Below, in pieces: positions 1 to 64,000 of a stretch of DNA of 64,000 nucleotides. The stretch's first letter is position 1, and each line of letters starts with the position of its first letter. A program made the position numbers and the translations under genes. The stretch is from NCBI GenBank assembly GCA_951406725.2, contig OX597842.1, forward strand, positions 6,758,001 through 6,822,000. Reading direction: 5' to 3'. The DNA comes from Octopus vulgaris (taxonomy: Eukaryota). Below the pieces are notes generated by a model, which was not told where the DNA came from, made no database searches, and was given only the letters and a program-made list of their open reading frames with translations.

Positions 1-460
1 TTGAATAAAAGATTTTTAAATAAGATAATGAATTTTGTTTAGAATAATTTTTTGTGTTGGGGAATTTTTGAAGGAGACAGGGAGAAAGATAGTGAGAGAA
101 AGGCAGGCAGAGAAAGAATGATAAAAGAAAGCAAAGAAAATAATGTGAAAATTTGTACAAGTGAATTTTTAAAGATTGTAATAAAGCAAAAAAATAAAAT
201 GAATAATAATAACAATTGACACAAACATATAAAGATTACACAGTTAACTCTGAGTTTAAATAAATATACATTTCTAATCACAAGTATGGTACATAATTAT
301 AGATACATATATTCATATATACATATACTCACATACATTTGTAGTCAAACATCACAGCACAAACAACTTGTGTCTTAATATATATTTATGCATGTATGAA
401 GAGTCTTTGGCAAAACTCTGAAATCACTACCACTATTCATAATGTGTATGTATATACATA

Positions 461-504
<44 letters not shown>

Positions 505-616
505 ATATATTGAACAGTAGGTTCATTTTATTTCTGTTTAACAAGTTAGATTGATTTTGAGTATTTTCCTTTTATTTAATTAAACAGTTTGGTGATGATA
601 ATTATATATATATATA

Positions 617-681
<65 letters not shown>

Positions 682-1976
682 GTATGTATATATATACATA
701 TATGAGCTGTGTATATATGGAGATCGTTTTCTATTTTACTTTGTGAATTCATACCTAAGAATGATATCCATATGTAGGGAGAAATATCCCTACAAAATAG
801 AAATGTCTGGGAAAAAAACCTAAACAGTTGATTGCACTTATGGCCATCTTCAAATGCTGTTTATAAGGTGTTTTGTATTAATATCAATGTCATCCTTCCT
901 TTCACAAGAATTATGCCCATAACTGAACTCAACCCTTATAAACATGCATTAATAAGCATTAGTATTTCAGTTAGTTTTAGAGCAGTTAGATTAGCTATTT
1001 TCTATTCAGTTATATTCACCCCACCCGTTATGTTAATTACACCCTTACTTGTGATATTTCCCAATACCGTTCAAATACATTTTCTGATGTTAAGAAACCT
1101 TAACTCCCTACCTAGGAGTATCAGCTATGCACATAATGTGAATGCTTGAATGATTCCATAGATATAACACTGCACCTTATAACACTACTATAAGTGGCCG
1201 CTGCAGACTATTGCTTTGAAATGAAGGCATATTGTTCACTTGTTTCAGGATTGTGAACTGACAAAATATATATATATATATATATATATCCATCTGGTTA
1301 TCTGCCTCTCTCTCTCTGTGTGTGCATCAAGGAAAGTGTTAGTGTATTTGTTCTGCTTGTAGAATGCAAAATTTTATTATTATTATTATCATTAATTTGA
1401 TAGTCTTAATATTATTGCATGATTTCCTTGCACAACTGAACATGTTTCTGCATACTTTGGATATGTACAGTGTTTTGGTTTTTAATTTTCGTTTTCCATT
1501 GTAACAATGATAAACACAGCTACAACAACAAAAACAATCACAACAATAACAACAACAAACAATGACGAAAACAACAAAACTTCCAAAATACAAAAATAAA
1601 TATACATAAAATATAACAAAATATCAAATGACAAATTTAATACTAATATTACAAATAATATGACTATTATGTGAAATTACTGCATTTCTAAATAGAAATA
1701 ATTGCTCATTACAATAGAATACAAAAGAAAATTATTGAATGCAATATTCCTAGTCTAATTTCAAATAGAAGCTGAAAAGCATTAAACCACAGTTTTCAGT
1801 TTGTCTAAAGATTTATGAAGAAATAAATATTTCATTTGATATACATCTCATATATGTTTGATGATTGATATTCAGTGTTAAAAGCCGATATTATGAAACT
1901 TGAAGTAGCCAGATAGATTGATAGGCCTGTAGAATGTATAGGCCAATTGTTATTATTTGTCAGAGGAAGTATAGAC

Positions 1977-2184
1977 CAGTGCTTTTCAAACTTTTTGCTG
2001 GAGTGGAACCCCAAGGAAACATTCCACTGGCTCGAGGAATAATTTAATAGTCTTATGCACACATATCTGCGCAGGAGAATTAAAAATTACTGCTGATTTT
2101 AGCAGTTTTGTAACTTCTTGCGGAACCCGTGGACTGTACTGGCGGAACCCTAAGGTTCCGCGGAACCCTGGTTGAAAACCACTG
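1977..2184. mobile_element. hAT (Charlie-like) MITE
   Basis: TIRs CAGTGCTTTTCAA / TTGAAAACCACTG, a perfect 8-bp TSD GTATAGAC (1969-1976, 2185-2192), and subterminal CGGAACCC repeats. Confidence 0.85.
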
Positions 2185-2524
2185 GTATAGACAATTAGGC
2201 ATGTGGTTTAAGCGTTTCTGCTGTACAGTGCATAAATCCAAGTGTACATGTGTATGTGTGTATACAACACATAGACACACATAAATATATATGCATACAT
2301 TAATATATACAATGTATTCAATAAAATATAATATTACAACATAGCATACATAATAATAAAGATACAATACATATGAAGAGTAACAAGAATATATATATAT
2401 ATATACACACACAAACACTCACACATACAAACATATATGCATGCATATATACATATATATATATGCATATATATATATGCATATATGTATATGCATATAT
2501 GCATATACACATATATACATATAC

Positions 2525-2596
<72 letters not shown>

Positions 2597-3342
2597 ATGC
2601 ATATATGTATTCATTATAGAAACTGTAAGTTGTGGTAGAAAAAAATCAAGGAGCTGTTATCACATTTAAGTAATCTAGATATGGGAAAGGATTTGTACAA
2701 GATAATTTTTTTTAATTTTTATTATAGATACATGTGGTTTGCTGGCTATTCACTCACGTAGGTGGTTGGCTACCTTATGTACATAAACAGGATAACCAAC
2801 ATTTGACATAGTGTTGGAAATTTTTTCTTTGCCTTTATTGGGTTTGTATTAATTTCCTGGTCTAAGAGAACACATGTCTAATAAGTAGACGATTGTGAAA
2901 GGGCAAAGGGCATAACTAGATCTTACAGCTTCTAAATATATGTATATATTCTTGTTTTTTTATATATATATAAATACAATTTTGAAATTCAAAAAATATG
3001 AAATGTGAAAATAATAATTGAAGAAAAGAAAATTATATTCAAAATACAAAGATAAGTTAAAATGGGAAAAAACAGGTTAATATGTATTTTAGATGTATAA
3101 ATTTTGTTATTAGAAACAAATGAGAGATTAGAATCACACGGTATGTCTAGAAATTAAAAATCTGCATATTGTGCTCCAGCATGACCAGAATTAAAATGTT
3201 TTCAGATGAACTGAAGCATTTATAATGCATCAGTGGCCAATAGAATAACTTTAGAAATGACAGAGTCTAGGTAGGCGTGACTCTATGTAGTATGTGTATA
3301 TCCAGCAATAAGACATATTGCATATATAAACACATATATATG

Positions 3343-3398
<56 letters not shown>

Positions 3399-4250
3399 AA
3401 CTCTGACGAAGTGAGCATGTAATTTTCATGTCAGACTAGGTTTATATAATTATATAATTCAGCCTTACTGTCTTTACTGAAACACATGATAATAATTATA
3501 ATGTTTTCTGATTTAGGTACAAGGACAGCAATTTTGAGGAGAATATTTACTTGATAACATTGACTCCAGTTTTTGATTGCTACCTTATTTCATTGGTCCA
3601 GAGGAATGGCAGATAAAGTCCACCTTCATATGATTTGAACTCAAAGCATTAAGGTTTAGAAAATTTACTGCAAAGTCCTTTTTGTCAAATGCTCTAATAA
3701 TTGTGGCTCAAAATCTCAGATCTTAAAGCATTGGTGAGTATTGTCCGGTATATTTGAGTGGTCCCATCATTCAGTTGGGTATATATTTTTCTATCTACAA
3801 AACTGAACCCACAAGGCCTTGATCAAACCAAGATTACAGGTCCATTATTGAGATCAAATGATATGGAGACAATATGCAGATATATATATAGTTAACTCTC
3901 GTAGTCTTTCCAGTTGTGAGTATACTGAAGATGTCTACAAAACAAAGGGGAAAGGGAAAAGAAAGAAAGGAATGAAAGACAAACAGGAGAATGGGGTTAG
4001 CAAAAGGAAAAGAAAAGTTTTGGTTCTTAAGGGAAAGTTAATATTACAATGATTATTATTATTGTTGTTACGATTAATTTATTATTTGGGAAATCTGTAA
4101 AAACTAGAAAACAGTTAGTCGGAGGGAAAAAGAAAGTTGAACCTTGAATGATGAACAAATGTAGATGTTTAACATCAAGGTTTGAAACAAAACAAATCAC
4201 TACACATTCTTACACTATCATACACCTGCACCTGACTATATATATATGTA

Positions 4251-4287
<37 letters not shown>

Positions 4288-4307
4288 GTATAGGTATATA
4301 ATATATG

Positions 4308-4350
<43 letters not shown>

Positions 4351-5767
4351 GTATATAATATATATATAATATATGTATATAATATGTATATATATGTATA
4401 TAATATATGTGTATAATAGATATATAATATATGTATATAATATATATGTGTGCATAATATATATATATATATATGTACATGTATATAATATATATATATA
4501 ATGTGAGTATAATATATATATGTATATACAATATATATATGCTACAAATAACCCCATTGACTTTTAATACAACTGGGACAAACTGTATGGTATAGCTTGT
4601 GTAGGATACACAATGCCTTAAAAATAAATAAGGTGAGATGGTCATGATTCGATTGTCTTTAAATATAGGGCTGATTCATCAAAGTGAATCTCTGTGGGCT
4701 AAATAGCAATAACAACAACTGCATCAAAAAACAAGAGTGGCTGTTCCTCTCATAATAATCCCTTTTCTATAAACCCACAACCAAACTATCACCCTTGTGG
4801 CTGTTTTTTCCCTTCCACTACTATCGAGCCAACTACTCCCCCTTCGATTCCAACTGACTAGAACCAGCCACCTATTCCTTATTTCAAACCTTAGCTAAAG
4901 ATTTGGGCCCATTTATCTACATTGCCACCATAGTTGTGTTGCTGTTGTTGTTGTTGTTTAACCCTTAGGTCATCCCCATGACACACCAGTCCTATATCAA
5001 AGACAATGAAGATGTAAATCTAAAATATTTGCTATTTCAAATTTAAGGATTACATCAAATTAAATATTCACATCCCTCCTTCAATTATTAAAGAAAGTAA
5101 GGGGGGAATTTGAAAGAGAGATTTCCCTACTTTTTTTTCCTTGATAGCAAATATAGGAGACAACTCCAGGCATATTTCAGCCTTTCTGGACTTCATCAGA
5201 GAATCATAGATTTCACTGTAAAAGCTCAATTATTGATAGTAAAATCAATAAATATATGCAGAATATTATATACAAGGGTTGGTGAAATTCCAGAAATATT
5301 CAAAGACTAAATTGCTCAGAAAAGCCTTCTGCATTATCAAAATAGATAGTAGCTAATGGTAACTAAAAGAGAGGTTGGACAAGTTATATTAATTGCCTCT
5401 CATAACAGAAACCTCAATCAATTAGAAATTTAATGATATATATATATATATATATATCTGTGTGGATGAATAATGTAAAATAGGAAAAGGGCAAAGTCTC
5501 TCCTTTTTTGAAAAAGTGAGACAAATGCAAAGCCCATAAGGGTCATTCCAGAGATGCTAGTTGATTGATCCAGAGTTGAACATTAATATAAAAATAGATA
5601 ATCTTCATTCGCACATACATACATAGATACATAATGTGATATAAAGACAGTTTATATTAAAATAAAAAGTAGATCGAAACAAAGGTAGGAAAAATCTTGA
5701 GTAGGAAAATAAGTTGGGGGAACCACACAAGAGCATCATGCTGAAATATTTCGCTCCGTAAAGCTAC

Positions 5768-5879
5768 CTTCTTCTCTTCATCATCCTTCTTTTTCTTGCC
5801 ATCAAGAGTAGCAGCAACGAGGGCAAAGTACTGGATGACCTTTTTCGTGTTCTCAGTTTTACCAGCACCAGACTCGCCA
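5768..5879 (-). CDS. Mhc1: Myosin P-loop/loop-1 exon, variant B ([37 protein letters not shown])
   Basis: Acceptor CATCACTACAG|T GGC GAG TCT, donor AAG|GTAGCT. 112 nt, phase 2-0, Walker A motif. Confidence 0.95.
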
Positions 5880-6719
5880 CTGTAGTGATGTGGAGGGTTG
5901 TACAAAGTGTATACAAAGAGGGAGAGAGAGAGAAAGAGAGAGAGAATGTGTGAGTGATGGTGAGTGATTGCAACTGATTGTGTGTGACAGAGTATTAGAG
6001 TGTCAGATATATACGCACACATATGTATATGTATATGTATGTATAGTGGTGACACGTTAATTGAGAAAGTGAGACCACAACAAATATTTGTGGAATATGA
6101 ATTTTACTTACAACTTAATCACATTTTCACTACTTAATTTTAACACTTCTCTTTCCTTTTGATACTTGGAGATGAGAATTTTTAAGTAGTTAAATTGTGA
6201 GTTTAAGTTGTGAATTCATGAAATATATATGTATGAGACAATATATACAGTTGCATGGCAGAAGAGAGAGTAAGGCATTAATAGTTTTGTGAAAGACAAA
6301 AAAATAAACAGTTGCAAAATATTCCTTCTACAACAATAAAAACAATAATTGTAAGATTTGCAGCCACAATAATAATAATAATAACAATTTCATACACCAT
6401 TAATAACATCAATATTCATATCAACACCAATATATGTATATATAGAAAGAGAGAGAGAGAGGAAAAAAGAAAGAAAGAAAGAGAGTGAGACAGCTAGACT
6501 GAAATGCGTCAAATATGAAATTGCTTGACAATCAAATAGTCTTTCTATTTTTTCTAACTGTCAACAAGATGGAAGAGGGTTCGCTTTTTCATTAAGGCAT
6601 CTTTATAAATATGCATTACCATCTATAATGAAATTGTTTGGATATGAAGAATTTTCTTGGTAGAAATATGTAGTTTGAATGAAGATTTGTACATTTGTTG
6701 TGTATTAGCATATTGGTTT

Positions 6720-6915
6720 GAAATTTTGGGTAAAAAGCCAGCAATTCTGGGGATTGGGGTTAGTCAATTACATCGACCCAACTGCTCAATTGGTCCTTAT
6801 TTTATCAACCCCAAAAAGGTGAAAGGCAAAGCCAACCACAGCAGAATTTGAATTCAGAATGTAAAAATGGGTAAAACGCTATTAAGCAATTTGCTTGATG
6901 TGCTCACAATTCTGC
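6720..6915 (-). mobile_element. SINE family C copy (degenerate)
   Basis: Reverse complement resembles 16508-16725 (GGCAGAATT...CTGAATTCAAATTCTGC...TTTGCCTTTCA). Confidence 0.55.
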
Positions 6916-7892
6916 CTTTTTTATGTATATATAATAAAGGATAAAATCGCTAAAAATTTTATCAGTGACCAACATGTAAAAGAGACCTATTAAGGTAAAT
7001 TCATATATAGAGGCTTAAAAGGGCATAGAGGGTTCCATACCTACAGGAATGGAACCCGCTATGCCCTTAATTATAATTGTATTTTATGCTATTATAGATC
7101 TGTTTGTATATATGTATGTATGTATACTTTTTTATATGTAATTGCCAAACTTTACTTTTTCCATCCATTGTTATTAATAGATTTAACATCACTACCTTTT
7201 AAACAAGCAATTCCCATTTAGCACATGTTCTTCAAAGGTTTTGATATATATTGAATAGTTATCAATTTTTTTTTTTTTTGGTGAGAAAACAAAATGAAAA
7301 ATAAAATAATGAAAAGAAAAATATAGAAAGACAAAGACAAAAAAGGAACAGTGAATCACCTAAACATTCATTTGTCTTTTCATATGACATGCTTCTAAAT
7401 TTCAGAAGCTCATGTTTACTTCTGCTTACCATTTAAGATTTTACAAACCTAATTTTATATTCACATTCCTTATATATATATATATATAAAAGAAAATGAG
7501 ATGACAGAGGTAAAATGGTTACATTATAAACTCCATCGACTTACAGCTGTTTCTGCTGCTAGATGCAGTGCACTCATGTTGGGTGCCTATAAGCAACTGT
7601 TCCCTTTTCTTTCTTTGTATTTCAGTTTTTATTTTCATTATTTTCTTTTGTTCTGTTTTGTTTTCTTTTTTCCCACAAATAAATTTCTTTTCAACATAAA
7701 TAATTTTTCAGATAATGGCATTTTCCCATTCCCCACGTATATTGTATATGTGTATATATATATATATATATAGACACATACAAACACACATTAGCAAGAT
7801 GAAAACAATTGATTTGGCCTTAAAAAAAGCTACACAGAACAAACATTGCACATTTTTGAGAGCCAAATATTGCTGATGTGTAAGACACTTAC

Positions 7893-8004
7893 AGCTCTTG
7901 TGCCGTCAGCCTTCTCTCGCTTTTTTTCCTGTGTGGCAGCAACTTCGGCAAAATACATTATCACTTTCTTGGTACTTTCAGTTTTGCCTGCCCCAGATTC
8001 TCCA
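7893..8004 (-). CDS. Mhc1: Myosin P-loop/loop-1 exon, variant A ([37 protein letters not shown])
   Basis: Acceptor ...AATGTAG|T GGA GAA TCT, donor GCT|GTAAGT. 112 nt, phase 2-0, open frame with an intact Walker A. Not annotated as such in the ORF track. Confidence 0.92.
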
Positions 8005-8234
8005 CTACATTCTCAAAAGAATCATATCTCGATTATAGATTTATACGCATGTGTGTGTGTGTGTGTGTGTGTGTGATTACAGAAGGAGGTCTATATGTCT
8101 GAGCGCCAACTCTGAGTTTTATGAATGTCTGTGCATGTATGGCTGGACATATTGCATAGTTGTAAATCTCTGAGTATATATACACATGTATGTATATGTA
8201 AATGGATATATATATTATTATATATATGTATGTA

Positions 8235-8354
<120 letters not shown>

Positions 8355-8486
8355 TATATACATATATATTTTGTGTATGTGTGCGCGCACATGTGTGAGT
8401 GTGTGTGTAAAGGAAAAAGTGTAAAATAAACAGAAACACTGGGTTCACAAAAGGTTAGGGAGAGGAAGAGAGAGAGAGAGATCGAC

Positions 8487-8537
<51 letters not shown>

Positions 8538-9377
8538 TAGATAGATAGAAAGACAGAGAAGGAATAAGTTAGAGCAGGAGAAATATTCAGTTATGTAGAC
8601 AGAGGAGCATGTAGAAACAAGAAGACATGGACAGACAGACATACACCTACACACACACACACACACATATATATATACATACATGTACACATATAGATAC
8701 ATACATATATATATATATATATATACATATATATATACATACACATACATATACTGAATTATTACAGTGTCCTGGTACAATTTTAAATTTAACTTCATTT
8801 TTATATGATACAATTAATCCTAAATTCACATTTAGAGACCCAATGCATCTATTTTATCGTCGACGATGAAGACACATCAATATATTTGTTGATGGACTTA
8901 AACCTTATTTTATGAGGATCTGAAGAGACAAACAGTGAAAGGCTAAAGATCACTGATTATTTCCCTAACCTTGTTTTATTAATGATTTGCAGTCTTTGAT
9001 TAATCAGGGTATTACTGAAAAATTCGACTGCAAAACATATCCCTAAAACTACAGCATTACATCACAGTTTGTATATGTAATGATGGCAGACATATCGACA
9101 ATTTATAATGTCCATGATATATCTGTTTAACTATGTAAGGTTTTCTTGTTATTCTCCTTTTTACTGATTAATTCTATTGTATATAAAACTGAAGTTATGC
9201 AAATTTAAAATTGCCCAAGGATTATATAATGATCCAGTATGTGTATTTATATATATATATGTGTGTATATATATATGTGTATATACATGAGTATATATAT
9301 ATGTATGTATATATATATATATACATATATATATATGTATATATATGTATATATATATACACATATATATATGTATA

Positions 9378-9440
<63 letters not shown>

Positions 9441-10009
9441 ATGTTTATATATTAGCACACACACACATTCAACTACAGGAACAGATACATACATAGACAA
9501 GTGAGATAAAATGTGGGGTAATATTACATAATAACATATTTAACATGGGGGAAGAAACTACAATGAAATTAAAGGATTACAGGGGACATTTATCTTATCT
9601 AGATTAAAAGTTTTTGGGTCTCAGGGGACAATGCATTGAAAATCCCTTCATTTAGATATTGACAGACAAGCCTAGATTTAAATGAGGAATACAAGGTCCA
9701 TAGCCATGCATATAGTTGGCCCCTTTTGTTTTGCCTCTGAGCATTGCTTAAAGCTGGGTCTGTGTTTGAGAGGATTTGTATTCTCATGGTTCGTTTCTGG
9801 ACCTGAACTTACTGCGAGACATTTTGGCAAAATGTCTTCGATTGCAACCTCTGCGACTGGAAATCATTGATTACATAAAGTATTCCTAGACATGCTAATT
9901 CTGAATGAAAGAAGGGATGGCCATAGCTGGAACATCCTCAATCATGGGCCTGCTGGGTCAGAACTGACCTGGGGCTAAACAACTACTATAGTCACTTTTA
10001 TCTTTTTTT

Positions 10010-10418
10010 TTTGTTTCTGTCATTTGACTGTGGTCATGCTGGGGCACCACCTTGAAGGGTTTTAGTCAAACAAATTGACCGCAAGGCTTATATTTTTAAG
10101 CCTAGTACTTATTCTGTCAAGTCTTTTTTGCTGAACTGCTAAGTTTACGGGGACATAAACACATCAACACTGGTTGTTAAGTGGCGATGGGACACACAGA
10201 CATGCAAAGACACACACACATAGATATTATATGTGTGTGTGTGTGTGTGTGTGTATGCACACACACAAAGGGCTACATTCAGTTTGTCTACCAAATCTAC
10301 TTTCAAGGTTTTGGTCAGCCTGAGGTTGTATAAAAAGGCACTTGCCCAAGGTGCCACACAGTGGGACTGAACCCTAAGTCATGTGGTTGGGAAGCAAGCT
10401 TCTTACCACACAGCCACA
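10010..10418 (-). mobile_element. tRNA-derived SINE family A copy
   Basis: Reverse complement of the 54600-55017 type, with an internal (CA/TG)n tract. Confidence 0.75.
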
Positions 10419-10998
10419 ATAATACATTTGATAATCCTTCATAAACTGTTTGAATAAAAGATGGGATGGTCACAGCTGGAACATCATTGATCATAGGTTT
10501 ACTGGGTCAAGACTGACCTGGTGGCTCATTAACAACAACAACAACTACTACTACTAATTAATACTAATTACTGTATTAAGAATATTAACTAATGTAGGAC
10601 TAAATATACTATGTCTCAGAATAAGGGGGTATAGTCATGAACAGAATATATACACAAGAACAACAACATATAATGGGGGCTGGCAGTACAATCTCAAACT
10701 GGAATATATATATATATATCAAAGAGACGATGCTTTTGGATGTTGTGTTTCTACACTCAAGCATGTGGCATGTATGTATAATGTAGCTATACAGCATGCT
10801 TCGTGACATGCATGACTTAAAGCATAAGATGTTTACCGATAAGTGTCACTTGGAGGTGTCAAGATATATATACATATATACATGTACATATATGTAAGTA
10901 TATGTATATATACATATACGTATATGTAAATATATGTATACATGTGTGTGTGTGTGTATGTATATATATGTTTGTGTGTGTATATACATATATGTATA

Positions 10999-11059
<61 letters not shown>

Positions 11060-11215
11060 ATATGGAAACACACACACACGTTTTTCATTCAGTGTTTGGC
11101 AAGCTGACGAAATTGTATAGCAGACATTTTGAAAGCACATTTAATTGTATCGTGTGATATGGATATATGAGTTGTAGTGATTTTATGAACTATATACATA
11201 TATATATGTATATAT

Positions 11216-11309
<94 letters not shown>

Positions 11310-13451
11310 GTAGGTATGTATATTCATGGATACATATTTCATTCAAGTGTTTGATGGTTCATTCCATCATTCAATTCATGCTTTCACATGCCTGGTTTCT
11401 AAGTGTATTTGTGTGTGTGCCTGGCCATAGAGGCTTCTTCTCCCTGTTTTCATTCTATAACCCCAGTCATAGCCATTTGCAACATCTGAAAACCACATTG
11501 CTCACTGATCAAGCCTGTCCAATATTTTTTGCAGACTGCAACATGCAGAATCACATAACCATTGTTTCATTATATTTTATTTTTATTTATATTTTTTTCG
11601 TTTTTTGCTTCTTTTTTCTTTACCCGCTGCTTCATCTGCTTCAGCCCAAAGCAATCATGTGATAGCTAACATATGCAACAACTCAGCAATGCAGCTATGT
11701 AACAATGCTGCATTCCTAGCATGCATTGCACTGGAAAAGACACATTTTCAGCTGAACATCTGTAACAACATTGACTACCATAAGCAGTTTTTTGTGGTAG
11801 GTGGTGGTGATGGACAAAGAGTTGATGAGAAGGACATTTCGTTGATTGAATCGTTGATCCCTTTCTCTCTAGTGCATAAATCAGTAGAGTTTATTTTCTT
11901 GAAATGACCACCAGGAAGGTAAAAGGCAAAGAAGTCAATTATACTGCCCCCTCTGGATACTGGGTTGGAAAGATAGGGGTATATGTGAAGAGGGAGCATC
12001 TACAGGAAACAGTATTGTGTTGCTTGAAACTGTTGGAGTCTCCTGCAGAGTTCTTGGAATATGAATGAAGCATGTTACTCTGGTCCACTGGTTGTGGACA
12101 GGTGACACTTTGTTACGTTCCCCAGCAGAGTTGCTGTGTTAAACAAAATAATAATAATAATTTTTAGGTATGGAATTATTTTATTCTATCCATTCCAGTA
12201 CATTGTACTTTATTTTGTCAATCCCAGAAATTCTTATTAGTACAATTATAGGCCAGAAAATTAATTTTTGTGTATGTATTGGAATGGGTTGGTCGATTCA
12301 GTTGCTGATGATATTTTGATTGATATTTATTTCATCAACCCTGGCAGGATGAAAGGCAAAGTTGACTTCAGGAGGATGCAAAGACCCAAAATAAATACCA
12401 CAGGGCATTTTGAAGGATGCTCTACTGATTCTGCAAATCCATCAATTTCTAACTTTGTCACTGGCCCTGTAATCTCAAACAACACATGTTGAGATTTCAA
12501 GGGACCTAAATGAACAGAGCACATTGTTCTTGTGCCTGATGTGACACTCTACCGATTATGTCACTCACCACCATACCATTTCCCCCTTGTCTTATGTCAC
12601 CTGTAACAAGAAGAGGTCATTATACAAAAAAAAAGCTGATTGGCTGCCATTTCTCAGCAAGCTACCCATCCGCAAATCCACAATGTTGAGTTATGTGTAA
12701 TAACATAATTAAATGAGTGATGACGTAATTAATGTAATGAGCCAAGAAATTCTAATTTAGAAAACTACACCAGTAACAAGGATAAAAAGTAAGCTAAAAG
12801 CTTAATGATTAATTCATGGGAGATAACCTCAATATTTGAATTGATAAAAAATAATAGAAAATACAGGATTTGACTTATGTATCAAAGCACAAATAGTTGA
12901 ATCAGTGTTAAGATATTGACTTACTTTCCTGGCTTATTACATTAACTATATTAACACTAAGTTACTTCATGCAGATGGTGGCCTGGTGTATTTATTACTT
13001 GCCTCTCACACACAAATCAATTAAGCTGTGTTTAATTTGAAAGTTCAATTATATTTGAACCATTTTTGAAGAAGAACTTGCACAATAAACTTGCAAAATA
13101 AATTTGTACAATAAACTTCCTGAAGTATGTAAGATAGAGACCACATGATCCAGTGAGAAACTCCTCATGTAGTCAGTTGACTTTGCTACATGTAATAGCC
13201 AAAGATCCTTATTCACAAATATGTTAATGTTTGTAAAATAGGGACTACATGAACCAGTGAAGGATGTTCTGTATAGTTACCACAATGGCAATGAGGTAAG
13301 TTCTATGCAGCAGCCAAAAATATTACAATGATAGTTTTGAAACCAACTTTACAGAAATGCGGAAGGGTATTTGATTTTCATAAAAGCCTGTGGATTGAAC
13401 ATGCAACGTTCTGTCTGAGAATGGTAATGTTATCAAAGAGGGAATACTCAC

Positions 13452-13479
13452 GTGATCAACATGGACTGGTTTTCACGAT
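13452..13479 (-). CDS. Mhc1: Myosin heavy chain 28-nt exon (D-RENQSMLI-T), absent from the ORF track
   Basis: TTTCTTCTTTTCTACTCACAG|AT CGT GAA AAC CAG TCC ATG TTG ATC AC|GTGAGT. Phase 1-2 links the previous exon exactly to the P-loop exons. Confidence 0.96.
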
Positions 13480-13875
13480 CTGTGAGTAGAAAAGAAGAAA
13501 AAGAAAACTCATAAGATTGCTTAGAATGACCATATGTTATGATATGTCCCTAAGACATATCATAAGATTGCTTAGACATATCATAAGATTGCTTAGAATA
13601 ACCATATGTAATGATATGTCCCTAAGATAAAAATATTTTTATCTTAGGGACAAGGACACAAATTTTCAGGTTAAGGTTTGATTTATCCCAGTATATGACT
13701 GGTACTTTATTTTATTGATTCCAGAGAATTGTATTGCTAAGTTGACCTTGTTGGAATTTGAACTCGACTCAACTGAGCTGAATTAATTTCTTTACTGTTG
13801 CTAGAAGAGTAACTATAACAATATAAGAGATCAGTAAAAATGTATAAGGTATCTATCTATCTATCTACCTGTTTG

Positions 13876-13924
<49 letters not shown>

Positions 13925-14578
13925 ACATGTATGTATGTATGCATGTACAATTGGCTTCTTTTAGATTCTATCTACCAAAAACACTCACAAGGCTTTGGTT
14001 GGCCCAAGACAACAGTAGAAGACACTTGCCCAAGGTGCCACACAGTGGGGCTGAATGTGGAACCATGTGGTTAAGAAGCAAACTTCTTACCACACCACCA
14101 TACCTGTGCCATTCCTGCATATGGTACAGGTGCGTAGTGCACCATATATGTAAAACATATTCAATGCTAGGTCTTGTAGGGCAATTCTTGTCATGAAGAT
14201 CAAGTTGAAATATAACACTTCATTTCCCTATATTAGAAGTGGAATATCTGTACCTATTCAGGGCATCTGAATGGCTTATAAATTCCATGTGAAACAGGTG
14301 AGATATTTGTGGAGATAAGTGTTAGCTTATATCAGTAAAACATTGATAGCATCAAATTTAACCGAGCAAAGTGGTCAGTCTCTCAGAAAAATAATCAATA
14401 AGGTGTATGCCTGCCAAATGATGAACAACTTGTTCAAATACTGTTGTTGTTTTGTTCAAAGAAGCAGACAGAATGTTATGTATTTTTCATTGTAAAATCA
14501 CATTCACTTTGTCAATCAGAGACTTGGACAAAATAAAAAGCTCAAATTCATTAGAAAAGCAAAAGTGGTATAGCTTAC

Positions 14579-14735
14579 CTTGCAACATGTACTGGTAGGC
14601 ATTGTCAGCAACGGAGAACAAATGGGGAGGCATTTCAGCTTTCCTTTTGCCCCTGTACTTGTCAACAAGGTTTTGACCATAAATGGGGAGACGTCTGTAG
14701 GGATTGATAGCCACACAGAAGAGACCTGAGTAGGT
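14579..14735 (-). CDS. Mhc1: Myosin heavy chain coding exon ([19 protein letters not shown]...[18 protein letters not shown], 157 nt)
   Basis: Acceptor TCTTCTTACAG|, donor AAG|GTAAGC, phase 0-1. Canonical myosin II motifs. Confidence 0.97.
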
Positions 14736-15076
14736 CTGTAAGAAGATTGGAAAGGAAAGAAACAAATGATAATAATAATAATAACAACAACAACAACAAC
14801 AGTAATAATAATAATAATATTTTATGCAGGAACAAGGACAGAAATTTGAGGGAAGGGGACCAGTGATTATATTGTCTCTAGAAATTGATTGGTATTATAT
14901 TTTATTGATATTCAGTTGGTTAATAATTGAATTTTTTTATTGCATACAAAGGGTTGAAATGGGGACATAACAATAATATAGTACAGAATGGAAGGGATTA
15001 AGGGAGAAAATTATTCACAAATGTGATATGAAATGATGATGTAAGGATGTAACTGCATATGTCTCAAGATTCGTCA

Positions 15077-15128
<52 letters not shown>

Positions 15129-15257
15129 GAGAGAGAGAAAGTTATGAGTTGTCAGTCTGAGATCCTATCATATACTTGCAGATGCCCAGTTTTTAAAAAT
15201 TTTAGCCAAATGGGAACACAGTGCCTTGAAGTTTCAGTCAGTTAAGCCATCATCAGA

Positions 15258-15340
<83 letters not shown>

Positions 15341-15444
15341 CAAATAATGTATATATATATATATACATACATAATATTCAATGTTTTGACAATCTTTAAC
15401 AAAAGTGAAACGGTTAAGTAAATAAACATCGTTTAAATTATTTT

Positions 15445-15504
<60 letters not shown>

Positions 15505-15994
15505 GCAGATAGAGGGACAGATGTGTGGAAGGGCTTTTGTGTAGTTTCTATCTAGCAGGCTTCCTTCAAATGGCTTCTGTATGACCCAAGAAGATATGGA
15601 AGAAGACAGCAGACTCAAAATGCTTTCACAGTGGCAACAAGGCCAGCAGAAAACGATTGCAAAGTAAACTGTTTAATCAAACCACTTTCTATTTCCAACA
15701 AAAAATAATTACCCCTACCACCCTGTCTCATGAGCCTTGCTTCACCAAAATAGCAGCGACGCTATTACAAAACTGTCCGCTTGATACTTGCTGAGTGAAT
15801 CATGGAAAAAAAATGAAGAACAGTGTTTTCCTTTGTGGCATTTTGGGAAAAGTTTTTGAGGCAGCGAAGATAAATCAACAGTTATGCATGATAAAGTAGC
15901 ACTGAACAACCTGGTAATTGTCTTATGGGCAAAAAAATGAGGAACTGCAAATGGAATAGATATATGTATGTGTGTATATTTATATATATGTATG

Positions 15995-16031
<37 letters not shown>

Positions 16032-16094
16032 GTATATATATATATTTATATGTATATATATATATATATATATTTATATGTATATATATATATA

Positions 16095-16109
16095 TGAAGG
16101 AAAGTAACC

Positions 16110-16161
<52 letters not shown>

Positions 16162-16186
16162 ATGTATATATTAAGTAAAGTAACCC

Positions 16187-16224
<38 letters not shown>

Positions 16225-16321
16225 GTATATATATATATTTATATGTATATATATATATTTATATGTATATATATATATTTATATGTATATATATATATGT
16301 ATATATGAAGGAAAGTAACCC

Positions 16322-16366
<45 letters not shown>

Positions 16367-16394
16367 TATATGTATATATTAAGTAAAGTAACCC

Positions 16395-16452
<58 letters not shown>

Positions 16453-16470
16453 GTAAAGTAACCCACAAAT
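16095..16470. repeat. Compound minisatellite: AAAGTAAC(C)CACAA units separated by (TA)n, five copies
   Basis: Directly visible. Confidence 0.85.
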
Positions 16471-16507
16471 ATGGGAGCAATATAAATCAGAGTTACTATT
16501 ATTATAA

Positions 16508-16725
16508 AGGGGGCAAGATGGCAGAAATGATGGCACACCGGGCAAAATGCTTAGTGGCACCTCGTCCATCTTCACATTCTAAGTTCAAATTTTACTGAGG
16601 TCAACCTTGCCTTTCAGCCTTTCAGGGTTCATAAATTAAGTACCAGTGATAGACTGGGGTTGATGTAATCGACTTGCCCTCTCCCTGCAAATTTCAGGCC
16701 TTGTGCCTTTAGTAGAAAGGTTTAT
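16508..16725 (+). mobile_element. SINE family C copy
   Basis: GGCAGAA...CCGGGCAAAATGCTTAG...GTTCAAAT (B-box-like)...AAGTACCAGT...CTGGGGT. Recurs at 45945-46100 and 46625-47160. Confidence 0.75.
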
Positions 16726-17467
16726 TGTTAATTTTAGTTGCTTCAGTTTAGGTAAAGATAAAATCTTTGAGAAATAGTAAGCTGATTGTGATAGTGGTTG
16801 TTGTAGCAGTGGTTGTTGTAGCAGTGGTGGTTTTGAGCACTGATTTTACTGGTGCCACTGATAATTTGTGTGTATACGTGGGCGTAGCGTACAAAGCTTA
16901 CTGTCTAATTCTTTATCTGATAACATTGAAGATGCCGCAATACCAGGATGCTGTTCATTTCAGTAAAGTGTGGCTTGAAGAGAATTCTAGCTGCTATTTC
17001 ATCTTGGGCAACTGACTAAGTACAGGCCATACGGTGGTGGGGTTGATGGTAGTTGCAGTCGTAGTGGTAGTGGAAGGGTTGTGGAGGGTGGGTGGGTGTA
17101 GCGGAGGGGGTACTATCATACTGCTTATCTAATGAATTTAGGAATTTGGTTAAAATTAGAAGTATTATTATCAGAATGGTGGTGGTTGTGATGGTAGCAA
17201 AGAAGGTGAAGTTGTTGTGTGGTGGTTGTTGTAGTTGTAGTTTTTTTTATTTTCTTTATTTCTCCCTCAGTAGACCCACTTTGCTGAATTGACCCTTTAG
17301 TATTCAGGTTACCCCTGTCAAATGTAATGCTTATTTTATACATTTTATACACATGGAATTGATCATGTATTATCTTATAGCTATGATATTCCAAAGATGT
17401 GAGTGGATCTAGTGGATGGAAACTGAAAGAAGCCCATCGTATAAGATCAATGTATACATATATATAT

Positions 17468-17876
17468 ACTCTTTTACTTCTTTCAGTCATTTGACTGTGG
17501 CCATGCTGGAGCACTGCCTTTTAGTCGAGCAAACAACCCCAGGACTTATTCTTTGTAAGCCTAGTACTTATCCTATTGGTCTCTTTTGCCGAACCGCTAA
17601 GTAACGGGGACGTAAACACACCAGCATCGGTTGTCAAGCGATGTTGGGGAGACAAACACAGACACACAAACACACACACACACACATATATATATACATA
17701 TATATATATATACGACAGGCTTCTTTCAGTTTCCGTCTACCATATCCACTCACAAAGCTTTGGTTGGCCCGAGGCTATAGTAGAAGACACTTGCCCAAGG
17801 TGCCACGCAGTGGGACTGAACCTGGAACTGTGTGGTTGGTAAACAAGCTGCTTACCACACAGCCACTCCTGCACCT
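17468..17876 (-). mobile_element. tRNA-derived SINE family A, full length
   Basis: Near-identical reverse complement of 54600-55017, with an A/B-box-like head and AAAAGAGT tail. Confidence 0.85.
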
Positions 17877-18499
17877 ATATATATATATTATGTATGGATA
17901 TATCTATGTGTGTGTGTCTTTGTATCTGTAATTGTCCCCTGCCGTGACCACTTGACAACCAATGTCAGTTCATTTACATCCTTGTAACATCGTGCTTCAG
18001 CAAAGGAGACTGACAGAACTAGTACCGGGCTTTAAAAAATATGCCCTGGGCTGAATTCCTTGCACTAAAAATTCTTCAAGGTGGTGCTGCAGCATGGCCA
18101 CAGTCTAATGATTGAAACAAGAAACAGATATGTATATACACAGATGAGAAATACATATCTTCTAGTGTTTAATTAATCAATTAATTAATTAGAAGAAAAA
18201 GCTAATAATATACTCCAGTCACTACCCAGAGTTATTTGCAACATGCAATTATTTAGGGGACAAAGTGATTCATCCAGGCGACAAAGAAATGAACCTTTTT
18301 GTCCTGCAAACAATGGCAAATGGCTCTGAACCCTGAGAAATGTCTGAAGGAATTACTAATCTTTTTCCACAAAGTTTTTACTTAATTTCAGTTTCATTGA
18401 TTGAGAATTGGCAAATCCTGAAAGTTTGGGGCACGAGTTTACACAGTTTCATATATATATGTATGTATATATATATATATATGTATATACATATATTTA

Positions 18500-18566
18500 T
18501 ATAGCCTCGGGCCGACCAAAGCCTTGTGAGTGGATTTGGTAGATGGAAACTGAAAGAAGCCTGTCG

Positions 18567-18599
<33 letters not shown>

Positions 18600-18808
18600 G
18601 TATGTGCATGTATGTTTGTGTGTCTGTGTTTGACAACCGATGCTGGTGTGTTTATGTCTCCGTCACTTAGCGGTTCAGCAAAAGAGACCCAAAGAATAAG
18701 ATAAGTACAGGGCTTACAAAGAATAAGCCCCGGGGTCGAGTTGGTTGATTAAAGGCGGCGCTCCAGCATGACCGCAGTCAAAATGACTGAAACAATGAAA
18801 CAAGTAAA
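18500..18808 (+). mobile_element. SINE family A, 5'-truncated
   Basis: ATAGCCTCGGGCCGACCAAAGCC...GACTGAAACAA shared with the other copies. Confidence 0.8.
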
Positions 18809-18926
18809 AAAAAAAAATATAGACAGATAGATATATGGAGAGAGAGGGAGAGGAGGATGGAAGAGAGAGGGGGAGCGAGATGCTACCCATCATAATTAGC
18901 TGTGGCTGCTGCCTCTTTTTCTACTG

Positions 18927-18962
<36 letters not shown>

Positions 18963-19143
18963 GTAGCTATGAAGTCACTGGGCAGCTCATGTTACAAGGC
19001 AAACCCAAGAATAGAGACGAGCTCTCTACTCTGGTGTTGTGCTGTGTTCTTTGGAAACTCCATATAAGTAGATCTGTGAGGAGCTCAACCTACCAAATCT
19101 GTGCAGATTCCAGTGAACTAGCTAACAACCTTATCACACACAG

Positions 19144-19203
<60 letters not shown>

Positions 19204-19512
19204 TACACTTTATCTTTTCATCCTGTGTGTGTGTGTGTGTGGAAAGAGTGTGAGGGAAAGAAAGGAAAGAAGAGAAATGTAAGTACATGCTCACACACAC
19301 ACACACTACATGAATACATACATATTCATGCGTACATACACACACACATATATAAACATGTATGTGTGTGTATATATATATATATAATATAAATTGATGG
19401 GATAATTACAATCCAGGTTATCACCTCATTAGCACTTCATACAGGAACCTGGCTAGCATAGTATCCCATTATATATATATATATATACATACATATATAT
19501 ATTAATGTGTGT

Positions 19513-19602
<90 letters not shown>

Positions 19603-19645
19603 TATATTACTTTTTATACTTTTTGATAGTTATATATATATTTAA

Positions 19646-19676
<31 letters not shown>

Positions 19677-19890
19677 AAAAATAATAATAAAAAAATTTAT
19701 ATATATATAAAAATTTATAAATATAAATTGAATAATTTTAAATTTTTAACTTTAAATTTAAATAATTTAAACTTTGAATTTTGTATTCTATATATTTTGT
19801 ATATTATATTAATTAATTTTATTTCTATGTTTTGGTTTATGTTTTTCACTGTTTGATTTGCCTAATAGTGGTTTTATCTCAAATTTAATT

Positions 19891-19952
<62 letters not shown>

Positions 19953-20247
19953 TACATAGATAGATAGATAGATATATAGATAGATATGTGTCTGTGTGTG
20001 TGTGTCTTTGTGTTTGTGTTTTGTTTGTGCCCAGCCAGTCTTTAACAAACCAGTGTTGGCTTGTTTACAGCTCTGCATCTTATTGGATCACCCATATTCA
20101 GTCCCCTGCAGGACCAGGGCCTGAGCATATTCTCCCAACAAGAGAATGGCTTGTGAATCCTATTGGTTTCCCTGACCTTACTCTGTTACATTGACTCAAC
20201 ATGGCTTGACAGAGGGATGCAGTTGTTTTGGGATTTTTCTGTACTCA

Positions 20248-20412
20248 GGCGCAGGAGCGGCTGTGTGGTAAGTAGCTTGCTAACCAACCACATAGTTCTG
20301 GGTTCAGTCCCACTGTGTGGCATCTTGGGCAAGTGTCTTCTGCTATAGCCCCAGGCCGACCAATGCCTTGTGAGTGGATTTGGTAGATGGAAACTGAAAG
20401 AAGCCTGTCGTA

Positions 20413-20457
<45 letters not shown>

Positions 20458-20495
20458 TTTATAGATATGTGGTTAACCCGATTCAACCCGGGACC

Positions 20496-20540
<45 letters not shown>

Positions 20541-20762
20541 GTGTTTGCGTGTCTGTGTTTGTCCCCCCCCCCAGCATCGGTTGTCAACCGATGCTGGTGT
20601 GTTTATGTCCCCTTAACTCAGCAGTTCGGCAAAAGAGACCGATAGAATAAGTACTGGGCTTACAAAGAATAAGTCCCGGGGTCGATTTGCTCGACTAAAG
20701 GCGGTGCTCCAGCATGGCCGCAGTAAAATGACTGAAACAAGTAAAAGAGTAAAAGAGTAAAG
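20248..20762 (+). mobile_element. SINE family A, full length with expanded internal (TA)n
   Basis: GGCGCAGGAGCGGCTGTGTGGTAAG...GGTTCAGTCCC head and (GTAAAAGA)n tail. Confidence 0.85.
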
Positions 20763-21477
20763 AGAGAGTAGTTGGATCAATTACATTGACCCTTAAAGGA
20801 TCAAAATCCATTAGTATCTTATTGTATAGAGAGAAAGAATTGAACTAATTACTACATTACTATACCCATACAAAGCTTCATGACCTAGACTGGTGTGCAG
20901 TACAGCACTGTATGTCCAGGCAGTTGAAATGTAGGAGTCTGTTTGTGTATATATGTATATACCAATAGGTAGATTGTTTTATATATGTGTGTGTGTGTGT
21001 ATGTGTGTGTGTGTATGTGTGTGTGTGTGTGTATGTGTTTGTGTTAACAGCACTGTCAGCGATATATGAATATATGAGTAGACCAATATGTCTAATATGT
21101 GTGTGTGTACGTGTGTGTGTGAGTGTGTGTGTACTGTGTGTGTGAGTGTGTGTGTGTGTATGTATGTGTGTGTGTGTGTGTGTGTGTGCACACATATATG
21201 TGTATGTGTTTATCATTAAGTCAAATACATGCTGAGCAGAAATGTTATGTGTCCTGCATTCCCACCCCACCTACAATCCTCTTCGTAGGGAGGATCAGCA
21301 ACTAATCAAGGAGATAGCACATGTGAATGAGAGAGAGAGAGAGAGAGAGAGAAAGAAACAGACAGAAACAGACAGCGGTAGTGTGTGTTTGAGAGAGAGA
21401 GAGAGAGAGTGGGAGAAACATGTAATGATGTTAATGGAGAAAGCTGCTGTTTCAAATGACCAACCAAATGTACTTAC

Positions 21478-21621
21478 GTAGATGAAACCAGATTGGTAAC
21501 GTGACCTCAAGTTATGCAGAATGGAGGCTTCATTAAGAAAGGTTAAGTTGGCCATGTCCATGTTCATTTCAAACTTAGGAGGGTTCATCTGAGAGATGTC
21601 ATCTTTCTTGATTGTTCTCAT
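21478..21621 (-). CDS. Mhc1: Myosin heavy chain coding exon ([18 protein letters not shown]...[11 protein letters not shown], 48 codons)
   Basis: Acceptor CTTTTCTTTTGCAG|, donor TAC|GTAAGT, phase 0-0. Contains the conserved NPPKF and [17 protein letters not shown] motor-domain motifs. Confidence 0.97.
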
Positions 21622-21704
21622 CTGCAAAAGAAAAGGGGTCAGATGTAGGTTTTGATCAAGGTTTATTTCATAAAGGAATATTTTAAACAGAACCTTAGGG
21701 GCGT

Positions 21705-22040
21705 AACCTTTTAGCATTCGGATTACCCTTTCAAATGTAATGCTTATTGATTCAAATTTCAAATGTAATGCTTATTTATTTATTCATTTTTTAGAATGAC
21801 ATTGTATGATAGGTGTGAAAGGCTGGAACTGGCCAGTTCAACCTTTTAGCATTTAGATTACTCTCTCAAAAGTAATTCGTATTCATTTACATTGTTTTGA
21901 GTTAATCATGCATTATCTTGCAGCTAAGGCATTTTACTTGTGTGATTCCTTTATTTTGAGAAAGACAAGATAGGATAGGTGTGAGAGGCCAGATCTGGCC
22001 AGTTTTAACTGGTTGAATATTTAGACTTGGATATAGCTGG
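21705..22040. mobile_element. piggyBac-like MITE with internal tandem duplication of its left end
   Basis: Termini (T)AACCTTTTAGCATTC ... GAATGCTAAATGGTTAA. The left end is repeated at ~21840, and a related left end occurs at 17290-17410. Confidence 0.55.
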
Positions 22041-22139
22041 TTTGAATGCTAAATGGTTAAGGGATAATAATTAAAGGAAATTATATAAAGAAATGCTTTG
22101 AAATGATTTATAGGGAAATACAGATTATTTAAGGGGGCA

Positions 22140-22188
<49 letters not shown>

Positions 22189-22207
22189 CATACATATATA
22201 TATACAT

Positions 22208-22268
<61 letters not shown>

Positions 22269-22702
22269 ATCCAAACATATATATATATATATGATAAACT
22301 CACTCATTCATTTCATTGAGGAGTATTCTTGTTGAAATTCTCATTGAATTATAGTGTGATGTGGCTGAGTATTCCACAGACACACCCATTCTTAATGTAA
22401 TCTGATAGACTCAATGTGATGGGCTCAATTAGGGATAAAACTGTACCTTTCGTCCTACTTCACTCATGCTTTCTGTGCTCGCCCCTTACTCAGGGCCCTA
22501 GATCAAAGACTGATCTCAAGTTTGTGCAGAGCACATTTAATGAATATTGAGAACCATGAAACTGTGATGGTAACTTCATGACCACACAGTCATTTGACTT
22601 CTGCACACACACACACATAGACACAAAAGCACATATACACACACACATATATATATATATATGAATATATATGAATGACTTTGCCTTTGCCTTTCATATA
22701 TA

Positions 22703-22737
<35 letters not shown>

Positions 22738-22770
22738 GCAAATCCAAAGAAGTGAATCTCAGATATTTAC

Positions 22771-22968
22771 CTCACAGGTAGCGTCACATTTGACAGTGAC
22801 TTCATCTCCCTTGGTACTCTGGATTTCTGCGGACAGGAAACCTTCCTTGGGGTCTGGCACCCAGCAGTTCTTCTTGCCGTCAAATGCCTTGGTGGTCAGC
22901 TCCAACAGCTTGTTCCTAGGCAGACACAGAAACTCCATATCCGGATCATTGGGATCGTAACCGGCCAT
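22771..22968 (-). CDS. Mhc1: Muscle myosin II heavy chain, first coding exon (N-terminus/SH3-like domain: MAGYDPNDPDMEFLC...VTVKCDATCE, 66 codons)
   Basis: ATG in ACAATGG context. The peptide AFDGKKNCWVPDPKEGF is typical of molluscan muscle myosin. Ends at a phase-0 donor GAG|GTAAAT (22770-22769). Confidence 0.97.
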
Positions 22969-23137
22969 TGTTGTTGCTTAAGTCGAAACTCCGAAATAAG
23001 GGAGAACGCTAAGGTAAGCTTTTGTGGAAATGTTTGGATTAACCGAGTATCCGGCGAGAGACTTTCGTCGTTTTTGGTTGGTCTGCAGAACCAAAAGAAT
23101 CTGGTCAACACCCGAGCGTGAAAAACAGCCCTAGGAC
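22969..23137 (-). other. Mhc1: 5'UTR portion of the ATG-containing exon
   Basis: Strong acceptor CTTTTCTTCTTTTCCTGTCTGTAG| at 23138-23139. No upstream ATG in this stretch. A second possible acceptor TTTTGGTTCTGCAG| would start the exon at 23082. Confidence 0.7.
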
Positions 23138-23205
23138 CTACAGACAGGAAAAGAAGAAAAGGAAATAGAGAAAGACATTATTAGTATTGATATATAATAT
23201 AAATA

Positions 23206-23263
<58 letters not shown>

Positions 23264-23408
23264 TAGTAATAATAATGATAATAATGATAATAATATAATC
23301 AATATTGATAATGATAATAATGATATATAAAAATGATTTCTAATACAGGGACACACATATAAGTATATATAGAGATAGATATAAAGATATATATACACAC
23401 ACACACAC

Positions 23409-23444
<36 letters not shown>

Positions 23445-23639
23445 TTGTGCATATTTATAATATACTTATATATTTCTTCTTTATGTGTGTGTATACACAT
23501 AGATATGTATTTATGAATGTATACATATGTACACACACATATTGGAAGGGCTAGAAAAGATACTACTGATAACCAACAAATGAAGGCCTCAAGATTTAAA
23601 TAGTTATTGAGAATAATATTCACTGGATCGATTTATGAT

Positions 23640-23776
23640 ATATGGGCATACAGCTGTAGAAATACTGCCAGATCAGACTGGGCCTGGTGCAGCCTTCTGG
23701 CTTCCCAGACCCCAGTTGAACCCTCCAACCCATGCTAGCATGGAAAGCAGACGTTAAACGATGATGATGATGATGA
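23640..23776 (+). mobile_element. RTE-type LINE 3' end fragment
   Basis: CAGCTGTAGAAA...CCAACCCATGCTAGCATGGAAAGCAGACGTTAAAC(GAT)n tail, same as 56860-57060 and 62750-62920. Confidence 0.65.
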
Positions 23777-24069
23777 TCAAATATATAAAACAGATTTGTT
23801 TGGCAGAAACATTTGACCATATGTTGAGAATCATTTTAATAATAGCAGCATGTATATAATTAACTAAAGTGCAGATAGTGTTGAGTATATGTTTAATGAG
23901 CATAATTAGTGATGATGTACAAATAGACCCTGGGGTACAAATAGACACACAATGAACTTTCATTCTCTCATTCTTTCTCTCTTTTACTCTCCCTCTCTAT
24001 GTCCACAAATGATTAAGTTTCCTGGTGATTACAAGTTCATTAGATGTGCAGTGGTCAGAAGAGATAGAC

Positions 24070-24123
<54 letters not shown>

Positions 24124-24409
24124 GAGAAATAACCTCTATTAAGCAATACAATAGTGAAAGACATTATCCATATTAAATAGAAAATTTTTTAATATACTCT
24201 AATAAATATTATTCAAAAAAGCAATAAATTAAATAAACATGTGCTTATAGTATATTTAAATTTTCTCTATTGAACATGGATAATGACTTTCACTATTGAA
24301 TTGCATAATAGAGGTAATTTCTCTTAATTATATACATATATATTGTGACATTTGACTTAGAATTGCTAAATTGAATTTTTCCCTGTAAGTTTGGAATTAT
24401 ATTCCCTAC

Positions 24410-24473
<64 letters not shown>

Positions 24474-24863
24474 CGGGGCGGGGATAGAAGAGGAAGCAAT
24501 GATTGAGGGATATGTAGAAACAGTAAAACATAATTAAAGTTTGTTTGTTTTCTGGGAAAAGCAAAAATATTTCTGGTAGATAACAAAAAGAGAGATAGTC
24601 TATGTAAAGGGAGAGTGTGAGGGAATTGGAGACAAAGAGAGATGGTGAGAGAAGGACATATAGGTAAATATAGTGTGAGTGAGTGAGAGGAATAAACTAT
24701 AGAGAAGAGAGAGAGAGAGAGAGAGAGAGGAATATAAAGGATTATATACACTCTACTGCAACTGTGAACAACAAAGAAGGGAACAACCTTGATCTAAGTA
24801 ATCTGGGAAAAGATATGTGGAAAATTTGGATGATTGCTTGATACCAGAAGAGAAAATAATGAC

Positions 24864-24909
<46 letters not shown>

Positions 24910-24968
24910 TATACACCACACATATGTACTTGTACATAGTCATGTATACATATAAAACACACACACAC

Positions 24969-25003
<35 letters not shown>

Positions 25004-25015
25004 TACATATTAAAA

Positions 25016-25046
<31 letters not shown>

Positions 25047-25472
25047 TACATATATATACATACATATGTATGTATATATGTGTGTGTGAGTATGTATGTA
25101 TGTATGCACATACATATGCACAGATAGATGCAAGCCCAGATAGTAAATGCGATAAAGAGATAAAAATCATTCTGAATTATTTGAAAAATATTTGAAAAAA
25201 AATATGTCTGGGTTGAAATGAATAGAAATTAGTTTCCATTTTCTTATAGGGAAATGACAAACAAAATAGAAATGGAAGAGAAGATTTAGCAGAGACTAAA
25301 AGGCAGGTGAAGGTTTCAAAAGAAATTTGTTTAAAACAAATCCTAATTTTCCAATCATCTTCTCAGTTATCTATCTATCTATGTATCTATCTATGTCTGT
25401 CTGTCTGTTTGTTTGCCTGTATGTCTGTTAATCCCTCAACATATATATATATATACACACAGACAGACAGAC

Positions 25473-25526
<54 letters not shown>

Positions 25527-25745
25527 CTAAAAGCCATTTATGTACACTTTTTATAGTTACACCACACCAAGGACCCACCTCTGAGTCACGTCTAGGGTCT
25601 AAATTGGATTTTGGATTTGTTTATCATTGATATATTCAATGTTGTTTATTCTAATCTGAGTTCTATGTTATTGTACCTAGCCATTTCTGGCATCCTACAG
25701 TTTGATGAGCCTTGATTCTTAAACGCATATAACAAAATGATATTT

Positions 25746-25794
<49 letters not shown>

Positions 25795-25948
25795 TATAGA
25801 TATATGTATATATATATAAACACACACACACACATATATATATATATACATATATACATATATATATACACACATATATATATATACTTTTATATATGCA
25901 TATATATGTATATCTATTTGCCACTTTCTCTCTCTCACTCTATATATA

Positions 25949-25979
<31 letters not shown>

Positions 25980-26772
25980 AGAAAGAGAGAGAGGGAGGGA
26001 GAGAGAGTGAGAGACTGCTTCTTAGTGAAAATAAAAAAGAATAAAAACCTGAGCCAAGAAGCAGAGTGTGTAAGAAACTTATAAACACCTGAAGAAAGAT
26101 TTTGTTTTAGAAAGCAGCAGAAAGCAGCAGGCAAAACTAATGTTGCCCAAAAATATATTTAGACTGGCATCAGCAGCACTGGCAAACATTTTTGGAAGTC
26201 ATCTACATGTGCTGATAATGCTATTTAACCATGGGAGTGTCTGGACTGTCTAGTCCTGTGATCAGAAGAACTCCAGCTGTGACCATCCTAACTTTAGTTA
26301 TTTTGTATCTAAATAACTGTTATTTAATATTGCAGTTTTTTTTTCTTACAGACCTCAAGGTGTGCCTTTTTAAGGTATTTTGGCTGATATTTCGAGCAGG
26401 TCATGTCACAAGGCTGTTAAGAACTGTCAGTGGTGTGTATATATACACATACAAACTTCCAGCTTCTATATTCGGATTACAAGTTTACATTTATACCAAT
26501 AATAATTGGTGCACTTTTCTGTTTTAGTAAATGCCTAAGTGACAATCTGGATAAGCTTGGATTGTCAGAAAAAGAAATTGACTAATATACACATAATAAA
26601 TACGATCTGTAAGGGGAACAGTAAAAATATGCAAGACTTTTCTCAAGTTTAAACTGCAACATTGATTTTGTTATCTATGCTCCAATGATAGAGCTTTGTA
26701 TCTTTGTTAGAAACTAGCTTGCTCCTCAAAGGAAGAATTTAAATAATTAAAGACAGAAGGGAATCATACATA

Positions 26773-26900
<128 letters not shown>

Positions 26901-28831
26901 GATAGATATAGATATATATAATGTGTTGTTCTGCTGTTCTCAGATTTCCAAGAGAATTAAAACTCAGGAAAGAACTCAAATATATATATGTGTATATATG
27001 TATATATATATATATATATGTGCGTATATATATTGTAAAGTGTAATAATGAACAAAACATTTAGAAAAAAATGCAAAATTCTAAATATAAAAGTAAGTTC
27101 TTAGGTTCTAAACAATTTTATACTTGATATTCTAAGGACTGCTTTGAACAACATAGGTGTATAAGAAGTGAAGCAATTGAGGATAAGGGGAATGTCTGTG
27201 TATGTAGGGACCCAGAGCAAGATCTCACTTTGAAATACCTGTAGTATTATATCCACCCAGATGAAATGTAACTGACAATAGGATACAAATGGGAAGAAAG
27301 GTAGGGTAAATGAGCAAAATATGTAAAAATGAAGTCCAGATGATATATACATATATATATACATACAACTGAAAAGATTAACCACCAAAGGTAAGTTTCT
27401 ATGTATGTACATATAATTGTATTTAGTAGATTGTTTCAAGGTGAGTTGTGGCTTAAATGTAATTTGTTTTCTTGTTTCAATAGACAATACTAATGAAAGG
27501 TATGAAAGTAAATGTAAAAACGATGTATGTGTGTTTGGACTGAATTTGGATATTAAGTTAAATGAAGATAAGTAGAAGATGACTGGAATGTAAAGTTGTA
27601 TGAAAATAAATGTTTAATACCTGAGAATATGACAAATGGAAAAAGAAAGAGAATCTTATGAAGAAAGAAAAATATTAGAGAATATAAAGATATGAATAGT
27701 TTTAGCAGATGATTGGAAAATTCAGAAAGATGCAAATTTATGAAGAAAATTTGGTGATGAAGATATGTTTAAGAAGCAGAAGAAAAAAATTGGGAAAAAG
27801 AGAGAAAGAACAGATTTATTTATGAAATGGAAAGATAATGGGAAATAATAAAGAAAATTAGGGGATGGAAAAATAAGGACAAGAAGAAAGATAGAGGTAA
27901 ATTAATGAAGAAAATTTGGTGAAGAAATGTTTAAAAAGCAGATGAGAAAGAAATGAAGGAAATGAGAAAATGGCAAGAGGATAATTGAAATAAGATAATG
28001 TGATGAAGAAAATTTGGTAAGTGTATGAAGAAATGTAGATAATATAAAGTATTCAGAGAAAATCAAGAGGTAAGAGAAATTAGGGAAGATATAAGATATA
28101 ATGAAGAAAATTAATTGATAGAGAAAGATAGAAAAAGCAGATGAAGAAAAAAAATGAGAAAATGAAAAAATAGCAGATGAAGGAGGCAATGAAAAAAAAT
28201 AAGATGATAAAAAAGAAAAGGAATTGTAAATAAATGTAGAGAAAGTATAAGAAAGTATGGTTTTGAGAAGTTTTGATGAAAACTTTTTTTACCTGGGGAA
28301 GATCAGTGGCGAAACAGTGTATGGCAGAAGATGCTGAGAATGTAAGCAGAATCTCTCTCTCCGTTGATAGAGATCTGTGGGTGTGGGGCATGTATGGGGT
28401 GGCAGTGGTGTCGGTGGTGGGGTACTTACAGACAGATTTGGTATTGGTAGCAAACTGATGCTGCTAATGGTATGATGTTGATGGTGATGGTGGTGGTGGT
28501 GGTGAAGTAGGTTCTGCTGATGGTGGTGGTGATGGTGGTAGAAAAAGAGGGTGGATGCCATTATGGTGATAAGGAGGGGGTAGATGACGTGGAGAGGGGG
28601 GTAGGAGTACGTTTGGTAGAGGTGGTGCTGATGGTGGTGGTGGCAGATGGTAGCAACAGATGCATAGTTAACGGGGGATAGAGGAGATGGTGGTGGCTGT
28701 AGTGGGAGTAGGTACCATAAGGGTGGTGGGTGCAGTTAATGTTTAGTGGCGATAGAGGGGATGGTGATGGTGATGGTGGGAGTAGTGCCAATAACAGCAG
28801 TAACAGTTGCATACCTGAATGATAATAATGG

Positions 28832-28866
<35 letters not shown>

Positions 28867-29097
28867 GTGGGTGGCGATGGTGATGGATGAAGTTACACCT
28901 TCGAGAATACACCAGCAAGAATATCAGTGAAAAAGGACATAGATAGGCAGAGATATGGAGAGAGGGTGGGAGGAGGGGGAAAGGAGAAGGAGGATGGAAA
29001 CAGAGGTAGGTGGGTGGGGGAATAGAGATAATGATGGTGGAGGTGGTGTAGTAGGTAAAAGCTGCTGCATTGGAGGTGGTGGACTGTGAAATTTGTC

Positions 29098-29244
<147 letters not shown>

Positions 29245-29285
29245 GAGTGTGGAAAATTAGATGCCTACATAGTTTGATAGATAGG

Positions 29286-29320
<35 letters not shown>

Positions 29321-29466
29321 AAAGATAGATAGATAGATAGATGAGTAGTCAGAGTGATAGGTAGATAAACTGTTGTATTATCACAACTTTATATACATAC
29401 ATGTGTGTGTGTGTGTGTATATATATATACATACACTCACACACATATATATTGTATGTTATATGT

Positions 29467-29506
<40 letters not shown>

Positions 29507-29687
29507 ATGTATAAATGTATGAGTGAATGCATGCCTCAGATATATAAGAGTGGAATGTGGTGAAGATCTGGTCTCCATGCGTTTTTAATCAAGCTTCAAG
29601 GACATTTGATAACTGTACACATATATAGATGTATGTATATATATGTATACAAATATATATGTTTATATATCTGAATATACATATATG

Positions 29688-29751
<64 letters not shown>

Positions 29752-29754
29752 ATG

Positions 29755-29800
<46 letters not shown>

Positions 29801-30356
29801 TGCAAACATACATACATATATATATATATATACACATATACATATAGTTATATATATATCTATTTGCTTTATTCTTTTACATGTTTCTGCCCTAAGGCTG
29901 TGGCTGTGTTGGGGCACTACTAGAGTGTGTGTGTGTGTGTATAAATGATCATCTCCCAACTTAGGTATAAAGCCCCACATCTTAGAAATGAAAAGAGGGA
30001 GAGAAAGAGAGAGAGAGAGTAGGGAGGAATAGACAGAGAGAAGACAGGTAAAAAAGGGGCAAAGTGAGTTGTGAAGGATTGTATGACATTAGCTCCGATC
30101 TCAAGGTCATTAGCACAAGAGGAGAGGGTTTTTCCTGTGTCTATGTATGTATCTAAGTGGGTTAGGAAACTTAGGGTTTCAAAACCGACCAGGTTCTTGC
30201 CCAGTCATTTCCCCACCCCTACCCCTCTTTCCCCTCTCTGAACCCTCACTTCTTTCTCTCCTTCTTGCTCTCTGTCAGAACTCATATTTATTCCATAGTT
30301 AGTGTCATTGGACTGTGCCATGCTGCAGCACTGACTTCAAGAGGTTTTAGCTGATC

Positions 30357-30412
<56 letters not shown>

Positions 30413-30567
30413 ACTTACTCCCAGCACTCTTTTGAATCTAGTACTAATTTTATTAGTCTTATTCTATTGAATCGCTAGGTTAAACTTTTGGACATAAAGT
30501 GCTGCAGCCTGACACTCCATTTTGCACTGCATCATACACACACAGAATCACACATATTATATCTACA

Positions 30568-30619
<52 letters not shown>

Positions 30620-30869
30620 GTTGTAGTTTGCTTCAAGTATTGTAGCACTGAAGCAGAAAATGAAAGGAAAATGAAATAAGGAAAGTATCTAACAACGCAG
30701 AAAGTTTTACAAAAAGAGACCTTTATATTTCTTTGACTGCTTTCTTTGGAGATGGGTCTTTGTGGCCGAAATATAAAGATGGCATTTTTTTTTTGTAAAA
30801 CTTTCTGCATTGCTAGAAGCATTCTTTCCTTATTTCTCTTTTCTTTCATTTTCTACTTATATTATATGC

Positions 30870-30906
<37 letters not shown>

Positions 30907-32342
30907 TTTGATAAGTGTTTAATGCACAAAACTACAGGCTCTTGAGTCACTGTAACTTCTCACAATTAATAAAATATAATATATATATGGAGATGTACTT
31001 GCATAGCAAGTGACCCGATCTGAGATATATATGCTTTTTGAATTGTAACTGCAAATTTCATGTTTCTGATTACTTAAACAATAAGAAACAAGAAACTCTG
31101 AGTAACAATACAAAAAAAAACATTGACTTGTAATAAAATAGAATCTCCCTGTTTTGAATACTTTTTTTGGTGGGGAGGGAATTCTAAATTTAAAAATTCA
31201 ACAAACCATTATATAAATATATATATGTGTGTGTGGTGTGTGTGTGGTGTGTGTGGACGTGTTATGTACAATAACTATTTTCTATCTACCACCCTTCAAC
31301 CCCCACCCCAACCATACACTTACCACCACCACCCACTGCCCATAATCCTACACACTTCAGTCATGCAAGTACACTCAAGCCCTGACCCAGAACTAAACCA
31401 CACCTGCTTAAAATTACATACATATATGTATATATACATACACACATACATATATATACATATACATACATATATACATACATATATATATAATTTGTTT
31501 ATTCATATCTTTTAAGGTTGAAATAAGAAAAATAGAACTCAATACATGATATAGAATATATATAATTAATTATTTGGCATAAAGCTACATAAGTGACTCA
31601 TGAGCCTAGAGTTTCGTACATGATAGTTACCATATTTGAAAGTGAAAAAGAAGAAAATTAATTCTCAGGAAATGTATATAGGGGAGTAACTTTCATTGTT
31701 CAAAGATGACAATTATGATTTCTGTTGCTACTCAGAGCTTGTAAACTATTAGCAAACCTCTTTTTTTTATTTGTTTGTCGCCTGTAGGATCGCATAGAGT
31801 ATACTCACTCTGAGTAGGAGCAGTATGAATTGTCACCTTTGAATGCATAGGTGTGTGTGTGTGTGTGTGGTTGAATCTCATATGGGTAATTGAGGGTGTT
31901 GAAGACACTTCAGTTAAATGAGATAATCTGATTATCTTTGTGATTAGGAAAGAAAAACTTTCAGGGTGTCTAAAATCTAAAGCAAAAGGGCAAGGGAGAT
32001 AACTCTAATAACATCAACCAGTCAAATATTTTTCCTCAGTTTTACAAATATATATATATATAAATATCCTATGCCCTTCTTGCAAACAACATCAACGCAA
32101 AACAAAAAAAAAACACCTTCATCCTCATCATCTTTAATCAATCCCCTTCATCTTCGTCATCATCATTGCAGCTGTCTTATTTACAGTTTGCCAGTGTCGG
32201 GTGGTGAATGCCCATTAAAGGCAGGCAGCAATGAAATTCGATCTGAGGTATCATCAGTGGCAGTGAGAGAAGAGAAGAGAAGGAGAGAGAGGGAGAGAGA
32301 GGGAGGAGGTGTAGTGATGGAGTTTGGTGCCATACTAAGATG

Positions 32343-32393
<51 letters not shown>

Positions 32394-32524
32394 CATACAT
32401 ATATATACATATATATATATCTAGGGTATAACCACTACAACTATTATTATTATTATTAGCGACACTGCCAATTTCACAGCTACACAGCTACCACCACATT
32501 GAAGATAAAAGTTTAGTTGCTCTG

Positions 32525-32564
<40 letters not shown>

Positions 32565-32785
32565 GTATACATATATGTATATGCTTACACATATACATAT
32601 ATGTTACTTGAGGTAACATGAGAGGCACCCCTCAGCTCCCACTCCATCAACCTTGCTCACCTCAACCACCATACCAGCACAGCAATCATCAGTCTTCACC
32701 TCCTCATCCTACTCCCCCTCCGCCTCACTTCCTATGCAACAGCTACTGCCACCACCTACTGCTTCACGCTTTCACCTGATCCACC

Positions 32786-32880
32786 CCTAATAAGGAAAGA
32801 AGAGGAGAAGCAACGCCTTGCGTGCCTCCCCTCACGTCACGTGTGACTGTAAGCGAAACAGGCTTAACTCAATATAGACA
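32786..32880. promoter_or_regulatory. Intronic muscle-type regulatory island (CArG box, E-box/CRE-like)
   Basis: Perfect CArG CCTAATAAGG at 32786-32795 and overlapping TCACGTCA/CACGTG at 32832-32843. CpG-containing unique sequence in myosin intron 1. Confidence 0.4.
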
Positions 32881-33092
32881 CACGGCCAGGCTCTGTTATG
32901 CTATAGCCTTGTTGGCTATCTAAGACTATCTGTCTGTCTGTATGTGGGATATCCTTTAGTCTACAAAAGACTTGTCTATCTATATGTGTGTGTCTATGCA
33001 TTCATACACACATGTATGTATGTATGTATGAATGTATGGACGTATGTATGTATGTATGTATGTATGCATGAATGTATGTATGTATGTATGTA

Positions 33093-33123
<31 letters not shown>

Positions 33124-33199
33124 ATGTATGTATGTATGTATGTTGTTCATTTGTATCTATATAATACTATCTGTCTAGATATACACACGCAAACACACA

Positions 33200-33232
<33 letters not shown>

Positions 33233-33608
33233 GAATATATATATGTGTACAACAATGCATGTATGTATATATATATATATATATATGGGTTTTATGTTTA
33301 TGTGTTTGGTGACTTAGTTATACAATCAATGAAGATCTACATCTGGTATTGAGTCCTTTATAATCATTGTTATCAGTTTGTACCTAAAATATATACATAC
33401 ATATACATATGTATATACATATACATTTATATTTGTCATTATATCTATCTATCTATCTATCTATTTGTCCATCTGTTTGCCAGTTTCTATCTATCCATCT
33501 ATCCATCTATCTATCTGTCTATCTATCTATCTGTCTACCTATCTATCTATTTGTCCATTTGTCTGTCAGTCTGTCGGTTTCTATCTATCTATCTATATAC
33601 CTATATAT

Positions 33609-33639
<31 letters not shown>

Positions 33640-34028
33640 TATATATTCATATGTATCTGCATGTGTTTGTGTGTAATATATTTATCACATATTACATACA
33701 TTGCATAGTATATAATGTATACACAAACCAACAGAAATGTATATAAAGTACTCAATACATGGTGTAGAGCTACAAAGCAAATGCAAACTAATGATGAACA
33801 AAATCAGAAAAATATTTCATTACAGTTTCTTCTCTTGAATCATCAGAAGAAATGCTTTTTCTGGAGAAACTGTAGCAAAATAGTATTCCTGAATTTGTGA
33901 GCTGTCTGTATGTGCATACACATATTTGTGCATGTGTGTGTGTGTGTGTGTGTGTGTGCATGTGTATGTATAGACAGATGTGTTTATCTGCGCTCATAAT
34001 TATGTAAATATGTATGTACACATATATG

Positions 34029-34101
<73 letters not shown>

Positions 34102-34324
34102 ATGTATGTATATGTGTATGTATGTATATGTGTATATAAATATTTTTCTCTCTCTGAAGAGGGCTTTTACTTGAAATGGCTGTACATTTCTAGTCTTCTA
34201 TTCTTATGATAAGTATAAACTGATCCAATAATGCAAGTTCATCTGGTATATTCCAAGTGCTTTTGTGGTCTTTTTTATTTTCTTCTTCATTTGTGTTATT
34301 CCATGAAAAATGTTGTCCACTGCC

Positions 34325-34386
<62 letters not shown>

Positions 34387-34504
34387 TACATATATATATA
34401 TATGCATACATACATATATATATATATATGCCTTTTATAATAAGATATATATATATATATGTATATATATATACACACACACATATATCTTTATATATAT
34501 ATAC

Positions 34505-34547
<43 letters not shown>

Positions 34548-35334
34548 CACACATATGTATATGAGCATATATATATATATATGTTATGTATGTTGATGGT
34601 TATGTAACAACTCTTCAATCATTAAAGATAGCACTCCAGCTGTTACAATCCCCACTTTTTTTTTCAGGCATGGTATATCTTGGCATCATCGAAAAAATCC
34701 TTTCCGTTTTTTAGAAGCATTTTAAAAGGCATAAGTTATGTGACTTGCTAGAGATTTGGTTGCTATGTCTAGCATTTTGTGCAGCCACCCTATAGAGGGA
34801 GGTAGTGGTGCACATGATATGGAGGGGTGGTGGTGTTGATGGTTGGTGGTTGAAGAAATTAGGAATAAGTTTAAAGTAAAAGTGAAAGGAGGTAAAGAAA
34901 AAGATTTGGTGGGTGAGAGAATATATTGAGGATGTTATTGTCTCCAGGGGCACAAGTTGTTCACTTCATGAATTAGCAACACTTGGCAATGAGGCTTTTT
35001 TTTCTTTTAATATGTATGTATGTATGAATGGATGGATGGATGGATGGGTGGATGGATGGATGTGTCTATATACATATGTATATGTGTATTAAAGTACATT
35101 ATGTAAGTAGATTATTTTCATCAGATTTAAAGTACATAAAATGTTGAAAAAAAAACACATAAAAATTGAAATGTTAGTATAAATGATTGAACTAAAAAAT
35201 TGTTAAAGCACTGCAATACATTTCCCAACTATATAAACAGACACACACACACATATATATTTATTCATATATATATATATGTATATACATTCATACATGT
35301 ATATATATACACATATATACCTATGCAAACATAC

Positions 35335-35379
<45 letters not shown>

Positions 35380-36000
35380 TCATATCTTATCATATAATAT
35401 TAAAAACCTAGATTCTACATGTATACATGTATACACCTCAGTTTCTGTTCAAAAGTTCAGAGAAACAGGTGTGCACATGTAGCATTCAGGCTTTCAAATA
35501 TTTTATATGCATGTTATATAAATCATTCTTCAAACTGACATTGAATCCTTTGCTTAAATGAGTGATTGGCCTTCATGTTTTCCAAGCAAGAATTAACTAC
35601 ACATACACACATGTGCACATATCTACAGATATACATATATATTGAAGTGTTAACACTAAGCAGTGTTTAAGTATGAGCAGAATTGAATAAGTTGAAACAT
35701 GTTTGTCTGCTTAAAGGGAAATGCACTACAGTTATCGTGGAGAATAACTGTCATGTCATTGCATTTTTAGCAGTTGAAATATGTGGCAAGCATATTTCAT
35801 CTTACCAAATTCTACTCATATATATATAATATATATATATATTTGTATGTATGTTTGAATGTACATGTATATATGTGTAGGGCATAGTATTAACTATATA
35901 GGTACACACATATGACTCAACATATAGATGCATGGTTAAATAAACTGATAGATCCATAAATAGATTGGCTACATAGATAATGATGATGATGATGATGATG

Positions 36001-36051
<51 letters not shown>

Positions 36052-36706
36052 TATTAGATTGTTTCTAACATAGTTGCAAGGCTAGAAACTTTTGGAGGGG
36101 AGGGCTAGAAGATTGTATAAACACTGGGGATTCTAATTAATACAAAAATGAGGCAAAGCTACTATTAGGGGCTCAATGAAATAGTGAAAGTAAATTAAAG
36201 GGATTTTGGAGCTAAGCACAATGGCTAAGTGATAGATATGTAAGAAATTTCAGAAAACCAATATTGTTTTCCATAGAAAATGTGTATCGCAAGTGCCAGC
36301 AGAAAAAGAGACAATGCAATGTCTGTGTGTGAAAAAATGATACTTATGATTTGGAGTTTCATGTATGGGTGATACTCTACATGAAACTCAGAGTCATGCC
36401 CATTTTATTAGAATGATCATCATTCAACTATACAATATATTCTCACTATATTAATATAGTTGGGTGTTCTTTGATTTAGGTAAATTCTACAACCAATTAT
36501 GTATATACTGATATGTGTATACATGCATTACATATACATACACATATATATACTGGAGTAAGCACATAAATGTGAAACAAGGTGGAAAAAAGAGTACTCA
36601 AATACCAGAGGTAGAGTAATATGCTTTATTTAAAAGCAGCAGAAATATAACAAAAGCTGTTACTCAGAGTTTCACTTGAAACTCTGAGTAACAGCTTTTG
36701 TTATAC

Positions 36707-36790
<84 letters not shown>

Positions 36791-37806
36791 ACAAGGCTAG
36801 AGAACATTTGTAGTCGACTTAGATCAAACACTATATTCAATTGGCATCTTATTAGAGGCTTAGTAGTTAGGGTGTTGGACCCTTGATCCTAAGATTGTAG
36901 TTTCAATTCATGGCCCAGGCAGTGCATTGCGCTCTTGAGCAAAGCACTTCGTTACTGCTTTAGTCCACTCGGCTGCTATAAATGGGTAATCCAGTGACAG
37001 GTGAGCATCCCATTGAAGGAGGAATACATATATGCCAGAGAAGCTGGAAAACGGGTCCTTTGCTCCTTAAGGTGTAATACAGACTAATCAACCATTGAAG
37101 AGAATGGATGAAATGCAGAAATGAGCAGATTGCATATTTAATTATAATTAGCAAATTATCAAAGAAAAATAGCAATAATTTCTGATGAACAACCATCAGG
37201 ATAAAAATCTGGGAATGAAGTCAGTGGAAAGACTTAATATTCCTGAAGCTGATTGGTAAAATAGTTGATTGGTTCAACATAGGCATAAATCCAGACCTTC
37301 TGTTTGTGAAGAGATGGGAGCTGGAGAGGATTAAACTCTACACCAGCATGTGACTGGTATCCCGAGAAGGACAAAAAAGGCAATGTCATCAACTACTACT
37401 ACTACTACTAATAATAATAATAATGATGATGACGAGAATGATGATAATTATAGTAGTCTAATTATAATAATGGATAAATAATGATAATAATAATAATAAT
37501 AATAATGATAATAATGATGATGATGATAATAATAATAATAATAATGATAGTGACAATTAGTTTGGAGAAAGAGAAGACAAGAAAAATAATCAAATAGGGA
37601 ATACTTCAAATTGATAATTTGTATGTATATATGGATTTATGTATATGTGTGTATGTGTATGCATCTATTAACTATGTATATATATATATATATATATACA
37701 TTTTATTTATATATATATTATATATTACATGTATATTTTATATATACATATATGTATGTATATATGAGTATGTATGTCTGTGCACATAAATGTGCTTGTA
37801 TATGTT

Positions 37807-37837
<31 letters not shown>

Positions 37838-37876
37838 TACATATATATATGTATATGTGTATTACATATATGTATG

Positions 37877-37939
<63 letters not shown>

Positions 37940-37941
37940 GT

Positions 37942-37981
<40 letters not shown>

Positions 37982-38181
37982 ATGTGCACTTAGTATATGT
38001 TATACATTTTTTTTACTTGTTTGTGTATTTACAATACATTTTTTCTTTTATATATATATATATATATATGTATATTTAAAGACATATATATTATGTGTGC
38101 ATATATATATATATACATATATATATATGTTATATAAGTTTGAATGTGTGTGTGTGCATTGTGTGTGTATGTGTGTGTGTG

Positions 38182-38256
<75 letters not shown>

Positions 38257-38530
38257 TATATGTATCTATATATATACACACATATATATTTGTATGTATG
38301 TATATTATATGTATGTATTTAGTTTTGTATGAATATGAATGCATGGGTTTGCATGGGTGTGTGCACGTGTGCATGTGTGTGTGTGTGTGTGCGTGTGTGT
38401 GTGTGTATGCCTGCATCGGTAAACAATACACAAGAAGACAAGAGGGTATTGGTGGTGGTAGTAGAGGTGGTTGAAAGGGTTAGAGTCACATCACAGTATT
38501 ATATGTATATATTCCAAGCTGGGTACTTAC

Positions 38531-38550
38531 GATAGAAAGCTGTTCTGACT
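38531..38550 (-). other. Mhc1: Probable ~20-nt non-coding first exon of the myosin gene
   Basis: Runs from the Inr-like A (38550) to a perfect donor ATC|GTAAGT (38530-38525). Same strand as the coding exons, and the ATG exon has an acceptor that needs an upstream exon. Confidence 0.6.
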
Positions 38551-38660
38551 GCCGGGTATTCTTCCACCCGTTATTTATATATACCCACCTTGGTTACTAC
38601 CCAACTGCTGGTGGGTCGTGCTTTCACTTCGAAACCCTTTAACGTGATTGGCTGGTTATT
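38551..38660 (-). promoter_or_regulatory. Probable core promoter of the myosin gene (TATA box, CCAAT box, E-box)
   Basis: On the minus strand TATATAAA (38581-38574) starts 31 nt before an Inr-like GCAGTC (A at 38550). AGCCAATC is at ~38646-38653 and E-box CAGTTG at ~38602-38607. This is a CpG-containing unique island in repeat-rich DNA. Confidence 0.65.
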
Positions 38661-39794
38661 TTCGTCAGGGTGGTGATAGGGGTGGATCAGGTAGAGAAAT
38701 GTTATCCAGTTTCTGTTTTTGTTGTTTGATGATAACCTGACAAGTGAAATGTTTGGTGATGTTGCATTGCAGCCAGGTGGAGGAGGAGGAGGAAGAGGAG
38801 GAGACCAACAACAACATCAACAAGAATGTGAAGAAGAAGAAGAAGAAGAAGAAGAAAGGAGGGGTGTAAGCATGCAGCAAGAGGTGTATGGTCAGGGTAG
38901 TGGGGGTGGGTGGTAATTAGAGTGAGAATTTCTTTCAGCAAGAATTTCTTTAGATTTTTCTTCCCACCCCACCCCTACCCCACCATCAATTCTACCCCCA
39001 CCAACATTCCCCCTGCATCCCTTTACACTCACATCCACCGACAGCCTGATCTGAACCCACCACTACTGCTGCTACTGCCGCCACCATCATCACCACCATT
39101 GGACACCAACCACCAAGTATTCTAGTACATTACCATCATCATCATCATCTCCATCACCACTGAAACTCCTGTCTTTCGATCTCCCTTTCTGAGCTTTCCT
39201 TCTGTCTCTAAAAATTTGCATATTTATTTAATTATAACATTGTCCTATGCCGTAAAAAGAGAGAGAAAAGAAGGGAAGAGAGTGAGAGAGAGAGAGAGAA
39301 GGATGCCATGGCATCCCCCCACCCCCACCCCACCTCCAGCCTCTTCTCCTCCATCCTCTCATCTCATCATCACCACTATTACGCCAGCCAACACCAACCC
39401 CTCCACCACAAACACTGTCATGTCAAATGGAACTCTCCTTATGTGAACGACAGAACTTGCTAGAAATAGTAGCCAAATTTTCATCAAATTACCCTTTACT
39501 ATCTGAAGAAGAAAATAATGTACTCCAATATATACAGAAAACATGGGAGGGTCATGTCCAGAATGATGTTTACTCTTAGGTCTGTTGGATCAGGACTAGT
39601 CCTAGATACACTTTGTCTGAACAAAGAAGTTAAGATGGTCACATCTAGAATTTCTTTGATCATCATAGGCCTTTTAGATCAGGAATGACCTAGGGCTACG
39701 CAACACCAGAAACAACAGTTATAACTATCAGCACAACAACAACAACAACCATAGCCACTAACACTAATTACTATACTATACATTACATAATGTT

Positions 39795-40092
39795 GAGGTA
39801 CATGGCCTAGTGGTTAGAGCAGCGGACTCGCAATCGAGGGATCGCGGGTTCGAATCTCAGACTGGGCAATGTGTGTGTTTATGAGTGAAACACCTAAGCT
39901 CAATGCGACTCCGGCAGAAGGTAATGGTGAACCTCTGCTGACTCTTTCGCCACAACTTTCTCTCACTCTTTCTTCCTGCATCTTGCAGCTCACCTGCGAC
40001 GGACTGGTGTCCAGTCCAGGTGGGGAACCTATACGCCAAAGAAACTGGGAAACCAGCCCTATGAGACAGGCATGGCTCGAGAAGGAACAAAC
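39795..40092 (+). mobile_element. tRNA-derived SINE family B
   Basis: TGGCCTAGTGGTTAGAGC (A box) and GGTTCGAATC (B box). Near-identical copy at 44199-44500. Confidence 0.85.
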
Positions 40093-40902
40093 AGCAATAT
40101 TAGATAATAGAGATACTATAGATAGGCTGTGTGGTAAGAAGTTTGTTTCCCAGCCATATGGTTCTGGGTTCAGTCCCACTGCATGGCACCTTGGGCAAGT
40201 GTCTTCTACTATAGCCTCAGGCCAACTAAAGCCTTGTGAGTAGATTTGGTAGATGGGAACTGAAAGAAGCCCATTAAATATTGTTATCTGTGGAGTCATA
40301 TCTGTAGTAAAAAGGAATGAGCTGCCTTTGGCTGCTATTTCTAAATTTTTGGCATGTGGTAAAGCAACTTGTTGCTTAACTCTTAATTATATTTAATTAT
40401 ATATATATAAGAAAATAAGAAGTCATTCACTCGTGAATTTCATCACACAACATGGACCAAATTTCTTCTTAAGAAAAAATATATATTCAAATAAATTAAA
40501 CATAATATCATGAATAGCGATAGTGAAACCGGTTGATATATTAAAAATTATATTAAAACCATGTAAATGTTCGTATTTTCCTTTTTTAATTTCTTATATA
40601 CATTACAACCCACCACGTGGGGACAACCGAAATTCCTCTTTTCTGTTACTACTACTACTATATATATATATATATATTTACATGTGAGTGTCTTTGTGTC
40701 TTTGCTTGTCCACCGCCCCACATCACGATCGCTTGAAAACTAATGTTGGTTGTCTATGTTCCAGTAACTTAGTGGCTTGGCAAAAGAGACCAAATAAATA
40801 CTAGACTTACAAAAAATAAGTCTTGGGGGTCAATTTCTTCAACAAAAAAACCCTTTAAGATGGTACTCTTGCATGGCTTCAGTCAAATGACTGAAACAAG
40901 TA

Positions 40903-40941
<39 letters not shown>

Positions 40942-41832
40942 TGTATATATATATATATATATATGACAGGCTTCTAGGCTTCTTTCAGTTTCTGTCTACC
41001 AAATCCACTCACAAGGCTTTGGTTGGCCCAAGTAGAAGACACTTGCTCAAGGTGCCATGTAGTGGGACTGAACCCAGAACTATGTGGTTGGGAAGCAAGC
41101 TTCTTACCACACACCCACACTTTCACCTGTATGTTAAATATTGTAGTCTTAGATGCATTATGTCTGAATAATAAATTGGATGGTCACAATTGGAGCATCT
41201 TAGATCATAGGCCTATGGGATCAAGACTGACCTGGGGATAAACCAACAACATTAACAACATCACCAACCTAATCATGACCATTGCTACTTCCACTATCAT
41301 CACCACAGCAAACAAAGATGCCCTCATATAGTTTTACAAACTGCTAGAAATAGCAACCAAACCATTTTCCCTTCAAAATAGAGTTTACAATGTAAGAAAA
41401 TAGGCTGATATGAATTGTGTGAAAAATATGACCCTGGATGCAGCATGACTGAAACAAAGACATGATGGCCATGGATGGAATAACTTTGATCATAGGTCTA
41501 CAGGATCAGGGCAGACCTGGGGTTAAAAACAAACACGATTGCCACTATCACTACCATCATCATCATAACCAATGCTTATATCACTGCCACCACCACCACC
41601 ACCACTGCCACCACCACCACCACCATTGCCACCACCATTATCACTACCATAACCCACCACCACTTTATCACTTACATCACCGTAGAAACCATTCTACATA
41701 CCTACTTATATAACTACCTACTTACCTGAAGTAACACACATGTGTATATATGTATGTGCATCCACATTGACATATATAGATGTGTTCATTCATATATTCA
41801 TATATATAAATATCTGCATATCTTTATGTACT

Positions 41833-41865
<33 letters not shown>

Positions 41866-41967
41866 GTTTACACACACATTACACACACATATATACATAC
41901 ACGCACACACACATTTTCATACATACATATATCTATACATTTATCTATATATGTATATATATATCTA

Positions 41968-42004
<37 letters not shown>

Positions 42005-42007
<3 letters not shown>

Positions 42008-42303
42008 CGTGACCGACCAGGCTATCAGATGTTGCTACACATCGCTGGTCACAATGCGCTTCGCGTTGTTTTAGCCTTGAAATGACACCTCCCCGCTGGC
42101 TAAGCGAGCAGGCCAACAGAAGAAAGAGTGAAAGAAAGTCGTAGCGAAAGAGTACAGCAGGGATCGCCACCACCCCCTGCCAGAGCCTCATGGAGCTTTA
42201 GGTGTTTTCGCTCAATAAACACTCACAACGCCCGGTCTGGGAATCAAAACCGCGATCCTACAACCGCGAGTGCGCTGCCCTAACCACTGGGCCATTGCGC
42301 CTC

Positions 42304-42305
<2 letters not shown>
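42005..42305 (-). mobile_element. tRNA-derived SINE related to family B
   Basis: Reverse complement begins GGAGGCGCAATGGCCCAGTGGTTAGGGCAGCG and shares the CAGACCGGGCG...AACACCTAAAGCTCC core. Confidence 0.8.
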
Positions 42306-42344
<39 letters not shown>

Positions 42345-43189
42345 TCTTTACTCTTTTAACTGTTTCAGTCATTTGACTGTGGCCATGCTGGAGCACTGCC
42401 TTTAGTCGAGCAAATCAATCCCAGGACTTATTCTTTGTAAGCCTAGTATTTATTCTATCGGTCTCTTTTGCCGAACCACTAAGTTATGGGGACATAAACA
42501 CACCAGCATCGGTTGTCAAGCGATGTTGGGGGGACAAACATACACAGACACACACACACATGCACACATACACACTCACACACACATATATATATATATA
42601 TACATATATACATACATATATATATACACACATATATATATACAGATATATATATATAATATATGTATGTACATATACATACAGTATATATATGCATGTA
42701 TGTATACATCTATTATTATGCATCAGCTGTGCACGTATACTACTGTTATATACTATTATATACCACCATATAACAATATATGCTGCTATACACTATATAT
42801 CTATATACTATCTTTTAACTATTACTTGTTTCAGTATTAGACTGTGGCCATGCAGGAGCACTGGCTCAAAGAATTTTTAATCGAATGAAGGAACTCCAAC
42901 ATTTATTTATTTTAAGCCTGGTACTTATTCTATTGGTCGGTTTTGCTGAACTGCTAAGTTATGGGGGATGTAAACACACCAACACCGGTTGCTAAGTGAT
43001 GGCAGTGTGTGTGTGTGGTGGGGTCAAAAACACACACATATGCAATGGGCTTCTTTTAGTTTCCATCTACCAAATCTACTCATAACACTTCGGTAGGACC
43101 AAGTCTATAGTAGAAGACAATTGGCTGGAAGCAAGCTTCTTACCACACAGCCATGCATGTATCTATATATCTATATGTTCTTTTATTCA

Positions 43190-43698
43190 TTTACTTGCTT
43201 CATTTGACTGTGGCCATGCTGGAGCTCCGCCTTTGGTTGAACAAACCAGACCCAGGACTTATCCTTTGTAAGCCTAGTACTTATTCTATCAGTCTCGGGG
43301 ACAAACTTTTACTTGTTTCTGTCATTAGACTGCAGCCATGCTGGAGCACCGCCTTTAGTCGAATGGACCCCAGGACTTATTCTTTGTAAGCCTAGTACTT
43401 ATTCTATGATTCCCTTTTGCTGAACCGCTAGGTTACAGGGACGTAAACACACCAGCATCGGTTGCCAAGCGATGCTGGGAGGACAAACACAGACACACAA
43501 ACATACACACACATATATATATATACATATACATATATACGACAGGCCTCTTTCAGTTTCTGTCTACCAAATCCACTCACAAGGCTTTGGTCAGCCCGAG
43601 GCTATAGTTGAAGACACTTGCCCAAGGTGCCATGCAGTGGGACTGAACCCGGAACCATGTGGTTGGTAAGCAAGCTACTTACCACACAGCCACTCCTG
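43190..43698 (-). mobile_element. SINE family A with tandemly duplicated 3' part
   Basis: Two consecutive CCCAGGACTTAT...GTAAGCCTAGTACTTATTCTAT blocks followed by the full SINE body. Confidence 0.8.
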
Positions 43699-43815
43699 AA
43701 CTTTCTCCATCCTATTCTTATTCTAGCAATTATACTTTCTGTATAACTTCCTCCACTGCTAATTAGGTGACCTAGGTAGCAAAAATTATCTACAACTTCC
43801 AGAGAGCTACCATAT
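43699..43815 (-). pseudogene. RTE-clade LINE reverse transcriptase C-terminal fragment
   Basis: Peptide SLEVVDNFCYLGHLISSGGSYTESIIARIRIGWRKFR matches the (F-x-YLG...I..RI..AW..F) thumb region of RTE LINEs. Confidence 0.75.
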
Positions 43816-44198
43816 GAAGAAAAGAAAAACTTACTGTAATACATGCTTCGAAGTGTCAAAACCATAATGATATCTGTTGGGCAACTGATGATGGAGGTAG
43901 AACCTTCTCATAAGGTTGAACTTGTCCAGGGATTCTTGGTTTCTTGGTTTGTGGTGGTTTTGGTTATATATTATACTATGCATTAATATTACATGTTTAT
44001 CCTTCACAGGGTTTCTAATTCTTGTAAAGGTAATACTTATTTAAGGGTCCTTAGTTTAGAGAGGTTTTGTTGTATATAAATAAAGTATTTGTCTTTTATA
44101 ATTTTTTATGTAAGTTCATTTCATATTGATTGTTTGGTTCCTTGCAAGAAGGAAGTCTTGCAAGAAATTTATTCTCTCTCATTAATTAAATAAAAAGT

Positions 44199-44500
44199 GG
44201 AGGCACATGGCCTAGTGGTTAGAGCAGCAGACTTGCAGTCGAGGGATTGTGGGTTTGAATCTCAGACCGGGCGATGTGTGTGTTTATGAGCGAAACACCT
44301 AAGCTCCACACAGCTCCGGCAGAAGGTAATGGTGAACTTCTGCTGACTCTTTCACCACAACTTTCTCTCACTCTTTCCTCCTGCATCTTGTGGCTCACCT
44401 GCGATGGACCGACGTCCCGTCCTGGTGGGAAACCTATATGTCAAGGAAACCAGGATACTGGCCCTTATGAGCCAGGTATGGCACGAGAAGGAACAAACAA
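44199..44500 (+). mobile_element. tRNA-derived SINE family B
   Basis: Second copy of 39795-40092. Confidence 0.85.
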
Positions 44501-44736
44501 TTAAATAAAATACACTATATTTGCAGCCTGCAGCTAGTCTTCACCATCCCCAATGTAAGCAGTACAGCACCAACTACACTAGAGTTTGGTGAGCTGCTAC
44601 TACTTACACAAGCTCTGGACTATCCTGAATTGCAGGATCTGTGTAAATATACATTTCTTTGACTGTATTTTTCTGAAGATGGGCCTTTGTACCCGAAATA
44701 TAAAGATTTTTAAAAACTTTCTGCCTTGTTAGAAGC

Positions 44737-45107
44737 TTTACTCTTTTACTTGCTTCAGTCATTTGACTGCGGCCATGCTGGAGCACCACCTTTAGTTGAG
44801 CAAATCGACCACAGGACTTATTCTTTGTAAGCCTAGTACTTATTCTATCAGTCTCTTTTGCTGAACCGCTAAGTTACAGCATCCATTGTCAAGCGATGTT
44901 GGGGACAAACACAGACACAAACATATACACACATATACACATATATATACATATATACGATGAGCTTCTTTCAATTTTCATCTCCCAAATCGACTCACAA
45001 GGCTTTGGTCGGCCTGAAGCTGTAGTAGAAAACACTCTCCCAAGGTGCCATGCAGTGGGACTGAACCCGGAAACATGTGGTTGGTAAGCAAGCTACTTAC
45101 CACACAG
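44737..45107 (-). mobile_element. SINE family A copy
   Basis: Reverse-complement match to the family consensus seen elsewhere in the window. Confidence 0.8.
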
Positions 45108-45459
45108 CTATATTTTTCATTTCATTCATTATTCTATTTCTGTACTGCAATGCTTCAAGCAAACTTCAACACTATATTTGCTTTTCTATATTTGAATATA
45201 TATTTAAATTTAACTTTGGCATTTAGTCTCTGGATATTTGTAGAGCAAACTATTCTGATTACTGTGTCACTTCAGTACAAGGTAGAGGTTGATGTTATAT
45301 TTCATAGGAAAAACAAGGGAGGATTATTAGATAAAAGAAGAAGTATTTAAAAGAAATATCTGATGTAATTAATATGTTTCTTAATTAATATCATTAATTA
45401 ATATCCTATATTATGACATGAAAATAGAATTGAAGGCAGACGTATCATATCCACACCCA

Positions 45460-45595
45460 AGAAGAAGGAGGTGGAGGAGGAGGGGGGAAGAAGAAGAAGA
45501 AGAAGAAGAAGAAGAAGAAGAAGAAGAAGAAGAAGAAGAAGAAGAAGAAGAAGAAGAAGAAGACGACGACGAATTGGAAGAAGAATAAGAAGAAG
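45460..45595. repeat. (GAA)n microsatellite
   Basis: Directly visible; source of the poly-Arg ORF. Confidence 0.9.
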
Positions 45596-46102
45596 GCGGT
45601 GTCGGCGGCTAACTATTGAAGAAATTTATAGTTGCAGGTATGGCTGTGTGCTTTCAGGCCTTGGTTTAGGTTTTGGTCCCTACATCATCATCATCATCAT
45701 CATCGTTTAAAGTCTGCCTTCTGTGCTAGCATGGGTGGGACATTCTGGTAATCCTCATTTCTAGATATTTATATCTGGATTGGTTCCCTCTGTATTTAAG
45801 ATATATACATGATACTTCATATCATGATAATCCTTGATAACAATGTCTAGACAATGTTTCCTTAACCACTATATCTCTGTTAATTGGTATGTCTCAGAGT
45901 ATGGCCATGCTTTCTTATTAATATTTCCTCTATCAAGAGAGAGAGCTGGTAGAATTGTTACTGCACTGGCAAAATGCTTAGCAGCATTTCATCGGGCCTC
46001 ATATTCTGAGTTCAAATTCCACCAAGGTCATCTTTGCCTTTCATCCTTACAGGGTCGACAAAATAAATACCAATTGAGTACTGGGGTCAAAATAATCGAC
46101 TT

Positions 46103-46274
46103 AGGCATAGGGGTGGCTGTGTGGTAAGTAGCTTGCTAACGAACCTCATGGTTCTGGGTTCAGTCCTACTGCATGGCACCTTGGGCAAGTGTCTTCTACT
46201 ATGGCTTTGGGCTGACCAAAGCCTTGTGAGTGGATTTGGAAGACAGAAACTGAAAGAAGCCCATCATATATATG

Positions 46275-46325
<51 letters not shown>

Positions 46326-46551
46326 CTGTGTGTGTTTGTGTGTCTGTCTTTGTCCCCCCCCCCCCCCCAACATCAATTGACAACCAATGCTGGTGTTTTT
46401 ACGTCCCCGTAACTTAGTGGTTCAGCAAAAGAGACCGATAGAATAAGTACTAGGCTTCCAAAGAATAAGTCCTGGTGTCAATTTGCTCGACTAAAGGTGG
46501 TGCTCCAGCATGGCCAGAGTCAAATGACTGAAACAAGTAAAAGAGTAAAAG
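46103..46551 (+). mobile_element. SINE family A inserted into a family C SINE
   Basis: Family C sequence (45945-46100) stops at AATCGACTT and resumes after 46551 (…CCCCTAAA…GGCCTTG). Confidence 0.75.
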
Positions 46552-46624
46552 AGAGAGGTACTCCCTACCCCTAAATCGCTGGCCTTGCACCAAAATGTTA
46601 AATCAATATTTCCTTTATTATTAA

Positions 46625-47160
46625 GGCAGTGAACTGGCAGAATTCTTAGCACGCTGGGGAAAATGTTTGGGGCCATTTTGTCTGTTTTTTGTTCTGAGCT
46701 GAAACTTCATTGAGGCTGACTTTGCCTTTCATCTTTCCAAGGACAATAAAATAAGTATCAGTTGAATTCTGGGGTCGATGTAATCAACTAGTTCCTCTCT
46801 AGAAAGGATCATCATTATTAAGGGGGCAAACTGGCAGAATTCTTTGTATGCTGGATGAAATGCTTAGCAGTATTTCATCTGTCTTCACATTCTGAGTTCA
46901 AATTCTGCCGCGGTCAACTTTACTTGTTATCCTTTCAGGGTCGATATAATAAGTACCAGTTGTGTACTGGGGTCGAGGTAATCGACTGACCCTCTCCCCC
47001 AAATTTCAGGTCTTGTGCCTATAGTAGAAAGGAAAGGCAGCAAGCTGGGCCAAATGCATTGCAGTATCTCGTCTGTCCTTATGTTTTGAGTTCAAATTCT
47101 GCCATGGTCAGTACCAGTTAGATACTGGGGTCAATGTAATCAACTAGTTCCTCTCCCCTA
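46625..47160 (+). mobile_element. Three tandem SINE family C copies
   Basis: Repeated CTGGCAGAATTC...CTGAGTTCAAATTCTGCC...CTGGGGTCGA...TAATC units. Confidence 0.75.
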
Positions 47161-47649
47161 AAGCATCCATATTGTTCTAGTGAGAACGATATGGATGCTT
47201 AGTAACCTACTGATGTATAAATATATAGACACAAACAAAGTTGAGCTGCTCAGATATACACAAGTAGAAAGATACCCAAAATCTATGTGGAACAAGAAAA
47301 CAGAAATATGTAGATTATCTGTGGAAAAAAACTTGGCATGGTAGATATCAGATTTGTCAAGGAACTAGAAACGAAGAGATATTCTATCACCTCACTGAAC
47401 AATGAGGATTTCGTCCACATACCATCTTATCGAGACAGAATGTGGCAAAAGTATTGCTGCTGACATGAATACAGTGTGAATGGTTCTTAACCTTTTTCCA
47501 ATGCAAAACATGAAGGCTGCATTATCAAAGCTTGACCGTATGCAATAAAACATGAGAGGACTAAACCTGTCTGATGGATCCAAGTAGTGAAGGTACGATA
47601 TGACAATTACACTATAATCAGGTCTTTAACAGATTGGAACAAGTGTCTA

Positions 47650-48290
47650 TTACTAATTTCTGAGCAGAGGTGTGCAGCTTTTTGGCAATAATTTGATCAA
47701 CTATTTGACTGAACTTTAATGGCCACTTCATTGGCTCACCATGGCTCTTTGTAGAAGATACAAGGAACAGCAAAAAGCTGGTAATAACCATTGAAAGACA
47801 AGAGGCACTGGGTGGTTGCAGAAGGTGCAAATTGGGCAGTTTCATGGTTTGCCATACCAATTCTGTGAGTTTATGCCAAACTTTTTTGGTGACCTCTTAG
47901 CAAATGTCAACTGCAACAGGCAGCAGAACAGAACTCTCAGTGCTGTGAGCCAGGGAGTTGTAACACTGCTGAGAAAGGACACCGACAAGGGAAACAGCAG
48001 ACAATCTTTGGTTCATAACTACTAAAGGGAAACTTTAAGATTTTAGGCAAGGTGTTAGCAAAGAGATTGATACTCGTTTGCCAATGGCCTGGTTGGGGTA
48101 GCACAAATATACATGATCCTGAACAGGTCTATCCCTGAACCTTTATCTCTTGCAACACATCACAAAGGAGGATGGGGACCCAACTGGCTTTGATGGAGCC
48201 CTAATTAATTTAGATTAGTAGAAAGCTTTCAATTGAGTCAATCATTGTGATCTGGTGGTTGTGCTGGAAGCAGTCGGTTTCAGGCCCACT
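47650..48290 (+). pseudogene. Decayed L1/Tx1-type LINE reverse transcriptase fragment
   Basis: Translatable pieces GLPYQF..., GVVTLLRKD, KILGKVLAKRL and LINLD*.KAF match RT domains 0-3. Contains stops and frameshifts. Confidence 0.7.
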
Positions 48291-48689
48291 TGCTGTGCAC
48301 CTCAACCACTACAAGCTGTAATAGTTTGCAGGGATGTTGTCTTGAAGTTTGCTAACAACAAATCTCCCCAAATCTCAAAGACTCTGTCTTAGGATTCTTG
48401 CAGAACACACATTGTACTTCGTTTTTGGATTTGGTTTGCAAACACACACATACATACATACATATGTACATGCATGCATGTATAGGCACACACACTGACC
48501 CACACACATGCGCACAAACAAACAAAAGGGAGCACAGTGTAAATAACGGACAGAGTCAAAACTATTGAAAAGGTTGCATGATGCAACGAAAATTTTAGGA
48601 AAATAAAAATAAGAAATAAGTGGAAATTTTACCGGTGAGTGTGTTAAATAATAAGGCACAAAAAGAAAATTATTCTTCCCAGACACAAT

Positions 48690-49250
48690 AGAACACACTG
48701 TACTTTTCTTTGGATTAGCAGGGAAGATATCGATTTGGATGTCGTGCCAAGTATACCAATTACCACAGGAATGGTTGTTGTCTTAGTCTTACTTAATCTC
48801 TTCATTTCTCTGGCTAAATCCTGATATTTCTCTATTTGCTTTTTAAATTTCTTTAATATCAACTTTGTTATAAGGAACTGAAAAGTATATGATCTCACAC
48901 TGTCTATTTTGTTCTCTATAATCACCTTGGGTTTTCTTGCGTCAATAGTATGGTCAGATTTTATGGGAATCCCATAAAATTCTGTATCCCCATGATAACC
49001 CCTAACTTGTATTCATACTGCTTTGCTGTCACTTTGAACCTACATACTCTGATGACATCTTGATGCACTCTTTTAGCTGCACAGTCATGCCTGAACTTAT
49101 ACTCTTTTTATGCTAGCTTTCTACATTCACTTAAAAGGTGGTTACTACTTTTATCTCCTTTCTAACAGATTCTGCATTTACTCTCTGACTGAGTTTTTAT
49201 CAATTTTTGCTTTTATCAAATTCATCCTAATGGCTAGTTCCTGTGTGGTT
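48690..49250 (-). pseudogene. Decayed RLE-type (R4/NeSL/CRE-like) non-LTR retrotransposon C-terminal fragment
   Basis: Peptide IEKYQDLAREMKRL...IPVVIGILGT is the typical restriction-like endonuclease tail. Confidence 0.65.
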
Positions 49251-50261
49251 ATAATTAGTGATTCACTTTCTTATTTCAGGTTTCTATCTGTGGGCCACAG
49301 TCACAGTCTTTTTTACTTCCAACATCCTCTGTTTTTTGCATGAATTGGCCATGCAACTTCTCTTTCTAGCTATTTGTGTTGTCGTTCTTCCTTCTGCTCT
49401 TGAGTTCATTCACTGTTACACTGTTTCTTTGTTGGGTTTTTTTTGTAGTTTTCTGGTCATAGATATTTTTTCTTTGCTATATTCAGGTTTTCAAACTTGG
49501 TATTGCACTACTGATGGTGTTTCCTGCATTTATTATTATTATAACCCATACATTTTTGCCTTTTGTTCCTAAAAAGGTCGTAGAGGTAGAGTCCTCAGGC
49601 ACCTCCTATCAGAAGCAACCACCATTCCATTTTCTTGTTGAATTCCCAAGCATCACCAACTGAGACTATTGATACTATCCAACCATTTCATTCTTTGTCT
49701 ACTCCATGATCAACTGTCCTTCAAGTGTATAGTAAAGATTGATGCACCTCTTTCTTTTAGCAGAGAAAGGAGGAAGATCTTTCTCTGCTCAGTAGCTGTA
49801 GTGAAAGAGGTTGTGTGGTGGACTCGTCTGAAAGGTTTGAAGACAGGAACTCTCCTACCTGGCCTGAGTTCTCATTAATTTCTTCAAATTTCATTTGAAG
49901 AAGAAGGTGAGGATAAAGAGGGAGGTGCTGCCATCTAGTGTGTTGACCGAAATGTGGATGAGAGTGGCAAGATCATGTTGTCTGACCTTGTGATGTCCCC
50001 CTCATCGATGCCCCAGTGGCCAATAAAAGAAATTATTATTACTGAGTTAGAGAGCAGTGCATGCCATCAAGGGGACACCAGGGTACAAATGTATGAAGCC
50101 CTACATACATATCATGACTACCTGCCTGGTAAGGTTACACCGGGCACATACTTCACAACCATATGTGTGTGACATGATGATCTCATATCAAGATAAACAG
50201 TGCATGACCTTACAGGGGAGGGGCAATTAGAATTTTCTACAGATTATCATTATTATTATTA

Positions 50262-50311
<50 letters not shown>

Positions 50312-50312
50312 G

Positions 50313-50540
50313 TGGAGACGCGTGGCTTAGTGGTTAGGGTGTCAGCATCATGATCATAAGATTGTGGTTTCGATTCCTGGATCGGGCGACGTGTTGTGTT
50401 CTTGAGCAAAACACTTCATTTCACGCTGCTCCAGTCCACTCAGCTGGCAAAAATGAGTAATGCTGCGATGGACTGGCGTCCCATCCAGCTGGGGAATGCA
50501 TACACCATTGAGACCAGGAAACCGGGCCCATGAGCCTGAC
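50313..50540 (+). mobile_element. tRNA-derived SINE family D (V/Meta-SINE-like core)
   Basis: TGGCTTAGTGGTTAGGG...GGTTTCGATTCC head, then TTCTTGAGCAAAACACTT...GCGATGGACTGGCGTCCCATCCAG. Degenerate copy at 36855-37070. Confidence 0.7.
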
Positions 50541-50602
50541 TAGGCTTTAAAGGGTGCATTTATTATTATTATTATTATTGTTGTTGTTGTTGTTGTTATT
50601 GT

Positions 50603-50655
<53 letters not shown>

Positions 50656-50779
50656 TACAGAGATTCACAATTTGTATTTGATGTTATTTATAGAAGTGAC
50701 ATATAAGCAAACACAAAAAAAAAGGATATCATCAACATTATTACTACCTTCACCATCACTACCATAACAATCCACTCAA

Positions 50780-51480
50780 CGACGACGACCACCACCACCA
50801 CTATCATTAACAACACCTCCATACCACATGGCCAACAACTGTACAGACACATGTGCTATTCAGCAAGGACAACCACCAACATCATCATCACTGCCATCAT
50901 CATCATCATCATCGCTAACACCAACCCCCCCCCCCCCGTATCAGTTGGACATCTGCACCAATTCCACCACCCCAAGGCAATGACAACCACCACTGTCATG
51001 GGGGCATTCACCACAATAATGACAACTATTACCACCACCACCACCACCACCACAACCACCACCACCACCACCACCACTACCACCACCATCAACACCACCA
51101 CCGCCACCACTACTACCACCATCACCACCACCACCACCGCCACTACCACCACCATCACCACCACCACCACCACCACCACTGTAAACACCACCACCGCCAC
51201 CTACGCCGCCACCACTACCACCACCATCACCACCACCACTACTATCACCACCACCTTCCCCACCACCACCGTAAACACCACCCCACTTTGCCAGACCTAT
51301 TTCTAAGAAATGGAATTCCTCTATACTCTTACTAAGCAGAGATTCCCATTATTACCACCACCATCACCATCACCATCACCACCACCACCACCACCACCAC
51401 CACCACCACCTTCCTTCATCAAATATACAATTACATAACTGCACACATCTTAACCAAAAAAACCACCACCACAACCTCCA
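50780..51480. repeat. (ACC)n/(ATC)n low-complexity tract
   Basis: Directly visible; source of the poly-Thr and poly-Val ORFs. Confidence 0.9.
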
Positions 51481-51798
51481 TCCTCGCTGCCATCATCCTC
51501 TCCCATAACACAACCATCCACCGTAAATAACCCGTTCTCTATCTTCATATTCAGTTAAGTGCAGTTGTAACGAGTACAGGCTGCTTTCATCTGGTTCCCG
51601 GCGGTTTGTTTTACTGTCAGTTCTTCATCACAGACTGATGAGGACATTTGAGAACATTTTCATACCTGGTTCTAGATTGCTATGTATGTAGATGAATGGC
51701 GATATCAACATACATGTGTGTATGTGTTTGTATGAATACATACACAACACATTCATATACATATATATATGTTATACAATATATATTTTTATATATGT

Positions 51799-51829
<31 letters not shown>

Positions 51830-52135
51830 GTTATATATATATATATATATATAATATATATATATACATATATATATATGTTATAGAATATATATATCCG
51901 TGCCCCAGCATGGCCATAGCTTGTGAGCTGAAACTAGATAAAATGATTTTTAGAAAAATGAATGATTCTATAACATATATATATATGTTATATATATATA
52001 TATATATTATAAAATATATATATATATTCTATAATATATATATATATATATATATATTATAAAATATATATATATTCTATAACATATATATATTTTATAG
52101 AATATATATTTTTATATATATATTCTATAACACAC

Positions 52136-52200
<65 letters not shown>

Positions 52201-52697
52201 ATAGAATATATATTTGCATATATACATATGTGTGTGTTTGTGATAATATAAACCTATATATATTTGTATATATGTGTATATATATTTATATATATAAATT
52301 AAATTAGAGATAAAACCACTATTAGGCAAATCAAACAGTGAAAAATATAAACCAAAACATAGAAATAAAATTAATTCATATAAAATACAAAATATATAAA
52401 ATATAAAATTCAAAATTTAAATTATTTAAATTTAAAGTTAAAAATTTAAAATTATTAATTTATAATTATATTTATATATATTTATAAATATATAGTCTAT
52501 AACATTATATGCACATATATATGTGTGTATAATATGTATGTATATTTATTAAAATGGGTTATCTTCTATTTCAAATATATATCAATGTAATCAACGTACG
52601 TGAGCAATGAATATATGTGTGTGAGATACAGATTTGTGTGTATACATCATATATATGATATACATTTACATATGTGTACTTATATATGTGTGTGTGC

Positions 52698-52731
<34 letters not shown>

Positions 52732-52737
<6 letters not shown>

Positions 52738-53160
52738 CAAAATAAGCAACAAGGATATCCAGAGGTAATGCAGTACGATCGTTTCATACAACTTCATTTA
52801 ATTGAACAATGCAAATATTACATCAGTTTTAAAATGTAGAGCAATCTTCAGTTGCATAAAAATATAGAATTTAGTTAAATTCAAAGGATTCATTTATATA
52901 GTTATTCCATTAACCAAAATCACAAAGAGTATAAGTAGATAGACAAAGAACAAGAACATATCCTCTTTGTGATTTTGGATAATAAAATAACTATACAAAG
53001 GAATCCTTTGAATTTAGCTAAATTCTATATTTTTATGCAGCTGAAGATTGCTGTACATTTTAAAACTGATGTAATATTTGCATTGTTCAATTAAATGGAG
53101 TTGCATGAAACGATCGTACTGCATTACCTCTGGATACAGTTGTTCCTTATTTTGATTGTA
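52732..53160. repeat. Long fold-back (inverted repeat) element, ~200-bp arms
   Basis: The arms are reverse complements (AGAGGTAATGCAGTACGATCGTTTCAT / ATGAAACGATCGTACTGCATTACCTCT). The ORF track shows the same peptide on both strands. Confidence 0.9.
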
Positions 53161-53324
53161 ATCACCCCTTTTTGAATTATATGGATAATACCATACCAAA
53201 TATGGTACTTTAACTTAAGTACCATATTCAACTGAATCTAAATTTTACTGAATTTATATATATATGAACACACACACACATATATAAGGAAAATATGTAA
53301 TGACTATCATTTTTAACATGTTAT

Positions 53325-53378
<54 letters not shown>

Positions 53379-54059
53379 AATAATATATATATGCATATAT
53401 ACATAGATATATGTACATACTTACATATATATACTTATACATATGCATATAGGGGTACAGGACATTGTAGAATGTAAACAACATGAAATACAAAATACGA
53501 AAACATGGAATACAAAATTTTTTTGCGAACAATGAAAGAAACAAATGGAAAACAAGACAAGCAACATAAAGAACGACCCATCATCAGTCGTTGGCTGTTT
53601 TCCTACTCCATAATTCGAGCAATCCACGACAAGATATACTTTCGGCAAAACAGTTGCTCCCGCAAAGCAAATTAAATAAAATTTGGGATTTTGCAGAGGG
53701 TCAAAGTTGGTAACAGAAACAGGACAGTGAAAACAAACAGAAAGGGCTATTAGGCCTTAACAAGGTGAGGTGGTGAATGCTGGAGGAACAAGCTTTGACA
53801 AGAGACAGACAAGAATGCATCTGATCTCTGCTGATGTGTGGTTTTTGCAAAGAACTCTTGATGTAGTCACAGTATTAGAAGAAAGATTTTCTTAAATGAA
53901 AAGGAATTTTTTGTATAGTTAAGTGCTTTCACTGTTTAAAGCTTTTCAAACACGTGTTACAGGAAAAGTTGTAAAGAATAAAAGCGCTTAACAACATAGA
54001 AAATTCCAAAAGTTTTATGTCATTTTGTTTTTTAAAATATTTTTTAAATATTTATATTC

Positions 54060-54360
54060 TCTTTACTCTTTACTCTTTTCTCTTTTACTTGTTTCAGTCA
54101 TTTGACTGCGGCCATGCTGGAGCACCGCCTTTAATCGAGCAAATCAACCCCAGGACTTATTCTTTGTAAGCCTAGTATTTCACACACACACATATATATA
54201 CATATATACCACAGGCTTCTTTCAGTTTCCGTCTACCAAGGCTTTGGTCAGCCCGAGGCTATAGTAGAGGACACTTGCCCAAGGTGCCATGCAGTGGGAC
54301 TGAATCCAGAACCATGTGGTTGGTAAGCAAGCTACATACCACACGGCCATTCCTGCACCT
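54060..54360 (-). mobile_element. SINE family A, internally deleted
   Basis: Head and tail match the family; the middle is missing. Confidence 0.8.
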
Positions 54361-54599
54361 GTTATTATAATAAATAACTTTTAACTTCAGAAAATTGCAC
54401 TTTCTCAGTTGCCATAGTAAGTTCCAGTGACAATACAACTGTATGACTGAGAATACATACCTAAAACAAAACACAAATTTCCACATCGAACAGCTCCAAA
54501 TACTGCACATATGCAAGCATACATACAAAAAATACTTGGAAAAGGATGCGTGGCGTTCGATCATATAATGATATAAATAATATATAGATATATATATTA

Positions 54600-54767
54600 G
54601 GCGCAGGAGTGGCTGTGTGGTAAGCAGCTTGCTTACCAACCACATGGTTCCGGGTTCAGTCCCACTGCGTGGCATCTTGGGCAAGTGTCTTCTGCTATAG
54701 CCCCGGGCCGACCAATGCCTTGTGAGTGGATTTGGTAGGCGGAAACTGAAAGAAGCCTGTCGTATAT

Positions 54768-54807
<40 letters not shown>

Positions 54808-55017
54808 TTGTGTGTCTGTGTTTGTCCCCCTAGCATTGCTTGACAACCGATGCTGGTGTGTTTATGCCCCCGTCACTTAGCGGTTCGGCAAAAGGAATCG
54901 ATAGAATAAGTACTGGGCTTACAAAGAATAAGTCCCGGGGTCGATTTGCTCAATTAAAGGCGGTGCTCCAGCATGGCCGCAGTCAAATGACTGAAACAAG
55001 TAAAAGAGTAAAAGAGT
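54600..55017 (+). mobile_element. SINE family A, full length
   Basis: GGCGCAGGAGTGGCTGTGTGGTAAG...CCGGGTTCAGTCCC...CTTGGGCAAGTG... ending in an AGTAAAAGAGT tail. Confidence 0.9.
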
Positions 55018-55319
55018 ATATGTATACATATATGTACATACCTACATATATATGTATATATACATGCATATATGGGTACAGGACATCAAAAAAAAAAAAA
55101 GGGGGAATATTCTTTATGTTGTATGTCTCGTTTCTCTGTTTTTTTTTGTTGTTTGAAAAATAGGTCGTTTCTATGTTTTTGTTTTTATGTTTTCGTTTCT
55201 CATTGTGTTCAAGGTTTTTTTGATGTCCTGTACCCAAAAATGCATTTATATATGTAGGTATGTACATATATTTATGTATATATGCATATATTTATATATT
55301 ATTTATATCATTGCAAAAA

Positions 55320-55703
55320 ATACCCAGCTGGTGTTGAAATTCCAATGAAGGAGACTTGGATCTAAGTTAGATACCAGTTCTTTCTTTATTGGCAAGAGAT
55401 GTTGAAATAAAACTGAATAATGACATACATACATACATACATACATACATACATACATACATACATACATACATACATACATACATACTTACATACATAC
55501 ATACATACATACATATATACATACATACATACATATACATACATACATACATACATACAATCATACATACATACATACATACATACATACATACATACAT
55601 ACATACATACATACATACTTACATACATACAATCATACATACATACATACATACATACATGCATGCATACATACATACATACATACATACATACATACAT
55701 ACA

Positions 55704-55734
<31 letters not shown>

Positions 55735-56190
55735 CCAAGCCATTACTGGAACTGCAAAAATCTGTAAAACTTTCCAGAATTTTATCACTTAAGTATATAT
55801 GTGCATGTCTAGACCTGCAACTATATGATTAAGAATACATATGTAAAACAAAACATACAAATGTGCACATGTAATGACTCCAAATACTGCACATATGCAC
55901 ACATACATGCAAAAATATCCTGTTAATGATGTTGAAATTTCAATGTAGACTTGGATTTAGGTTAGAAACCAGCTCTTTCTTTATTGGCAAGAGATCTTGA
56001 AACAAAACTGAATAAGGACATACATACATACATACAAACATGCATACATACATACATACATACATGCTTACATACATACATACCTACCTACCTACCTACC
56101 TACATACAAACATACATACATAAATACATACATACATACATACATACATACATACATACATACATACATACATACACACATACATATAAA
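55320..56190 (+). repeat. Two direct copies of a ~100-bp repeat, each followed by a (TACA)n array
   Basis: GTTGAAATT(C/T)CAATG...TTTATTGGCAAGAGAT...AAAACTGAATAA at 55332-55422 and 55930-56018. Confidence 0.75.
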
Positions 56191-56455
56191 TGAACAAACA
56201 AACAGTGAACAAACAGAGACATCATGATATAGAAAAAGATGGTGTTTTTTTAGGGTTTCTGTATTCTAGGTTCACATCCAACCAAAGTCAATCTTGCAAT
56301 TCATTTTTCTTGCATTGATTTTTCGCTCTCTCTTTGTCTCTCACTCTCTCTTCCAAAGTACTTGTCAACCAACAGGATCTGGAACTTCCTGTACACACAC
56401 AGACATTAACACTCACACACATACGTACATACACATGCATACATACATACACACA

Positions 56456-56486
<31 letters not shown>

Positions 56487-56640
56487 CTGTAAAATAATAT
56501 GTGACATTTATTCAATAGCCAAGACAAAAGTTTTATCTTGGCTATTGAATAATTGTCACATATTATTTTACAGATAAATTTCCTCTATTTACATAATATT
56601 GAGGTCTCTTTCTTTCTTTGTTACCTTACCGTTTTTACCA

Positions 56641-56787
<147 letters not shown>

Positions 56788-56859
56788 GAGGGAAACTAAA
56801 AAAGTTCCTGGCTTTAAGGCCCGACCTTCTAAGTTCTTTTACAGGGATTAGAAAATCTG

Positions 56860-57062
56860 AAGGTGGCACGTAAAAAGCACCCACTACACTCTCGGAGTGG
56901 TTGGTGTTAGGAAGGGCATCCAGCTGTAGAAACTTTGCCAGATCAGACTGGAGCCTGGTGCAGCCTTCTGGCTTGCCAGCTCTGAGTCAAACCATCCAAC
57001 CCATGCCAGCATGGAAAGCAGATGTTAAATGACGATGATGACGACAAAGATGATGATGATGA
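56860..57062 (+). mobile_element. RTE-type LINE 3' end
   Basis: GCACCCACTACACTCTCGGAGTGGTTGG...AGGAAGGGCATCCAGC... ending in a (GAT)n tail. Confidence 0.7.
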
Positions 57063-57948
57063 AGGGCTGCTGCAATAAGTGTGTGAATCTGAGAGGGAAA
57101 TATGTTGAATAAAATCATAATTCTGTGAGACACAGAAAGATTACATAACGATTAAACACAAGCCTTGGTTTCTTTCAGTTGACTATGAATGTTAACAGGT
57201 TTGCATGTAATAAAATGTTTCTAAGCTGTGTAAGTGATTTAGATCATCAGTTGTCTTTCATACGTCAATGTGGGATGTCACTACAGTGAGCACTGATGAT
57301 GTACAATTTCATGAGTTAGCTGGGCTTCCATGAAATGGAAACATTTTTCATTGGCTTTAGAATGGGTTAATACAGAGATGATGGGCTCACTATTTCTAAC
57401 TGTCTGCAAAGCAGTATACATGGCAACAAATATTCAGTTTGTCACCAGTAACCGTCCAAGCAAATCTTACAATCTTCCAAGGTGTCACATTTAAGTATCA
57501 GATATTATATAGGTCCCTCAATAAGCCACCCACAAAGAATACAGACAGCTCCCAAATATCATCAAACATGTTCTTGGAAGTACTGACCAGAAGTTAAATA
57601 CATTATCATATGATAAAGTGATCCTCAGCAGATTATTGCATTCAGGAGAATTCGAATGAAAGCCTTTTAGAGAACTTTATTCCCTTGAAAATTTGCCAAA
57701 CGGAGATGGTACAATTGCTACGCTTCGAAATTAAATATAATGGAATCTAAGCTTATTTAAAGTACTGTAACAATTTTTAAAGCTAAGAATGAGAAGCATT
57801 TTGTCAAAATATTATCTATATAATCACTTCACTATCAAAAGAGAGATATGAATTGTAACATATCTGTACTGTATAGCTTTTAAATTCTTCAATTTGTATA
57901 AACAGCACTTCTAAATATATACAGCAAATACTACATGTGTGTGCTTGT

Positions 57949-57990
<42 letters not shown>

Positions 57991-58620
57991 TTATACACAT
58001 AGATTCACTCACATACTTAATTATATTTCTTGAAGTATCAAGTACTTTATTTAGTTTGTGAATACCCTTGTTCCTATGAACAAGCACATCCTAAACATAC
58101 ATACATACATGCATGCATACATCCATCTTTTGAAATGAGGTGTGCTAGAATGTAGACTACTCCACCAACATCACCATGAAGAAAACAAGCAAGAAAAAAA
58201 CTTTACAGGTAATATTATTGCAAGAACCAGTTAAAACATCTTTCAGTTTCTAAGAAGTGGAAGCTGCAGAAATATTTCTTGGAAACCCGATATATCATTT
58301 GATATGTTGATACAGCGGTTGTGTAGTAGTTAGTAGTCGGTAGCAGAAGTTTCCTTATCATGGACTACTTTTTGTGAGCTACTTTGGTGATACTGTGATG
58401 TGCAGTAGCTTAGCTGGTTGTAGGACTTTTCTTTACCTTATCACGAACTATTTTCAGTGGGTTAAGATGGCGAAAAGCTGAAAATAGAAAATAGGCTTGA
58501 AGTATTCCTCCAGATATTCAGACTCAGACACAGAGCAAGAGATACAATGGAGACAGAGATAAAAACAGACGTTATAGACACAGCCCTCTGGGGGGTTTTC
58601 TGCCAGTTACTATCTTTCAA

Positions 58621-59028
58621 CTTTTACTCTTTTACTTGTTTCAGTCATTTGACTGTGGCCATGCTGGAGCACCGCCTTTAGTCGAGCAAATCAACCCCGG
58701 GACTTATTCTTTGTAAGCCCAGTACTTATTCTATCGGTCTCTTTTGCTGAACTGCTGAGTTACGGGGATGTAAATACAACAGCATCGGTTGTCAAGCGAT
58801 GTTGGGGGGGGGGGACAAACAGACACACAAACATATACACACATAATACGTATATATATATACATATATACTACGGGCTTCTTTCAGTTTCCATCTACCA
58901 AATCCACTCACAAGGCTTTAGTCGGTCTGAGGTTATAGTAGAAGACACTTGCCCAAGGTGCCACGCAGTGGGACTGAACCCGGGACCATGTGGTTGGTAA
59001 GCAAGCTACTTACCACACAGCCATTCCT
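58621..59028 (-). mobile_element. SINE family A, full length
   Basis: Reverse-complement family match. Confidence 0.85.
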
Positions 59029-60034
59029 ATGTCTATCTTTCAACTTTTATATTTAGTTTGTTTCACTCATTAGACTATGGCCATGGAGGGGGTACCCCTT
59101 TGAACACTTCTTAGTCAAACAAACTGACCCTAGTACTTGTTTCTAATCTAAGCCTGATACTTATTCTATTGGTCTCTCTTGCCAAATCACTACGTTACAG
59201 GGACATAAACAAAGCAACACTGGTTATTAAATGGTGGGAGGGGGACAAACACAAATACGCGCGCACACACACATTGGGCTTCTTTTAGTTTCTGCCAACC
59301 AAATCCAGTATTTTTTATTTAAGTCTGGTATTTCTTCTGTCAGTCTCTTTTGCCAAATCACTGTTACAGGAATATAAACAAACCAACACCTCTTTTCAAG
59401 CAATGAAGATTGGACATTCACAAATACAGACACACACACCTATACATATACAATGAGCTTCCACTTTCCTAAGGAATGTATGTATGCATATGTATATATC
59501 TGTATGTATATATGAACATATATGTATGTGTATATATGAACTGACACTCTATTGGTTATGACAATCAAGGTTCCATTTGATCTGACCAATGAAGAAGCCT
59601 ACTTGTGAAATTAACAAGCAAGTGGCTGAGTACTTCACAGACATGCCTACCCTTAATGTATTTCACAGGGAGATTCAGGATTTCTTGGTGAGTGCACCAG
59701 TGCTGGGGCCATGTAAAATGCATCCAGTCCACACTGTAAAGTGGCTGGTATTTGAAAGGGCATCCAGCAGTAAAACTCATGCCAAAACTCTCTCTGGTGC
59801 TGTTGCCACATAAAAAGCACCCAGTCCACTTTGTGGGGTCGTTGGTGTTAGGAAGGACATCCAGCTACAAAAACCATACCAAAACATATACAGAAGTATG
59901 GTGCAGGCTTCTACCTAACCAGCTCTTGTCAAACTGTCCAACCCATGCCAGCAAGGAAAATAGACGTTAAATGATGATGATGATGATATGAAGAGAGAGA
60001 GGTGAGAGATGCATATTGCATTTGTGTATGTGTA

Positions 60035-60545
60035 TACAGGGTGCGGTGAATAAACAGTTGTCTAAATTAAGCAAAAATGGAAATAACACTGACATCTCAT
60101 TTTAACATATATTTACCAAAATTATATAGAAATAGCTTGAAATACTAAAAGTAAATTTATTCAAAGAAATCGCTATTGGCTTCAGCCACAGCCGCTAGAC
60201 GACTTCAGAATCTCCTGCAACTCTTCTAAATGGTCTCTTTGTTTAAGTTGGTAAATACTGCCATAATCCTTGCCTTCGGTTCATCTTTGGTGTTACAAAG
60301 AGTCTTGTTGGTCTCTCACTTAACTGTGCTCCACACATAATAATCAAGGGGGTTGCAGTCCGGGGAGTTAGGTGGCCAGATGTTAGGGGTTATGTGATCG
60401 CAGAAATTGTCTGACAACCATAACTGGGTTCTGCTGCTAATGTGACATGGTGCAGAGTCCTGTTGCCAGACATAAGGTCTTCCAACAGGTACCCTGTTGA
60501 CCCAGGGCAGTACCACCTCCTCCAGGCACTTGAGGTATTTTTCGA
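60035..60545 (-). mobile_element. Tc1/mariner DD37D (maT-type) transposon relic, 3' half with TIR
   Basis: Peptide YVWQQDSAPCH...WPPNSPDCNPLDYYVW has 37 residues between the 2nd and 3rd catalytic Asp. Terminus TA|CAGGGTG at ~60035. Interrupted at ~60546 by an (ATT)n-flanked repeat. Confidence 0.85.
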
Positions 60546-60547
60546 TG

Positions 60548-60584
<37 letters not shown>

Positions 60585-60614
60585 CATCATTATCATTATT
60601 ATTATTATTATTAT

Positions 60615-61168
60615 TGAGTGAGAGAGCAGTGCATGCCATCAAAGTGACACTGGGGTAAAATATACGAAGCCCAGTATACCCATCATGACAACCCGTCTGA
60701 TAAGGGTACACTAGGCACATGCATCACAACCATATGTGCGCAACATGGTGATCTCATATCAAGATAAAAAGCACATGACCTTGCAGGTGGGGCCCACTTA
60801 GAATTTTCTTCAGGTCGAGTAACCCATCCTGCTCAAAAGGTCCCTGAATAAGGGTTGTTTAAGGATGTTGATGAAACACCAATGTTTCCAGAGGTGAATT
60901 ATTCAAACCCCAAAGAATCCCTCTCAACACATGGCTATGATGCTCCCCCACTACTTCTGCTCGTGGTCAGAGATGTACATATCGCCGGCCACTAAGGGAC
61001 ATGCTCAACTGGTTAAGGTCAAACAACTGACAAGCAAATCTGTGGTATTGAGCAGAATATTTGCTGTAGCCCATCTTTTATACCAAGACAAAACAATGTA
61101 CATGATAACACTTCTAATCAGTTAAGATCAGAAGCCATGAGAGCCACTGCTTGGTACTGCATCAGGGC

Positions 61169-61170
<2 letters not shown>
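60615..61170. mobile_element. Interspersed repeat flanked by (ATT)n
   Basis: GAGAGCAGTGCATGCCATCAA...GATCTCATATCAAGATAAA also present at 50045-50245. Confidence 0.65.
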
Positions 61171-61252
<82 letters not shown>

Positions 61253-61367
61253 CATTATTATTATAATTATTATTATTATTATTCAGGTCACTGCCTGGAA
61301 GCAAACTCAGAATCTTGGGATTAGTAGCTCATGCTCTTAACCACTACACCACAATTCCAGGCAATGA

Positions 61368-61415
<48 letters not shown>

Positions 61416-61990
61416 CAACAACAACATCGAAAAATACCTTAGGAATGAGAACCCAGGATGAAGACTGGAGGGTGTATCAGCCGAAATGTTGTGTTAACAA
61501 CAAACAAGATGACGACAAATATCCATCAAATGTAAATAATGTAAATAATGTACGTTATTATTGTTATTGGTATTATTATTATTTTTATTATTGTTATTGT
61601 TATTATTATATATGTGTGTATGTATATATATATATATATATATACATACGTATATATATGTATGTATGTATTTGCATGTAAACATGTGTGTGTGTACATA
61701 TGCATTCTTCCATGGTAATATTCTATCATTCCTCTGTTACATCCAAAATTCCAAATTCTTTTTAGTTTATTACCCCAAACATGTTTATTCATTCACAATG
61801 ACACACATACACACACATACATACACTCACATGCACACATACACATGCACATGCGCACACACACATACACACACACATGCACACATGTATACTCTCATAT
61901 GTTCATATAGATTTTCTATAAAAATCTATGTATCAATACATATGGGTGTTACATATATGTGTGTTCACGTGTAAATATATATATATATAT

Positions 61991-62170
61991 ACTTTATTTA
62001 AAAGCAGCAGAAATTCAACAAAACCTGTTACTCGGAGTTTCACGTTCCCATTCATCGGACAGTTTTGTTAAAATTTTAACAAATTTTTAAATAAAGCATA
62101 TTACTCTACCCCTGGTATTTGAGCACTCTTTTTTCCACCTTGTTTCACATTTATGTGTTTACTCCGGTAT
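61991..62170 (-). mobile_element. Penelope-like terminal-repeat fragment carrying a minimal hammerhead-like motif
   Basis: Embedded in (TA)n, with a partial internal inversion. Same family as 36551-36705. The hammerhead-like core is at 62017-62069. Confidence 0.6.
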
Positions 62171-62289
62171 ATATATATATATATATATATATATAAGTGT
62201 ATACTTGTATGTAAGCATGTATATTGGTAGATATGTCATACACAAACACACATACACACTCACACACATATATACATGTGTGTACGAAA

Positions 62290-62920
62290 ATTTATGTCAA
62301 CACAACCAAGTGAGACCATAACTCGTGGCCTATGCCAGGGGTGTAACCAGTCTACTTATGTGTACCTTTCCTTCATTGGACACTAAACTCTGCTTGCGAA
62401 GACCTGGTGAGGCAAGTGAAATCGAAATCAAATTTGATGTCAGCACCGCATGACTGGCATCCATGCCAGTGGGGCGTTAAGAGCACCATCCAAGCATGAT
62501 CGTTACCAGGGCTGCTGACAGGCTCCTGTGCTGGTGGCACATAAAACGTACCATTCGAGCCTGATCATCACCAACGTCGCCTGACTGGCACTTGTGCCGC
62601 TGGCACATGAAAAACAACAGTTTTTCATTGCAGGTCGTTGCAGTTGCCAGTGTCGCTGGACTGGCTCCTGCGCAGGTGGCATGTAAAAAACACCATTTGA
62701 GCGTGGCCGTTGCCAGTAACACCTGACTAGCCCTCGTGCAGGCGGCACGTAAAAGCACCCACTACACTCTCAGAGTGGTTGGTGTTAGGAAGGGCATCCA
62801 GCAGTAGAAACTCTGCCAGATCAGATTGGAGCCTGGTGTGGCCTCCTGACTTGCTAGTCCTCAGTCAAACCATCCAACCCATGCCAGCATGGACAGTGGG
62901 CATTAAACGATGATGATGAC
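62290..62920 (+). mobile_element. RTE-type LINE 3' region with internal ~70-bp tandem units
   Basis: Repeated GACTGGCTCCTG(T/C)GC.GGTGGCAC.TAAAA units and a (GAT)n tail. Confidence 0.7.
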
Positions 62921-63473
62921 ATTATCAAGGTAATCCATACTGGTGAAATTTTAACTAAACATCTGAAAAAATTTTAGCTGTTAAAAACGCTAACAGAAAG
63001 AAATGCTAAACCAAATTTAACTTTTAGGCATTTATTCATTCAACCAAGAATGATGTCAATGAATAACTAATTTAGTTTATAAAAATAAAACATAAAAAAT
63101 GCTGTATTAATTCCATACGTTTTGATAATTTGAAATCTACATAAAAATAAAAATTAAAAAATTAAAAAACCTAACAGAACGTGAGTATATTTATTTGCTG
63201 AAACTGATGACGTTAAAGAACAAAATCTGCAGACAAGAATTCTATGTTAAGCTTAATGGATAACTAAAGATTAAAAACTACAGATAATAATTCTACTTAA
63301 TGCTTAATAGAAACTTGTATACTTTATGTTGCAATAATTAATTACCTACTTATTTATTTAATATAATAAACCCTTCTATAGGAATTAACCTTATTTCATA
63401 ATAACTGAAGAAACTTTTTATTTTTAACTCTCCAGTGAGATCCTAGGTGGTTGTATATGTTGTTGAATATAAT

Positions 63474-64000
63474 ACAGGGATTCCTCGACTTGCGCAAGTA
63501 ATTGGGGGAAGCGCAATTCGAAATTCACACAAGTCGAGTACCAGATATTGTTTTCTATAAATATTTTCCGGGATAACTGCTAAATATTGTTATATTAAAG
63601 GAACACTTGGAGAAAGTATTGAATGAACTTTCTTTCTATTTGAAACCAAAAATCTTTTATTGGTGACTGCTTTGTACGAATACAAATTACAAAAGATAAT
63701 ACAAATTGTTTAATGATTAAAAACAGAAAGTAGAAAAATACATAGCAAATAAATTTACTTATTCAGTTGATCAAACATTTTTTTATAACAAGAAAGATCA
63801 TGTCCCAAATTTCTTTGCACTTGCATACATCGGTGAGTGTTCTCGTCAAAGTTCATTATTTGGTCTTTTAAGCTTTCAAAGGCAATGCAACCATGGATAA
63901 TAAATATTTTTACAACAAGCGCAAGTCGAGAATACAACTCGCGCAACCTGAACACTCGGTATCAAAGGTTGGCTCACGCAAGTCGAATTTCATGCAAGTT
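63474..64000. mobile_element. Tigger/pogo-like DNA transposon derivative
   Basis: TA|CAGGGATTCCTCGACTTGCG terminus and recurring CGCAAGTCGA subterminal motifs. Runs off the window. Confidence 0.5.

What the first reader, a model, noticed from the sequence alone, without database searches (positions are those of the whole stretch)
5768..8004. Duplicated, mutually exclusive P-loop/loop-1 exons in the myosin motor domain
Seen: two paralogous exons, both exactly 112 nt and phase 2-0, each with intact splice sites and a Walker A. A is [37 protein letters not shown] and B is [37 protein letters not shown]. Joining A to B reads TGG CGA GTC TGG TGC TGG TAA, an immediate stop, and skipping both shifts the frame, so exactly one can be used. 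Established: loop 1 tunes ADP release and ATPase rate, and alternative splicing of this region is known in bivalve and squid muscle myosin. Inference: one gene yields kinetically distinct motors. From memory, the TESTKKVIMYFA…RA signature of exon A resembles the bivalve smooth/catch-type variant, which would make it an ancient molluscan exon pair kept in a cephalopod.
Basis: partly seen in the sequence, partly recalled or inferred. Interest (0 to 1): 0.8.

Follow-up and report, generated by a model that had tools for sequence, protein, structure and literature searches.

The report
Octopus myosin keeps catch-type exon
An octopus muscle myosin gene carries two tandem, frame-matched copies of the exon for its ATP-binding loop, an arrangement already described in scallops and snails, and the first copy is likely the version that scallops use in their slow holding (catch) muscle.

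Summary
Exons A (8004-7893) and B (5879-5768) are both 112 nt, phase 2-0, AG/GT; A+B stops at the 7th codon of B, and skipping both shifts the frame. The pair is the published 'cluster-2' of muscle myosin mutually exclusive exons (PMC3912159), known from bivalves, gastropods and some arthropods; that survey's readable files name no cephalopod genome. B is the exon of solved squid isoform A. A is kept in Octopus bimaculoides (35/37 aa) and shares order, a serine at residue 10 and a non-KK end with molluscan 2a exons, the scallop catch-muscle type. This orthology is moderately supported: the profile test agrees, the tree is unresolved. Beyond the window the same gene has three cluster-3 exons, pairs at clusters 8 and 11, and a catchin first exon. 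No read-level evidence for splicing of A was obtained and no kinetics were tested. Verdict: a real, new member of a known kind. The open point is whether octopus uses the catch-type exon in a specialised holding muscle, against the published view that cephalopods lack tissue-specific myosin isoforms.

The parts
7893..8004 (-). Alternative exon A (cluster-2, 5' copy, 2a type): Walker A, following helix and loop 1; Ser at residue 10; ends Thr-Arg-Ala; weak acceptor, consensus donor
   Evidence: 35/37 aa identical to the O. bimaculoides model P0002; best PDB match 2os8
5768..5879 (-). Alternative exon B (cluster-2, 3' copy, 2b type): Asn at residue 10; ends Lys-Lys; 91-nt AG-free zone and branch-point-like motifs 119-127 nt upstream
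   Evidence: best PDB match squid isoform A 3i5f, E 4e-13 over all 37 aa
5880..7892 (-). 2,013-nt GT-AG intron between A and B; too long for steric exclusion; no pairing with the flanking introns above chance once simple repeats are masked
13452..13479 (-). 28-nt constitutive exon just before the cluster (phase 1-2); strong pyrimidine tract
   Evidence: same small exon in locus L025
14579..14735 (-). Constitutive motor-domain exon, 52/52 aa identical to P0002
21478..21624 (-). Second coding exon (ends approximate, from tblastn)
22771..22968 (-). First coding exon with the start codon (3' end approximate); 62/66 aa identical to P0002

Best explanation
Exons A and B are two diverged tandem copies of the P-loop/loop-1 exon of the octopus muscle myosin heavy chain gene, only one of which can be kept in a readable message, and they are likely the same pair (cluster-2, exons 2a and 2b) that bivalves and snails inherited from a common molluscan ancestor. 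Shown: the anatomy, the frame rule, conservation of A in a second octopus, and that B followed by the first cluster-3 exon matches the solved squid isoform. Inferred: B is the default exon of the main muscles. A has a weak acceptor and is probably a regulated, minor choice. Messages with both or neither are probably removed by nonsense-mediated decay. Inferred from scallop: a motor with A, probably joined to the third cluster-3 exon as in the O. bimaculoides model, would hold ADP longer and cycle more slowly, through the Asn-to-Ser change just after the Walker A motif and a different loop-1 sequence, not through loop length.
For: Frame rule. Old duplication under constraint: over the first 24 codons pS 0.90 against pN 0.10, and 14 of 21 identical residues use different codons. 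A conserved in O. bimaculoides at 35/37 aa, in the range of four other exons compared (94-100%), and joined there to the same upstream exon and to the third cluster-3 exon. Both exon types occur in 8 of the 13 taxon groups whose isoforms were listed. The 2a-like type has Ser at residue 10 in 7 of those 8, and in none does it end Lys-Lys; the 2b-like type has Asn and ends Lys-Lys in 8 of 8. The order 2a-like then 2b-like is seen independently in locus L025, ORF P0001 and Mytilus model P0154, as in the window. Profiles: A scores +4.0 bits towards 2a, B -7.0; held-out pairs were ordered correctly 9 of 9 times. Squid 3i5f equals B plus the first cluster-3 exon. PMC3912159 gives catch = 2a and striated = 2b for scallops; Argopecten head structures, several named striated, carry the Asn type. 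The gene also keeps a catchin first exon.
Against: No spliced read through A was seen; P0002 is a database gene model whose basis I did not see, and it lacks the loop-2 exons, so it is imperfect. The tree of 26 exon peptides is unresolved (1 of 23 inner branches supported). Plain pairwise scores over 26 residues are mixed: A is nearer 2a in 5 of 8 groups, B nearer 2b in only 4 of 8. A's profile margin (+4.0) is just under the lowest held-out 2a value (+4.5). I sorted the reference exons into 2a and 2b myself using the same marks, so the counts of marks are partly circular, and L025 was found with a pattern that required the Ser. Mytilus and Potamilus 2a-like exons have Asn, so the Ser is not what defines catch muscle. 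Published cephalopod work found every isoform in every muscle sampled (PMC4757648).
Confidence: 0.75

Rival explanations
1. The pair is functional, but it arose by a separate duplication within cephalopods or octopods, and the likeness of A to bivalve 2a is convergent.
For: Unresolved tree and mixed pairwise scores; only 37 residues, 14 of them a variable loop; equal 112-nt lengths, whereas most other molluscan pairs differ in length.
Against: Synonymous sites are saturated. Three separate marks agree with the molluscan pair: order, residue 10 and the exon end. In the tree A's nearest rows are 2a-type and B's are 2b-type. Neighbouring clusters 3, 8, 11 and the catchin exon are all retained as in other molluscs.
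Confidence: 0.13
2. A is a silent relic: kept readable by chance or slow decay but never spliced, so the gene makes only B-type motors.
For: Weak acceptor: pyrimidine fraction 0.45 against 0.91 for the upstream exon, with a competing AG 7 nt further upstream. The solved squid isoform uses B, and the squid isoforms are reported to differ only at cluster-3 and the tail (PMC3912159). No read-level evidence here.
Against: No stop or frameshift despite saturated synonymous divergence from B; two conservative changes only against O. bimaculoides; a consensus donor; inclusion in an independent gene model.
Confidence: 0.07
3. A is spliced at a low level in all muscles alike and has no tissue-specific role, so it tunes nothing at the level of an organ.
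For: Four cuttlefish and six octopus isoforms were all found in all muscles studied, and the minor squid isoform was 5-10% everywhere (PMC4757648, passages). Across myosins loop-1 length predicts ADP release poorly (bioRxiv 10.1101/2019.12.16.878264, passages).
Against: Those surveys sampled arm, tentacle, mantle, funnel retractor, fin and buccal muscle, not skin papillae, suckers, gut or vessels (PMC4757648). The gene can in principle make 2x3x2x2 = 24 internal combinations against six reported. This rival is compatible with the anatomy in the best explanation and disputes only the role.
Confidence: 0.35

Closest known systems
MXE cluster-2 of protostome muscle Mhc genes (Kollmar and Hatje 2014, PMC3912159): scallops, Crassostrea Mhc2, Aplysia, Biomphalaria, Lottia Mhc6, Daphnia, Ixodes
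   Same: Same coded region (P-loop, helix, loop 1), two tandem exons, followed by a cluster-3, in a gene that also has clusters 8 and 11 and a catchin exon, the set given for Aplysia.
   Different: No cephalopod gene structure is in that survey's readable text or files; the two copies here are of equal length; cluster-3 has three members.
Scallop catch versus striated myosin isoforms (2a+3b versus 2b+3a; Placopecten chain 2OS8/2OTG and Argopecten head structures)
   Same: A matches the 2OS8 chain at 21 of the first 23 residues, including the Ser, and ends Arg-Ala like three of four scallop 2a exons.
   Different: The loop itself differs (no Ala-Asn-Leu-Tyr; more charged). The octopus cluster-3 exons all have the Tyr-type motif, none the Phe-type of the scallop catch partner. 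No catch muscle of the bivalve kind is established in octopus.
Squid (Doryteuthis) myosin isoforms A, B and C, and the cuttlefish and octopus isoforms of Shaffer and Kier (seen only through PMC4757648 and PMC3912159)
   Same: Squid isoform A uses the exon equivalent to B plus the first cluster-3 exon.
   Different: The reported squid variation is in cluster-3 and the tail. Whether any of the six O. bimaculoides isoforms uses exon A could not be checked, because those papers are not held.

Membership tests
Mutually exclusive exon cluster | Neighbouring paralogous exons with similar length, sequence similarity, the same phase and the same splice-site pattern | tested here: met
   112/112 nt, phase 2-0, AG/GT, 24/37 aa
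Mutually exclusive exon cluster | Inclusion of both or of neither gives no intact protein | tested here: met
   Stop at the 7th codon after an A-B join; frameshift on skipping both
Mutually exclusive exon cluster | Transcripts exist with each exon alone | tested here: inconclusive
   B type: solved squid protein. A type: only a database gene model of another octopus. No read-level result.
Mhc cluster-2 | Gene is the muscle class-II myosin heavy chain | tested here: met
   Motor and rod exons map in order over about 81 kb; the near-identical O. bimaculoides model's best solved match is squid muscle myosin
Mhc cluster-2 | Exons code the P-loop, next helix and loop 1, and lie directly before the exon(s) that end at switch 1 (cluster-3) | tested here: met
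   same layout in L025
Molluscan exon 2a (scallop catch type) | 5' position in the pair and 2a-type sequence marks | tested here: met
   5' copy; Ser at residue 10; non-KK end; +4.0 bits towards the 2a profile; labels partly circular
Molluscan exon 2a (scallop catch type) | Groups with 2a exons in a supported tree | tested here: inconclusive
   40 columns, 1 of 23 inner branches supported; nearest rows are 2a-type
Molluscan exon 2a (scallop catch type) | Enriched in slow or catch muscle, with higher ADP affinity and lower ATPase rate | not testable with these tools
   Needs tissue-resolved junction counts and kinetics
Catchin (myorod) first exon, outside the window | Own start codon in the rod intron, conserved C-terminal block ending Leu-Leu-Glu in phase 0, spliced to the last ~830 rod residues | tested here: met
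   230-codon ORF at L012:1361-2050 (-); 21 of 22 relatives end their match at the same motif; junction matches the labelled catchin alignment of PMC3912159 Figure S3; 827-866 rod residues follow this site in four molluscan myosins. Expression not tested.

The most novel reading that the evidence does not exclude
Octopus has kept the whole bivalve catch-muscle option in its one muscle myosin gene, the 2a loop-1 exon and the catchin exon, and switches it on in specialised holding muscles such as skin-papilla or sucker muscle that earlier isoform surveys did not sample. Exon A would then be the molecular marker for the catch-like state reported in cuttlefish papillae, and cephalopods would have tissue-specific myosin isoforms after all.
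Probability: 0.3. Interest if true: 0.62.

Novelty: new member of a known kind. Interest (0 to 1): 0.35.

Why it matters
As an exon pair it is ordinary: a named cluster known since the scallop work and surveyed in 2014. Its value is as a handle on an open question. Cephalopods are cited as animals that tune muscle speed by ultrastructure, not by myosin isoforms (PMC4757648), and the catch-like holding of cuttlefish skin papillae lacks a molecular marker (PMC6059360, which names a catch-specific myosin isoform as a feature of catch muscle). A conserved catch-type exon and a catchin exon give two specific junctions that can be counted in existing RNA-seq and single-cell data.

Tried and rejected
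RNA evidence: the run search with exon A gave 'no RNA holder listed' (16 of 24 rows hold its words, none on record as RNA); it is not used as evidence either way, and no reads or contigs were laid, so splicing of A remains untested. Full-length cephalopod myosins did not appear in the three protein searches (5 of 14 candidates, best 120 of 7,809, 9 of 10), so squid and cuttlefish could not be checked for exon A; this is weak evidence only. The metagenome scan for Ser-type exons gave 2 loci: L025, a mollusc-type Mhc gene, and L024, an unrelated myosin, dropped. Mechanism of exclusion: steric hindrance rejected (2,013-nt intron); mixed spliceosome types rejected (all GT-AG). Docking-site pairing: the 25 longest of 1,618 inverted repeats are microsatellites, and after masking, the longest perfect matches between introns are 11-13 nt, at or one base above the shuffled range. 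The tree was uninformative. A role for the Asn/Ser residue in nucleotide binding: one paper search listed no paper naming the residue, so it stays a guess. Alternative tail exons were sought downstream with 54 molluscan tails and not found. No tRNA or Rfam match in the window; no Pfam match for the catchin-type exon. Papers not held: Shaffer and Kier 2012 and 2016, Hooper 2008, Nyitray 1994. Earlier findings of this scan: nothing on this place or sequence; four unrelated exon-pair notes.

Full report
Observation. A spans 8004-7893 and B 5879-5768 on the minus strand; both are 112 nt, flanked by AG and GT, and both complete a codon begun in the 28-nt exon at 13479-13452. The peptides are 24/37 identical and the DNA 70/112. 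A joined to B stops at the seventh codon of B. Either exon alone reads through each downstream option. Skipping both shifts the frame, although the stop was not reached within 94-99 codons for two of the three downstream options. A genome-wide search with A finds A, B and one weaker P-loop elsewhere.

The gene. Mapping molluscan myosins onto the window and 150 kb of adjacent sequence gives a complete muscle myosin heavy chain gene from the start codon at window 22968 to contig position about 6,699,540. Four other exons compared are 94-100% identical in protein to an Octopus bimaculoides model (P0002), so the animal is an octopod. Downstream of B, outside the window, lie three copies of the next exon (108, 93 and 93 nt, phase 0-0), two 88-nt loop-2 exons and two 79-nt hinge exons. 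In the 12.8-kb rod intron there is a 230-codon open frame with a phase-0 donor. It has 22 relatives, 21 of which end their match at the same motif, and its junction with the next rod exon matches the labelled catchin alignment in Figure S3 of PMC3912159.

Is A alive? Between A and B synonymous sites are saturated while amino acids are held: pS 0.90 and pN 0.10 over the 24 alignable codons. A copy that old would not stay open if it were free to decay. A differs from its O. bimaculoides counterpart by two conservative residues, and that model splices it between the same upstream exon and the third cluster-3 exon. That is a gene model, not a transcript I saw, and it misses the loop-2 exons. No read-level result was obtained, so use of A is inferred.

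Whose relatives are A and B? B's best solved match is squid isoform A over all 37 residues; the squid chain continues with the residues of the first cluster-3 exon. A's best match is the Placopecten chain 2OS8/2OTG. Isoform listings for 13 taxon groups showed both molluscan exon types in 8: three scallop genera, Mytilus, oysters, Haliotis, Physella and Babylonia. Placopecten, Gigantopelta, Mactra and Sinanodonta showed one type, and the nemertean Lineus two Asn-type exons (at most 15 members were listed per cluster). Using one pair per group plus L025, the 2b-like exon has Asn at residue 10 and ends Lys-Lys in 9 of 9; the 2a-like exon has Ser in 8 of 9 (Mytilus has Asn; L025 has Ser by construction) and never ends Lys-Lys (one terminal residue was trimmed from four segments). 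The window's A has Ser and ends Arg-Ala; B has Asn and ends Lys-Lys. The 2a-like copy lies first in L025, P0001 and P0154, as A does here. Profiles put A at +4.0 bits towards 2a and B at -7.0, with 9 of 9 held-out pairs ordered correctly. Against this, the labels were assigned by me from the same marks, pairwise scores are mixed (5 of 8 for A, 4 of 8 for B), and the tree is unresolved. Orthology is therefore likely, not proven.

How exclusion likely works. The A-B intron is 2,013 nt and B's branch-point-like motifs lie 119-127 nt upstream of B, so steric hindrance does not apply. All sites are GT-AG. No intron pairing above chance was found. A has a poor pyrimidine tract and a competing upstream AG whose use would be out of frame; B has a long AG-free zone. 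The simplest reading is regulated choice with B as default and decay of wrong products as a backstop. This is inference from the sequence and general knowledge of splicing.

What the swap would do. A and B give loops of the same length and similar net charge (+2 and +1 with a short cluster-3 exon); the first cluster-3 exon adds five residues. So cluster-2 changes sequence, including the residue two places after the Walker A threonine, and cluster-3 changes length. PMC3912159 states that loop 1 affects ADP release and that scallop catch and striated isoforms are 2a+3b+11b and 2b+3a+11a. A bioRxiv paper (10.1101/2019.12.16.878264) adds that loop sequence matters and that length alone predicts poorly. 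A slower, ADP-holding motor for A is an analogy, not a measurement.

Comparison with what is known. This is cluster-2 of PMC3912159, which places its origin at the base of protostomes and lists it for scallops, oyster, Aplysia, Biomphalaria, Lottia, Daphnia and Ixodes. For cephalopods it cites only squid isoforms differing at cluster-3 and the tail; 'octopus' does not occur in its text, and no cephalopod name occurs in its four readable supplements (the alignment file could not be read). PMC4757648 reports four cuttlefish and six octopus isoforms, all in all muscles sampled. Ten paper searches listed no paper whose title or abstract start describes cluster-2 or catchin in a cephalopod. The two most relevant papers (Shaffer and Kier 2012, 2016) are not held, so absence from print is not established, and a public gene model already contains exon A.

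What I saw of each paper. PMC3912159: parts 1-4 of 7 of the text, reference passages, supplements 1 and 3, part 1 of 2 of supplement 4, and a term search of all four. PMC4757648, PMC6059360, PMC12040844, PMC5963113, PMC3931073, PMC10370119 and bioRxiv 10.1101/2019.12.16.878264: passages only. The scallop kinetic papers of 1994-1998: titles in a reference list only.

Verdict. A real and correctly read feature, a new member of a known kind. Interest 0.35: the cluster itself is textbook for this gene family, but the retention of a catch-type exon together with a catchin exon in an octopus makes a specific, cheap test of whether cephalopods have a dedicated holding-muscle myosin.

Noticed in passing
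L012:1361-2050 (-); G000:C29:6719361-6720050: Catchin (myorod) first exon in the rod intron: 230 codons, Pro/Gln/Ala-rich start, conserved end block matching the labelled molluscan catchins. One review passage calls this protein specific to bivalve catch muscles (PMC12040844), though the exon is also reported in gastropods (PMC3912159). Expression untested.
   Followed up: partly
L009:9633-9740, 7489-7581, 5802-5894 (-): Three cluster-3 exons (108, 93, 93 nt), all phase 0-0, so the frame does not enforce their exclusivity. Their acceptors are A/C-rich and T-poor with AG-free zones over 147 nt, which suggests a different exclusion mechanism from cluster-2. Three such exons times two tails would equal the six octopus isoforms reported; this is arithmetic only, and the tail exons were not found.
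   Followed up: partly
L011:9447-9534 and 5529-5616 (-): Two 88-nt loop-2 exons (cluster-8). The O. bimaculoides model P0002 lacks both and the constitutive loop-2 exon before them.
   Followed up: partly
L013:2399-2477 and 1010-1088 (-): Two 79-nt phase 2-0 hinge exons (cluster-11); the second is far more diverged from other molluscs (best 38% against 65%).
   Followed up: partly
L025:2640-10600: A mollusc-type Mhc gene in a marine metagenome contig with the same cluster-2 order and four cluster-3 exons.
   Followed up: partly
protein P0212 (Lineus longissimus): A nemertean isoform with a second, Pro-rich cluster-2 exon that lacks the Ser mark, so the pair exists outside molluscs with different marks.
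   Followed up: no
G000:C2:24307605-24307781 and 24332045-24332128 (+): The next most similar myosin in this genome, probably the non-muscle class-II gene; one P-loop match only.
   Followed up: no
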